This document shows, in pieces, positions 1 to 64,000 of a stretch of 64,000 bases of DNA; the stretch's first letter is position 1; each line of letters starts with the position of its first letter. The position numbers were made by a program, and so were the translations under genes. The notes beneath the pieces are model-generated. The model did no database searches and was not told where the DNA came from. It saw only the letters and a program-made list of their open reading frames with translations. Source of the stretch: an uncultured delta proteobacterium (GTDB taxonomy: Bacteria > Myxococcota > Myxococcia > Myxococcales > Anaeromyxobacteraceae); assembly GCA_963828255.1 (NCBI GenBank), contig CAWHDZ010000021.1, forward strand, positions 1 to 64,000, read 5' to 3'.

Positions 1-5
1 ACCCG

Positions 6-854
6 TCACTTCGGGAACATGAAGGTCACGACGAAGCGGGTCAGCCAGGGGGACCCGCCGTCGGGGTGGACCACGTTCGCGTAGTAGGAGAACGACAGGG
101 AGATGGGCTGCTTCGCGATGGAGATGGTCTTCGCGACGGCCGCCCCGACCGGCACGGTCCACTGCTGGCCCACCTGGTTCCAGTTGACCAGGAAGGTGGG
201 CGCCGTTCCGATCGACCAGGCCCTGGGCAGGTTGTAGTTGAGGAAGACCTGGAGGGACGTGGTGTCCAGGTGGGCCGAGCCCATGCGCGCGAAGGCGTTG
301 AGCTGCGTGAAGAGCGCGCCGACCACCCACGGTCCCTCCATGTAGACCGCCGCGATCACGGGCCCGGCGGCGAAGCAGCCGGTGGCCACGGCGTCGTTCG
401 TGGCCGTGGGGAAGGAGAAGACCGGGCCGATGCCCCAGATGAAGCTGCTCGCCTTCGACGGCGAGAAGAAGGTCTCGAGCATGATCTCGCCCAGGCCCGT
501 GCTCCTCTCCCCTCCGGGGAGCGGGATGCTGTAGTAGGGCACGATCGGGCGGACGATGAGGTTCAATCCGTCGGTGAGCTCGATGGGGATGACCGGCTGG
601 AAGTTGAGGTTGTAGGCCGCCGTGAGGCCTGCCGTCCCGCCCCCGCTGAAGTTGTTCTGGAAGGGCACCGAGACCAGGTCGGCGAGCGGGTTCTGGAGCT
701 GCTTGGCCAGCTCGTCGAGCGACGCGCCCCCGGCCGCGGCCGCGGCGTGGCCCAGCGTGGCCCCCTGCCTGGCCGGGGTCACCTGGGCCTCCGGGGGATT
801 GGCGGGTCCGGGCGACGACAGGAGCAGCAGGGCGGCGAGGCTGGCGGAGAGCAT
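6..854 (-). CDS. Secreted, probable outer-membrane beta-barrel-like protein (family often mis-annotated 'neuromedin U')
   Basis: Signal-peptide-like N-terminus; 'LAKQLQNPLADLVSVPFQNN', 'LNFQPVIP', 'WTVPVG' motifs; alternating hydrophobic strands ending 'FMFPK'. Confidence 0.6.
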   Translation of the reverse strand: MLSASLAALLLLSSPGPANPPEAQVTPARQGATLGHAAAAAGGASLDELAKQLQNPLADLVSVPFQNNFSGGGTAGLTAAYNLNFQPVIPIELTDGLNLIVRPIVPYYSIPLPGGERSTGLGEIMLETFFSPSKASSFIWGIGPVFSFPTATNDAVATGCFAAGPVIAAVYMEGPWVVGALFTQLNAFARMGSAHLDTTSLQVFLNYNLPRAWSIGTAPTFLVNWNQVGQQWTVPVGAAVAKTISIAKQPISLSFSYYANVVHPDGGSPWLTRFVVTFMFPK

Positions 855-926
855 GAGCCGGATTCGACCAAATTCCGGTCCCGCTCCGCCAGTGAAACGT
901 TGGGGCCCCTGCCGCCCCGGGAAAAG

Positions 927-1003
<77 letters not shown>

Positions 1004-1104
1004 AAAGCTCACCGAGACGGCCTGAGATACCCTTTACGGTCGCGCCCCGCAAGGAGCGTCGCCGCAGAATGACCCTGCCACGCGGGTTTCGATAGGATGC
1101 CCGG

Positions 1105-1524
1105 GTGACACGAGAGCCGTTCCTGCGGACGCGCGCCGGCCGTGTGTCGCTGCTGGCGATGCTGGTGGTGGACGTCTTCATCCTCCCGGTCCTGCTCTCG
1201 GCCGACGCGATCCCGATGCAGCTCGGCGACGTGGTCTTCGCCATCACCATGCTCGTGGGCGCCGCCTACGCCTTCCTCTACGAGATGGTGAACGAGCTCG
1301 TCCCGGGGTCCCTCACCATGGAGGGGCGCAAGTTCACGGTGGCCGACTACCCTTACTTCAGCTTCACCACCATGACGAGCGTGGGATTCGGCGACGCGCT
1401 GCCCCGCACCTCCGTGGCGCGGGCCCTCGCCATGGCGCAGGCCCTCACCGGGCAGCTCTACGTGGCCGTGCTCATCGCCCGCTTCGTGAATGCGAACCGA
1501 TCGCACCGCGGTGCACCCCCGTGA
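1105..1524 (+). CDS. Potassium channel family (two-TM pore) protein, possibly internally deleted
   Basis: Pore/filter motif 'YFSFTTMTSVGFGD' followed by 'ARALAMAQALTGQLYVAVLIARFV'; only 139 aa. Confidence 0.75.
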   Translation: MTREPFLRTRAGRVSLLAMLVVDVFILPVLLSADAIPMQLGDVVFAITMLVGAAYAFLYEMVNELVPGSLTMEGRKFTVADYPYFSFTTMTSVGFGDALPRTSVARALAMAQALTGQLYVAVLIARFVNANRSHRGAPP

Positions 1525-2568
1525 TCGATGCCCGGGCGTCGATCGACCGGGACGGCGACGGCTCCCTGCTGGTGCGCGTCTCCGGCGACTGGCCGCTCGA
1601 GGCCGCCACCCCCGGCCCCGGCCGCGGCCGAGCAGGAGGTGAAGCAGGGGCCTCCCGGGCGCCTGGTCTTCCAGTCGGTGGATCTCGGCCACTGGGACTC
1701 CTCCCTGGTCTCCTTCCTGGCCTCCATCGCCGAGGTGGCCCGCGACGGGGGGCTCGCCGTGGACACGACCGGGCTCCCGCGGGGCCTGCAGCAACTGCTC
1801 GCGCTGGCCGCCGGCCCCCGGAGGCCGCTGCCCCCTCCCCCGCCCCCTAAGCCACTGCCCACCCGCATCGGCGCGGCCTGCATCGACTTCGGCGAGCACG
1901 CCGCCGGCATGCTCGACTTCGTCGGGCGGGCCTCGCTGGCGGTGAAGGACGTCCTCATCGGGCGCGGTCACTTCGAGCGGCGCGACTTCGGGCTCCTGCT
2001 CGAGCAGACGGGAGGGGCTGCGCTGCCGCTCGTGGCGGTGATCTACTTCCTGGTGGGCGTGGGCACCGTCCGCGAGACCGGCGCCCTGATGACCGGGATC
2101 GTCATGGCCGGGCGGACCGGGGCCTCCTTCTCGGCCGTGCTCGGCACCATGACGGTGAACTCCGAGGTGAACGCCCTCGAGACCATGAACTCCCCGCCCA
2201 TGGAGTTCCTGGTGGCGCCCCGCATCCTGGCGATGCTCCTGATGATGCCGCTCCTCGTCCTCTACGCCGACCTCTTCGGCATCCTGGGCGGGTACGTGGT
2301 GGCGGTCGGCCTCCTCGACCTCATCCCGGCGCTCTACCTCACGCAGACCCGCGAGGCCATGACCCTCTCCGACGTGATGGTGGGGCTGCTCAAGGCCCCG
2401 GCGTTCGGCGCGGTGGTGGCGCTCTCCGGCACCTTCTTCGGGATGAACACCGGCCGCACCGCCTCCTCGGTGGGCGTCTCCACGACCCGCGCGGTGGTCT
2501 CCGGGATCCTCCTCGTCATCGTGGTGGACGCCATCCTCACCGTCATCTTCTACGCCGTGAACCTCTAG
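1521..2568 (+). pseudogene. mlaE: MlaE-family ABC permease with N-terminal STAS-like region; frameshift near 1616 and in-frame deletion near 2055
   Basis: Starts 'MIDARASIDRDGDGSLLVRVSGDW' (frame of 1521) and continues '...LGHWDSSLVSFL...RETGALMTGIVMAGRTGASFSA...' in the frame of 1528. The usual segment between 'FLVG' and 'LVG..VRE' is missing. Confidence 0.75.
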
Positions 2569-2574
2569 GCCCCC

Positions 2575-3342
2575 GTGCCCGATCCCACTCCCGACACCGA
2601 TTTCGTCGAGGTCCGCGGGATGACCATGGCCTACGGCGACTTCGTGGTGCAGGAGGACGTCACCTTCTCGTTCTGGCGGGGGTCGGTCTTCGTGGTCATG
2701 GGGGACAGCGGAAGCGGCAAGAGCACGCTCATGCGCCACATGATCGGGCTCGACCGGCCGGCCAGGGGCGACGTGCGCTACGCCGGAGTCCCCTACTGGA
2801 TCTCCTCCGAACAGGAGCGCCGCGGCCTGCGCTGCCGCTTCGCCGTGCTCTTCCGGGGCGCCGGGCTCCTCAGCTCCATGACGCTCTCCGAGAACATCTC
2901 GCTCCCCCTCGTCCAGCACCTGCGCGTGCCGAAGGGGGAGGCCCGGGAGGTCGCGGTCACCAAGCTCGAGCTGGTCGGGCTGGGCGGCTTCGAGGACAGC
3001 TACCCGGCGCAGGTGAGCGGCGGCATGCGCAACCGCGCCGGCCTGGTCCGCGCGCTGTCGCTCGATCCCGACATCCTCTTCCTCGACGAGCCGTCGGCCG
3101 GGCTCGACCCGCTCTCCTCGCGCCACCTCGACGACCTGATCCTGGAGCTGCGCTCCAGCCTGGGAACCACCTTCATGGTGGTCACCCACGAGCTCCCCTG
3201 CATCTTCGCCATCGCCGACGACGCCATCTTCCTCGACGGGGAGCGCCACCGCCTGGTGGCGCGCGGCCCGCCGAAGGAGATGGCCGAGACCACCACCGAT
3301 CCCAAAGTGAAGGAATTCCTGCAGCGGGAGCAGTACCCATGA
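2575..3342 (+). CDS. mlaF: MlaF-family ABC ATP-binding protein (Q-loop Gln apparently replaced by Arg)
   Basis: Walker A GDSGSGKS, signature VSGGM, Walker B ILFLDEP, H-loop VTHE; 'VLFRGAGL' where family members usually have 'VLFQ'. Confidence 0.85.
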   Translation: MPDPTPDTDFVEVRGMTMAYGDFVVQEDVTFSFWRGSVFVVMGDSGSGKSTLMRHMIGLDRPARGDVRYAGVPYWISSEQERRGLRCRFAVLFRGAGLLSSMTLSENISLPLVQHLRVPKGEAREVAVTKLELVGLGGFEDSYPAQVSGGMRNRAGLVRALSLDPDILFLDEPSAGLDPLSSRHLDDLILELRSSLGTTFMVVTHELPCIFAIADDAIFLDGERHRLVARGPPKEMAETTTDPKVKEFLQREQYP

Positions 3343-4288
3343 CGAGAGCCAATCCCAAGGTTGTCGGAGCCTTCATCATCGGCGGCACGCTGCTCCTGCT
3401 CCTGGCCATCGCCTCGCTGGTCTCGGGCAAGTTCTTCACCCACAGCACCACCCTGGTGAGCTTCTTCCCGGAGTCGGTCCGCGGGCTGCAGATCGGATCG
3501 CCGGTGACCTTCCGCGGCTTGCCGCTGGGCCAGGTCACGGCCATCGAGGCCTACATGGTCCACAAGGACGGCGGGATCGACATCGAGGTCACCTACCAGG
3601 TGAACCTCGACCGCATCCACGACCCGGCCGGTACGGTGCGCGAGCTCAGGGCCAAGTCACCCGCCGGGGCGGCCAGCTTCCTCATCGGCAAGGGGCTGCG
3701 GGCCGAGCTGCAGAGCACGAGCATGGTCACCGGGAAGCTCTGCATCGACCTCGACTTCCACCCCGAACAGCCGCCGCGCCTGGTGGACATCGTCACCGTG
3801 AACCCCCAGATCCCCACCGCCCCCACCAAGTTCCAGGTCCTGAGCAGCCGGGTGGAGAAGCTCGCCAGCTCCATGTCCGAGCTCCCCTTCGACGAGATCG
3901 CCCGGAACCTCTCCGACACCCTGGTCGCGTTCCGCGATCTGGCGCGGGGGCCGGAGGTCCGCGCCGCGCTCGCCGCGGCGGGGAACGCCGGCAAGGACGT
4001 CTCGAAGACCCTGGGCAACGTGGACCGGCTGGTGACCGACCTGCGCAGGAAGGTGGGCGACGCCGACGTGAGGATGGTGGTGGCCGACCTCCACCGGACC
4101 CTGGATGCCGCCCGGAAGGGCTCACCCAGATCCAGCAGACCCTGGCCGGCACCTCGGGGGCCCAGCGCGAGTTCAGCCACACCCTCTCCGAGATCTCCCG
4201 CGCCGCCGCGGCGGTGCGGGTCCTCGCCGAGTACCTGGAACGAAACCCGTCCTCCCTGGCGGAGGGCAAGCCGTCTCCGCCCAAGTGA
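3339..4288 (+). pseudogene. MlaD/MCE (PqiB-like) protein, frameshifted near 4118-4120
   Basis: N-terminal TM helix and MCE motif 'SVRGLQIGSPVTFRGLPLGQV'. Adding one G at AAGGG gives the typical C-terminus 'LTQIQQTL...VRVLAEYLERNPSSLAEGK' ending at TGA 4286-4288. Confidence 0.75.
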
Positions 4289-4296
4289 GGCCGTCC

Positions 4297-4896
4297 ATGC
4301 GATCCATCCCGCCGATCCTGCTGGCCGCCGCCCTCGTCACCACGGGCTGCTTCGGGACCTCGCCGCCCGCGCGCTTCTACGTGCTTTCGGCCAGCGAACC
4401 GGCCAACGCGGCCGTTCCCTCCACCGGCCCCGAGGGCACGCTGGGCGTCTTCCCCACGCGCGTCGCCGAGTACCTCGACCGGCCGCAGATCGTCACCTTC
4501 CTGGGCGACAACGCCGTCGACCTCGACGAGTACGCCCGATGGGCCGAGCCGCTGGGGGCCGGAGTCACCCGGGTGCTCGCCCAGGAGCTCTCTTCGCTCC
4601 TCCCCGGCTGGCGGGTGCTCCCCCAGCCCTGGGACCCGGTGGTTCCGCTCCGCGCCCGCGTGGTCGTGGGCGTGACGGCGCTGGGGTGAGCCGCCTCCGG
4701 GGATGCCCGGCTGGAGGCCAGCTGGGCGGTCCTCTCCGGAGGGGGCGAGGAGGCCCTGGCGCGCGGGCGGGTGGTGCTGCGGCGCAGCGCCTCCGGCCCC
4801 GGCGCGGCCCCCGCGGTCGCCGCCACGAGCGCGCTCGTCACCGAGATGGCCCACGACATCGCCTCGTCGATCCGGGCGCTGCCCGCCGCGCGGTAG
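4297..4896 (+). pseudogene. PqiC-like ABC auxiliary lipoprotein with internal in-frame TGA (4687-4689)
   Basis: Lipobox 'LVTTGC', 'RFYVL', 'EYLDRPQIV', 'RWAEPL'. The frame continues past the TGA ('AASGDARLEASWAVL...') to TAG 4894-4896. Confidence 0.75.
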
Positions 4897-4921
4897 CGGG
4901 GAACGGGCCGGGCGGAAGATC

Positions 4922-6079
4922 CTAGGCGCGCAGGGGGACCTTCGCGCGCTGCTCCTCGCCGAAGAACTCCTCCAGCTCGGCGCGGCGGGCCAGCGTGTCC
5001 TCGTAGCCCAGCTCGAGGAGGCGTCCCACGTAGACCGGCTCGAACGCCAGGTAGCTGAGCAGGTCGGAGCCCGAGTCGGCCCGGGCGCCGATCCCGGAGA
5101 GGACGTAGCGGAGGAAGCGCGGGAAGCGCCGGTACTGGTCGCCGGCCAGCTGCCCGAGGTCGCGGGACGGGCGCAGCACCAGCGTGGGGATGACCCGCAG
5201 CGTGCCCCGGCGGTCCTCGGGCATCCGGTCCACCAGCCGGTTCACCATCTCGAGGCGCTCCACGTCGGCCTCGATGGTCTCGAGGAAGACCGCGTTGAGG
5301 AGCGTGCCGGCGATCTGCGAGGGCGGGAGGGCCTCGCGCCCCCCCGGGTTGCGCTGCGGACGGAGCTCGGAGGGCTCCCGCCAGCGGCGCACGCCCACGA
5401 CGAGGAGCCGTTCCGCCCCCATGTGGATGGCCGGGGAGAGCGGCGCCGTCATGCGGACGCTGCCGTCGCCGTACCAGGCGCCCTGGATCCTCACCGGCGG
5501 GAAGAAGATGGGGATGGAGGCAGAGGCCATCACGTGATCGAGCCGGATCTGGGCGCGCACGCCCACGCGGGTGGAGCGCACCCAGGGCTCGATGTCGGGC
5601 GCGCCGTCGAAGAAGGTCACTGCGGCGTTGGTGGCGTAGCTCGTGGCGGTGACCGCGAAGCCCCGGATGGCCCCCGAGGCGATGTTCCGGCGCAGGTCCG
5701 CGAGCGGCAGGCGCTCGTGGAGGAAGTCCCGGAGCGGCGTGGCGTCGAGGAGGAAGTTGATGCGGCTGCGCTGGAAGAGCCCCCCCGCCGAGAGGTCGCG
5801 CATCCAGCGGGTGCCGATGCCGATCATGCGGGCGCCGTCGGTGCGGAAGACACGCTCGGGCGAGAGGTCGAGCCACAGGTCGCGCAGCCGGCGGCCGGCG
5901 TCCTCGAAGTCGCCGCGCCAGGCCCCCAGGAAGGCGGCGTTCAGCCCGCCCGCCGAGACCCCGCACAGCGTGCGAAAGGGCATGGCGCCGGGCGGGAGGA
6001 CCTCGGCGAGCGCCATCAAGGCGCCCGCCTGGTACGCCGCCCTCGCTCCTCCGCCGGTGAGCACGAGTCCTACATGCAC
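4922..6079 (-). CDS. Patatin-like phospholipase
   Basis: GGGARAAYQAG oxyanion motif, GVSAG nucleophile, 'ASASIPIFFPP', DGS acid motif. Confidence 0.9.
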   Translation of the reverse strand: MHVGLVLTGGGARAAYQAGALMALAEVLPPGAMPFRTLCGVSAGGLNAAFLGAWRGDFEDAGRRLRDLWLDLSPERVFRTDGARMIGIGTRWMRDLSAGGLFQRSRINFLLDATPLRDFLHERLPLADLRRNIASGAIRGFAVTATSYATNAAVTFFDGAPDIEPWVRSTRVGVRAQIRLDHVMASASIPIFFPPVRIQGAWYGDGSVRMTAPLSPAIHMGAERLLVVGVRRWREPSELRPQRNPGGREALPPSQIAGTLLNAVFLETIEADVERLEMVNRLVDRMPEDRRGTLRVIPTLVLRPSRDLGQLAGDQYRRFPRFLRYVLSGIGARADSGSDLLSYLAFEPVYVGRLLELGYEDTLARRAELEEFFGEEQRAKVPLRA

Positions 6080-6309
6080 GCACCGGGAAGCCTATCACCC
6101 CGGGCCCGGGGCCGTCACGAAGGCGTGCTCCGGGCCCCCGCCTCCCCCGCCGGCGTGATGGGAGGATGTGCGCAACGTCATTGCCTCTTGGTGAACGCCT
6201 CGGCTCCTCACCCATTTGACCGTGAGTCGATGTAGGGGCGGGTCGCGGGATTCCTCGTCACCACGGGGAGGGACTGGTGGCCCGCACGGAAAGGCAACAA
6301 TCATGGGCC

Positions 6310-6681
6310 ATGGAGAACGCCATCCGGACCGTGTCGATCGACGCAGAGCAGGTTCACCTTCAGTCAGAGCGCGAGGTGGACAGCGCCATCGACACGGTGG
6401 TGACCTTCGCCTTCGGCAACGCCGAGCCGCTCGACCGGTACCTGTTCCGCATCCGCGCTGCGCTCCCCCCGCGACCCTCGGTGAAGGAGCTGGTGGAGGC
6501 GGTCTTCCGGGTTCGGGGCGAGCAGGGTCCCATCTCCGACGAGGGAACCCGCCGGCAGAACGCCGCCATGGCCATGGCCGCCTTCCTCTCCTCCGATCCC
6601 TCCGAGCTGGGGCTCCCGGCCGCCATGTTCCGCCTCGGCCCCGAGGTGTGGCTGACGCCCAGCCGCACGCCCCCGAGCTAG
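6310..6681 (+). CDS. Hypothetical protein (123 aa)
   Basis: ATG at 6310, strong GC3 codon bias, fills the gap between patatin and the aminotransferase; no recognised motif. Confidence 0.65.
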   Translation: MENAIRTVSIDAEQVHLQSEREVDSAIDTVVTFAFGNAEPLDRYLFRIRAALPPRPSVKELVEAVFRVRGEQGPISDEGTRRQNAAMAMAAFLSSDPSELGLPAAMFRLGPEVWLTPSRTPPS

Positions 6682-7886
6682 GCGCCCCCCGACCCCTCCT
6701 GGCGCCGGCCGAGCGCGCGCAGCGCCCCGTCCACCGCCGCGAGCACTCCCGGGATCTCGGCGGGATCGTTGGGCCAGTGCGGCGAGAAGCGAAGCACCCC
6801 GTCGGGCGTGGAGCAGGCGATCCCCCGCGACCGCAGCTCGCGGGCCAGCCCCGCCGCGGTGAACCCCGGCGGCGGCTCGAGCGAGAGGATCCCGGACCGC
6901 CGCTCCGGCCGAAGGGCGCGCAGGCTCCGGAAGCCCCGCTCCTCGAGCCCGGGCTCGAGGCGGTCGAGGTAGCCCTCCACGTGGGCGGCGATGGCCGGCA
7001 CGCCCAGGGAGAGGAGGATCTCCAGCGAGGCCAGCAGCCCCGCCAGCGGCGCCTCGGGCATGCCCCCGCCCTCGACCAGGTCGGCGCGCCTGCGGATGGG
7101 CCGGTCGTAGCGGACCAGCCCGGGCCCCTCGACCAGGAACCGCACCGGGTCCTCGTGCGAGAGCCAGCCGGCGGTGCGCGGGACGAGCGCCTCGGCGCGC
7201 TCCGGACGGACGTAGAGGAACCCCGCCCCCAGGGCCCCCATCAGCCACTTGTGGGCGCCGGCAGCCAGGTAGTCCACGCCCCGGACGTCGAGGGGCAGGC
7301 AGCCCGCCGCCTGGACCGCGTCCACGAAGATCTCCGCCCCGGCCGCGGCGCAGCGGGCCGCCATCGCCGCGACGGGCATGCGCAGCCCGCTCCGGAACTG
7401 CACCGCGCTCACCGCGAGGAGGCGCGCGCCCCGGGAGAGCTCGGCGTCGAGGAGCGAAAGCCCCTCCTCGTCCGAGCGCAGGAAGGCCGAGAGCGGCACG
7501 AAGGCGGTCTCCAGGCCGAAGGTGGCGGCGGCCTGCTGCCAGGGAGTCACGTTGGCGGGGAACTCGCCGTCGAGGAGCACGATCCGGTCCCCCCGGCGCC
7601 AGGGGAAGTCGAGGGCCACGGCCTGGATCCCGGCGCTGGTGTTGGTGGTGAGCGCGACGTCGGCCGGAGCGGCCCCCAGGAGCCCGGCCACGAGGGACCG
7701 CAGCCGTCCGCGCCGCTCCACCGCCGGACCCACCGCGTCACCGCCCCGCCGGGCGAAATCGTCCACCGCCTCGTGCACGGCCAGCCGCACCGGATCGGAC
7801 GGCGGGGAGACCCCGGCGTGGTTCAGGTAGGAGCGCGGCTCGAGCAGCGGGAAGAGGGAGCGGTCGCCCAGCCGAGGGGCATTCAC
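6678..7886 (-). CDS. Class V PLP-dependent aminotransferase / cysteine desulfurase-like protein
   Basis: 'YLNHAGVSP', 'TTNTSAG', 'VDAVQAAG', PLP lysine in 'GAHKWLMG', 'LRFSPH'. Confidence 0.85.
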   Translation of the reverse strand: MNAPRLGDRSLFPLLEPRSYLNHAGVSPPSDPVRLAVHEAVDDFARRGGDAVGPAVERRGRLRSLVAGLLGAAPADVALTTNTSAGIQAVALDFPWRRGDRIVLLDGEFPANVTPWQQAAATFGLETAFVPLSAFLRSDEEGLSLLDAELSRGARLLAVSAVQFRSGLRMPVAAMAARCAAAGAEIFVDAVQAAGCLPLDVRGVDYLAAGAHKWLMGALGAGFLYVRPERAEALVPRTAGWLSHEDPVRFLVEGPGLVRYDRPIRRRADLVEGGGMPEAPLAGLLASLEILLSLGVPAIAAHVEGYLDRLEPGLEERGFRSLRALRPERRSGILSLEPPPGFTAAGLARELRSRGIACSTPDGVLRFSPHWPNDPAEIPGVLAAVDGALRALGRRQEGSGGA

Positions 7887-8659
7887 TGCGCCGTGTACCC
7901 GCCGTCCATCACCGCCACCGATCCGGTGATGGCCGCGGCCGCGTCGGACACCAGGAAGAGCGCGTACCCCACCACCTCGTCCACCTGGAGGAGCCGCCGC
8001 ATGGGAACGAGGGGGTAGATGACCTCCTCCAGCACCTTCTCGAGCGGCACGTTGCGGGTCTGGGCCAGGGAGGCAAGCTGGTTCCGCACCAGCGGGGTGT
8101 CCACGTACCCGGGGGCGAGCGCGTTCACCGTGACTCCGTGGGGGGCGCCCTCGAGCGCCGTCACCTTGGTGAGGCCGATGACGCCGTGCTTGGCGCTGTT
8201 GTAGGCCGCCTTTCCGGCGAAGCCCACCAGGCCGTTGATGGAGGCCACGTTGAGGATGCGGCCGTACCCCTGCCGCTTCATGACCGGAAAGGCCCGCTTG
8301 ATGGCGTAGAACGGGCCGAAGAGCATGACCCGGACGAGCAGCTCGAACTTCTCGGACGGAAAGTCCTCGATGGGCGACACGTGCTGGAGCCCGGCGTTGT
8401 TCACCAGCACGTCGAGCCGGCCGTGGGCCTGGACGGTGGCGTCGATGGCGGCGACGAGCGCCTCCTCGCGCCCCACGTCGGCCGCGAGCCCCATGGCTCC
8501 GCGCCCGATCCGCTCCGCGGCGGCGCGGGCGGCCGCGCCGTCGAGATCGGCGATGGCGACCCTGGCTCCCTCCTCCGCCAGCCGCTCGGCGATCCGGAAC
8601 CCGATGCCACCGGCTGCCCCGGTGACGAACGCCACCTTGCCCTCGAACCTGGAATCCAT
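7883..8659 (-). CDS. bdhA: 3-hydroxybutyrate dehydrogenase (SDR)
   Basis: TGAAGGIG, 'NNAGLQHVSPIEDFP', 'GKAAYNSAKHG', 'PGYVDTPLVRNQ'; GGAG SD upstream of ATG 8659. Confidence 0.88.
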   Translation of the reverse strand: MDSRFEGKVAFVTGAAGGIGFRIAERLAEEGARVAIADLDGAAARAAAERIGRGAMGLAADVGREEALVAAIDATVQAHGRLDVLVNNAGLQHVSPIEDFPSEKFELLVRVMLFGPFYAIKRAFPVMKRQGYGRILNVASINGLVGFAGKAAYNSAKHGVIGLTKVTALEGAPHGVTVNALAPGYVDTPLVRNQLASLAQTRNVPLEKVLEEVIYPLVPMRRLLQVDEVVGYALFLVSDAAAAITGSVAVMDGGYTAQ

Positions 8660-8676
8660 GGTCCTCCCGGAACCTG

Positions 8677-9630
8677 CTACGAGCGGAATCGCCGGGCGAG
8701 GTTCAGCGCCTCTCCCACGAAGCCGCGACGGAACGCCAGCACGCCGGCCACGAAGACACACCCGATGATCACCGTGACCCAGTCGCCGAAGCCGGTCAGG
8801 TAGTTCTCCATCGCGACCACGATGATCGCCCCGACCGACGGGCCCAGCACCGTGCCCATGCCGCCCAGCAGGGTCATGAGCACCACCTCGCCCGACTTGT
8901 GCCAGTGGACGTCGGTGAGCGTCTCGAACTGCATGGCCAGCGCCTTGGTGGCCCCGGCCAGCCCGGCCAGCCCGGACGAGATCACGAAGGCCAGCAGCTT
9001 GTAGCGGTCCACGTCGTAGCCCAGGGACAGCGCGCGGGGCTCGTTGTCCTTGATGGATCGGAGCACGTGGCCGAACGGGGAGTGGATGGTCCGGTGGATC
9101 ACGGCGAACCCGACGAGGAAGACGGCGAACACCAGGTAGTACATGGCGAAGGAGTTCTCGAGCCGCACCAGGCCGAGCAGCCGGCCGCGGGGGATGCCCT
9201 GCAGACCGTCCTCACCTCCCGTGAAGGGGAGCTGGACGGCCAGGAAGTAGATCATCTGGGCGAACCCCAGCGTGATCATCGCGAAGTAGATCCCGGAACG
9301 GCGGATGGCCAGGCTGCCGATGACGAAGCCCAGGAACGTGGCCACGGCCGTCCCCGCCAGGATGGCCAGCAACGGGTCCACGCCCCAGGCCTTGGCGGCG
9401 TGACCGGCCACGTAGCCCGCCGATCCCAGGAAGGCGGCGTGTCCGAACGAGAGGAGACCGGTGTAGCCCAGCAGCAGGTTGAACGCGCTGGCGAAGAGCG
9501 CCATGCACAGCACGTTCATGAGGAAGACCGGGTAGATCACGAAGGGCGCGGCGAGCCCGGCCGCCACGAGCAAGGCCCACCCCATGAAGATGGCCTGGCC
9601 CGACCACCTGCGCGGCGACGGGCTGGTCAC
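8677..9630 (-). CDS. livM: Liv-type (HAAT) ABC transporter permease, LivM-like
   Basis: 'GYTGLLSFGHAAFLG', 'YFAMITLGFAQM', 'TGGEDGL', 'GGMGTVLGP'. Confidence 0.88.
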   Translation of the reverse strand: MTSPSPRRWSGQAIFMGWALLVAAGLAAPFVIYPVFLMNVLCMALFASAFNLLLGYTGLLSFGHAAFLGSAGYVAGHAAKAWGVDPLLAILAGTAVATFLGFVIGSLAIRRSGIYFAMITLGFAQMIYFLAVQLPFTGGEDGLQGIPRGRLLGLVRLENSFAMYYLVFAVFLVGFAVIHRTIHSPFGHVLRSIKDNEPRALSLGYDVDRYKLLAFVISSGLAGLAGATKALAMQFETLTDVHWHKSGEVVLMTLLGGMGTVLGPSVGAIIVVAMENYLTGFGDWVTVIIGCVFVAGVLAFRRGFVGEALNLARRFRS

Positions 9631-10490
9631 TTCTGCCTCCCGAAGAGCCCGGCGGGACGGACCAGCAGGACCAGCGCCATGATGATGAAGACCACCGTGG
9701 AGGCCGCCGGCGGGTAGAGGTACTTGGTGAGCCCCTCCACCAGCCCCAGCCCGAGCCCGGTGACGATGGAGCCGAAGATCGAGCCCATCCCTCCGATCAC
9801 CACCACCGCGAAGACCACGATGATGAGGCTCGACCCCATTCCCGGGCTCACCTGGTAGATGGGGGCGGCCATGACCCCTGCGAACCCGGCCAGCGCCACC
9901 CCGAAGCCGTAGGTGAGCGTGAGCATCACCGGGACGTTGACGCCGAAGGCCTGCAGCAGCCGGGGGTTCTCGGTCCCGGCCCGGAGGTAGGCGCCCAGCC
10001 GGGTGCGCTCGATGACGAACCAGCTGGCCAGGCAGACCGTCACCGAGACCACCACCACCCAGGCCCGGTAGCGGGGAAGGAACATGAAGCCGAGGTCGGA
10101 CCCGCCCTGGAGCAGCTCGGGAACCGGGTAGCTGTTGCCGGAGTTCCCGAACTGATGGTGGAAGAGCCCCTCGATGATCAACGTGAGGCCGAAGGTGAGG
10201 AGAAGGCCGTAGAGGTGGTCGAGCTGGTAGAGGCGCCGGAGCATGGTCCGCTCGATCAACACACCCAGGAGCCCCACCGCGAGCGGCGAGAGGAGGAGGG
10301 CGCCCCAGTACGGGACGCCCAGGTAGTGCATGCCCATCCAGGCTGCGAAGGCGCCCGTCATGTAGAGCGCCCCGTGGCTGAAGTTCACCACGTTGAGCAG
10401 GCCGAAGATGATGGCCAGCCCGAGCGACAGCAGCGCGTAGAACGAGCCGTTGATGAGCCCGACCAGCAGCTGTCCGAACAAGGCCCGCAT
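9627..10490 (-). CDS. livH: Liv-type ABC transporter permease, LivH-like
   Basis: 'GLAIIFGLLNVVNFSHG', 'FAVVVIGGMGSIFG'. Confidence 0.9.
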   Translation of the reverse strand: MRALFGQLLVGLINGSFYALLSLGLAIIFGLLNVVNFSHGALYMTGAFAAWMGMHYLGVPYWGALLLSPLAVGLLGVLIERTMLRRLYQLDHLYGLLLTFGLTLIIEGLFHHQFGNSGNSYPVPELLQGGSDLGFMFLPRYRAWVVVVSVTVCLASWFVIERTRLGAYLRAGTENPRLLQAFGVNVPVMLTLTYGFGVALAGFAGVMAAPIYQVSPGMGSSLIIVVFAVVVIGGMGSIFGSIVTGLGLGLVEGLTKYLYPPAASTVVFIIMALVLLVRPAGLFGRQK

Positions 10491-10519
10491 CCGCTTCCCT
10501 TCCCCTCCCCGCCCTCAGC

Positions 10520-11746
10520 TCACTTCTTCACGACGAGCGGGCACTTCTGGGCCTCCACCGAGGGGAAGGCCTCGGCGGCGGGGATCTTCTTCACGACCTT
10601 GTAGTAGTCCCAGGGGTACTTCGACTCGCCGGGGGTCTTCACCTGGACCAGGAACATGTCGTGCCGGTGCAGGCCGTCCGGGCCGATGACGCCGCCGCGG
10701 GCGAAGAAGTCGTTCACCGGGGTGGCCCTCATCTTGGCGATGACCGGGTCGGCCGCGTCGGTGCCCACGGCCTTCACCGCATTCAGGTAGTGGGTGACCG
10801 CCGAGTAGAGGCCGGCCTGGACCATGGTGGGCATGGCCTTCTTCTTGTTGTCGGGGTGGTTCTGGAAGCGCTTCGACCAGGCGCGGGTCTGCTCGTCGAG
10901 GTCCCAGTAGAAGGCGGTGGTGAGGTACATGCCCTTGGCGATGTCGAGCCCCAGGCTGTTGACGTCGGAGATGAAGACCAGCAGGCCGGCCAGCGTCTGC
11001 TTCGGCGTGACGCCGAATTCCTTGGCCTGCTTGATGGTGTTGATGGTGTCGGCGCCGGCGTTGGCCATGCCGATCACCCTGGCGCCGGAGGCCTGGGCCT
11101 GGAGCAGGTAGCTGGAGAAGTCGGAGCTGCTCTGGGGGTGGCGGACCGCGCCCATCACCTTGCCGCCCGACGCCTTGACCACCGCCGCGGTGTCCTCCTC
11201 CAGCGACTTCCCGAAGACGTAGTCGGCGGTGATGAAGAACCAGCTGTCCCCGCCGGCCTTCACGACCTCGCGCCCGGTGCCGTTGGCCAGCGCCCAGTTG
11301 TTGTAGGTGTAGTGGACGTTGTAGGGGGTGCACTTCTCGCCGGTGATGGCGGTGGTGGCCGGCCCGGAGAGGAGCGTGATGCGCTTCTTCTCCGCCGCCA
11401 CGGGCATGACCGCCATGGCGGTCCCGCTGTTCACCATGTCCACCGCGATGTCCACCTGGTTCTCGTCGAACCACTTGCGGGCGGTGTTGGAGGCGATGTC
11501 GGCCTTGTTCTGGTGGTCGGCGGAGACCACCTCGATGGGTTTGCCGGCCACCTTGCCCCCGAAGTCGTCGACCGCCATCTTCACCGCCAGCACCGAGCCG
11601 GCGCCGGAGAGGTCGGAGTAGAAGCCGGTCATGTCGGTGAGGACGCCGATCTTCACCACGTTGTCGGAGACGGCGTCGGCGGCGCGGGTCGGCGAGGCGG
11701 CCAGCGCCAGCAGCGCCACCACGGAGATTCGGAGGATGCGGTTCAT
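10520..11746 (-). CDS. Liv-type ABC transporter periplasmic substrate-binding protein
   Basis: Signal peptide; 'VKIGVLTDMTG', 'ADHQNKADIA', 'FFITADYVFG', 'DFSSYLLQAQAS'. Confidence 0.9.
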   Translation of the reverse strand: MNRILRISVVALLALAASPTRAADAVSDNVVKIGVLTDMTGFYSDLSGAGSVLAVKMAVDDFGGKVAGKPIEVVSADHQNKADIASNTARKWFDENQVDIAVDMVNSGTAMAVMPVAAEKKRITLLSGPATTAITGEKCTPYNVHYTYNNWALANGTGREVVKAGGDSWFFITADYVFGKSLEEDTAAVVKASGGKVMGAVRHPQSSSDFSSYLLQAQASGARVIGMANAGADTINTIKQAKEFGVTPKQTLAGLLVFISDVNSLGLDIAKGMYLTTAFYWDLDEQTRAWSKRFQNHPDNKKKAMPTMVQAGLYSAVTHYLNAVKAVGTDAADPVIAKMRATPVNDFFARGGVIGPDGLHRHDMFLVQVKTPGESKYPWDYYKVVKKIPAAEAFPSVEAQKCPLVVKK

Positions 11747-11778
11747 TTTGCTTCCTTTCCTGTGCTGTGAGCCCCCGG

Positions 11779-12495
11779 CTAGACGCCGAGGAACCTGTGC
11801 AACTGCTCGGTGCGGGACGAGAGCGCGTCCCGCGGGATCATGTCCACGATGCGTCCGTGCTCGACGAGGAAGTGCCGGTCGGCGAGCGGCGCGGCGAAGC
11901 GGAAGTTCTGCTCCACGAGGACGATGGTGTAGCCCCGCTCCCGGAGCTGCAGGACCACCCTCCCCAGGGCCTGGACGATGACCGGCGCGAGCCCCTCGGT
12001 GATCTCGTCGAGCAGGAGCAGCCTGGCGCCGGCGCGGAGGATGCGGGCCATGGCGAGCATCTGCTGCTCCCCCCCCGACAGCCGCGTGCCCGGGCTGCGG
12101 CGCCGCTCCTCGAGGTTGGGGAACATGGCGTAGATCTCCCGGACCGACATCCCGGCGTCGCCCACCTTGGGAAGCAGGAGGAGGTTCTCCTCGGCGGTCA
12201 GGCTGGCGAAGATGCCACGCTCCTCCGGGCAGTAGCCGACCCCGAGACGGGCGATGCGGTGGGGCGCCATGCCCACCGTCTCCCGCCCCCGGATCTCGAT
12301 GGAGCCGGTGCGCCGCCCCACGAGGCCGAGGATCGAGCGGAGCGTGGAGGTGCGCCCCGAGCCGTTCCGCCCCAGCAGCGTGACCACCTCGCCCTCGGCC
12401 ACCTCGAGGTCCACGCCGTGAAGCACGTGTGACTCGCCGTAGAAGGCGTTCAGGTCCCGGATGCGCAGCACCGGTGCGGAAGCAGCCAGGCTCAC
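11779..12495 (-). CDS. livF: Liv-type ABC ATP-binding protein, LivF-like
   Basis: 'GRNGSGRTS', 'YCPEERGIF', 'LSGGEQQMLA', 'LLLDEITEGLAP'; GTG start overlaps the livG stop. Confidence 0.88.
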   Translation of the reverse strand: MSLAASAPVLRIRDLNAFYGESHVLHGVDLEVAEGEVVTLLGRNGSGRTSTLRSILGLVGRRTGSIEIRGRETVGMAPHRIARLGVGYCPEERGIFASLTAEENLLLLPKVGDAGMSVREIYAMFPNLEERRRSPGTRLSGGEQQMLAMARILRAGARLLLLDEITEGLAPVIVQALGRVVLQLRERGYTIVLVEQNFRFAAPLADRHFLVEHGRIVDMIPRDALSSRTEQLHRFLGV

Positions 12496-13244
12496 GCGGC
12501 GCTCCCCATGTAGGCCTCGCGGACCGCCGGGTCGGCCGAGACCGTCGCGTAGGTCCCCTCGGCCAGCACGCTCCCGCGGGCCAGCACCGTGATGGTGTCG
12601 CAGAGGTCGGCCACCACGGAGAGGTTGTGCTCCACCATGAGGACGGTGCGCCCCCGGGCCACCCGCCGGATGAGCTCGGCGACCCGCCCGACGTCCTCGT
12701 GCCCCATGCCCGCGGTGGGCTCGTCGAGGAGCAGGACCTCCGGCTCGAGCGCCAGCGTGGTGGCGAGCTCCAGCGCGCGCTTGCGCCCGTAGGGGAGCTC
12801 GCCGGCCGGCACGTCGGCCAGGTCCTGGAGGTCCACGTCGGCGAGGAGGGCGCGGGCCCGGTCGTCGAGCACCGAGAGGCTGCTGGCCGGCGACCAGAAG
12901 CGGAACGAGGTCCCCAGCGGGCGCTGCAGCGCGATGCGCACGTTCTCGAGGGCGGTGAGGCTGGGGAAGACGGCCGAGATCTGGAAGGAGCGCACCACCC
13001 CGCGCCGGGCCACCTGGGCTGGACGCAGCCGGGTGACGTCCTCGCCCCGGTGGAGGATGGTCCCCCGGGTGACGGGCAGGAACCTCGTCAGCAGGTTGAA
13101 CATGGTGGTCTTGCCCGCGCCGTTCGGCCCGATGAGGCCGTGGATCGACCCGCGCCTCACCTTGAGTGACACCCCGGCGACGGCGACGAACCCCAGGAAC
13201 TCCTTGGCGACGTCGCGGGTCTCGAGGATGAGGTCGTCTGGCAT
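12492..13244 (-). CDS. livG: Liv-type ABC ATP-binding protein, LivG-like
   Basis: 'GPNGAGKTT', 'RSFQI', 'LPYGRKRALE', 'LLLDEPTAG', 'VEHN'. Confidence 0.9.
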   Translation of the reverse strand: MPDDLILETRDVAKEFLGFVAVAGVSLKVRRGSIHGLIGPNGAGKTTMFNLLTRFLPVTRGTILHRGEDVTRLRPAQVARRGVVRSFQISAVFPSLTALENVRIALQRPLGTSFRFWSPASSLSVLDDRARALLADVDLQDLADVPAGELPYGRKRALELATTLALEPEVLLLDEPTAGMGHEDVGRVAELIRRVARGRTVLMVEHNLSVVADLCDTITVLARGSVLAEGTYATVSADPAVREAYMGSAA

Positions 13245-13427
13245 GTCGGTGGGCGGGATGCGCAGCGGAATCTTTAGTGACACCCCGGCTGGTTGTCGAG
13301 CCCTCGTCGGGCCTTGACGCATCGCGCCAGCGCGACGGCGTCGGGAAATCCTTCCCTGGCCTTTGCGAAGCCCGCGTGCGGTGCAGTACCGTTCCCGGCA
13401 CTTCACCTCGTCCTCCGGAGGTCGTCG

Positions 13428-16400
13428 ATGCAGGTCTCCCGCAGAGGGTTCCTCAAGATCACCGCGTCCGGCATCGGCGCCACCACCGTCGGCGCCCTGG
13501 GCTTCTCGGCCGAGCGCGCGGTGGCCGACGTCCGGCTCTTCAAGCTGGCCCACGCCAGCGAGACCCGCAACACCTGCCCGTACTGCTCGGTGGGGTGCGG
13601 GGTGATCATCTACGGTCTCGGCGACCGGTCGAAGAACGCCCGCACCGAGATCATGCACGTCGAGGGCGACCCCGACCACCCGGTGAACCGCGGCACGCTC
13701 TGCCCGAAGGGGGCGAGCCTCCTCGACTTCATCCACAGCCCCACCCGGCTGAAGTTCCCCGAGTACCGCGCCCCCGGGTCGGCGGAGTGGAAGCGGGTCT
13801 CCTGGGAGTGGGCCATCGACCGGGTGGCCCGCCTGATGAAGGAGGACCGCGACAAGAACTTCGTCGCGCAGAACGCCAAGGGGCAGACGGTGAACCGGTG
13901 GAACACCACCGCGTTCCTGGCCGCCTCGGCCTCCTCCAACGAGACCGGCTACGTCTTCCACAAGGTGATCCGGGCGCTCGGGGGGGTCGCGGTCGACAAC
14001 CAGGCCCGTGTTTGACACGGTCCCACGGTGGCCGGTCTGGCCCCGACGTTCGGCCGTGGTGCGATGACCAACAGCTGGGTCGACATCAAGAACGCCGACC
14101 TGATCCTGGTGATGGGAGGCAACCCCGCCGAGGCCCACCCCTGCGGCTTCAAGTGGGTGCTGGAGGCCAAGGCCAAGAAGAAGGCCCGGCTCATCGTGGT
14201 GGACCCGCGCTTCACGCGGACCGCGGCGGTGGCCGACCTCTACGCCCCCATCCGTCCGGGGACCGACATCGCCTTCCTGGGCGGCGTCATCAACTTCCTG
14301 CTCACGAACGACAAGATCCAGCACGACTACGTGAAGAACTACACGAGCGCGGCGCTGCTCGTGCGCGAGGACACCGGCTTCGAGGACGGCCTCTTCACCG
14401 GCTACGACGAGGCCAAGCGGAGCTACGACAAGTCCACCTGGACCTACCAGCTCGACAAGGACGGAATCGCCAAGGTCGATCCGACGCTGCAGGATCCGAA
14501 CTGCGTCTTCCAGCGGATGAAGAAACACTACTCCCGCTACACGCCGGAGATGGTGGAGCGCACCACCGGGACCCCGAAGGCCAGCTTCCTCAAGGTGTGC
14601 GAGGCCATCGCCACCACGGCGGTGCCCGAGCGGACCATGACGAGCCTCTACGCGCTCGGCTGGACCCAGCACAGCGTGGGCTCGCAGAACATCCGGTCCA
14701 TCGCCATCCTCCAGCTCCTCCTCGGGAACATTGGGATGGCCGGCGGCGGCGTGAACGCGCTCCGCGGACACTCCAACATCCAGGGGCTCACCGACCTGGG
14801 GCTGCTCTCCCACGCGCTGCCGGGCTACCTGACGCTGCCCACCGACGGCGATCCCGACCTCAAGACCTACCTCGAGAAGCGCACGCCGAAGATGACGCGT
14901 CCGGGGCAGTTCAACTACTGGGGGAACTACCCCAAGTTCTTCGTCTCGCTCATGAAGGCCTGGTACGGGGCCGCGGCGACCCAGTCGAACGACTGGGCCT
15001 ACGAGTGGCTCCCCAAGATCGACGGCGCCTACGACGTGCTGCGCGTCATGGAGCTCATGTCGCAGGGCAAGGTGAACGGCTACGTCTGCCAGGGGTTCAA
15101 CCCGCTCTCGTCCTTCCCGGACAAGGCCAAGGTCCTGGGTGGGCTCCGCAAGCTCAAGTTCCTCGTCACCATCGACCCGCTGGTGACCGAGACCTCGGAG
15201 TTCTGGCAGAATCACGGCGAGTTCAACGACGTCGATCCCGCGCAGATCCAGACCGAGGTGTTCCGCTTCCCCTCCTCGCTCTTCGCCGAGGAGAACGGCT
15301 CGCTGGTGTCGAGCGCCCGATGGCTGCAGTGGCACTGGAAGGCGGCCGAGCCGCCCGCCGAGGCCAGGGGCGATCTCGAGATCGTCGCCGACCTCTACCT
15401 GGCCCTGAAGAAGCTCTACGCCAAGGAGGGCGGCGCCCACCCCGAGCCGGTCCTCAAGCTGGCCTGGCCGTACCGCATCGCCGCGGCCCCGGCCCCGGAG
15501 GAGGTCGCCCGGGAGTTCAACGGGTCGGCGCTGGCCGACGTGCCCGACCCCAAGACCCCCGGCGCGTTCCTGGTGAAGCAGGGCGAGCAGGTCCCCGGCT
15601 TCGGCGTGCTCCAGGCCGACGGCTCGACCGCCTGCGGCTGCTGGATCTTCGCCGGCAGCTGGACGCAGGCCGGCAACCAGATGGCCCGGCGCGATCCCGC
15701 CGATCCCAGCGGCCTCGGCATCACGCCGGGCTGGGCCTGGTCCTGGCCGGCCAACCGGCGGGTCCTCTACAACCGGGCCTCATGCAACGCCGACGGCGTG
15801 CCCTACATCCCCGCCCGCAAGCTCGTCTGGTGGGGCGGCACGAAGTGGCTGGGCAACGACGTCCCCGACTTCAAGGCCGACTCGGCCCCCGCCGAGGGCA
15901 TGAATCCGTTCATCATGAACGGCGAGGGGGTGGCCCGCCTCTGGGCGCCCGCCATGGCCGACGGGCCGTTCCCGGAACACTACGAGCCCTTCGACACGCC
16001 GCTCGCCAGGAACCCCTTCGGAAAGGTGCTGAACTCCCCGGCCGCGCGGGTCTTCAAGGACGACTGGAAGGCCTTCGGGAAGCCCGACGAGTTCCCGTTC
16101 GTCGCCACCACCTATCGGCTCACCGAGCACTTCCACTTCTGGACCAAGCACGCCCGGATCCCCGCCGTCCTCCAGCCCGAGGCCTTCGTGGAGCTCCCGG
16201 AGGGGCTGGCGAAGAAGAAGAACATCCGCAACGGCGAGATGGTGGTGGTGAAATCGAAGCGCGGGCAGATCAAGCTGAAGGCGCTGGTGACGAAGCGCCT
16301 GCCCACGCTCACCGTGGAGGGCAAGGAGATCGAGGTGGTGGGGCTCCCCATTCACTGGGGGTTCGTGGGGCAGACGCGCAAGGGGTTCATCACCAACACG

Positions 16401-16478
16401 CTCACCCCTCCCGTCGGGGACGCCAACATCCAGACGCCCGAGTACAAGGCGTTCCTGGTCAACGTCGAGAAGGCCTAG
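13428..16478 (+). CDS. fdnG: Formate dehydrogenase-N alpha subunit, selenocysteine at codon 196 (TGA 14013-14015)
   Basis: Tat signal SRRGFLK; 4Fe-4S motif 'CPYCSVGC...LCPKG'; 'DNQARV-TGA-HGPTVAGLAPTFGRGAMTN' joins two ORFs in frame (1016 aa); 'LRGHSNIQG'. Confidence 0.95.
14016..14058 (+). promoter_or_regulatory. Bacterial SECIS element of fdnG
   Basis: Lower stem CACGGTC (14016-22)/GGCCGTG (14052-58) and apical GGCC-GGTCT-GGCC hairpin (14030-42) immediately 3' of the TGA. Confidence 0.85.
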
Positions 16479-16487
16479 GAGACCGCC

Positions 16488-17381
16488 ATGGCGCTCGATT
16501 CCCAGGACATCCGGCTGCGCTCCGCCACCACCGTCGAGTCTCCGCCGTCGGCCCGGTCCTTCCGCCCCGAGGTGGCGAAGCTCATCGACATCTCCCGCTG
16601 CATCGGCTGCAAGGCCTGCCAGGCCGCCTGCATGGAGTGGAACGACCTGCGCGAGGAGGTTGGCACCTTCCAGGGCACCTACCAGAACCCGCTCGACCTC
16701 TCCGACCAGTCCTGGACGGTGATGAAGTTCGACGAGACCATCATCGACGGGTCCCTGGCCTGGCTCATCTTCAAGGACGGCTGCATGCACTGCGCCGATC
16801 CTGGCTGCCTCAAGGCCTGCCCGGCCCCGGGGGCGGTCGTGCAGTACGCCAACGGCATCGTCGACTTCCAGCAGGACAGCTGCATCGGCTGCGGCTACTG
16901 CATCACCGGCTGTCCCTTCGACATCCCGCGGCTCCGCAAGCAGGACGGGCGCGTCTACAAGTGCACGCTCTGCTCCGACCGGGTCTCGGTGGGGCTCGAG
17001 CCGGCCTGCATCAAGTCCTGCCCCACCCAGGCCCTCACCTTCGGCAGCAAGGCGGAGATGAAGGAGCTGGCCAACCACCGGCTGGTGGACCTGCACGAGC
17101 GCGGGCTCGGAAAGGCGGCCGTCTACGACCCGCCGGGCGTGGGCGGCACCCACGTGTTCTACGTGCTGCCCCACGGCGACCGGCCGGAGATCTACGGCCT
17201 CCCGCGAGATCCCAGCATCGGGCCGGTGGTCACCTTCTGGCGCTCGGGCGTGGCCCGCGCGCTGGGGGTCGCCACCATGTTCGGGGTGCTGGTGGCGGGG
17301 ATCCTCCACTACATGCGGTACGGCCCCCTCGAGGTGCCCGACGAGCCAGAGGGAAAGACCGGGGAGGAGGCACAGCCATGA
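16488..17381 (+). CDS. fdnH: Formate dehydrogenase beta (Fe-S) subunit
   Basis: [44 protein letters not shown]...CIKSCP; C-terminal TM helix. Confidence 0.95.
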
Positions 17382-18028
17382 AGCGCGACGAGGACTTCAT
17401 CCTCGCGGACGGGAAGATCGTCCGCCACGGCAATTCCGAGCGCATCGTCCACTGGATGGTGGCCATCGCCTTCCTCTTCCTCTTCTTCTCCGGCCTGGCG
17501 CTCTTCTCCCCGTTCTTCTTCTGGCTCTCGGCGCTCTTCGGAGGCGGGCAGTTCATGCGCCTGCTCCACCCGATCGCCGGTGTGCTGCTGGTCCTGCTCT
17601 TCTACCCGTACGCCTGGAAGATCCGGAAGGACAACGCCTGGACCGCGGTGGACGCGAAGTGGGTGGAGCACTCGGTCGCCTACATGGAGAAGCGGGTCGA
17701 GTTCCATGACACCGGCAAGTACAACGCCGGCCAGAAGATGATGTACTGGTCGATGGTACCCATCATCGCGGTGCTCTTCCTCACCGGGATCACCATGTGG
17801 CAGCCCTGGTTCGCCAACTCCTTCCCGGCGTCGCTCCGCCGGGTGACGAGCCTGCTGCACGCCGTGGCCGCCTTCGTGATGTTCATCGGCATCGGGATCC
17901 ACTGGTACGCGGCCTACTGGACCCGGGGCTCCATCCGCGCCATGGTGCGGGGAACGGTGACGAAGACCTGGGCCCGCTACCACCACCCTGCCTGGTTCCG
18001 CCAGATCACCGGGGGCAAGGATCGATGA
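17378..18028 (+). CDS. fdnI: Formate dehydrogenase gamma (cytochrome b556) subunit
   Basis: 'ERIVHW', 'RLLHP', 'GKYNAGQK', 'IHWY...GSIRAMVRG...WARYHHP'; ATGA overlap with fdnH. Confidence 0.93.
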
Positions 18029-18897
18029 GTTTCGAGCCGCCCGGCGTCCCGGGCGAGGTCGTGTATCTCAGGCTTCCGCGCCCGGCCGAGCTCTTCGCCC
18101 GCCGGGCGCGGCGCTTCCGGGAGCTGTCGCCGGGGAACCCCATGGGCGAGTTCCTCGAGGCCCTCGCCGACGTGGCCGACGCCCAGGCGGCCGCGATGGC
18201 CCGGCTTCCGGCGGGGGGCGAGGATGCGCCATCCGGAACCGCCGTCGCCCCCCTGTGCGCCACCTCCCACGCCCGGTCTCCAGCCTGGCGCGACGCGCTC
18301 GCCGCCATCGTCGAGGCGCTGAAGCGGCGTCCCTGGCCTGCGCCCGCGGTCCAGGCGCTGCGCCGGCTCGCCGGTGCGTGGCCGGAGGAGCTCGAGGCCA
18401 TGGCGGACGGCGTGCTGGCCGGGATGCCGGCCGCCACCGACCTCGCCGCCGCGCCCTTCGTCGGGGCCGCCCTGCAGGTCTACTTCACGACGCTCGCCTC
18501 CCGCCTCTCCCCCGACCGTGTGGAGCGGAGCGAGGGTGGCTGCCCGGTCTGCGACTCCGCCCCGGTGGCCGGGGTGGTCCTCGGCGACGACAAGCTCCGC
18601 TACCTGTCCTGCTCCCTGTGCGGCTCGGAGTGGAACCTGGTCCGCATCCAGTGCTGGAACTGCCGCAACACCGGCGGGATCCGCTACCTCGGCGTGGCCG
18701 GCGACGACGGCGCCGTCAAGGCCGAGGCCTGCTCGACGTGCGGCGCGTATCTGAAGATCTTCTACAGGGAGAAGCTCCCGCTGGCGGAGCCCATGGCCGA
18801 CGACGTGGCCTCCCTGACGCTCGACCTGCTGGCCGCCCAGGAGGGGCTGGGGCGCAGCGGCGTCAACCTCTTCCTCCTCGGCGGCGCCGAGGCGTGA
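18025..18897 (+). CDS. fdhE: Formate dehydrogenase accessory protein FdhE
   Basis: CPVC, 'RYLSCSLCGSEW', CWNC, 'AEACSTCGAYLK', 'ADDVASLTLD'. Confidence 0.92.
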   Translation: MSFEPPGVPGEVVYLRLPRPAELFARRARRFRELSPGNPMGEFLEALADVADAQAAAMARLPAGGEDAPSGTAVAPLCATSHARSPAWRDALAAIVEALKRRPWPAPAVQALRRLAGAWPEELEAMADGVLAGMPAATDLAAAPFVGAALQVYFTTLASRLSPDRVERSEGGCPVCDSAPVAGVVLGDDKLRYLSCSLCGSEWNLVRIQCWNCRNTGGIRYLGVAGDDGAVKAEACSTCGAYLKIFYREKLPLAEPMADDVASLTLDLLAAQEGLGRSGVNLFLLGGAEA

Positions 18898-19505
18898 AGT
18901 CCCGGCGCCGCGTGCCGGATCTTTCCCGGCGCTGCCCGGGGTGCTACTTCCCGCCCGACCGGTGCCTGTGCCAGGAGGCGCCGAGGGCCGAGAACCGGAC
19001 CCGCGTCTTCATCCTGCGCCACTGGAACGAGCGGGTGCGCACCACCAACTCCGGCCGCTGGGCCGCGCTCTCCCTCTCGCGCTGCGAGATCGTCGAGCAC
19101 GCCACCCCGGGCGCGCCGCTCGACTTCGGCCGCATCCCGGTGGAGCGGGCCGCCGTCCTCTTCCCCTCCCCGGGCGGCGGGGTCCCCTCCCCGCCCCCGG
19201 AGACGCTGGTGGTCCTCGACGCCTCCTGGTCGCAGGCCCGGCGCATGCTCCAGCGCATCCCGGTCCTCCAGACCTTGCCCCGGCTGTCCCTGCCCGGGTT
19301 CGCCGCCGAGCGGCTCCGTGAACCCACGGTGAAGGAGGGCATGTCCACCATCGAGGCGCTGTCCCAGGCCCTCGACCTCCTCGGCGACGCGGACGCGGCC
19401 CGCGCCCTTTCCCGGACATGGGAGCTTGCCGTGGAGCGCGGCCTCTCCCTGCGCTGGTCCGGGAGGACCCGGAGCGAGAGGGACGCGGCCCGGGTGGCCC
19501 GTTGA
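18894..19505 (+). CDS. DTW-domain protein (tRNA-uridine aminocarboxypropyltransferase-like)
   Basis: N-terminal CxxC...CxC, 'TTNSGR', 'LFP', 'LVVLDASWSQARRM', 'MSTIEA'. Confidence 0.85.
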   Translation: MKSRRRVPDLSRRCPGCYFPPDRCLCQEAPRAENRTRVFILRHWNERVRTTNSGRWAALSLSRCEIVEHATPGAPLDFGRIPVERAAVLFPSPGGGVPSPPPETLVVLDASWSQARRMLQRIPVLQTLPRLSLPGFAAERLREPTVKEGMSTIEALSQALDLLGDADAARALSRTWELAVERGLSLRWSGRTRSERDAARVAR

Positions 19506-20488
19506 GCGGGTCCGGCTACCGGCGCGCCGCCTGGCTCCCCGGCCCCCACCTGGGGACGGTCTACGCGAGCGTGGCGCGCCCATTCCCCCGCCCGCCCTTC
19601 AGGCGCGAGCGCTGGGATCTCGAGGACGGCGACTTCCTCGACGTGGACCGGCTCGACGCGCCCCGGGGCGCGCCCCTCCTCGTCGTCTCCCACGGGCTCG
19701 AGGGGAACTCCAGGGCCTCCTACGTCCGCGGCCTGGCCGCAGCGGCCGCCCGCAGGGGATTCGCGGTGGCGGCCTGGAACTTCCGGGGGTGCTCCGGCGA
19801 GCCGAACCGGCTGCTGCGGCAGTATCACTCCGGGGAAACCGGGGATCTCGCGGCCGTGGTGGGGCGGCTCGTGGCCGAGGACCTGGCCCGGCCCATCCTG
19901 CTGGCCGGGTTCTCGCTGGGCGGCAACCAGCTCGTGAAGTGGCTGGGGGAGCAAGGCGACGACCTGCCCGCCCCGGTGCGCGCGGCCGTCGCCATCTCCG
20001 TGCCCTTCGACCTGGAGGCCTGCGCCGAGGCCCTCGACGGCCCGGGATTCTGGCCCTTCGTCTACCGGGAGCGGTTCCTCCGACGGCTGCGGCGCAAGGC
20101 GCTCACGAAGGCAGCCGAGCACCCGGGGCGGATCGACGCGGCCGCGGTGCGCCGCTCCCGCACCTTCGCCGCGTACGACGGGCTCGTCACCGCGCGGCTG
20201 CACGGTTTCGAGAGCGCGCAGGACTACTGGCGCCGCTGCAGCGCCGCGCGCTTCGTGGCCGGGGTCCGCCGCGACCTCCTGCTCCTCTCCGCCGACGACG
20301 ACCCGCTCGTCCCGGCCCGTTCGATCCCGGTGGCCGCGGCGCGCGACAACCCGAACGTCTCGCTGGAGGTGACCCCCGGCGGGGGGCACGTCGCCTTCGT
20401 GGCCGGGACGCCGCTCGCCCCGTCCTTCTGGGCCGAGGAGCGGGCGGTGGACTTCCTGCAGGAGCGGCTGGCGCGTCCATGGCGCTGA
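19502..20488 (+). CDS. YheT-like alpha/beta hydrolase
   Basis: 'HGLEGNS', 'NFRGCSGEPN', 'YHSGET', GFSLGG, 'DDP', 'GGHVAF'. Confidence 0.88.
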   Translation: MSGSGYRRAAWLPGPHLGTVYASVARPFPRPPFRRERWDLEDGDFLDVDRLDAPRGAPLLVVSHGLEGNSRASYVRGLAAAAARRGFAVAAWNFRGCSGEPNRLLRQYHSGETGDLAAVVGRLVAEDLARPILLAGFSLGGNQLVKWLGEQGDDLPAPVRAAVAISVPFDLEACAEALDGPGFWPFVYRERFLRRLRRKALTKAAEHPGRIDAAAVRRSRTFAAYDGLVTARLHGFESAQDYWRRCSAARFVAGVRRDLLLLSADDDPLVPARSIPVAAARDNPNVSLEVTPGGGHVAFVAGTPLAPSFWAEERAVDFLQERLARPWR

Positions 20489-21507
20489 TCAGGGGACCAG
20501 CAGCACCTTCCCCACGCTTCCCCTGCCTTGCAGCCGCTGGTGGGCCGCCCCGGCCTCCCCGAAGCGGAAGGTCGAGTCGACCCGGGGGCGGATCTTCCCC
20601 TCGCGGAAGAGCCCGAGCAGCGCCTCGAGCTCGCCCATCACCATCTCGGGCTCGCCCCAGAGGTGGCCCAGGTTCACGCCCGCGACCCCCCGGTTGTCGT
20701 CCATGAGCGTGATGGGCGAGAAGCGGGGCACGGAGAGAAGCTGCCGGGCGGCCACGAGCAGCGATCGGCGCGGCCCGGTGGCCAGGTTGGCGAACCCGTA
20801 GGTGACGAGCATCCCGCCCGGACGGAGCAGGCGGTAGCCCTTCCTCCAGTCGGCCCCTCCCAGCGCGTCGAGGACCAGGTCCACGCCACGTCCGCCCGAG
20901 AGCCTCCGGACCTCGGCCTCGTAGTCGCGGCTCCGGTAGTCGATGGGTGATCGCACCCCTCCGCCCGGATGACCTCGTGCTTCCCCGCCGAGGCGGTGCC
21001 GTACACCGTGACCCCGGGGACGGTCCGGCAGAGCTGGAGGGCGGCGATGCCCACCCCGCCCGCCGCCATGTGGACGAGCACCGCCTGCCCGCGCGAGAGG
21101 CGGCCGATCCGGAAGAGGGAGTGGTAGGCGGTGAGATAGTTCACCGGAAGTGCGGCACCCTGCTCGAAGGTCATCCCGTCGGGCATGGGGATGGCCTGCG
21201 ACGCTGGAAGGATCACCTTCCCGGCCTGCCCTCCGAAGCGGACCAGGGCCAGCACGCGATCCCCTGGCGCCGGAGAGGTCACGCCCGGTCCCAACGCGTC
21301 AACCTCTCCCGCCACCTCGAACCCGACCACCGTGGGGAGCTTGGGGGCGTCCGGGTAGAGCCCCATCCGCGCCATCACGTCGGCGAAGTTGAGCCCCGCG
21401 GCCCGGACGGCGATGCGCACCTGCCCCGGGCCCGGGACCGGATCGGGGACCTCGCGGACCTCGAGCACCTCGGGACCGCCGCGTCGGGTGATGAAGACGG
21501 CCTGCGT
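20489..21507 (-). pseudogene. MDR-family quinone oxidoreductase (VAT-1-like); start codon reads ACG and frameshift near 20945
   Basis: 'GLNFADVMARMGLYP', 'PVNYLTAY', 'HMAAGGVG' in one frame, 'IDYR...GVDLVLDALG...GKVLL' in another. AGGAG SD precedes ACG-CAG-GCC-GTC-TTC-ATC at 21507. Confidence 0.7.
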
Positions 21508-21517
21508 GGGGTTGCTC

Positions 21518-23161
21518 CTAACCGGGCCCGGACGATCCGTCCCCGGGGGGACGGGCGGGCGCTGCGTGCCAGCCTGACCGGGGAACCAGCTTCGGGCTGG
21601 CCGGATCGGCCAGGTAGTGGGGAGACATGATCTGCACGCCGTACTCGTTGAACACGTCCTGGATGTTGGCGTGCAACGCCGAGAGGATGAGGGCGCGGGG
21701 CACGGGGCGCTCCGGGATGGCGTAGGTCACCAGCCGGTACTCCACGTAGAAGTCGGCCAGCGCGGTCTGGTGGACGCGGGAGGGAGGCTCCTGGACGACG
21801 CCGTCGGTGCGGCGCGCGGCCTCGAGCAGCATGGCCTCGACCTGGCGCCAGGGCGCGTCGTAGCCGATGGTCACCACCGTGTCGAGGACGAAGCCGGGAC
21901 CGGTCACGGCGCGCGAGTAGTTCTTGGTGACCGCGCCGACGACGATCGCGTTGGAGATGGTGAGCTCCTCCCCCAGGCCGGTCCGGATCCGGGTGACGAA
22001 GAGGCCGGACTCGACCACGGTCCCCTCGAACTCGTTGATGCGCACGTACTCCCCGGCCCGCAGGGTCTTCGTGTACATGAGGATGAGGCCGGACGCCGCC
22101 TGCCCGATCATGCTGGTGGCGCCCAGCGAGATCATGAGCCCCACCAGCACCGAGAGCCCCCTGAAGGCCTCGGTCTGGGCGCCCGGCAGGTAGGGGTAGG
22201 CCATGGCCAGCGCGAAGAGCCAGATGATCAGGCTGACGATCCGGCGGGTGGGGCGGACGGTGTCGGAGTCCAGCCAGCGAAGACGGACGCCTCCCTGCGC
22301 GGCCCGGTCGAAGAGCGAGTTGGAGATCTCCACCGCGAAGCGGGCCACCACGAAGATGACCGCGGCCAGGACGATGCCCGGGACGGCCCCGACCACGGCC
22401 TGGACGATCCCCGAGACGAGCCCGGCCAGGAAGCGGACGAGCCCCTCCCCCCAGGGGCGGGTGTACGGGAAGCGCCCCAGGACGAAGGCGGTCCACTCGT
22501 ACGCCAGCAGCGCGATCACCGCCCAGGAGATGCCCTTCACGACCCAGGTGACGAACTTGACCAGCCTGTCCCGTCCGAGCACCTCGGCGTCCCCCAGCCG
22601 CAGCTTGCCTCCGTGTCGCGCGACGAGCGCGGCCAGCCGGTCGGTGGCGGCCCGGCGGGCGCGGCGGACGCCCCAGACGAGGAGGAGGAAGAGCGCGGTG
22701 GCCGCGAGCGCGGTGAGGAATCCATAGAAGAGGGCCCGCACGTCCCGCCCCTCCCGCGTCTCCGCGGCCACCTGCCTGAGCGCCGCGGCGGCGCGCCGGG
22801 CGACGTCGTCGATCGTCTCCTCGGCCAGGGGGTCCACGTCCTCGCCGGCCAGGACGAAGGCCATGGCCCCGTCGATGGCGACCACCTGCCCGACCGGGGT
22901 CGTCTTGATCGTCACCTCGTGCTTTCCGGGCCGGGAAAGCAGTTCCTCGATCCGCTCCTCGCCCCGCACCGCCCGGTCGGCGGCGCTCACGCCCAGGACA
23001 GGGGCCCGGAAGGTGGCGATGGTCCTGTTGAAGACGACCAGGTCGGCGGACGGACCCACCGCCTTGCCGGGCACCGCACCGGGCGCTCCCTCCGCGGCCC
23101 GGCCCACGGGCGACACGAGGAGGGTGGCCGCGAGGGCGACCATCGTCAGTGAGGTGCGCAT
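21518..23161 (-). CDS. MscS-family mechanosensitive channel with periplasmic N-terminal domain
   Basis: Signal peptide, several TM helices, 'GEYVRINEFEGTV', 'VTIGYDAPWRQV', 'IQDVFNEYGVQIMSPHY'. Confidence 0.88.
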   Translation of the reverse strand: MRTSLTMVALAATLLVSPVGRAAEGAPGAVPGKAVGPSADLVVFNRTIATFRAPVLGVSAADRAVRGEERIEELLSRPGKHEVTIKTTPVGQVVAIDGAMAFVLAGEDVDPLAEETIDDVARRAAAALRQVAAETREGRDVRALFYGFLTALAATALFLLLVWGVRRARRAATDRLAALVARHGGKLRLGDAEVLGRDRLVKFVTWVVKGISWAVIALLAYEWTAFVLGRFPYTRPWGEGLVRFLAGLVSGIVQAVVGAVPGIVLAAVIFVVARFAVEISNSLFDRAAQGGVRLRWLDSDTVRPTRRIVSLIIWLFALAMAYPYLPGAQTEAFRGLSVLVGLMISLGATSMIGQAASGLILMYTKTLRAGEYVRINEFEGTVVESGLFVTRIRTGLGEELTISNAIVVGAVTKNYSRAVTGPGFVLDTVVTIGYDAPWRQVEAMLLEAARRTDGVVQEPPSRVHQTALADFYVEYRLVTYAIPERPVPRALILSALHANIQDVFNEYGVQIMSPHYLADPASPKLVPRSGWHAAPARPPGDGSSGPG

Positions 23162-23217
23162 CCGGGGAGAATCACCGAGTGGCGTCCGGGGGGCAAGCCC
23201 GCGATAGTGGGGAATCG

Positions 23218-23714
23218 ATGCTTGACGTCCCCGACCACCCCACCCCGGACGGCGGACGGGGTCCCTCCTCGCTCCTGCGAGACGAGTGGACCCTGGTCCT
23301 CGCCACCTCCGACCCCGGGCCCTGGTCCGCGCCGGTCTACTTCGTCCACGTGCGCGGAAAGCTCTACCTCTTCTCCAGCCCGGAGAGCCGCCACGTGCGG
23401 GGCGCGCTCGGGGGCAGGCGCTGCGCCGGGTCGATCCACCGCGCCAGCCAGGACTGGCGGGAGATCGAGGGGCTTCAGATGGACGGGAGGCTCACCGAGG
23501 TCCCGCCGGGGAGCGAGGCCGAGGAGGCCTTCGCGGCGTACGTCCGCAAGTTCCCCACCGTGAACGACCTCCTCCGCGGGGAACCGTCCGACCTGGCCCA
23601 TTTCACCCTGCGCTTCCGGGCCCGGATGTACGCATTCGTCCCGGAGAGCGTCTTCCACGTGGACAACCGGGGCGGCATGACCGGCCGGCGGGCCGTCCGC
23701 CTCCCGGAGGATCC

Positions 23715-23718
<4 letters not shown>
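23218..23718 (+). CDS. Pyridoxamine 5'-phosphate oxidase-like (split-barrel) protein
   Basis: 'LVLAT...PWSAPVYF', 'SSPESRH', 'IEGLQMDG', 'DNRGG'. Confidence 0.75.
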
Positions 23719-24596
<878 letters not shown>

Positions 24597-25839
24597 CGGA
24601 CCAGGCCGAGCACCACGGCGATCCCGACCACGGTGATGCCGGCGTCGAAGGCCAGCGCACCGCGCGCCCCCGCCTCCCGGGTCCACTCGCCCGAGAACCC
24701 GCGAAATCCGCTGGCCATCCCGTTCAGCTTGGTCACCGTGCTGATGGCGAAGTTGGAGGAGGCCACGAAGAGTGCGTACTTGGTGGCCACGGCCGCGCTG
24801 TCGCCCACCACCTCGAGGACCATCCCGGCCCAGGTGGCGAAGGCGATTCCGTTGGCGAAGCTGTAGGCCAGCGTGCCGACCATGTAGGTCGTCGGCGTGA
24901 GCGGCGCCGCCAGCATCCCGACCGCCGACAGTGCCGTGAGCCCTCCGGCCAGGGCGTAGGCCAGGCGCCGGTTCATCCGGTCGGCGAGGAGCCCTCCCGC
25001 GAGCGAGCCGAGCGCGCCGGCCAGCCCGCCGCCCAGGCCGTTCACCACCTCGACCACGCGCTGGTCGGCGCCGTACTCGATGGCCATCCCGGCGAAGAGG
25101 TTGGTGAGCGCGCCGCAGCCCACCGGCGCGATCGAGATGACGAGCGCGGTGAAGCCCTGCATGCTGGAGGCGGTCTCCCAGAGGTCGCGCCACATGGCCG
25201 CGATCCGGCGACCGAGCGCCCGCAGCACGCCGCCGGCCAGGACCACCGCGTGGGAGGCCCGCCGCTCGTGGATGGTCGCCGCCCCCGCCCCGGATGCGAC
25301 GACGACGAGCGCGAGGACGATTCCCCCGGCCCAGGGAGCGACAGCGCTGGAGAGCCAGAGGGCGAGAGCCCCCAGGATGCCCGTTCCGCCGACGTTTCCC
25401 GCCATGTAGAAGCCGCCCGCCTTGCCCTTGTCGTCGGGGTGGGTGGTCATGGCGATGAGGGCGTTGAGCGCCCCCGAGGTGGTGGCCGCCGCCGCCTGCA
25501 GCGCCGTCACCAGCACCGTGAGGAGTCCGAGGTGACGGGCCGGGTCGGGGACCAGCGAGGCCGCGGCGAGCAGCGCCGCGGTCACCCCCACCATGGAGAG
25601 GTACCAGCCCTTCCTCCGCCCGATCAGGTCGATGAGCGGGACCCAGAGGATCTTGAGGGCGTGTGGCATGAACCCCACCGCCGAGACGGTGGCGATGTCG
25701 GAGAGGGGGACACCCGCCGCCGACAGGCGGAACGGGACGGCGATCATGAGGAAGCCGATGGCCGCCCCGAACGGAAGCTCGAGGAGCAGGAAGAGCCATG
25801 GGGGGGTGAAGCGCTGCTGCTCGACCTCGACGTGCTCGG

Positions 25840-28398
<2,559 letters not shown>

Positions 28399-28494
28399 GC
28401 GTTGACCTCCGGGTCGTCGGGACGTTTACAGGGGTGGGCACCGCCGGGCCAGCGGATTCCACGCCGGGCGAGGTATCGTGGTCCCGGAGGCGGC

Positions 28495-29478
28495 ATGCGC
28501 GCAATGGTCCTCGAGGCGCCCGGCAGGGGCCTCACGGCGATGGAGTTGCCGGACCCCCGGCCCGGGCCCGGACAGGTCCTCGTCGAGGTGAAGGCATGCG
28601 GGGTCTGCCGGACCGACCTCCACGTCGTGGACGGCGACCTCCCGTTCCCCGGACACCGGGTCGTGCCGGGGCACGAGGTGGTGGGGCGTGTGATCGGGGC
28701 CGGGAGCGGCGCGGTGCGGTTCCGCCCGGGCGACCGGGTGGGCATCCCCTGGCTCGGCTTCACCTGCGGGGAATGCTCCTTCTGCCGATCGGGCCGGGAG
28801 AACCTCTGCGCAGGCGCGCGCTTCACCGGTTACCACCTCGACGGGGGGTTCGCCTCCCTCGCCGTGGCCGACGAGCGGTACGCCTTCCCGCTGCCGGACC
28901 GCTTCGCCGACGCCGAGGCCGCCCCCCTGCTCTGCGCCGGGCTCATCGGCTACAGGAGCTGGAAGCCGGTGCGGGAGGCCCGCCGGCTGGGGATCTACGG
29001 CTTCGGCGCCGCCGGCCACATCGTGGCCCAGCTGGCCCGGCACGCGGGGCAGGAGGTGTTCGCCTTCACGAGGACTTCCAGCGGCCCGCCGGTGGACCTT
29101 GCCCGCCGCCTGGGGGCAAGCTGGGTGGGAACGTCGGCGGAGGCTCCGCCTGTCCTGCTCGACGCCGCCATCCTCTTCGCGCCCGCCGGCGAGCTGGTGC
29201 CCGCGGCCCTGCGCGCCGTGGACCGCGGAGGGACGGTGGTCTGCGGGGGCATCCACATGACCGACATCCCGTCCTTCCCCTACGCGCTGCTCTGGGGGGA
29301 ACGCTCGGTCCGCTCGGTCGCCAACCTCACCCGCGCCGACGCCGACGCGTTCCTCGCACTGGCCGACCGGATCCCGGTCCGTGCCGAGGTCACGACGATG
29401 CCCCTCGAGGGAGCCGGCCGGGCGCTCGACGACCTCCGGGCAGGCCGTGTCGGGGGAGCGGTGGTTCTCCTACCGTGA
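28495..29478 (+). CDS. Zinc-dependent alcohol dehydrogenase
   Basis: 'CGVCRTDLH', GHE, structural Zn 'CGECSFCRSGRENLC', 'CAGLIG', GFGAAG. Confidence 0.93.
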   Translation: MRAMVLEAPGRGLTAMELPDPRPGPGQVLVEVKACGVCRTDLHVVDGDLPFPGHRVVPGHEVVGRVIGAGSGAVRFRPGDRVGIPWLGFTCGECSFCRSGRENLCAGARFTGYHLDGGFASLAVADERYAFPLPDRFADAEAAPLLCAGLIGYRSWKPVREARRLGIYGFGAAGHIVAQLARHAGQEVFAFTRTSSGPPVDLARRLGASWVGTSAEAPPVLLDAAILFAPAGELVPAALRAVDRGGTVVCGGIHMTDIPSFPYALLWGERSVRSVANLTRADADAFLALADRIPVRAEVTTMPLEGAGRALDDLRAGRVGGAVVLLP

Positions 29479-29540
29479 AGATGCACCCTTCAGGGACGGC
29501 AAGGGTCCCCAGCGTGGGCACCCAGGAGCGCACCTGAAAC

Positions 29541-29759
29541 ATACACGTCATCTGCGACGTCACCGTCGTGAAGAAGGCCGACGGGGTGGTGAGCGAGATG
29601 CCGGGCGACCTCGGCGACTTCGAGGTCCAGGCCGGTTCGGTGGAGAAGAACCGGGGCGGCGTGTTCGGGGCCCTGAAGGCCCACGCCCACATGGTTCCCA
29701 ACGACGCGAAGGACGAGGCGGAGATCCAGGTCAGCGTGGAGTTCCTGGTCGGCTGGTAG
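29541..29759 (+). CDS. Small hypothetical protein, start uncertain
   Basis: Open frame 'IHVICDVTVVKKADG...VEFLVGW' with strong GC3 bias and AGGAG upstream, but no canonical start at SD spacing. Confidence 0.45.
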   Translation: MHVICDVTVVKKADGVVSEMPGDLGDFEVQAGSVEKNRGGVFGALKAHAHMVPNDAKDEAEIQVSVEFLVGW

Positions 29760-29784
29760 AGGTCTTGTCGTGCAATGATGGGGC

Positions 29785-31251
29785 ATGGACCTCGTCACCG
29801 GAGCGACGGGCTACGTCGGAGGGAGGCTCGTACCCCGGCTCGTCGAGGCCGGACGACCCGTCCGCGTCCTGGCCCGGGACCCTGCCCGCCTGGCCGGCCG
29901 TCCCTGGGCTGGGGCGGTCGAGGTCGTCCAGGGCGACGTCCACGATCCCTCCACCCTCCCCGCGGCGCTCGACGGGGTCGAGGTCGCCTACTACCTCGTC
30001 CACAGCATGGGCGAGCACGCCGCCTTCGCGGCGCGCGACCGGGACGCCGCGCGCGCGTTCGGGCTCGCGGCCCGCGACGCGGGGGTGAAGCGCATCGTCT
30101 ACCTGGGAGGGCTGGGCGCCGCCGATTCGGGGCTCTCCGACCACCTGCGTTCTCGCCAGGAGACCGGCGAGGCGCTGCGGAGCGGCGGGGTCCCGGTCAC
30201 CGAGTTCCGGGCCGCGGTCATCGTGGGGAGTGGCAGCATCTCCTTCGAGATGATCCGATGGCTGGTGGAGCGGCTCCCGGTGATGATCTGCCCGCGCTGG
30301 GTCTTCCAGCGCATCCAGCCGGTGGCCATCTCCGACGTCCTCTCCTACCTCCTCGCCGCGCCTTCCGTCCCCGGGGCGGCCGACCGGGTCGTCGAGATCG
30401 GAGGGGCCGACGTCCTCACCTACCGGGACATGATGCTCGGCTACGCCGCGAAGCGGGGGCTCCGGCGACGCCTCGTGCCCGTGCCCGTGCTCACCCCCCG
30501 CCTCTCCTCCCACTGGGTGCGCTGGATGACGCCGGTCCCCGCCGCGATCGCCCGACCTCTCGTGGAGGGGCTCCGCAACGAGGTCGTCGTCCGGGACGAC
30601 TCGGCCCTCCGGCTCTTCCCCGCCATCCACCCGCTCACCTACGGGCAGGCGCTCGATCGCGCCCTGGAGAAGCTCGAGCGCGGCGAGGTGGAGACCGCCT
30701 GGAGCGACGCGCTCTCGAACTCACCGCCCGGCGTTCCCAGCGTGACGCTCTCCACCGTGGAGGGCATGATCATCGAGCGGCGCACCGTGCAGGTGGACCT
30801 GCCCCCCGAGCCGCTCTTCCGCGCCTTCACGGGGCTGGGCGGCGAGCGCGGCTGGCTCTACATGGACTGGGCCTGGGAGATCCGGGGCGTCATGGACCAG
30901 CTGGCCGGCGGCCCGGGCTTCCGGCGCGGTCGGCGCGACCCCGACCACCTCCGTCCGGGCGACGCACTCGACTTCTGGCGCGTCGAGGCCGTCGAGCCGG
31001 GTCGCATGCTCCGGCTCCGGGCCGAGATGAAGGTCCCCGGGCGCGCCTGGCTCCAGTTCGAGGCCCAGCCTCGCGACGGCGGCTCCCTCCTCAGCCAGAC
31101 CGCCTACTTCGCGCCGCGCGGCCTGGCCGGGCACCTCTACTGGTACCTGCTCTACCCCGTCCACGCCGCCATCTTCGGGAACCTGGTCCGCCGCGTGGCC
31201 GAGCGCGGCCGCGCGCTGGCGGTGAACCTGCTCCCCCGGGGTACACCATGA
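29785..31251 (+). CDS. Atypical SDR with C-terminal DUF2867 domain (YbjT-like)
   Basis: TGATGYVG, 'YYLVHSM', 'HLRSRQE', 'GSGSISFEM', 'DFWRVE', 'AEMKVPGRAWL'. Confidence 0.88.
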   Translation: MDLVTGATGYVGGRLVPRLVEAGRPVRVLARDPARLAGRPWAGAVEVVQGDVHDPSTLPAALDGVEVAYYLVHSMGEHAAFAARDRDAARAFGLAARDAGVKRIVYLGGLGAADSGLSDHLRSRQETGEALRSGGVPVTEFRAAVIVGSGSISFEMIRWLVERLPVMICPRWVFQRIQPVAISDVLSYLLAAPSVPGAADRVVEIGGADVLTYRDMMLGYAAKRGLRRRLVPVPVLTPRLSSHWVRWMTPVPAAIARPLVEGLRNEVVVRDDSALRLFPAIHPLTYGQALDRALEKLERGEVETAWSDALSNSPPGVPSVTLSTVEGMIIERRTVQVDLPPEPLFRAFTGLGGERGWLYMDWAWEIRGVMDQLAGGPGFRRGRRDPDHLRPGDALDFWRVEAVEPGRMLRLRAEMKVPGRAWLQFEAQPRDGGSLLSQTAYFAPRGLAGHLYWYLLYPVHAAIFGNLVRRVAERGRALAVNLLPRGTP

Positions 31252-32732
31252 GTCACGTTCCCCCCGAGCGCATCCGCACGGCCGGCGCCGCCCCGATCCG
31301 GCGCGACGGGGAGTACGTCCTGGTCTGGACCACCGCCTTCCGCCGGACCTCCTGGAACTTCACCCTCGACCGGGCCATCGAGTGGTCCCGAACCCTCCAC
31401 CGTCCCATCCTGGTCCTCGAGGCGCTCCGCGCCGCCTATCCGCACGCCAGCGACCGGCTCCACGCCTTCGTCCTGCAGGGGATGGCCGACGGCGACCGCG
31501 CCTATGCCGACGCCGGCATCGCCTACCACCCCTACGTCGAGCCCGCTCCCGGGGCGGGGCGCGGCCTTCTCGCGGCGCTGGCGGCCCGAGCCTGCCTGGT
31601 GGTGACCGACGACGCCCCCTTCTTCTTCCACCCGCGCATGCTGGCCGCCGCGGCGGCGCGGCTCCCGGTCCTGGTCGAGGCGGTGGACGGGAACGGCCTG
31701 CTCCCGGTCCGTCTCGCTCCCACCACCTTCCCGACGGCCTACGCCTTCCGCCGGTACCTCCAGGTCGAGCTGCCGGAGAGGCTTTCGGCCTTCCCGTCCA
31801 CCGACCCCCTCGACGCCGACGGTGCGGCGGGAGCCACCATTCCCGACGAGGTCTCCTCCCGCTGGTCCCGGGCCGCGCCGGAACTCCTCGCGGCCAGCCC
31901 CGCCGCCCTCCGCGCCCTCCCCATCGACCACGGCGTGGCCCCCGTCGCCGATGCACGGGGCGGGAGCGTCGCCGGGCGGGCCGTCCTGTCGTCCTTCATC
32001 GGCGAGCGCCTCCAGAGATACCTCGAGCGCAGCAACCCAGACGCCGACGGCTCGAGCGGCCTCTCCCCGTGGATCCACTTCGGCCAGGTCTCGACCCACG
32101 AGGTCTTCCGGGCCCTGGCTCGGCACGAGTCCTGGAAGCCGGCCCGGCTCGGCCTCGGTCGAGGTGGGAAGCGGGAGGGGTTCTGGGGCATGAGCCCCCA
32201 GGCCGAGTCCTTTCTCGACGAGCTGGTGACCTGGCGCGAGGTGGGATTCAACATGCTGGTCCGCCGTCCGGAGGCGGCCCACGACTTCGAGTCGCTGCCC
32301 CCCTGGGCCATCCGCACCCTCGACGCCCACGCCGGCGACAGGCGCGACCCGACCTACGACCGGGAGACGCTGGAGCGGGCGGCGACCCACGACGAGGTCT
32401 GGAACGCCGCGCAGCGCGAGCTGCTCGTGCGGGGGCGCATCCACAACTACATGCGCATGCTCTGGGGCAAGAAGATCCTCCAGTGGAGCGCCTCGCCGCG
32501 GGAGGCGCTCGCGACCATGCTCCACCTGAACGACCGCTGGGCCCTCGACGGGCGGGACCCCGGCTCGGCCTCCGGCATCTTCTGGTGCCTGGGGCGGTAC
32601 GACCGGCCCTGGGCGCCGGAGCGCCCTGTCTTCGGGGTGATCCGCTACATGTCGTCGGAGAACACGGTCCGGAAGCTCGAACTCTCGGCCTACCTGCGCC
32701 GCTTCGGCCCTAGACGTGGTTCCGGAGCATGA
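31248..32732 (+). CDS. phr: Class II CPD photolyase
   Basis: 'SGLSPWIHFGQVS', 'FLDELVTWRE', 'THDEVWNAAQ', 'IHNYMRMLWGKKILQW', 'LNDRWALDGRDP'. Confidence 0.9.
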   Translation: MSHVPPERIRTAGAAPIRRDGEYVLVWTTAFRRTSWNFTLDRAIEWSRTLHRPILVLEALRAAYPHASDRLHAFVLQGMADGDRAYADAGIAYHPYVEPAPGAGRGLLAALAARACLVVTDDAPFFFHPRMLAAAAARLPVLVEAVDGNGLLPVRLAPTTFPTAYAFRRYLQVELPERLSAFPSTDPLDADGAAGATIPDEVSSRWSRAAPELLAASPAALRALPIDHGVAPVADARGGSVAGRAVLSSFIGERLQRYLERSNPDADGSSGLSPWIHFGQVSTHEVFRALARHESWKPARLGLGRGGKREGFWGMSPQAESFLDELVTWREVGFNMLVRRPEAAHDFESLPPWAIRTLDAHAGDRRDPTYDRETLERAATHDEVWNAAQRELLVRGRIHNYMRMLWGKKILQWSASPREALATMLHLNDRWALDGRDPGSASGIFWCLGRYDRPWAPERPVFGVIRYMSSENTVRKLELSAYLRRFGPRRGSGA

Positions 32733-33672
32733 GCTCCTTCGGGTGCGGCGCCAGGTGTGTCTGCCCCTGGAGGTAGGCGACGCCGAGCTTGCGGACGTGG
32801 TGCCGGAGGAGGGTGAGGGGAACGACGAGCGGCACCAGCTTCTGCCGGTAGTCCCGGATGGCGTCGTGGAGCTCCGCCTTCTCGTCGTCGGGCAATAGAT
32901 CTTTGAAGTAGCCGGCCATGTGCTGCATCACGTTCACCTGCTTGCCCGGCGTGGCCGGCTTCGCCATGGTCCGCATGAAGATCTCGCCATAGCGGGCGGC
33001 CACCTCGTCGCGCGTCATCGCCTTCGCCTTCGCGACGATGGGGCCGAGCCTGCGGTAGCCGTCCGGGTCGTGGGCCAGGAGCAGCAGCTTCTCGGCGGTG
33101 TGGTAGGCCACCAGACCTCCCACCGTCCACCGCCCGGTGAAGAAATCCTTCAGCCGGCGGTAGGCGAAGACCCGCTCGACGAAGTTCTCGCGCAGTTCGG
33201 GGTCGTTGAGCCTCCCCTCCTCCTCCACGGGGAGGAGCGGCAGCCGGTCGAGCAGCGCCGCGGCGAAGAGGCCGCGCCCGTTCTTCGTGGGTGCCCCCTT
33301 GGCATAGACCCGGACCCGCTCCATGCCGCAGCTCGGGGAGTCCTTCTTGAGGACGTAGCCGCACAGGTCGAGCTTCTCGATCTCCGACACCTTCCGCGCG
33401 GCCCACCGCTCCATGGCCCCGGTGTGGTCGATGCCGTTCTTCGGGTCGACGAGGCGGGTCGCCTCGCCGTGCCGCTCCAGCCGGATGGTCGGGCGCGGGA
33501 TGCTCATCCCGACCTCGACCTCCGGACAGATCGGGACGAACGCGACGAAGCGTCCCAGCAGCCCGGTGACGAAGTCGTCCTTCTTGTGGCCCCCGTCGTA
33601 GCGGACGTTCTGCCCGAGCAGGCAGGAGGAGACGCCGATGCGAATGGATGCGTTCGTGGCAACGTCGTTCAT
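32710..33672 (-). CDS. DUF523-DUF1722 (YbgA-like) protein
   Basis: 'IGVSSCLLGQNVRYDGGHK', 'CPEVE', 'KKDSPSCG', 'VEEEGRLND', C-terminal 'LRNHV'. Confidence 0.9.
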   Translation of the reverse strand: MNDVATNASIRIGVSSCLLGQNVRYDGGHKKDDFVTGLLGRFVAFVPICPEVEVGMSIPRPTIRLERHGEATRLVDPKNGIDHTGAMERWAARKVSEIEKLDLCGYVLKKDSPSCGMERVRVYAKGAPTKNGRGLFAAALLDRLPLLPVEEEGRLNDPELRENFVERVFAYRRLKDFFTGRWTVGGLVAYHTAEKLLLLAHDPDGYRRLGPIVAKAKAMTRDEVAARYGEIFMRTMAKPATPGKQVNVMQHMAGYFKDLLPDDEKAELHDAIRDYRQKLVPLVVPLTLLRHHVRKLGVAYLQGQTHLAPHPKELMLRNHV

Positions 33673-33687
33673 CGGATCTCCCGGTGT

Positions 33688-35145
33688 TCAGCGCCTGCGC
33701 CCGCTCCCGAACAGGCTGCCCAGCAGGCCGCGCACCAGCTCCCGGCCGATCTGGGTTCCCGCCGACCGCGCCACGCTCTTCGCCATCGACCCGAGCGTGT
33801 CGGCGATCTCGTTCCTCGGCTCGGCGGCCCGCCCGCGCCCGCGGGGCGAGGGATTCTCCGCCACCCGCTCCGTGGCCCGGGCCCGGAGCCGCTCGAAGGC
33901 CGACTCGCGATCCACCGGCTCGTCGTACTTCCCCTTCACCGGCGAACCCCTCATGACCCGCTTCCGCTCGTCCGGAGTCAGCGGCGCGAGGCGCGACCGG
34001 GGCGGCAGCACGAAGGCCCGCTCCACCGGGGTGGGCGTGCCCTTCGGGTCGAGGAGCGACACCAGCGCCTCCCCCACCCCGAGCTCGGTGATCACCGTCG
34101 CGGCGTCCACCCGGGGGTTCTGCCGGAAGGTCTCGGCCGCGGTGCGGACCGCCTTCTGGTCACGGGGAGTGAATGCCCGGAGCGCGTGCTGGAGCCGGTT
34201 GCCGAGCTGCCCCAGGACGGTCTCGGGGACGTCGAGCGGGTTCTGGGTGACGAAGTAGACTCCCACCCCCTTCGACCGGACCAGCCGGACCACCTGCTCC
34301 ACCTTCTCGAGGAGCGCCCGCGGCGCCTCCCGGAAGAGGAGGTGGGCCTCGTCGAAGAAGAAGACCAGCCTGGGCTTCTCGACGTCCCCCACCTCGGGCA
34401 GGTGCTCGTAGAGCTCGGAGAGCAGCCAGAGCAGGAAGGTCGAGTAGAGCCGCGGGGACTGCAGCAGCTTGTCGGCGGCGAGCACGTTCACGAGCCCCTC
34501 GCCCCGCCCGTCCACCTCGAGCAGGTCGCCGAGGTCGAGGGCCGGCTCGCCGAAGAAGCGGTCTGCCCCCTGCTGCTCGAGGGTGAGGATCTGGCGCTGG
34601 ATGGCCCCCACGCTGGCCGGGGAGACGTTGCCGTGGGTCCGCTGCAGTTCCCCGGCACGCTCGGCCACGTGGGCGAGGAGTGCGCGGAGGTCCTTCAGGT
34701 CGAGGAGCAGGAGGCCGTCGTCGTCGGCGATCTTGAAGGCCAGCGAGAGCACGCCCTCCTGGACGTCGTTCAGGTCGAGCATCCGCGAGAGGAGCACCGG
34801 CCCCATCTCGGAGACGGTGGCCCGGAGCGGGTGGCCCTGCTCCCCGAACACGTCCCAGAAGACCACCGGGGTCCCGGCCGGGTCGAGGGTCGCCCCGAGC
34901 CGCTTCACCCGCTCGAGCATCTTCTCGTCCGGCTCGGCGGCCAGCGCCATGCCCGAGAGGTCCCCCTTCACGTCGGCGAGGAAGATCGGGACGCCGATGC
35001 GGGAGAGCCTCTCGGCGAGGACACGCAGCGTGACGGTCTTCCCCGTGCCGGTGGCGCCCGCCACCAGGCCGTGGCGGTTCGCCATCCCGGGCAGGAGCGA
35101 CAGGATCTCTTCCCCCTTGGCGACGGGGAGCGGCGGAGCAGCCAT
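33688..35145 (-). CDS. DUF853/YjgR-family HerA-like ATPase
   Basis: '[15 protein letters not shown]', 'DVKGDLSG', 'FFDEAHLLF', '[14 protein letters not shown]'. Confidence 0.92.
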
Positions 35146-35203
35146 GCGCGGTAGTCCTCCCGCCACCTGGAATAGCACGACGGTGGGCGGCGTGGGACCG
35201 ACC

Positions 35204-37438
35204 CTATCCGCTCCAGCCCGTGCGCACTCCCAGCGCGGAGGCGACCCGCAGGATGTCGGTGAGGACGCCGCCCGCGGTGAGCGCGCCCCCCACCCCCGCC
35301 CCCTGGACGACCAGCGGGGATCCGGAGCGGCGGACCGTGCTGGCCGCCACGTAGGCCTCGACGTCGCGCAGCCGCGCCGCCCGGTGGTCCGGGCCGACCT
35401 CCTCCGGCCCGACGCGGATCCGCCCGGCGTCCACGTCCACGTGGACCAGGTAGCGCAGCACGCGCCCCCGGGAGCGCGCCGCCTGGACCCGATCGGCGAA
35501 GGGGCGGTCAAGCAGCCGCAGCGATTCGACCAGCTCGCCCGGGACCGCCGACCCGAGCGCTCCGGGCGGAAGGAGGGGCTCGAGCGCGACGTCGGCCACG
35601 TCCACCCTCATGCCCAGCTCGCGGGCCAGGATCACCGCCTTGCGCGCCGAGTCGAGACCGGAGAGGTCGTCCCGGGGATCCTCCTCGGTGTAGCCGAGCT
35701 CCCGGGCCCACCGGAGCGCCAGGGAGAGGGGGGTGCCCTTCTCGGCCTCGGCGAGCAGGTAGCCGGCGGTGCCGGAGAGCGAGCCCTCCACCGAGAGCAC
35801 CCGGTCCCCGGTGCGGACCAGGTTCCGGAGCGTTCCCAGGAGCGGGAGGCTCGCGCCCACCGAGGTCTCGTAGTGGAAGTGGACGTGGGCCTGGCGCCGC
35901 GCCGCCGAGAGCCGGTCCCGCTCGGCGGTGCGGGTCGCCAGCGGCAGCTTGTTGGCGCCGACCACGTGGATCCCTCGCCGGAAGGCCTCCTCGTACACCG
36001 GTACCAGCCCGGCGTCGGCGGTCAGGTCCACCAGCACCGCGCCAGGGAGCCGGGCCAGCCGGTCGAGGACGGCGGCGGCCTCCGGCATCCGGAAGGGTCC
36101 GACGGGCGGCGCCTCGGCGACCGTCTCCCTCCAGCGCGAGAGGTCGAGCCCGTTCTCGTCGAAGGCCAGCCCGCGCCGGTCTCCCACCCCCACGACCTTG
36201 AGCGCGATGTCGTAGTCGGAGGCGAGCGCCCCGGCCTGCTCGCGCACCTGGTCGAGGAGCGGCGCCCCCACCTTCCCCTTGCCCAGCACGAGCAGCGAGA
36301 CCCCCTGCCCCCCGGAGGCGCGCCGGGCCGCCGGGCGGGGCGCGACCCGCCCCTCCACGCGGTCCCGGAAGTCGGCCACCAGCGCGGAGAGCTCGTCGAC
36401 GTGGATGAGGAAGGCGTCGTGCCCGTGCGGAGAATCGAGCCGCTCCAGGCGCGCCGCAGGCATGTGGCGCGCCATCACCCGCTGCTCCTCCGGGACGTAG
36501 AGGACGTCGGTGTCCACGGTCACGACCATGGCCGGCTGCCGGACGCTCCGGAGCACGGTCTCGAACTCTCCCCTGCCCCGGGCCACGTCGTGGGTGTCCA
36601 TGGCGCGGGTGAGCGCGTGGTAGGTGGCGGCGTCGAAGCGATCGACGAGCTGCTGCCCCTGGTAGCGAAGGTAGCTCTCCATGGCGAAGAGGTCGGGCGC
36701 CTGGGGGCGCCGGCCGTAGCGCTCCTCGAAGCTCTCCCATCCACGGTAGGTGCACATGGCCATCATGCGGGCCGCGGCAAGCCCCGCCGCGGGCGGGTCG
36801 GCCGGGTCGTAGCGCCCGCCCGCCCAGCGCGGGTCGGCGGCGATGGCCTGGCGCTGCGCCTCCGAGAGGCCGATGGCCCAGGCCGAGTGGCGCGCCGAGC
36901 TGGCGATGGGGACGATGGACTGGACCATCTCCGGAAAGAGCAGCGCCCACTCGAGCACCTGCATGCCGCCCAGCGACCCACCGATGGCGGACCGGATGCG
37001 CCGGACCCCGAGGGCCCGGCAGAGCTCCCCCTGCACCCGGACCATGTCACGCACGGTGATGGCCGGAAAGGAACCGAGGTAGGGGCGTCCGGTGGCCGGG
37101 TCGGTGGAGGAGGGCCCGGTCGTGCCGTAGCAGCTCCCCAGGATGTTGGCGCAGAGGACGAAATCGCGTTCCGGGTCGAGGGCGCGCCCCGGACCGAACA
37201 TCTTGGACCACCAGCGGTCGGCGTCGGCCGATCCGGTGAAGGCGTGGCAGACCACCACCGCGTTGTCGCCGGCGGGGGAGAGGCGCCCCCAGGTCCGGTA
37301 GGAAACTTGAAGTTGCTCGAGCCGGGTGCCCGACTCGAGGAGGAACGGCCCGGACGGGACGTACCAGCGCGTCTCCGGTGCGATGAAGGACGCCCGCGCG
37401 GGGGCCAGGGGATCGGGGGGCTTGTCGGCGAAGGGCAT
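35204..37438 (-). CDS. metX: Homoserine O-acetyltransferase fused to homoserine dehydrogenase (744 aa)
   Basis: MetX half: 'CHAFTG', 'NILGSCYG', GGSLGG, 'HGHDAFL'. HSDH half: GKGKVG, 'ANK', '[10 protein letters not shown]', 'SGT', '[19 protein letters not shown]'. Confidence 0.88.
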
Positions 37439-37464
37439 GGCCGCGGCGCGGGGACGGGAGGCGG

Positions 37465-37494
37465 AATCTAGAGGGAGTGAACCGTCCCAGTCAA
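37465..37494 (-). promoter_or_regulatory. Putative sigma70 promoter of the metX fusion
   Basis: Minus strand TTGACT-N18-TAGATT, 26 nt upstream of the ATG. Confidence 0.5.
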
Positions 37495-37514
37495 GATAGC
37501 GGAGGAGCCTCCGT

Positions 37515-38065
37515 TCACGTGGAGGGAGGGCGGCGGCGCCGCTTCCCCCGTGCCGGCAGGCCGAACCGCTCCTGCAGGAAGTCGGCGAGCCCGCCCACGT
37601 CCCCGGCGGCGAAGGTCGGGATGGGGCGGGGGGCGGCTCGTCGGTGACCACCGCGATGAAGCGCCTGGACCGGGCGCAGGCGAACTCCCGGCTCACCGCC
37701 CGTCGGTGCACCTCCACCCGTGGCAGCCGCTCCTCCTTCCAGCCCTCGACGAGCACCAGGTCCACCGGGGGGAGCAGCCGGGCCAGCGCCCTCGCGCCGC
37801 CCCGCCGGGGCGCGCCGAAGACGGCCAGCTGGGCCGGCCCCTGGACCGCCACGCCCAGGGCTCCGGCGCGGAGCAGGAGGTCGCTGTCCTTGCCCGGGAC
37901 GTCGAATCCGTGCGGGTGGCCGGAGTGCTTGATGGCGGCCACCCGGAGACCGCGCCCGGATAGCTCGCGCAGGAGCGCCACCAGGATCGTGGTCTTGCCG
38001 GCGCCGCTCGGCCCGGAGAAGGCCACGAGCGGGGGGGCGCCGCGGCGCACCGGGGCGCCTTTCAC
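37515..38065 (-). CDS. mobB: Molybdopterin-guanine dinucleotide biosynthesis protein MobB; apparent -1 frameshift near 37623
   Basis: 'FSGPSGAGKTT', 'IKHSGH', 'FDVPGKDS', 'DLVLVEGWK'; the C-terminus 'IPTFAAGDVGGLADFL' lies in another frame after a C-run. Confidence 0.8.
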
Positions 38066-39222
38066 TCTCCGAGGAACCAGGTCTCCACCCGCTCTCCCTC
38101 GGGGACGTCTCCCTCGCCCTCCCCGATGCGCAGGAGCGCCTGGGCCAGCGCCGGCCCCCGGATCTGCGCGGCGTCCCTCCCGACCGGCCGCACCCTGCCG
38201 TCGGGATCGATGGAGGCCCAGAGGAAGCGGGCACGCCCCGGGCGCCCCTGGCAGCCCTCGGCGAGCGGCAGCCAGGCCCGGGCCCGCTCGACGCGAGCCG
38301 CCCCGGCCAGCCGGAGGAGCGCGGGGCGGGCGAAGACCTCGAAGGCGACCAGGCAGGCCGACGGGCTCCCCGGGAGGCCGAGCACCGGCTTGCCCCCGAG
38401 GAGCGCGAAGAGGAATGGCTTGCCGGGCTTCATGGGCACGCCGTGGAGGAGGATCTCCGCGCCCAGCGCGCCGAGCGCCCCGGCCACCAGGTCCCTCTCC
38501 CCCACCGAGACGCCTCCGATGGTGACGAGCGCGTCGGCCCATTCGATCGCGCCGGCCAGCGCCTCGCGCAGCGCCGCGGCCTCGTCCCCCACCGCCGACC
38601 GCCGGACCTCGAACCCGCACTCCGCGAGAAGTCCCGAAAGCGCCGCGCCGTTCGAGTCGGGGGTCCGCTCCCGCACCACCTCGTCGCCGGTGGAGAGCAA
38701 GGCGACGCGCACGCGCCGGTGCACCGAAACCTCGGTGCATCCCACCGCCTCGAGCAGGGCCGCCTGGCGCGGACCGACCCGGGCGCCCTGCGGCAGCGCC
38801 TCCCCGCCGGCGAGGACGTCCTCCCCCGCGTGGCGGACGTTCTCTCCGTCGCGGACCTCGTGGCGGACGAGGACCCGGTCACCGCGCGGCTCGGTGGACT
38901 CCTCCCGCACCACCGCGTCGGCTCCCTCCGGAAGGGGGGCCCCGGTGAAGATCCGGGCGGCGTCGCCGGGGCCGAGGGGCGCGCCGGGCCGGTCCCCGGC
39001 GTAGAGCACCTCCCTCACCCGGAGCTCGACCGGGCCCGGGACATCGGCATGACGCACCGCGTAGCCGTCCATCGCCGAGCAGGCGAAGGGGGGGGCGGCC
39101 CGCCGGGCCAGGGCCGGGGCGGAGAGGTAGCGGCCACCGGCTTCGCGGACGGGCGAGCGTCCGGTTCCGATCGGTTCGATCGCTTCGAGCACCTTCGATC
39201 GATGTGATTCGAGACGGTCCAC
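38062..39222 (-). CDS. moeA: Molybdopterin molybdotransferase MoeA
   Basis: 'SAMDGYAV', 'IFTGAPLPEGADAV', 'STGDE', 'GGVSVGERD', 'MKPGKP', 'GLPG'. Confidence 0.92.
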   Translation of the reverse strand: MDRLESHRSKVLEAIEPIGTGRSPVREAGGRYLSAPALARRAAPPFACSAMDGYAVRHADVPGPVELRVREVLYAGDRPGAPLGPGDAARIFTGAPLPEGADAVVREESTEPRGDRVLVRHEVRDGENVRHAGEDVLAGGEALPQGARVGPRQAALLEAVGCTEVSVHRRVRVALLSTGDEVVRERTPDSNGAALSGLLAECGFEVRRSAVGDEAAALREALAGAIEWADALVTIGGVSVGERDLVAGALGALGAEILLHGVPMKPGKPFLFALLGGKPVLGLPGSPSACLVAFEVFARPALLRLAGAARVERARAWLPLAEGCQGRPGRARFLWASIDPDGRVRPVGRDAAQIRGPALAQALLRIGEGEGDVPEGERVETWFLGE

Positions 39223-39266
39223 GGGTGGATGATGCCATTCCCGCGCGGTCGCTGTCCGGCGATTTC

Positions 39267-39355
39267 CGCAACACTTGCGTCCGCCTGGACTTGATCCGGG
39301 GCAATGCGCACGTTCTGCGGCAAAATGCCCGAAAAACCCGGGCCTGGCCCATGCA
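39267..39355 (+). promoter_or_regulatory. Regulatory region: two CGCA-N5-TGCG palindromes, an FNR-like box and a putative sigma54 -24/-12
   Basis: CGCA-acact-TGCG 39267-79; TTGAT-ccgg-GGCAA 39291-304; CGCA-cgttc-TGCG 39307-19; GG-N10-GC at 39341-54. Confidence 0.55.
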
Positions 39356-39385
39356 TCTAGACTTCGGTCAAGCACGGAGGTGCCC

Positions 39386-40042
39386 ATGATCTCGACAGCG
39401 CCCGTCACCGACTGTAACGCCTGCACCCTCGGAATCGCATCCGCGGGGCGCTGCCGGTTCACTCCCTCCACCCGGGAGGCGGGGGCGAGCCTCTGCGCCC
39501 AGGGGGAGCGTCCGCGCACCGTCTACTTCATCAAGGAGGGGTTCGTCGCGCTCTCCGCGGTGAGCCCCAAGGGCTCGGAACTCGTGCTTAGCCTGCGCGG
39601 CCCCACCTCGCTCCTCTGCAGCGAGGCCATGACCAACGAGCCCTCGGCCTACGAGGTTCGCGCCCTTTCGCGCGTCAAGCTCTGCGGCATCGCCGGCGAC
39701 GCCATGAGCCAGTGGGTGGGACCGGAGCGCAGCCCGGCCCGCGTGGTTCTCGACCTCGTGCTCGCCGAGTCGCGCATGCAGCGGGACGAGGTGAACTTCC
39801 GCCAGGGCGACTGCATGTCGCGGGTGGCCCGCTTCGCGCTGGCCCACGCCAAGTTCCTCGCCGACCGGCCCAACGCCGTGCGCAAGCAGGTGGTGGCCCG
39901 GCTCCTGGGCATGCGTCCCGAGACCCTCTCCCGCTGCCTGACCCGGCTGGAGCAGGACGGCGTCCTCGACGCGTCACGCGGGGTGAAGGTCCTCGACCAG
40001 CGCCGCCTGGCCGCCATCGCCATGGAGGACGTGGCCGCCTGA
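39386..40042 (+). CDS. Crp/Fnr-family regulator with Cys-rich N-terminus
   Basis: 'CNAC...RC', cNMP-binding-like 'AQGERPRTVYFIKEG', HTH 'VARLLGMRPETLSRCL'; GGAGG SD. Confidence 0.88.
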   Translation: MISTAPVTDCNACTLGIASAGRCRFTPSTREAGASLCAQGERPRTVYFIKEGFVALSAVSPKGSELVLSLRGPTSLLCSEAMTNEPSAYEVRALSRVKLCGIAGDAMSQWVGPERSPARVVLDLVLAESRMQRDEVNFRQGDCMSRVARFALAHAKFLADRPNAVRKQVVARLLGMRPETLSRCLTRLEQDGVLDASRGVKVLDQRRLAAIAMEDVAA

Positions 40043-40060
40043 TCGCGGTATGATCCCCCC

Positions 40061-40249
40061 ATGTTCGGACTGGGCGTCGGCGAGCTCCTGCTCATCGCAG
40101 TGGTGCTGCTCCTCCTCTTCGGGTCGAGCAAGCTCCCCCAGCTCGGCCAGGGGCTCGGCGAGAGCCTGAAGAGCTTCCGGAAGGCCTTCAAGGAAGTGAA
40201 GGGCGAGGGCGACGGCGACTCCGGCAAGCCCCCTGCCCCGCCGGCATAG
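40061..40249 (+). CDS. tatA: Twin-arginine translocase TatA
   Basis: 'MFGLGVGELLLIAVVLLLLFGSSKLPQLGQGLGESLKSFRK'. Confidence 0.93.
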   Translation: MFGLGVGELLLIAVVLLLLFGSSKLPQLGQGLGESLKSFRKAFKEVKGEGDGDSGKPPAPPA

Positions 40250-40264
40250 CCGGGATAGTCCCCT

Positions 40265-41368
40265 TCAGCGCCCGGAGAGCAGCCGCGCCACCTTCTCGGT
40301 GAGGCGGGCCACCGCGGATCCGATGGCGTCGAGGATCCTCCCCCCGAATCCCCTCCGCGCCGCCTCCTCCGGCAAAACCTGCCGCGCCAGCGCGGCCCGC
40401 TCCTCGAACCAGCGACGCGCCGCGCTCCCGGTCTCCCCGTCGTCGATCTCCACCAGGGACTCGAGGTTGGCGAGCGAGAAGGGGTCGAGGTTGAAGCTCC
40501 CCACCAGCACCTTCTCGCCGTCCACCACCCCGACCTTCGCGTGGTGGACGGACCGGGTCCACTCCCGGATCTCCACCCCCGCCGCGATCAGGTTCCGGTA
40601 GAGCCGGGTGGTGGCCGCCCGGACCAGCGGGACGTCGCTCCGCCCGGCCAGCAGCAGGGTCACCTTCACTCCCCGTCGGGCGGCGGAGGTGATGGAACGG
40701 ATGAACCTCCGGTCGGGCAGGAAGTAGGAGTGGGCGGCCAGGATCTCGGAGCGTGCCTCGACGAAGGAGCGCAGGTAGACCTTGCGCAGCCGCCGGCCGC
40801 CTCCGACCCCCGAGAGGTGGATCTGCACCCGACCGGGCGCCCGCGCCGGCCGCTCCCCGCGCAGCCGGGCCTCGAGCCAGGCAGCCGGCGTGCCGCGGAG
40901 CTCGACCGCGAGGTCCATCCACTCCGGCTCGTCGGCCGAGTCCGGGGCGCGCCCGGGGCCGACCTGGCCGAACTCGTCGGCGATGTTGATCCCCCCGAGG
41001 AACGCCACCGCTCCGTCCACGACCAGGATCTTCCGGTGGTTCCGCCGGAAGCGGCCGGTGAGGAGCGCGAGGAGCGGGTGGTAGATCTTCACCTCGGCAC
41101 CGTCGGGCTCGAGCATCGACTGCAGCCACCGGCCGTCGAGGGCGGAGCCCCACCCGTCGAGGATGACGCGGACCCGGACTCCCCGCAGTGCAGCCTGCGA
41201 GAGCGCCTCCCGGAAGGTATCCCCGACTCCGTCCCTGGCCAGGTAGTACATCTCCAGATGCACCGACTGGCGCGCTTCCCGGATGGCGCCGAGCATCCTG
41301 GGGAAGGCCTCGCTTCCCCCGGCGAGGAGCGTGATGGTGTCGCCAGGGGGGGCGGCGGCGGGGGCCAT
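40265..41368 (-). CDS. Cardiolipin synthase / phospholipase D (ClsB-like)
   Basis: Two HKD motifs: '[10 protein letters not shown]...GGIN' and '[10 protein letters not shown]...GSFN'. Confidence 0.88.
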
Positions 41369-41425
41369 GTCCCGAGGGTACCGCGTCCGGACGCTGGAGC
41401 GGCGTCCCGCCCAGGGTGCTCCACG

Positions 41426-41454
41426 TTGATTCGCGGAGCGCGCGGGCCTAGATT
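41426..41454 (+). promoter_or_regulatory. Putative sigma70 promoter of the globin-coupled kinase operon
   Basis: TTGATT-N17-TAGATT, 10 nt before ATG 41465, no SD. Confidence 0.6.
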
Positions 41455-41464
41455 CCGTGCGCGC

Positions 41465-42604
41465 ATGGCGGAGTCCCTCCTCGAGGAGTTGAAGCGCTAC
41501 GTGGGCTTCGGGCCCGACGACGGGGCGGCCCTGCGCGAGCTCCGGGTCCTCGCGGCGCCGGATTTCCCGGCCATCGCCGTGGCCTTCTACGATCGGATCC
41601 TGGCCCACGAGGGGGCGCGCCTGGCGCTGGTCGGTGGGGAGAGCCAGGTCGGCCACCTGCGGACCACGCTGGTCCGGTGGATGGAGGAGGCCATCGGCGG
41701 CCCCTGGGACGAGAGCTGGTGGGAGGCCCACTGCCGCATCGGGCGCGTCCACGTCCGCATCGACCTCCCCCAGCACTACATGTTCGGGGCGATGAACGTG
41801 GTCCGGGAGGAGCTCTCCCTCCGGATCGACCGGCTCTTGCCCGGGGTCCCGGCGCGCCAGGAGCGGACCCGTGCCGCGCTCGGGAAGGTGCTCGACCTCG
41901 AGCTCGCCATCATGCTCCACACCTACCGGGAGGACCTGCTCTCCCGGGCCACCCGGTCGGAGCGGCTCGCCACCTTCGGGCAGCTGGTCGGCTCGATCGG
42001 CCACGAGCTGCGCAATCCACTGGGCGTGATCGAGAGCTCGCTCTTCCTCCTGCGCGGCCGGACCGGGGACGACGACCGGGTGAAGAAGCACCTCGACCGG
42101 ATCGGCGAGCAGGTCCAGCTCTCCAACCGGATCATCACCGGCCTCCTCGACATGGTCCGCGACCGCCCCCTTCCCCGCGAGACCATCCAGGTGACGGCGC
42201 TCCTCGAGCGGGCGGGGCACGCCGTCGCGCGCCCCCCCGGCGTCTCGCTGGTCCTGGACGCGCCCGTGGGGCTCGCCGTCCAGGGCGACCCCGTCCAGCT
42301 CGGACAGGCGCTCGTGAACCTCCTCACCAACGCGGTCCAGGCGGTGGGCGCCGGGGGCGCCATCCGGCTCGCGGCCCGCGCCGAGGGGGGCGCGGTGGCC
42401 CTCGACGTGGAGGACGACGGGCCGGGGGTGGCGGAGGCGGTCCGGGGGCGGATCTTCGAGCCGCTCATCACCACCAAGGAGCACGGCAACGGGCTGGGGC
42501 TGGCGCTGGTGAAGCGCGTCGCCGAGCGGCACGGCGGCTCCGTCGCCCACGAGCCCCGCCCCGGCGGCGGGACCCGGTTCACCCTGCGCATCCCGGCGGC
42601 CTGA
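41465..42604 (+). CDS. Globin-coupled (protoglobin) sensor histidine kinase (AfGcHK/NmpU-like)
   Basis: 'EELKRYVG', distal Tyr42 in 'FYDRIL', proximal His96 in 'RIGRVHVRI', '[11 protein letters not shown]', H-box 'GHELRNPL', N/G boxes. Confidence 0.93.
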
Positions 42605-42607
42605 CCC

Positions 42608-43311
42608 GTGCGCCGCTATCTCTTCGTGGACGACAACCTGGAGTTCGCCGAGAACCTCGTCGAGATCGCCGGCGACTGCGGCTGCGACTGCGAGATGGCG
42701 GCCTGCGGCGCCGAGGCGATGGAGAGGGTCTCCGGCTCCCGCTTCGACGCGGTGGTCACCGACATGCGCATGCCGGGCATGGGGGGCGCCGCGCTGGTCC
42801 ACGAGATCCGGCGCGTGGACCCGGGGCTCCCCGCCGTGGTCCTCACCGCCCACGCCGCGGACGCCGCCCTGGAGGCGGCGCGTCGCGAGGGCCTGCTCGC
42901 GGTGCTCGCCAAGCCGGCGCCCATCGACCGGCTCCTGACCCTGCTCGGCGCGGCCCGCCGCGACGGGGTGCTGGCGGTCCTCGAGGACGACCCGGCCCTG
43001 CTCGACAACCTCACAGAGGCCCTGCGCCTGCGCGGCTTCGCCGCGGTCACCGCCTCCACCGTCCTGGACACCGACCGGCTCGGGCCGGTGCGCCCCTTCG
43101 CCGCGCTGGCCGACCTGCGCCTGCCGGGCGGCCCGGACGGCGAGGCCGTCCGCCGGCTCACGGCCCGGTTCCCCGGGATCCCCGTCGTCGCCGTGACCGC
43201 CTTCCCGGCCGCCGCACCCGAGGGCGCCCACGCCACCTTCGGAAAGCCCTTCGACACCGCCGCGCTGCTCGACGTGGTGGAGCGCATCCACTCCGGAAGG
43301 ACATCCTCCTC

Positions 43312-43315
<4 letters not shown>
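42608..43315 (+). CDS. Dual-receiver response regulator (NmpT-like)
   Basis: Two REC domains with phospho-acceptor candidates D52 ('VTDMRMPG') and D169 ('ADLRLPG'); no output domain. Confidence 0.88.
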
Positions 43316-44414
<1,099 letters not shown>

Positions 44415-44418
<4 letters not shown>

Positions 44419-45851
44419 CCGAGGCCGGCGGAGTCGTCGCCGAGGTCTTCGGGTCCGCCCTGTCCGGCGCCGCCGTTGGCGTACTCCTTGAGCCGGTACT
44501 GGATCTTGCGGACGCTGATGCCGAGGATCTCGGCGGCGCGGGAGGTGGAGCCGCCCACCATCTCCAGGGTGCGCAGGATGGCCTCGCGCTCGATCTCGTA
44601 GAGGGTGGCGCCGGGGATGAGCGCGCCCGGGCTTCGCTCGCGTGGACGCGGCCCGCGCAGCGTGGGGGGCAGGTCGTCGGCGGTCATCTCCGGCCCCTTG
44701 GCCAGGACCACCGCCCGCTCCACGACGTTCTCGAGCTCGCGGACGTTGCCCGGCCAGTCGTGCGCCAGGAGCGCGTTCAGCGTGCCCGGGGCGAGCCCGC
44801 GGATCTCCTTGCCGTAGGCCTTGCCGTACTTCTCGACGAAGTGGCTCACCAGGGCGGGGATGTCCCCCTTGCGGTTGCGCAGCGGCGGCAGCGTGACCGC
44901 GACCACGTTCAACCGGTAGTAGAGGTCCTCGCGGAACTTCCCGGTCTTCACCTCGGCGGCCAGGTCGCGGTTGGTGGCGGCCACCAGCCGGACGTCCACC
45001 TTCAGCGTGGAGACCCCGCCCACCCGCTCGAACTCCTTCTGCTGCAGGACGCGGAGGAGCTTGATCTGGAGGGCCGGGGAGATGTCCCCGATCTCGTCGA
45101 GGAAGAGCGTGCCCCCGTCGGCCAGCTCGAAGCGCCCCTCCTTGCGGCCGATGGCGCCGGTGAAGGATCCCTTCTCGTGGCCGAAGAGTTCGCTCTCCAG
45201 CAGCGTCTCGGAGAGCGCCGCGCAGTTCACCTTGACGAAGGCCTGGTCGCGCCGTGGTGACTCCTCGTGAAGGGCCTGGGCGATGAGCTCCTTGCCGGTG
45301 CCCGATTCGCCGAGGATGAGGACGGTGGCGCGCGTGGGGGCGGCCCGCTTCACCACCTCGTAGACCGCCTGGAGCTCGGGAGCGTCGCCCACGATGTTGT
45401 GGAAGCGGTAGCGCTCGCGCACCCGCTCGCGGAGGTTCTGGGTGTCGCGCTGGAGCCGGAGCTTCTCGAGCGCCTTCTCGAGGACCACCAGCACGGCGTT
45501 CACGTCGAGCGGCTTCACGAGGTAGTTCTCGGCGCCTGCCCGCATGGCCTCGACGGCGGCCTCCACGCTGGCGTAGGCGGTCATCATCACGAAGACCGCG
45601 TCGGAGCCCTGCTCCCGCGCCCTCTTGAGAAGGGTGATGCCGTCCATGTGCGGCATCCGGACGTCGGCGAGGACCGCTGCCGGGGCGAACGACTGCATGA
45701 GCTGGAGGGCCTCCTCGCCGTCCGCAGCCTCGACGAGCTCGTACCCCTCCTCGGTCAGGATGTCCTTCAGCGCCTGCCGGGCGTTCCCCTCGTCGTCCAC
45801 GACGAGGATCCGCTCCTTGCCACCGCGCGCGGGATTCTTGGCCAGCGTCAT
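44415..45851 (-). CDS. Sigma54-dependent NtrC-family response regulator (NmpR-like)
   Basis: REC domain, Walker A GESGTGKE, GSFTGA loop, 'LFLDEIG', 'WPGNVREL', Fis-type HTH. Confidence 0.93.
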
Positions 45852-45887
45852 CTTTGTCTCGCCCACCTTGCTCCTCCGCCTGGGTCG

Positions 45888-45928
45888 CGCAACGGCTGCG
45901 GAGGGCCGCATCTTATGCATGGATTGCG
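45888..45928. promoter_or_regulatory. Cluster of CGCA-N5-TGCG-like sites upstream of the NtrC-family gene
   Basis: CGCA-acggc-TGCG 45888-900; CGCA-tctta-TGCA 45907-19; TGCA-tggat-TGCG 45916-28. Confidence 0.6.
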
Positions 45929-46043
45929 GCGCGGAATCCACCCAATTGCTGGTCAAACCAGCGAAGGTTCGGGGTTCTTCCTGCGGGTCAGGAACTCCTC
46001 CCGTTGGCGAAAGGGTTGCGGTGAGCCCCGGGCGGGGGCCGGG

Positions 46044-46706
46044 TCAGGCGTTCCCGCCCAGTTCCTTGAGACGCCCGACCCGGTCGTAGGGCCGCCAGCG
46101 GAACCCGGCGCCGAGCGCCTCGGCAGCCCTCCGGCAGTCGTCCATCTCGAGACCCGGGACGGCCACGAAGCTGGCGTGGACCTCCGGGACGTGGCGCACC
46201 GCGGCACGGATGAACTCCCTCACAGCCTCCCAGGCGGACTCGCCGTACCGGTTCGGACAGAGGCGGAGGTAGGTGGCGGCGTCGGGCGCGTTCAGTGAAA
46301 CGACGACGGCGCCGAGTCCCGCGCCGGCCAGGTCCGGGGTGACGTCGCGCCCCTCCCGGAGGTTCGCCAGCCCGTCGGTGTCGAGGCGAACCCGCGAGAC
46401 GCCCGAGCCGACGAGCCGCCGGGTGATCTCGAGGAGCACGTCGAGCCTCCGGGTGGGTTCGCCAAGCCCCGTGAAGACGACCTCGGAACGGCCCGAGAGC
46501 CCCTGCCTCTCCACCTGCTCCCAGACCTCGTCGGCGGAGGGCGCGCGCGAGAGGCGCAGGTCGTACCCACCCACCACCCAGTCGTCGTCGCGGATCTTCG
46601 GGCAGAAGACGCAGGCGAGGGTGCAGGCCGAGGTGAGGTTCAGGTAGAGCGCGTCGCCGAGCGCATAGGCGAGGACCGGCGACGCGGCCGCGGTGCCGTC
46701 GTTCAC
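46044..46706 (-). CDS. TatD-associated radical SAM protein
   Basis: 'LYLNLTSACTLACVFC', 'EVVFTGLGEPT', 'RVRLDTDG', 'VSLNAPD'. Confidence 0.85.
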   Translation of the reverse strand: MNDGTAAASPVLAYALGDALYLNLTSACTLACVFCPKIRDDDWVVGGYDLRLSRAPSADEVWEQVERQGLSGRSEVVFTGLGEPTRRLDVLLEITRRLVGSGVSRVRLDTDGLANLREGRDVTPDLAGAGLGAVVVSLNAPDAATYLRLCPNRYGESAWEAVREFIRAAVRHVPEVHASFVAVPGLEMDDCRRAAEALGAGFRWRPYDRVGRLKELGGNA

Positions 46707-46715
46707 CAGGAGAGC

Positions 46716-47018
46716 TTAATCGTCCGCGGGGCGGTGGCCACTGCACCCGAGGCAGAAGCGCGCCTCGGGGATGGCGCGGAGGCGCTGGAGCCCGAGCGGG
46801 CCTCCGCAGGAACTGCAAGATCCGTAGTTGCCCTGGGCGATCCGGCCCAGAGCCGCCTCGACCTCGGCTATCTCGCGGGCCACGCTCGGCGCGGGCACCG
46901 CCTCCGGGAGCACCTCTTCCGCGGCGAAGCCCGTGGGTCCGTGGATGTCATGGGCGCGCTGCAAGGCCTCTCTCCGGTTGAGGAGGAGGGAGCGTGCCTC
47001 TGTTTCGATCCGGCTCAT
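46716..47018 (-). CDS. TraR/DksA-family C4 zinc-finger protein
   Basis: 'EAALGRIAQGNYGSCSSCG...RLRAIPEARFCLGC'. Confidence 0.85.
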   Translation of the reverse strand: MSRIETEARSLLLNRREALQRAHDIHGPTGFAAEEVLPEAVPAPSVAREIAEVEAALGRIAQGNYGSCSSCGGPLGLQRLRAIPEARFCLGCSGHRPADD

Positions 47019-47062
47019 GCTCTGGGTGGGTCTCCCGCCACGCTGGGCTCGGGGCGTTTCAT

Positions 47063-47157
47063 TACACGTGGCGTGCCGAACCGGAACCAACCGGATTCAG
47101 GGGGGGTTCCGTCGCACCCGTTGCGCCGGGGCGCCCGACGCACGCATCCGTTGCGCC
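47063..47157 (-). promoter_or_regulatory. Putative sigma54 promoter with two upstream CGCA-N5-TGCG sites
   Basis: Minus strand CGGCACG-ccac-GTGTA (47078-63); 15-bp near-direct repeats cgca(c/t)ccgttgcgcc at 47113-27 and 47143-57. Confidence 0.55.
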
Positions 47158-47161
47158 CCGG

Positions 47162-47557
47162 CTACCCCTCGCGCAGCAAGCCAACCAGGGCGCGGAGCGC
47201 GTCGGTCGAGGTGAAGATGCCCACCAGCGTGGCGTTCTCCACGACGAGTGCCGAGCCTTGCTTGCTCTTCGCCATCGCCTCGGCGACCTCGGCGAGAGAT
47301 GCGTCGGGAGGGACCACGAAAGGCTCGTCGCTCATCGCCTCCTCGACCATCTCGCGCCCGACGTCCACGCCGCGGAGCGTCTCGAGCAGGTAGAGGTCGC
47401 GCTGCGACACCACGCCGACGAGCTTCCCGTCCAGGACGACCGGGAGGTGGCGCACGCCTCGCTCCCGCATCGTCTGATGGGCCTCGGCGAGCGTCTGGCG
47501 CGTCGTGATGGTGTGCGGCGTCGGGGTCATGAAGCGGCGGATCTCGTGGCGCGGCAT
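47162..47557 (-). CDS. Tandem CBS-domain protein
   Basis: 'FMTPTPHT...VRHLPVV...LVGVVSQRDL' and 'AMSDEP...LVGIFTSTDAL'. Confidence 0.9.
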   Translation of the reverse strand: MPRHEIRRFMTPTPHTITTRQTLAEAHQTMRERGVRHLPVVLDGKLVGVVSQRDLYLLETLRGVDVGREMVEEAMSDEPFVVPPDASLAEVAEAMAKSKQGSALVVENATLVGIFTSTDALRALVGLLREG

Positions 47558-47643
47558 CGCGTCCTCCCTTCGATTCCCCGACTAGCGTAACTCCGGAACC
47601 CGCGGTTGTCTCTGAACCCCTCCTGGGTTAGCTTCCGCGGACC

Positions 47644-49262
47644 ATGGAGAAGACCTGGGTCAAGGACGTGAAGGAAGGCGAGCGCGTGAAGGCCATCTTC
47701 GCGGTGGCTCGCAAGGCCGTGCCGACCGCCAAGAGCGGCAAGAGCTACCTCGCGGCCACCCTGGTGGACCGCACGGGGGAGATCGAGGCCCGCTCCTTCG
47801 ACCGTGTCGAGGAGCTCTCGGCCCTCTTCGAGGAGAAGGACCTGGTCGAGGTCGAGGGCGCCATCGGCTCCTTCCAGGGCAAGCCGCAACTCCGCTTCGA
47901 GTCGATCGTCAAGGTCGATCCCTCCGTCGCCGGGATCGACGCCGCCGACTTCGCCTGGGTGGCGCCTCCCGAGCCGCGCAAGCCGGAGAAGGCTCCGGCC
48001 GACGATGCCCCCGACACGACCTGGACCGAGCTGGTCGGCCTCGTCGAGGCCATCACCGACGTCCACGTGAAGGAACTCGTGAAGGCCTTCCTGGCCGACG
48101 ACGACCTGGTCTCCCGCCTGCGCCGCGCGCCCGCCGCGAAGAGCGTGCACCACGCCTACGCGGGAGGGCTGCTCGAGCACACCGTGGCCTGCATCAAGCT
48201 CTCCCACCGGGTCGCCGATCAGTACCCGCAGCTCGACCGCGACCTGCTCGTGGCCGGCGCCTTCTTCCACGACCTGGGCAAGATCCGCGAGCTCGGCTAC
48301 GAGCGCGGCGTCGAGTACACCGACGAGGGACGGCTGGTCGGCCACCTGGTCATGGCCGCGCAGTGGATCCACGAGAAGGCCCGGCGCGTGGGCGTGCCCC
48401 GCGAGCTCGAGCAGCACGTGGTCCACCTCGTGCTCGCCCACCACGGCAAGCTGGAGTTCGGGTCGCCGAAGACCCCGGTGACCCTCGAGGCGCTGGTCAC
48501 CCACTTCATCGACGACCTCGACAGCCGGGTGAACTCCTGGCTCGGGCTCATGGGGCGCGAGAGCGGGTCGCGCCGCTGGACCGACTCCCAGAACATCTAC
48601 GGCCACCACATCTGGCGCGGCACGCTGCCGACGGCCCAGGTGGAGAAGAAGGCCCCCCCGCCCGAGCTCATGACCCCGGTGATCTACGTCCCCCGGCCGG
48701 CCGCGAACGGGCAGGCCCAGCGGAAGGCGCAGGAGAAGAAGGCCAGGCCGGTCCGGCCGCCGCGCCCCGAGCGCACCGAGCCAAGGCCCGCCACCGAGGG
48801 GGCCACCGCCGCCGCACCTGCCGCGGAGAGCGCCCCGCCGCGCCCGGAGCGGACCGAGGCTCCTCCCCGCGCCGAGCGCCCTCCCCGTCCAGACCGGCCC
48901 GACCGCGGCCCGCGCGGTCCTGGAGGCCCGGGCGGTCCCGGAGGTCCCGGCGACCGCAAGCCCAGGTACATGGGGCCGCGCCTCCCCGGCGACAGGGGCC
49001 CGACCGCCCGCCCGGACAAGCCGAAGAGCCTCACCCACAACCCCTTCGCCGCGCTCGCGGCCAAGGTCGAGGCGGAGCGTGGAGCGCCGGTGGCCGAACA
49101 GCAGCCGGAGGCGTCGCCTCCCGAGGTCGCCGCCGAGGCCCACGCCGAGGCCGCTCCCGAGACGACCCACGGGTCCGCGCAGGTCGCCGCTCCCGAGGCT
49201 CCCCCCCGGCTCCTCCGGTCGAGGCCGCACCGGCCCCGACGGGTGGCGATCCCGCCGCCTAG
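47644..49262 (+). CDS. YhaM-like OB-fold/HD-domain exoribonuclease with long low-complexity tail; apparent -1 frameshift in the C7 run at 49201
   Basis: OB fold 'GKSYL...DRTGEIEA', 'PAAKSVHHAYAGGLLEHT', 'FHDLGK', 'HHGKLEFGSP', 'DDLDS'. Adding one C gives a stop at 49260-62 just before the next gene. Confidence 0.82.
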
Positions 49263-49268
49263 TCCCCA

Positions 49269-49991
49269 GTGCTCCCGTTCGGCCGCACCGCCGCGATCTT
49301 CGACGTCGACGACTCGCTCCTCGACGGCAACGCCGGCACGATCTTCAGCTGGTACCTCTACAGCGAGAAGATCATGCTCCCGGAGATCCGGTCGCGGATC
49401 CCGCGGCTGGTCTACGAGTTCGCGCGCCGTCGCCTGGGCGAGAAGGACATGGTCGAGCTGGGCTCGCAGTGCCAGGCCGGACTCTGGGTGGACGACATCC
49501 GGACCCACGCCCAGGCCTGCTTCGAGCGGCACCTCCGGGGGCGCATCACCGAGGGTGCGGTGCGGCAGATCCGCAAGCACTTGCTCTCCGGCCACTACGT
49601 CCTCATCGCCTCCGGCTCCCCGCAGGCCATCGTGGACGAGGTGGCGCGCCACCTGCGCGTCCACGGCGCCATCGGGACCCGCACCCGCTCCGTGGACGGC
49701 AAGGCCACCTCCGACATCCTGGCTCCCATCGTCTTCCAGGACGGCAAGCGGCAGGCCGTCGCCACCGCCCTGGCCGCCCAGGGCATCCCCCTCTCGCGGT
49801 GCTGGCTCTACTCCGACTCGGCCGCGGACATCCCGCTCTTCGAGGCGGTCGGCCACCCGGTGGTGGTGAATCCCAAGGAGCCGTTCCGGATCGAGGCCGA
49901 GCAGCGCGGCTGGCCGGTGGTCCGGTGGAAGGAGCGCACCAAGGAGGCCCAGGTGGACCTCGCATCGGAGTGGACCAGCTGGGATGGTTGA
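49269..49991 (+). CDS. HAD-IB family hydrolase
   Basis: 'IFDVDDSL', 'IASGS', 'YSDSAADIPL', 'VVNP'. Confidence 0.88.
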   Translation: MLPFGRTAAIFDVDDSLLDGNAGTIFSWYLYSEKIMLPEIRSRIPRLVYEFARRRLGEKDMVELGSQCQAGLWVDDIRTHAQACFERHLRGRITEGAVRQIRKHLLSGHYVLIASGSPQAIVDEVARHLRVHGAIGTRTRSVDGKATSDILAPIVFQDGKRQAVATALAAQGIPLSRCWLYSDSAADIPLFEAVGHPVVVNPKEPFRIEAEQRGWPVVRWKERTKEAQVDLASEWTSWDG

Positions 49992-50002
49992 ACACCGCCT
50001 CG

Positions 50003-50782
50003 CTATGCGAGTCGGAAGAACCTCTTCACGTTGGCGGTGGTCACCTCGGCCACCTCCCCCGGACTCACCCCCCACAGTTCCGCCACCTTCGCCGCCACGT
50101 GCACCACGTGGGCCGGCTCGTTCCGCTTCCCCCGGAACGGCACCGGCGCCAGGAACGGGCTGTCGGTCTCCACCATCAGCCTGTCCCGCGGGATCCTCCG
50201 GACCGCCTCCCGGATTCCCTCCGCGGCCTTGAAGGTGACGATGCCGGCCACCGAGACGTGCATCCCCAGGTCGAGGTAGGTCCGCGCCGCCTCCCAGTCG
50301 CCGGTGAAGCAGTGGATGACCCCACCCGCCGCCGGCAGCCCCTCCTCGCGAAGGATCGCCGCGCAGTCGGCGTCGGCCTCCCGCACGTGGACCACCACTG
50401 GCTTCTCCACGCTCCGCGCGATCCGGATCGACCGCCTGAAGCTCTCCCGCTGCACCTCGCGCGGCGAGAGGTCGTAGTGGTAGTCGAGCCCGGTCTCGCC
50501 CACCGCGACCACGGCGGGGTCGGCGGCGAGCCGCGCGCTCTCCTCCCAGTCGGCCTCCGGAACCTGGGCGCACTCGTGCGGGTGGATGCCGGCCGTGGCG
50601 GCGAAGACCGCCGGCCGGGTCCGGGCCAGCTCGACTGCGTTCCCGAAGTTCCCCGGCGACCGCCAGAGCCCGACCACGACGATCCGGTCCACGCCGGCCG
50701 CGGCGGCGCGGGACACCACCCCGTCGATCTCGCCCTGGAAGTCCTCGAAGTCGAGGTGGGCGTGGGAGTCGACGAGACTCAC
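50003..50782 (-). CDS. tatD: TatD-family nuclease
   Basis: 'DSHAHL', 'GIHPH', 'VGETGLDY', 'HVRE', 'HCF', 'ETDSPFLAP'. Confidence 0.93.
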   Translation of the reverse strand: MSLVDSHAHLDFEDFQGEIDGVVSRAAAAGVDRIVVVGLWRSPGNFGNAVELARTRPAVFAATAGIHPHECAQVPEADWEESARLAADPAVVAVGETGLDYHYDLSPREVQRESFRRSIRIARSVEKPVVVHVREADADCAAILREEGLPAAGGVIHCFTGDWEAARTYLDLGMHVSVAGIVTFKAAEGIREAVRRIPRDRLMVETDSPFLAPVPFRGKRNEPAHVVHVAAKVAELWGVSPGEVAEVTTANVKRFFRLA

Positions 50783-52872
50783 TTGACCCGCGTGCCGGGG
50801 GCCACGCCCTCGTCCACCAGGATCACCCGGGGTGGATCCCCCGCGGCGAGAAGCATCCCCTGGGAGGTGATCCCCCGCAGCGCGCGCGGCTCGAGATTGG
50901 CCACGACGACGATGCGCCGGCCCACCAGCGCTTCCGGCTCCGGGTAGGACATCGCGATCCCGGCCACGATGGTGCGCGGTTCCGCCTCGCCGACGTCCAC
51001 GGTGAGCTGGAGAAGCTTGTCTGCCTTGGGAACCCGCACCGCGGCGCCGACGAGCGCCACCTTGAGCTCGACCTTCATGAAGTCGTCGAAGCCGATGACC
51101 CCGGTGGCCGGCGGCGCCGCCGGCGTGGGGGCCGGAGCCTCGGGCGCCCGGGCGGTCACCTTGCTCGCGGTCTCGGCCGGGCTCGCGCCCTGGGAGACCC
51201 GGGGCGCCTCGCCCTCGGGCGCGGCCACCAGCTTCGCCACCTGCTTCGCGTCGAGCCGCGCGATCTGCGGCGGCCTGCCCCGCGCCACCACCGGCGCACC
51301 CACGAAGGGGTCGAAGTCGGCGCCCCAGGCTCCCGGTCGCGACTGGCCGAAGGCCGCGCAGAGGTCGTCGGCGAAGACCGGCATCACCGGCCAGAGCATC
51401 ACCGAGATGGCGCGGAGGGCGCGGGCGCAGGAGAGGAGCAGCTTCCGGGAGGCCGGCGACGTCGGGGACTCCCAGGGCTTCCAGGTTTGAAGGTTCTTGT
51501 TGCAGGTGTCGGCGACCTGGTTCACGAGCCGCACCACCTCGCGGTACTCGAGCGCCTGGTAGGCCGGGCGCGAAAGCCGCAGCGCCTCGCGGGTCACGCC
51601 AGCGATGCCCTCGTCCGGATCGCCGGTGAGATCCCCGCCGGCCCGCTCCACCAGCGCGAAGACGCGCGATGCGAGGTTGGCCACGTTGTTGGCCAGGTCG
51701 GCGTTGATGCGGTTCCGGAACTCGTCGAGCGAGAGGTCGAGGTCGGAGACCCCCGGACCGAGGTTGGCGGCGTAGTAGTAGCGCAGCAGTTGCGGGTCGA
51801 GGCCGGCGTCGAGGTAGGTCTTCGCCGTGACGAAGGTGCCACGCGACTTGGACATCTTCTCCCCGTTCACCGTGAGGTGGCCGTGCACCGCCAGCCGGTG
51901 CGGCAACTTGAGCCCCGCCGCCCCCAGCATGGCCGGCCAGAAGACGGCGTGGAATCGGAGGATGTCCTTGCCGATGAAGTGCTCGAGGCGCGAGGGCGAG
52001 CCGGGAGCGAGGTAGGTGGCCTCGTAGGCCGCCGGATCGAGCCGATCGGCGGGGGGCGCCTCGTCGGCGAAGTAGCGCTCCCCGGACGACAGGTAGCCGA
52101 TGGGGGCGTCGAGCCAGACGTAGATGAACTTCCCCGGGAAGTCTGCGTCGTTCACCGGGAATCCGAAGTAGGGCGCGTCGCGGGTGATGCACCAGTCCTG
52201 GAGGTCGTCGAGCCAGCCCTTCACCTGCTCCCTCACCGCCGCGTCGAGGTGCCCCTCCCCCTCCACCCAGGCCCGGATGGCCGGCTCCACCTTCTTGAGA
52301 TCGACGTAGGCGTGGTCGCTGGCGCGGACCACCGGGGAGGTTCCGCAGATCGCGCAGCGGGGGTCCTTCAGCTCCCGCGGATCGTAGGTGGTCCCGCACT
52401 TCTCGCAGACGTCGCCGTACTGGCCGGGCGTGGCGCACTTCGGGCAGGCGCCCTTCACGAAGCGGTCGGGGAGGAACCGGCCGTCCTTCTCGCAGAAGAG
52501 CTGCTCGACCGACTTCCTGTAGATGAGCCCGCGCGACTTGAGCGCATCCCAGATGCGCCAGGCCCACTTCCGGTTCTCGTCCGAATCGGTCGTGTAGTAG
52601 GTGGAGAAGTCCACGCCGAAACGCTGGAAGTCCTGGTGCTGCTCCTTCCGGTAGCGCTCCACGAACTCCTTCGGCGACACGCCAGCCTTCGACGCGTTCA
52701 CCTCGATGGGCGTACCGTGCGAGTCGGCCGCGCAGACGTAGGTGACGTCGTCCCCCAGCGAGCGCCGGTAGCGGACGTAGACGTCGGTCTGGATGTACTC
52801 GACCAGGTGGCCGAGGTGGATCGACCCGTTGGCGTAGGGCAGCGCGCTGGTCACGAGGATCTTCTGGCTCAA
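50779..52872 (-). CDS. metG: Methionyl-tRNA synthetase with C-terminal tRNA-binding domain
   Basis: 'TSALPYANGSIHLGH', Zn knuckle Cys motifs, 'YVWLDAPIGY', KMSKS, 'VANLEPR...SQGMLLAA'; TTG start. Confidence 0.96.
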   Translation of the reverse strand: MSQKILVTSALPYANGSIHLGHLVEYIQTDVYVRYRRSLGDDVTYVCAADSHGTPIEVNASKAGVSPKEFVERYRKEQHQDFQRFGVDFSTYYTTDSDENRKWAWRIWDALKSRGLIYRKSVEQLFCEKDGRFLPDRFVKGACPKCATPGQYGDVCEKCGTTYDPRELKDPRCAICGTSPVVRASDHAYVDLKKVEPAIRAWVEGEGHLDAAVREQVKGWLDDLQDWCITRDAPYFGFPVNDADFPGKFIYVWLDAPIGYLSSGERYFADEAPPADRLDPAAYEATYLAPGSPSRLEHFIGKDILRFHAVFWPAMLGAAGLKLPHRLAVHGHLTVNGEKMSKSRGTFVTAKTYLDAGLDPQLLRYYYAANLGPGVSDLDLSLDEFRNRINADLANNVANLASRVFALVERAGGDLTGDPDEGIAGVTREALRLSRPAYQALEYREVVRLVNQVADTCNKNLQTWKPWESPTSPASRKLLLSCARALRAISVMLWPVMPVFADDLCAAFGQSRPGAWGADFDPFVGAPVVARGRPPQIARLDAKQVAKLVAAPEGEAPRVSQGASPAETASKVTARAPEAPAPTPAAPPATGVIGFDDFMKVELKVALVGAAVRVPKADKLLQLTVDVGEAEPRTIVAGIAMSYPEPEALVGRRIVVVANLEPRALRGITSQGMLLAAGDPPRVILVDEGVAPGTRVK

Positions 52873-54245
52873 GCGGTCCTCCTCTCCCGGTCCGGTGCGC
52901 CGAGCACCCCGACGAGCCAACGCTCGACGAGGATGGCGCCGTCCGACCCGGTCTTCATGGAGTGGTCGGCCTCGGCGAGCGAGGCGAGCCCGGTGAGGAG
53001 CTCCTCGCGCCCGAAGCGCAGGGCGGCCTGGTACTTCATCCACAGGCCGTAGGGTTTGCGTTCCTTCAGCTCGGCCGGATCGATGGATGGCAGCACGCTC
53101 GCGTTCCACTCGGCGAACGAGCCGACCCGGCGGCCGCCGGCGGCGATCCGCCCCCGCTCCCGCTCCACCAGCATGCGGCGGACCGTGCCGGCGAGCGAGC
53201 CCACCAGCATGTGGGGGCTCGCCCCGTCGGCGAGGCTGCGGCGGAGCACCGCCAGCGCCCCGGGGAGATCGCGCGACTCGACGGCGTTGCCGAGCGCGAA
53301 GAACGGGTCGGCGGCGGTCCGGACCACGAGTGCGTCCACGTCCTCGGCCCGGATCACCTTGCGATCGCCCACGAAGGTCGCGAGCTTGGCCACCTCGGCG
53401 GCGAGCGCCCGGGCGTCCGCCCCCAGAAGCGCCGCCAGCCGGGCCTCGGCCCCTGCGTCCACGGACTTCCCGGTGCCGGAGAGCGTCTCGGCGAGCAGCG
53501 GGCCGATGACGGGGCGCTGCGCGTCCCAGGTGCCCTCGCTCTGGATGGCCACCGGGATCCGGCTCCCGGCCGCGGCGAGCCGCTTCACCAGGGGAAGCCG
53601 GCCGTCCACCTTGCCGGCGGCGAGCACCAGGACGTGACCGGGGGGGAGCCCCTTCTCGAGGAGCGCCTCGAGGGCGGACGTGTCGTCCCGCGCCGCCTGG
53701 AGGTTCTTCTCCCCGGCATACCGGCCCGCCTCGGAGAGGAAGGCGCCGTCCTCCGGCCGCAGCCCGTCGTCACCCTGGAGCTTCTCCTCCCACTCCGCGG
53801 GCGTCGGCGGCGAATCGCCGGCCAGGTCGGCGGTGGACCAGCCGAGGCGGGCGGCCAGCGCCACCAGCCGCCGGGCCGCCTCCCGCTGCCGCCCCTCGCG
53901 CCACATGTCGCTCGCCTTGGCGAAGGCGCCGGCCAGGTCCTCCTTGGACTGGAGGAAGGCCGGTTCCACCACGAGCACCACCTTCGACCCTCCGAACAGG
54001 CCACCGGTGGCGAGCTCGGAGGCGACCTCCCCGGGCCCGGCCGCGCCGTCCACCTCCACCAGGTTGAGGGAGCGCTGCGCCTCCGGGACCAGCGCGAACG
54101 CGATGGTGCGGGCCGCCCGGAGCGTGAGGAAGGCGTCGCCGTCGAGCAGGTAGACCGGCGAGGGCGTCCCTCCCCGGATGGCGGCGAGCACGTCGTCCAG
54201 GCTCGGCGAGGGCTCCTTGGCCTTCCGGGCCGGAGGCCTAGCCAT
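52869..54245 (-). CDS. holA: DNA polymerase III delta subunit, extended form
   Basis: 'PVYLLDGD', 'GLFGGSKVVLV', 'VDGRL', 'EVAKLATF', 'DVDALV', 'EADHSMKTG'. Confidence 0.8.
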   Translation of the reverse strand: MARPPARKAKEPSPSLDDVLAAIRGGTPSPVYLLDGDAFLTLRAARTIAFALVPEAQRSLNLVEVDGAAGPGEVASELATGGLFGGSKVVLVVEPAFLQSKEDLAGAFAKASDMWREGRQREAARRLVALAARLGWSTADLAGDSPPTPAEWEEKLQGDDGLRPEDGAFLSEAGRYAGEKNLQAARDDTSALEALLEKGLPPGHVLVLAAGKVDGRLPLVKRLAAAGSRIPVAIQSEGTWDAQRPVIGPLLAETLSGTGKSVDAGAEARLAALLGADARALAAEVAKLATFVGDRKVIRAEDVDALVVRTAADPFFALGNAVESRDLPGALAVLRRSLADGASPHMLVGSLAGTVRRMLVERERGRIAAGGRRVGSFAEWNASVLPSIDPAELKERKPYGLWMKYQAALRFGREELLTGLASLAEADHSMKTGSDGAILVERWLVGVLGAPDRERRTA

Positions 54246-55260
54246 GGAACCACCCCACCAGCATGCGCTCGAGCGCGAGCGGTCCGGCCGCGTTGTGGCG
54301 GAGTGCGAGAAGCGCGCGGCGCACCGACTCGATCCGGCGCAGCGCCGCCTCGGGGCCGAGCCGGGCCGCGGCGGACGTGGCGTCCTCCAGATCGACGAGT
54401 GCGAGGGGGGCGCTCTCGCCCGCCGCTGCGCGGGCGAGGACGTCCCGCAGCCAGACGAGCAAGAGCTCGCACACCTCCCGCGCGCGCTCCCGCTTCGACC
54501 CGTGGCGCGCCGCGAAGGCGATCCAGGGGCGGGCGTCGTCGGCGGGGAGCGCCGCCGCCTCCAGGACGGCCTCGCGCCGCGCGCCCATGGCTTCCTCGTC
54601 GAGCAGGAGCGCCTTGCCGAGCGAGCCACCGGCCAGCGTGACGGCGAGACGGGCCGCCTCCGGGGAGCGACCGGCGGCGGCGAGCCGCTCCTCGAGAAGG
54701 GCGTCGGGCAGCGGGGCGAATGGAAGGCGCAGGCAGCGGGAGCGCACCGTGGGGAGCAGCCCGTCGGCCGACGACGAGACCAGCACCAGCGTGGTATCCG
54801 GCGGCGGCTCCTCGAGGGTCTTCAGGATCGCGTTCTGGGCCTGCGGGTTCATGGCGTCGGCCGGGTCGATGAGCACGAAGCGGCGCCGTCCCTCGAAGCG
54901 GCGAAGCGAGAGACGCCGGTCCACCAGTTCCCTGACCTGGTCCACCACGATGTCGCGCGACGGCGTTCGCCCGCCCTTGGGCTCCCACCGGCCGGCCCGG
55001 GCCATGTCCCGCTCCCGCTCGACCACCAGGACGTCGGGGTGGACCCCGCGGGCGATCTTGCGGCAGGGCGAGCAGGTCCCGCAGGCGTCGCCGTCGGCAC
55101 GGTCGCAGTTGGCGGCCTGGGCGAGCAACCGGGCCACCGTGCCCTTGCCGACCCCCTCCGGGCCGGCGAAGAGGTAGGCGTGGTGAAGGCCGCCGCGGCG
55201 GACCGCGGCGCGCAGGGCGTCCACGGCCCTCTCCTGGCCGATGATCTCCGCGAAAGGCAT
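54238..55260 (-). CDS. holB: DNA polymerase III delta' subunit
   Basis: 'IIGQ', 'HAYLFAGPEGVGK', 'CGTCSPC', 'HPD', 'AQNAILKTLEEPP', 'TVRSRC'. Confidence 0.93.
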   Translation of the reverse strand: MPFAEIIGQERAVDALRAAVRRGGLHHAYLFAGPEGVGKGTVARLLAQAANCDRADGDACGTCSPCRKIARGVHPDVLVVERERDMARAGRWEPKGGRTPSRDIVVDQVRELVDRRLSLRRFEGRRRFVLIDPADAMNPQAQNAILKTLEEPPPDTTLVLVSSSADGLLPTVRSRCLRLPFAPLPDALLEERLAAAGRSPEAARLAVTLAGGSLGKALLLDEEAMGARREAVLEAAALPADDARPWIAFAARHGSKRERAREVCELLLVWLRDVLARAAAGESAPLALVDLEDATSAAARLGPEAALRRIESVRRALLALRHNAAGPLALERMLVGWFHG

Positions 55261-55316
55261 TGGGCGCGGGGAAGATAACACGGAGGCGGCGCCGCCGCGG
55301 GGGCTCCGGACCGGCC

Positions 55317-57791
55317 CTACGAGCTCCGTCCCGCCAGCCGGGCCACCGCCGCCGCCAGTTCGCGCGGGTCCACGGGCTTGGCCAGGAAGGCCTGGAATCC
55401 GGCCGAGAGCGCCCGCTCCCGGTCCGAGACCTGGGTGTATGCGGTGAGCGCCGCCGCCGGGAGCGTCCCTCCCCGTTCCGGGTCGAGCGCGCGCACCCGC
55501 CGGATGAGCGAGATGCCGTCCTCGCCGGGCATGCCGATGTCGGAGAGGAGGACGTCGGGTCGCTCCCCCGAGATCGCCTGGAACGCCGCCGAGGCCGACG
55601 TGGCCGTGGAGACCCTCGCCCCCGCCAGCTCGAGGAGGTGTCTCAGGGCGTCGAGGGTGTCGTCGTCGTCGTCCACCACGAGCACGTGGATCTCGGCCAG
55701 GCTCGGCGCCTCGCCGGGCGGGTGCCACGGGCGGCCGGCGGCGCCCCTCGCGCCCGAGCGCGCCGACGGGCTCGGGGCGTCGAGCGGGGTGGGCAGGTCC
55801 ACGACGAAGGTCGCGCCCTGGTTGCGCCCCGGGCTCGACGCGCTGACGCTCCCGCCGTGGGCCTCGACCAGGTTGCGGACGATGGCGAGGCCGATGCCGA
55901 GCCCGCCGTGGGCGCGGGTGGGGCTCGAGTCGGCCTGCCGGAAGCGCTCGAACACGTGGGGCAGGAACTCGGGGTCGATGCCCACGCCGTCGTCCCGGAC
56001 CTCGAGCCGGACCAGGTCGGGGAGGCGGCGGAGCCGGACCTCGACCCTGCCGCCGGCCGGCGTGAACTTGATGGCGTTGGCGAGCAGGTTCCAGACGATC
56101 TGCTGCAGGCGTGCCGGGTCCCCGCGGACCGCCCCCGCGCCATCCTCCAGGTCGATTTCGAGCCCGATCCCCTTGGCGGTCGCCGCCGGCCGCACCGTCT
56201 CTGCGGCGGCCTCCACCGCGGCTCCGAGGTCGGCCTCCCGCACGTCGAGCTTCAGCCTCCCGCGCACGATCCGGGCCACGTCGAGCAGGTCGTCGACGAT
56301 CTGGGCCTGTGTCGTCGCGCACCGCTCGATGGCCTCCATGGCCCGCTCGGTCGCAGAGGCGTCGAGCCGGCCGGTGCGGAGCAGCCGCGACCACCCCAGC
56401 ACCGCGTTCAGCGGGGTGCGCAGCTCGTGCGAGACGGTGGCGATGAACTCGTCCTTGGCGCGGCTGGCCCGCTCCGCCTCCGCGCGCGCATCCTGCTCCC
56501 GGGCGAGCAGCGCCGCCCGCTCGGCCTCGCTGCGCCGGGCCTCGGTCCGGTCCCCGAAGACCAGCGCGACACCCTGCGGCTTGCCGCCTTCGGCGCGGAT
56601 GGGGGCCACCGAGCCCTCGATGGGATACTCCAGCCCCCCCGGCGCGAGCAGGGTCACGCCGGCGCCGAGCGGGGTGGGCCCGCCCGCCGCCATGGCCGCG
56701 ACCACCGGATCGGGCAACGGTCGCCTCTCCTCGTCCACCGCCCGGAACACCTCGGCGAGGGGACGGCCGACGGCCTCCGGGCCAGCGCCGACGAGCTTCT
56801 CGGCGGCGGCGTTCACCAGGGTGACCACCCCCCTCACGTCGGTGGCGATCACCGCGTCGCCGATGGATGCGAGCGTGGTCCGCAGCCACTCCCGCTGCTT
56901 GCGCTCGGTCTCCTCGGCGCGCATGCGGTCGGCCTCCATGTCGCCGAGCGCCAGCGCGTTCCAGTAGACCACCGCCGCGGCCACGACCACGGCGCTGACC
57001 ACCACGAAGGAGGCCCCGAGGAGCGCCTCGTACTTGCCGGCCCGCAGGCCAACGACGAGGAAGAACCAGCCCAGGCCGATGGGCACGACGAAGACGGCGC
57101 CGATGAGGCGGCGCGCCATGAACCCGGCCAGCCCCGGGGCGGTGAAGACCCGGATCACCCCCGCCTGCGGCCGGTCGAAGAGCAGCGCCGCGACCAGCAG
57201 GGAGAAGCCGATCCCGGCGTAGAAGGGAACCCGGGTGTTGGCCGCCAGCCCCTCCATGGGCTCGACGCCGTAGGCGTATCCGATGATGGCCTGCAGGGGG
57301 ACCAGGGCCGCGGCCAGGGCGAGCAGCTGGGCCGGGCGGGTCCCGGCCTCCGTCTCCAGGTCGTGGACGGCGAGCGCGATGCCGATGAAGAGGAAGGCCA
57401 GCGCCGTGTTGGGCGCCATGCGGCCGGGGAACGGCCGGAACCCGGCATCGTGGAAGAGGAGCTGGTCGATGCCCAGGTTCACCTGGGCCACGTACTCGAC
57501 GAGGGTCAGGAACCCCACCGCCGCGACCACCACGCCGGCCGCCTTGGCGAGCGTGCGGCTCCTGGGTCCGGACCGGCGGGAGGCCAGGATGCGGGCGGCC
57601 AGCCCCGCCGCCACGAATCCCATGGCGGAGTTGGCCTTCACCGCAAGTGACCCAGGGATTCCGGAGCGAAGGAGCGGGAGGTCGAGCGCCCAGCCGATGA
57701 GGATGGCGAACCCGAGGAACGCCGCGGCTTCGGCTGCGGATCGCGCCAGCATCTCGAGGTTCTTCGGGAGTCGCCGGGTGTCGACGGACAT
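55317..57791 (-). CDS. Membrane-bound PAS hybrid histidine kinase (HK-REC)
   Basis: Multi-TM N-terminus ('RMAPNTA'), PAS 'SIGDAVIATD', 'SHELRTPL', 'HGGLGIGL', REC 'SDIGMP'. Confidence 0.92.
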   Translation of the reverse strand: MSVDTRRLPKNLEMLARSAAEAAAFLGFAILIGWALDLPLLRSGIPGSLAVKANSAMGFVAAGLAARILASRRSGPRSRTLAKAAGVVVAAVGFLTLVEYVAQVNLGIDQLLFHDAGFRPFPGRMAPNTALAFLFIGIALAVHDLETEAGTRPAQLLALAAALVPLQAIIGYAYGVEPMEGLAANTRVPFYAGIGFSLLVAALLFDRPQAGVIRVFTAPGLAGFMARRLIGAVFVVPIGLGWFFLVVGLRAGKYEALLGASFVVVSAVVVAAAVVYWNALALGDMEADRMRAEETERKQREWLRTTLASIGDAVIATDVRGVVTLVNAAAEKLVGAGPEAVGRPLAEVFRAVDEERRPLPDPVVAAMAAGGPTPLGAGVTLLAPGGLEYPIEGSVAPIRAEGGKPQGVALVFGDRTEARRSEAERAALLAREQDARAEAERASRAKDEFIATVSHELRTPLNAVLGWSRLLRTGRLDASATERAMEAIERCATTQAQIVDDLLDVARIVRGRLKLDVREADLGAAVEAAAETVRPAATAKGIGLEIDLEDGAGAVRGDPARLQQIVWNLLANAIKFTPAGGRVEVRLRRLPDLVRLEVRDDGVGIDPEFLPHVFERFRQADSSPTRAHGGLGIGLAIVRNLVEAHGGSVSASSPGRNQGATFVVDLPTPLDAPSPSARSGARGAAGRPWHPPGEAPSLAEIHVLVVDDDDDTLDALRHLLELAGARVSTATSASAAFQAISGERPDVLLSDIGMPGEDGISLIRRVRALDPERGGTLPAAALTAYTQVSDRERALSAGFQAFLAKPVDPRELAAAVARLAGRSS

Positions 57792-57931
57792 TGGGAGGCG
57801 AGGCCCGGAGGTCCGGTCCGCCGCGGGACCATGTTCGCCCCCCGGCCCGCCGGGCGCAAGCGAGCGGGTGGCGCCGGGCCGCCGAATGGACCGGAATGGG
57901 GCGCGTGCTACCCTGGGTCGAGGGAGTCGCC

Positions 57932-58435
57932 ATGAAGATCACGCCGCTCGACATCCAGCAGAAGCGCTTCTCCCGGGCGATGCGGGGCTACGAACGGGAG
58001 GAGGTCGAGGCCTTCCTCTCGCTCGTCGCGTCCTCCTTCGAGGACCTGGTGAAGGAACTCAACTCCCTGCGCGAGGACCTGGCGCGCCGGGACGAGGACA
58101 TCGCCGCCCACCGCGGCCTGGAGCGCACCCTGCAGGAGACCCTGGTGACCGCCCAGAGGGCCAGCGACGAGATCCGCGAGTCGGCCCGGAGGGAGGGCGA
58201 GATCGCCATCGGCGAGGCCGAGCTCCAGGCGGAGAAGATCGTGCAGGGCGCCCACCAGAGGTTCCTGCGGATCGTCGACGACATCCAGGAGATGAAGCGG
58301 CTGCGCGTGCAGTTCGAGTCGTCGGTCCGCTCCCTCGTGGATGGGCACGCCAAGCTGCTCGACACCTTCCGTGACTCGGACATCGGCGACCCGGTCGAGT
58401 ACCTGGCCGGGCGGAAGAAGGGGTCCGCGGAGTAA
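57932..58435 (+). CDS. divIVA: DivIVA-domain protein
   Basis: 'MKITPLDIQQKRF...RGYEREEVEAFL' then a long coiled coil; GGAG SD. Confidence 0.9.
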   Translation: MKITPLDIQQKRFSRAMRGYEREEVEAFLSLVASSFEDLVKELNSLREDLARRDEDIAAHRGLERTLQETLVTAQRASDEIRESARREGEIAIGEAELQAEKIVQGAHQRFLRIVDDIQEMKRLRVQFESSVRSLVDGHAKLLDTFRDSDIGDPVEYLAGRKKGSAE

Positions 58436-58440
58436 CGGTT

Positions 58441-58480
58441 CGAGGACCGATCCCGAGGACCGATCCCGAGGACCGGATCC
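58441..58480. repeat. 13-nt tandem repeat CGAGGACCGATCC x3
   Basis: Units at 58441, 58454 and 58467 (third has one extra G). Confidence 0.9.
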
Positions 58481-58488
58481 GGCGACCG

Positions 58489-58812
58489 TCAGTGCGTCAG
58501 GCGCCAGAGCATGGCCAGGACCCGGTCGCAAATGCCGAGGGCCGGCGTGATGGCACTGGCGGGCAGGTAGCCAAAGGCCTCGGCGACACGGAGGCTCGCG
58601 GCGACCTCGTCGGCGCTTCCCGCGGCCACGCGCCAGAGGTGGATGCGGTCCTTCCCGTTCCGACGGTTCCCCTCCGAGAGGTTCAAGGACACGGATGCGG
58701 CCGCCCGCCGCAGTTGCCTGGCGAGATCCGTATCCCGCCGGCCCAGGCTGGCAAGAGGCGCCTCGAGCGAGCGAATGAGTTCGAGGGAGACATCGAAGGC
58801 TTGAAGTGACAT
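58489..58812 (-). CDS. Four-helix-bundle protein (Avd / 23S rRNA-IVS protein-like)
   Basis: 'LARQLRRAAASVSLNLSEG...AAGSADEV...LRVAEAFGYL', 107 aa, AAGGAG SD, more A/T-ending codons than its neighbours. Confidence 0.85.
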   Translation of the reverse strand: MSLQAFDVSLELIRSLEAPLASLGRRDTDLARQLRRAAASVSLNLSEGNRRNGKDRIHLWRVAAGSADEVAASLRVAEAFGYLPASAITPALGICDRVLAMLWRLTH

Positions 58813-58818
58813 TGGCGG

Positions 58819-58946
58819 CTCCTTTTCGGGTGGGGTTTGCCCCATCCGGCGCAGGGTCCGTGACAGCCCGGCGCGGGATTCACCGATGAAGGACCGCGGG
58901 CTGGCGCGGAGCGTGCGCCTCCAGGCAGGCCCCACCCGAAAAGGAG
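58819..58946. ncRNA. Putative ~128-nt rod-like RNA hairpin in the leader of the four-helix-bundle gene
   Basis: Perfect 17-bp inverted repeat (58819-35/58930-46) enclosing nested stems GGCGCA/TGCGCC, TCCGTG/CGCGGA, CAGCCC/GGGCTG, GCGG/CCGC and TTCA-ccga-TGAA. Expression is not shown. Confidence 0.6.
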
Positions 58947-58950
58947 AGGA

Positions 58951-59041
58951 AACTCGGTCTCCGAACTCGGTCTCCGAACTCGGTCTCCGAACTCGGTCTC
59001 CGAACTCGGTCTCCGAACTCGGTCTCGGAACTCGGTCTCGG
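58951..59041. repeat. 13-nt tandem repeat AACTCGGTCTC(C/G)G x7
   Basis: Five units AACTCGGTCTCCG (58951-59015) then two AACTCGGTCTCGG (59016-59041). Confidence 0.95.
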
Positions 59042-59069
59042 ATCTCAGCCCCGGTCCCGCCCTCCCCCG

Positions 59070-61768
59070 TCAGTGCGCCTCCGCCCAGCTCCCCGCCATC
59101 CCCACCTCGACATCGAGCGGCACCAGCAGCTCCGCCGCCCCCTCCATCGCCCTCCTCACCAGCGCCTCCGCCGGCCCCGCCTCCCCGGCCGGCACCTCCA
59201 GCACCAGCTCGTCGTGGACCTGCAGGATCACCCTCGACGCCAGCCCCTCCGCGGCGAGCGCGCGATCCACCCGGAGCATGGCCACCTTGACGATGTCCGC
59301 GGCCGTCCCCTGGATGGGCGTGTTCACCGCCATCCGCTCGGCAGCCTGCCGGAGCCCGGGATTCCGCGACCGGATGTCGGGCAGCTCCCTCCGCCTTCCC
59401 CAGAGCGTGCGGACCTCTCCCGACTCCCGCGCCGCGGCGACGGTTCCGCCCAGCCAGCGCTTCACCCCCGCGTAGCGGGCGAAGTAGCGATCGATGATCG
59501 CCTGGGCCTCGGCGGGGGGCATGTCGAGCCGCTGCGAGAGGCCGAAGGCCGACAGGCCGTAGGCGATGCCGAAGTTGAGCACCTTGGCCACCCGGCGCTG
59601 GTCCGGAGTCACCTCCGACGCCGGCACGCCGAAGGTCTCCGCAGCGGTCCGGGAGTGGACGTCCTCCCTCGACCGGAAGGACTCGAGGAGCGACGGGTCC
59701 TCCGCGAAGTGGGCCAGGATCCTCAGCTCGATCTGGGAGTAGTCGGCGGAGAGGAGCAGCCTTCCCGGTGGGGCCACGAAGGCCGCGCGGATCCGGCGCG
59801 ACAGCTCGGTGCGCACCGGGATGTTCTGGAGGTTCGGGTCCTGGGAGGAGAGCCTGCCGGTGGCCGCCCCGGCCTGGTTGAAGGTGGTGTGGATGCGCCC
59901 GTCGGCCGGATCGACCAGCAACGGCAGCGCGTCCACGTAGGTTCCCTTCAGCTTGGAGAGCGACCGGTGCTCGAGCACCAGCCGCGGCAGGGGGTGCTCC
60001 TCGGAGAGCTTCTCCAGCACGTCCTGGTCGGTGGAGGGGCCGGTCTTGAGCTTCTTCACCACCGGCAGGCCCAGCTCGACGAAGAGCACCTGCGCCAGCT
60101 CCCGCGTGGAGGCCACGTTGAAGACCCGGCCGGCCGCGGCGTGGATGCGCACCTCCAGCTCCCGCATGGCGGAGCCGAACTCGGCGCTCATCGAGCCCAT
60201 GGCCGCCGCGTCCACCGCGATGCCGGCCTGCTCCATCCCGGCCAGCACCGGCACGAGCGGACGCTCGATCTCGTCGTGAACGCGGGAGAGCCCTCCGTCG
60301 CCGAGCGCGCGGACGAGGGCCGCGGCCAGCGCGGGGAGCAGGGAGGCGGCGGAACCCGCGTGGGCGGCCGTCTCTTCCACCGGGTACGTGGCCGGGTCCC
60401 CGTCACCCCTTCCGGCGTCGGCGGGCGCCGGCGGCAGCTCGACGCCCAGCCGCTCGCGCGCCAGGTCGGCGAGGGCGTGCTCGCGGCGTGCGGTCAGGAG
60501 GAGGTGGCTCGCCAGCTCGGTGTCGATCCCCCGGGCCGGGGCGGGCAGCCCCAGGTGGCGGAGCGCGTGGATCTCCAGCTTGAGGCCGTGCGCATGGATC
60601 TCGACCGCCGGGTCGTCGAGGAGGGGGCGCAGCGCCGCCGCCACCTCCGGGACCGTGAGCTGCGCCGGAGCGCCCAGGTAGCGGTGCTGGATCGGCACGT
60701 ACCAGGAGCGGCCGCCGGCCGCGAGCGCCAGCCCGGCGGGGGGATCCTCCGCGGCGCCGGCGAGGAGAAGGCCGCGCGCATCCCCACCTGGCCGGCTCGC
60801 CGGGCTTCGGCCACGGCCGCGTCGAGCGCACCCCGGGTGAACACCAGCTCGGTGGCGACCGGTGGCTCCGCCGTGGGCGGCGGCGTGGGCGCGGGCAGGT
60901 CCCGCAGGAGCCGCCCGAACTCGAGCTCGGTGAAGAGGGCGCGGGCGCGCTCCGTGTCCACCGGACGCCGCGCCAGGTCGGCCGGGCCGAGCGGGAGCGG
61001 CAGGTCCTCCTTGAGCGCCACCAGGATCCGGTTGAGCCGGATCCGATCGGCCAGCCCCTCGATCTTCTCCTGCAGCTTCGCCCCGCCGCGGGAGACGGCC
61101 TGCGGGATCTCCCCGGTCCGGGCCAGCATGGCCTCGACGGAACCGAAGTGCTTCACCAGCGCGGCCGCGGTCACGTCGCCGACCCCGGGCACGCCAGGGA
61201 CGTTGTCCACCTTGTCTCCGGTGAGCGCCATGAGCTCCACCACCTGGTCGGGGCGCACTCCCAGCTTCTTCTCCACGTCCTCGGTCCGCGTCCACCCTCC
61301 GCGCCCGGCCGCCTCCGCCATGGGGTCGTAGAGCTCGATCCCCTCCCCCACCAGCTGCGCGAAGTCCTTGTCGCCCGTGACGATGACCACGTCGAACCCC
61401 TGGGCGCGGGCCCGCCGGGCCAGCGTGGCGATGACGTCGTCGGCCTCCACCCCGGCCTCCTCGAGGAGCGGCACGTCGAGCGCGCGAACGACCTCCCGCA
61501 CCAGCGGAAACTGGCTCCTGAGTTCCTCCGGCGCCTCGGGGCGGTGGGCCTTGTAGGTGGGGTCGAGCTCGGTGCGGAAGCTCTTGCGGCTCGCGTCCAT
61601 CACCAGCGCCGCGTGGGTGCTTCCCCGCTCTCGCAGGGCCTTGAGCAGCATGGTGGTGAAGCCGTAGACGGCGTTGGTGGGCTGCCCCTTCGTCGTCGCC
61701 AGGTGCGGGATGGCGTGGAAGGCCCGGAAGACGAACCCGGAACCGTCGATGAGTGTGAGCGTGGGCAC
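59070..61768 (-). CDS. polA: DNA polymerase I; apparent -1 frameshift at the G6 run 60738-60743
   Basis: 5' nuclease 'LIDGSG...EADDVIAT...TGDKD...GDKVDNVPGV' in one frame; polymerase 'TGRLSS', 'ADYSQIELR', 'NFGIAYG', 'QVHDEL' in another. Confidence 0.92.
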
Positions 61769-61782
61769 GGAGCCCCCTCGCG

Positions 61783-64000
61783 TCAGCGGATGGTGACGGA
61801 CTGCCCCACGTCGAGGCCGGGCGGGATCATCATCACCGCATCGCCCACGAAGGTGGAGTAGAAGACCCGCCCCCGGTATTCCTGGCCGGGGATCGTGCTC
61901 TTGTCGAACGAGGTGACGGCCGTCCCACCCGACGTGCCCGGAGGGTATCGGCTCATGCCCACGAGTCCGGTGGACGTCTGGAAGGTGACCCCCGCGTCCC
62001 TGGCGGGAGGCGAGGTGATCTCGTTGCAGTCCGGGATGGTCACGTCCAGCGGGCAGAACCGCCCGAGCCGAAAGGCCACGACCGGCCCGGGCACCATCGG
62101 GTTCAGCATGTCGGGGAAGGAAGCATACTTCTTGGTGGGAAACCCGGACGGGTAGTAGAAGCGCCGCGCCTTCCGCGCGAGGACGAGCGCCTCCCCCGAG
62201 AGGCCGTCCTCCTCGGTCCAGGCGAGGTCGTACTGCAGGTCCATCTGCGGGCGCCCGGCGTATCCTGCGACGCTGCCGGCGAGCAGAAAGCCCCCCGCCC
62301 TCAACCAGGTGCCGCGGGCGTGGTCGGTGCTCGGCGGGTTGTTCCGGAAAGCGGTGAGCACCTTGCCACCGTTCCCGGGCTGCTGGAACCAGGCCACGAG
62401 GCAGGCATACTCGTTCGCCAGCTCGGCCCCATCGGCCGGCCCGAGGCGGATTGCACCACCCGGGTAGAGGAGCGGGTCGGGATCGAGCAGGGAAAGGGCG
62501 ACCGTCTCGTGGGCCTGGGGAGCCTTGGTGGGATCGTAGACGGCCGTCGTCGACCCAGCCGGGATCCAGTTTGGTCGCGTGGACGGGCACGGGTCCTCGT
62601 CGAGGAGGAACTGGGGAATGTCTCCCGGCAGCCCGTCACGATCGACGGTGTGGATACCGAGATCGGGTCGGGCCACGATGGCGCCCGTGACCCAGTAGAG
62701 CGCCGCGGGGAGGACGCCGTCGGTGGAGGGGATGGCGGCCTCCTGAATGGCGACGTAAAGAGTCCCGTCGGAATGAAGCCCCAGGACGCTCCGGCGCTGG
62801 AAGAACCCGGGGAGAACTCCCTGGAACGAGACCAGCCACCGGTCATCGGTCGTGAAGCCGGGCCAGACGGTGACCGCCTGGTTCACTGTGTCGGTCCTGT
62901 AGGCTACCTCCACCGGCTGGCCAGGACTCGGGTGGTCCAGCCAGAGCCCCACTGCCGCGGACCCGCTGGGAAATCCGAAGAGCGACGAGTTGGAGAAGGG
63001 CCCCGCCGGGCCGACCGCCGTGCCCCCCGAGGCCTGGGTCCGCTGGCTGTCGTCGGACACCATGAAGGAGGCGGCCACGACCCCGAACCGTCCCAGGTCC
63101 TGGACGTATGCCAGGCCGTCGGAGGCGGTGATGAGGCCGGTCACGCTGGTCCACAGCTGACCGATGGGGGGCGCGACCATCATGAAGTCCTGCGGTGCCC
63201 CGTTCCCGTTGAACGGGGGATTGGAAGCCACCTCGGTCACGCTGGGACACGGCGGGATCGGGTAGCCCGGCACGGCCGGGGCATGGCAGACCTGGGAACC
63301 GAAGACCGTGCTGGGTGGGTCGTCCGCGGGAACCGCCGCGGGCATCGCGATCGCCATCGCGAGCGGCAGGGCGGGCACGAACATCGGAGTCCTGTATCCC
63401 TGGGTCGGTACGGTGGAGCCCGGCGGGCCCGCTGGCGCCGGATCTTCGGCGAGCCCGCCGAGGACCGGATCGAACGTGGCGACGCCGCAGGCGATGGCCT
63501 TCTCCGGACCGCATCCCGAGAGATCGAGCCCTGCGTAGACCCGAAGAACCGGCGCGCTGAACGTGTAGAAGTTCGTCTGGATCCTCTCGCCGACGAAGGC
63601 CGCGGCGACGAAGGTCGTGGCGCAGCCCCGGGCGTCGAGCCCGCGGACGGGCCAGGGGGCGTCGAGACCCAGGCTCGCGTCCACCTCGGCAACGCCCGAC
63701 ACGGTCCCTCCGATGCCGTCGGGAATTGGATCGAGCGAGGAGAGATAGAGGTGGACGTTGTCCGGTGCGGCGGCGACGCCGGACGGCGAGAAGCCGAGCG
63801 GCTTCGAGACCGGACCGGCCGAGATTGAGATCGAGCCGTCCGGCTGCCGCGCAGCCTCGAGCACGACCAACCGACCGTCGCTCCGGCTCCCGGCGGTTCC
63901 GAACCCCACCACGACCCAGGCCTTGCCCACGGTGCGCGGTGCAGCAGCCGGATCCCCCTCCGGCGGTCCCGCCGGCACCTGTGCGACAGCCAGGCCGAGG
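61783..64000 (-). CDS. Large hypothetical, probably extracytoplasmic protein (5' end outside the window)
   Basis: More than 730 aa open frame, Pro/Gly/Thr-rich with scattered Cys and beta-propeller-like segments ('SPSGVAAAPDNVHLYLSS'); stop 14 nt upstream of polA. Confidence 0.65.
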   Translation of the reverse strand, partial: LGLAVAQVPAGPPEGDPAAAPRTVGKAWVVVGFGTAGSRSDGRLVVLEAARQPDGSISISAGPVSKPLGFSPSGVAAAPDNVHLYLSSLDPIPDGIGGTVSGVAEVDASLGLDAPWPVRGLDARGCATTFVAAAFVGERIQTNFYTFSAPVLRVYAGLDLSGCGPEKAIACGVATFDPVLGGLAEDPAPAGPPGSTVPTQGYRTPMFVPALPLAMAIAMPAAVPADDPPSTVFGSQVCHAPAVPGYPIPPCPSVTEVASNPPFNGNGAPQDFMMVAPPIGQLWTSVTGLITASDGLAYVQDLGRFGVVAASFMVSDDSQRTQASGGTAVGPAGPFSNSSLFGFPSGSAAVGLWLDHPSPGQPVEVAYRTDTVNQAVTVWPGFTTDDRWLVSFQGVLPGFFQRRSVLGLHSDGTLYVAIQEAAIPSTDGVLPAALYWVTGAIVARPDLGIHTVDRDGLPGDIPQFLLDEDPCPSTRPNWIPAGSTTAVYDPTKAPQAHETVALSLLDPDPLLYPGGAIRLGPADGAELANEYACLVAWFQQPGNGGKVLTAFRNNPPSTDHARGTWLRAGGFLLAGSVAGYAGRPQMDLQYDLAWTEEDGLSGEALVLARKARRFYYPSGFPTKKYASFPDMLNPMVPGPVVAFRLGRFCPLDVTIPDCNEITSPPARDAGVTFQTSTGLVGMSRYPPGTSGGTAVTSFDKSTIPGQEYRGRVFYSTFVGDAVMMIPPGLDVGQSVTIR

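Follow-up and report, generated by a model that had tools for sequence, protein, structure and literature searches.

A multi-copy cassette of a four-helix-bundle gene, a leader hairpin and tandem repeat arrays at gene 3' junctions in Anaeromyxobacteraceae

Introduction

To our knowledge, no function has been assigned to stand-alone genes of the PF05635 family. The closest described elements that carry such a gene are the ORF-bearing 23S rRNA intervening sequences of Coxiella burnetii and Leptospira (S23p, PF05635), which are sporadically present and for which PMC4990558 describes complementary ends enclosing the ORF and a suspicion of poor translation. The family has been recorded in CPR rRNA insertions too (bioRxiv 10.1101/2024.02.27.582315). 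Avd of diversity-generating retroelements (DGRs), the partner of a reverse transcriptase, is reported to be a pentamer that binds an RNA stem-loop beside its own gene (bioRxiv 10.1101/2023.10.23.563531). Two further systems are comparable in other ways. One is the IS10-type sequestration of translation signals, cited in PMC13181058; the other is formed by intergenic arrays of 6-7-nt repeats in Xanthomonas, Nostoc and Beggiatoaceae, described as G-rich on the sense strand just past stop codons and often arranged as inverted pairs (PMC4692102, PMC4679880).

The cassette described here, which lies between divIVA and polA of an uncultured member of the Anaeromyxobacteraceae, has something in common with each of these systems and coincides with none. 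It behaves like an rRNA intervening sequence transferred to the ends of mRNAs, yet it is not one, since it lies between protein genes (in all six copies of its genome), occurs in several copies per genome, has tandem repeats for arms and possesses, apart from these, a leader hairpin whose stem is predicted to take up a strong Shine-Dalgarno sequence. Its protein is predicted to share the fold of Avd, but no reverse transcriptase was found in the genome and none is encoded beside the gene; the identity with a DGR (features in PMC10053308) was rejected on the lack of an RVT_1 match in that genome. As in IS10, transcripts started outside the element are predicted to have their ribosome-binding site concealed in a stem, but the cassette encodes no transposase, and terminal inverted repeats and a target duplication are not visible. 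Unlike the short intergenic arrays of other bacteria, those of the cassette flank a four-helix-bundle gene and change their unit from copy to copy, and the accounts of the former in PMC4692102 and PMC4679880 describe, in the sections concerned with the arrays, no link to such a gene. The variant is apparently unpublished: no description of it was found in the main texts searched, which lie mostly outside subscription journals.

Results

Organization of the divIVA-polA locus

The window is the stretch of 64,000 nucleotides at the start of contig CAWHDZ010000021.1. It belongs to a genome (G000) that is 99% complete; other G numbers denote its relatives, and the genomes are MAGs. divIVA and polA converge on the cassette, in which a repeat array is followed by a 128-nt hairpin, the four-helix-bundle gene and a short inverted array:

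57932..58435, plus strand: divIVA, the left host gene, outside the cassette (PF05103, 134.7 bits)
58441..58480: 3' tandem array, 3.0 copies of a 13-mer, loosely inverted relative to the 5' array
58489..58812, minus strand: four-helix-bundle gene, 107 aa (TIGR02436/PF05635)
58819..58826, minus strand: Shine-Dalgarno sequence of this gene, which is the 3' foot of the hairpin
58819..58946, minus strand: leader hairpin, 128 nt, with compensatory changes, kept in 6 of 6 genomic copies
58851..58865, minus strand: conserved 3' inner-arm motif, a putative variant sigma-54-like -24/-12 element aimed at the gene
58902..58916, plus strand: conserved 5' inner-arm motif, a putative sigma-54-like -24/-12 element aimed outward across the array
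58939..58946, minus strand: anti-Shine-Dalgarno arm, the 5' foot of the hairpin
58951..59039: 5' tandem array, 6.8 copies of a 13-mer
59073..59312, minus strand: 3' end of polA, a host gene, C-depleted by fourfold-site counts

The arrays, gene and hairpin had been proposed from the letters of the window, and repeat, ORF, arm and profile evidence places all of them exactly there, with the hairpin (arms 58819-58841 and 58924-58946) between the gene and the 5' array. Two descriptions in the original prediction stand in part. The arrays are inverted only loosely, with matches at 8 of 13 positions, and 27 bp of pairing is predicted between them here, against 131-173 bp in the copies of four relatives. 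The codon usage of the gene is atypical, but mildly so (GC3 of 0.83 against 0.98 in divIVA); the value of 0.85 for polA is spoiled by a frameshift. This frameshift, caused by one G missing from a run of G at position 60737, is an assembly error, since the contigs of runs X2, X3 and X4, and a relative, have the base. The length of the 3' array (58441..58480) seems to vary between close strains, extra letters being present in the contigs of runs X3 and X4.

The leader hairpin

The hairpin has a predicted energy of -82.6 kcal/mol (z -5.25), and none of 200 shuffled sequences was as stable. It matched no Rfam family at the gathering score, the best hit having 21 bits against the 60 demanded and an E value of 1.4. 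Among 22 leaders aligned without fitting to a model, double changes occur at 4 of 37 pairs and in 13 cells, a level reached by none of 500 shuffles, although the relatedness of the leaders inflates the count; in a model-fitted alignment of 39 leaders, 19 of 37 pairs have double changes. The proposed hairpin leader is supported as a conserved structure by its presence in all six genomic copies and by double changes above all shuffles. G-U pairs outnumber A-C pairs in the fitted alignment (71 vs 9), which favours the sense strand as the RNA.

On RNA read through from the host gene, the Shine-Dalgarno sequence is predicted to be paired with a probability of 0.99, whereas on RNA started inside the stem the value falls to about 0.5 with just -6 kcal/mol. 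Among 34 copies considered, 6 were skipped for want of a start codon or for a short flank, and in 26 of the 28 copies folded the Shine-Dalgarno sequence is paired with the 5' arm at 0.80 or more. For wider homologues the corresponding count is 39 of 65 at 0.8 or more, in a 160-nt window that is too short for the longer Polyangiaceae leaders. Sequestration of translation signals of this kind was reportedly described for IS10 by Davis in 1985, and by the folding model the hairpin would likewise prevent translation of the gene from RNA that enters from a host gene. Protein would then require a transcript begun within the hairpin, or a stem that has been opened. The suggestion that the cassette is read through from polA fares poorly on two counts: polA read-through RNA is predicted to leave the gene untranslated, and in relatives G001 and G006 the cassette faces the opposite way.

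The inner 70 nt of the leader, with the inner motifs, have been lost from three G003 copies and one G011 copy in which the foot remains and the gene is intact, so that an internal promoter is not universal. Sense matches to the hairpin in 14 genus genomes directly precede the start of the gene, save for one split by an insertion, and apart from this split copy no gene-less leader hairpin was found among the best 150 candidates scored per genome. The split concerns a cassette of G003 (loci L259 and L078), which is broken at the start codon by foreign, IS-looking sequence, with leader and gene on separate contigs.

The four-helix-bundle protein

The 107-aa protein matches TIGR02436 with 53.8 bits (cut-off 24) and PF05635 with 53.3 bits (cut-off 33.8), and XCC0516 is matched by protein sequence with an E value of 5e-9. 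Its predicted structure (pLDDT 97) is a four-helix bundle with a TM score of 0.81-0.89 to 2GSC and 2RLD and of 0.82-0.86 to the Avd structures 4DWL and 8UB7, the sequence identity to Avd being 10-11%. No tblastn match to the protein was found in phage and plasmid collections. The dN/dS ratio has a median of about 0.14 against 27 other copies, to be taken as rough since dS comes close to saturation. Judged by this ratio, the gene is under purifying selection, which a benefit to the host would account for equally well. An amino-acid-to-repeat code was also considered and rejected for this subfamily: by eye, near-identical protein cores stand beside different hexamers, and one hexamer is found in both orientations.

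Occupied, empty and inverted sites

There are six copies of the cassette in G000, of which the other five are 70-80% identical to that of the window. In each, a leader of about 130 nt stands right before the start codon and a tandem array precedes the leader. The array unit, a 13-mer in the window and hexamers elsewhere, is mostly CCG plus three bases, in either orientation. Convergent genes flank five of the six copies; the sixth has smc on one side and an SRP54-family gene on the other. Two arrays of different hexamers, inverted relative to each other, were seen upstream of the leader at L002 (G000 C17:61924-62323), where an AT-rich spacer separates them, and at L001.

Homologues occur in 17 of the 41 genomes searched, and none was found in G004, G008, G009 and G012 of the same genus. 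The divIVA-polA site itself is empty, with a junction of 7-24 bp, in 7 of 10 same-genus relatives that have divIVA. In G001 and G006 it holds a cassette that faces the other way and has long, truly inverted arrays, and in G010 an array begins there at a contig end. A contig of run X2 joins 58434 directly to 59062, skipping the cassette, and contigs of runs X1 and X17, from more distant relatives, join across the site as well. Altogether about seven junctions are common to the clade and four of the seven are occupied in both orientations; the glgA junction is empty in G000 and has an array in the sister genome G010. No strand-changing joint, as inversion would leave, is listed in the contigs of eight runs, which, being contigs, carry no weight either way; RNA run X19 gave no coverage of the cassette.

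Some copies are broken: one is frameshifted in G013 and one in G006, G006 has a leaderless copy as well and G003 a split one. At L010 (G010) and L015 (G002) the sequences on the two sides of the cassette correspond to different sites of G000, which either rearrangement between copies or mis-assembly would explain.

Probable copying between sites

In a tree of 31 genes the copies often cluster by genome. Computed over leader plus gene, the identity between different sites is 97.6-98.1% for three sites of G006, 92.9-95.7% for three of G001 and 98.9% for two of G000, while 5 pairs of copies that occupy one and the same site in different species are 67-87% identical. Monophyly of a site was rejected at all four sites tested, with p-AU of 6e-5 or lower. 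In the sister pair G000/G010 alone the copies group by site, which means that copying is not constant. The simplest reading of these sequences is that the sites were colonised long ago and that copies have since been overwritten, flipped and lost; the alternative reading is that the cassette inserted repeatedly at hot spots. Near-identical repeats in MAGs can also be mis-joined.

The wider family and its flanks

In a wider set, 79 loci from species genomes, mostly Myxococcota by title, were collected, some of which are the same DNA as loci already described. Among loci with enough flank, 59 of 70 have a tandem array upstream of the homologue and 20 of 77 have one downstream; an array on either side was found in 62 of 68 loci vs 9 of 126 control windows. 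Complete Sorangium chromosomes show this layout as well. By eye, among the loci listed, members of subfamilies that share about 30% identity likewise come with an array, and a hairpin that is short and of another kind covers their Shine-Dalgarno sequence.

The reading as a compact module that relocates with a conserved structured leader is supported by empty sites, six dispersed copies and both orientations, and equally by arrays beside homologues and covariation of the hairpin. A gene fixed in relatives, bare of repeats and hairpin there and at its homologues, was looked for and is not what the genomes contain.

Other arrangements were noticed among these loci. Two different four-helix-bundle genes stand tail to tail, with a leader and an array apiece, at L113-L115, L079, L084 and L085, and L068 is a head-to-head gene pair with one array common to both. 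At L018 (G025) a classical-type four-helix-bundle gene lies between convergent genes, flanked by inverted heptamer arrays; its leader hairpin is weaker.

A codon footprint in host genes

The polA gene has 23 G to 3 C at the fourfold sites of its last 40 codons and 18 to 8 in the next 40. Over the last 40 codons, G/(G+C) at fourfold sites is 0.71 in 31 gene ends on the cassette or array side vs 0.50 in 44 empty orthologous ends, 3 ends of unknown status having been left out; it is 0.57 vs 0.45 in codons 41-80 and does not differ in codons 121-200. The p-values of this comparison overstate the case because the genomes are related. The shift is present in 6 of 7 genes, and at twofold sites T rises from 7 of 214 to 19 of 149. 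In G000, where the mean over convergent ends is 0.49, a value of 0.84 is reached by 14 of 2819 roughly called gene ends, and cassettes adjoin 5 of these 14.

Genes on the array side are shifted, whereas nadA, which faces the 3' end of the four-helix-bundle gene where there is no array, is not, and neither is dapF, which was predicted beforehand to be unshifted for its position on the gene's 3' side without an array. The exceptions, G002 at site B and G003 at site F, are both damaged copies. Selection for a Rho site on the antisense strand (rho is present in the genome) and mutation of an exposed sense strand both fit the loss of C.

Discussion

The cassette is gained, lost, inverted and replaced at a common set of junctions, and its protein is conserved by selection. 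With roughly even confidence we take this multi-copy cassette at gene 3' junctions to be a selfish passenger copied and flipped by host recombination. Its presence, absence and flipping at the same junctions in relatives make a spread by host recombination likelier than one by a transposase. Gene conversion would start in the leader and gene common to the copies, end in the degenerate CCG-NNN arrays and so overwrite one copy with another, and inverted arrays would permit the cassette to flip. The protein, by analogy with 2GSC and Avd, likely forms an Avd-like pentamer, which would probably bind its own leader hairpin and act in cis on the persistence of its copy. The array side would likely impose stalled or outward transcription on the neighbouring gene, which would lead to the loss of C in its last 80 or so codons. 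Gene conversion covers the overwriting of occupied sites and not the first entry into a new one.

A bolder version of this proposal, which we regard as possible but doubtful, is a selfish element without any catalytic mobility gene, in which the hairpin-bound pentamer holds the transcript or an R-loop over the array and thereby triggers host recombination. The cassette would then be an RT-free relative of DGR Avd and of the rRNA intervening sequences, with the loss of C in neighbouring genes as its footprint.

New sites need some route of entry, and one would exist if the element were non-autonomous and mobilised in trans: a Y1 (RAYT-like) transposase or a reverse transcriptase would recognise the hairpin and bring the cassette back into the same hot spots. 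The hairpin indeed has invariant mismatches and sequence motifs, Avd is the partner of a reverse transcriptase, and G000 encodes one Y1 transposase (L087, C3:20369-20608, RAYT-like, a single gene). We nevertheless consider this explanation unlikely. Of 14 genus genomes, 10 have a single Y1 gene, among them G004 and G012, which are free of the cassette; in G002 and G011, which do have cassettes, no Y1 gene was found. Reverse transcriptase genes (RVT_1) were found in just 3 of the 14, and there was no RVT_1 match in G000, G001, G003 and G006, which are cassette-rich and show the clearest recent copying. By the ORF list there is no transposase within the cassette, the search for one acting in trans having covered the Y1 family. 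No target duplication or fixed end is visible by eye when filled and empty alleles, which come from different species, are compared, and sense hairpin hits in the 14 genomes, one split copy apart, all stand directly before the start of the gene.

Less probable again is a domesticated host device, in which arrays and hairpin, placed at convergent junctions, bring about the termination, stabilisation or RNase III processing of mRNA 3' ends and the protein has a use for the host. Such a role would agree with a dN/dS of about 0.14 and the shifted host codons beside the cassette, with the placement of five of the six G000 copies between convergent genes whose empty junctions have nearly no spacer, and with the ability of the arrays to form stems of 131-173 bp, like those described for rRNA intervening sequences (PMC4990558). 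It is difficult to reconcile with a cassette that is often lost or broken, has empty sites within the clade, was not found in four same-genus genomes and conserves neither its orientation nor its repeat unit.

Sigma-54 promoters have GG at -24 and GC at -12 at a fixed spacing. The inner stem might be a divergent pair of such promoters that makes, on a signal, the mRNA of the protein and an outward repeat RNA, so that the whole would be an inducible RNA-protein system. Motifs like -24/-12 with a variable 4-nt spacer are found outward in 27 and in the sense direction in 22 of 70 leaders, vs 1 and 0 of 834 controls, these counts not being independent because the leaders are homologous. The outward arm fits the consensus, the sense arm of two leaders has the canonical GG, genes for rpoN and rho are present, and the array-side neighbour, read on its antisense strand, is rich in C and poor in G, as a Rho site would be. 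Against this, the sense site mostly has GT instead of GG, the spacers covary between the arms as pairing alone predicts, the Polyangiaceae version of the stem lacks the consensus, and genome-wide the pattern shows no enrichment at the correct spacing beyond codon periodicity. We rate the promoter pair as more improbable than the host device.

Mis-assembly of repeats in MAGs as the main source of the multi-copy, flipped pattern, which the chimeric flanks of L010 and L015, one duplicated G006 locus and the homopolymer error in the window's polA might suggest, is very improbable, since copies differ by 1-30%, independent runs contain gene, leader and arrays at 98-100% identity, and complete Sorangium chromosomes have the same layout.

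What the divIVA-polA locus adds is the leader, locked by prediction, and the codon footprint. It constitutes a testable unit of a protein, its candidate cognate hairpin, a predicted translation lock and empty as well as flipped alleles. If host recombination does spread the cassette without a mobility enzyme, this bears on the origin of rRNA intervening sequences, of DGR Avd and of short intergenic arrays. The shifted codons of host genes flag junctions where a cassette sits now and probably some where one sat before. A second, gene-less family of REP-like palindromes was also noticed in G000, with about six copies (C13:17078, C18:50677, C25:97509, C27:148133, C30:163326 and C40:112834), two of which sit behind strongly G-skewed gene ends.
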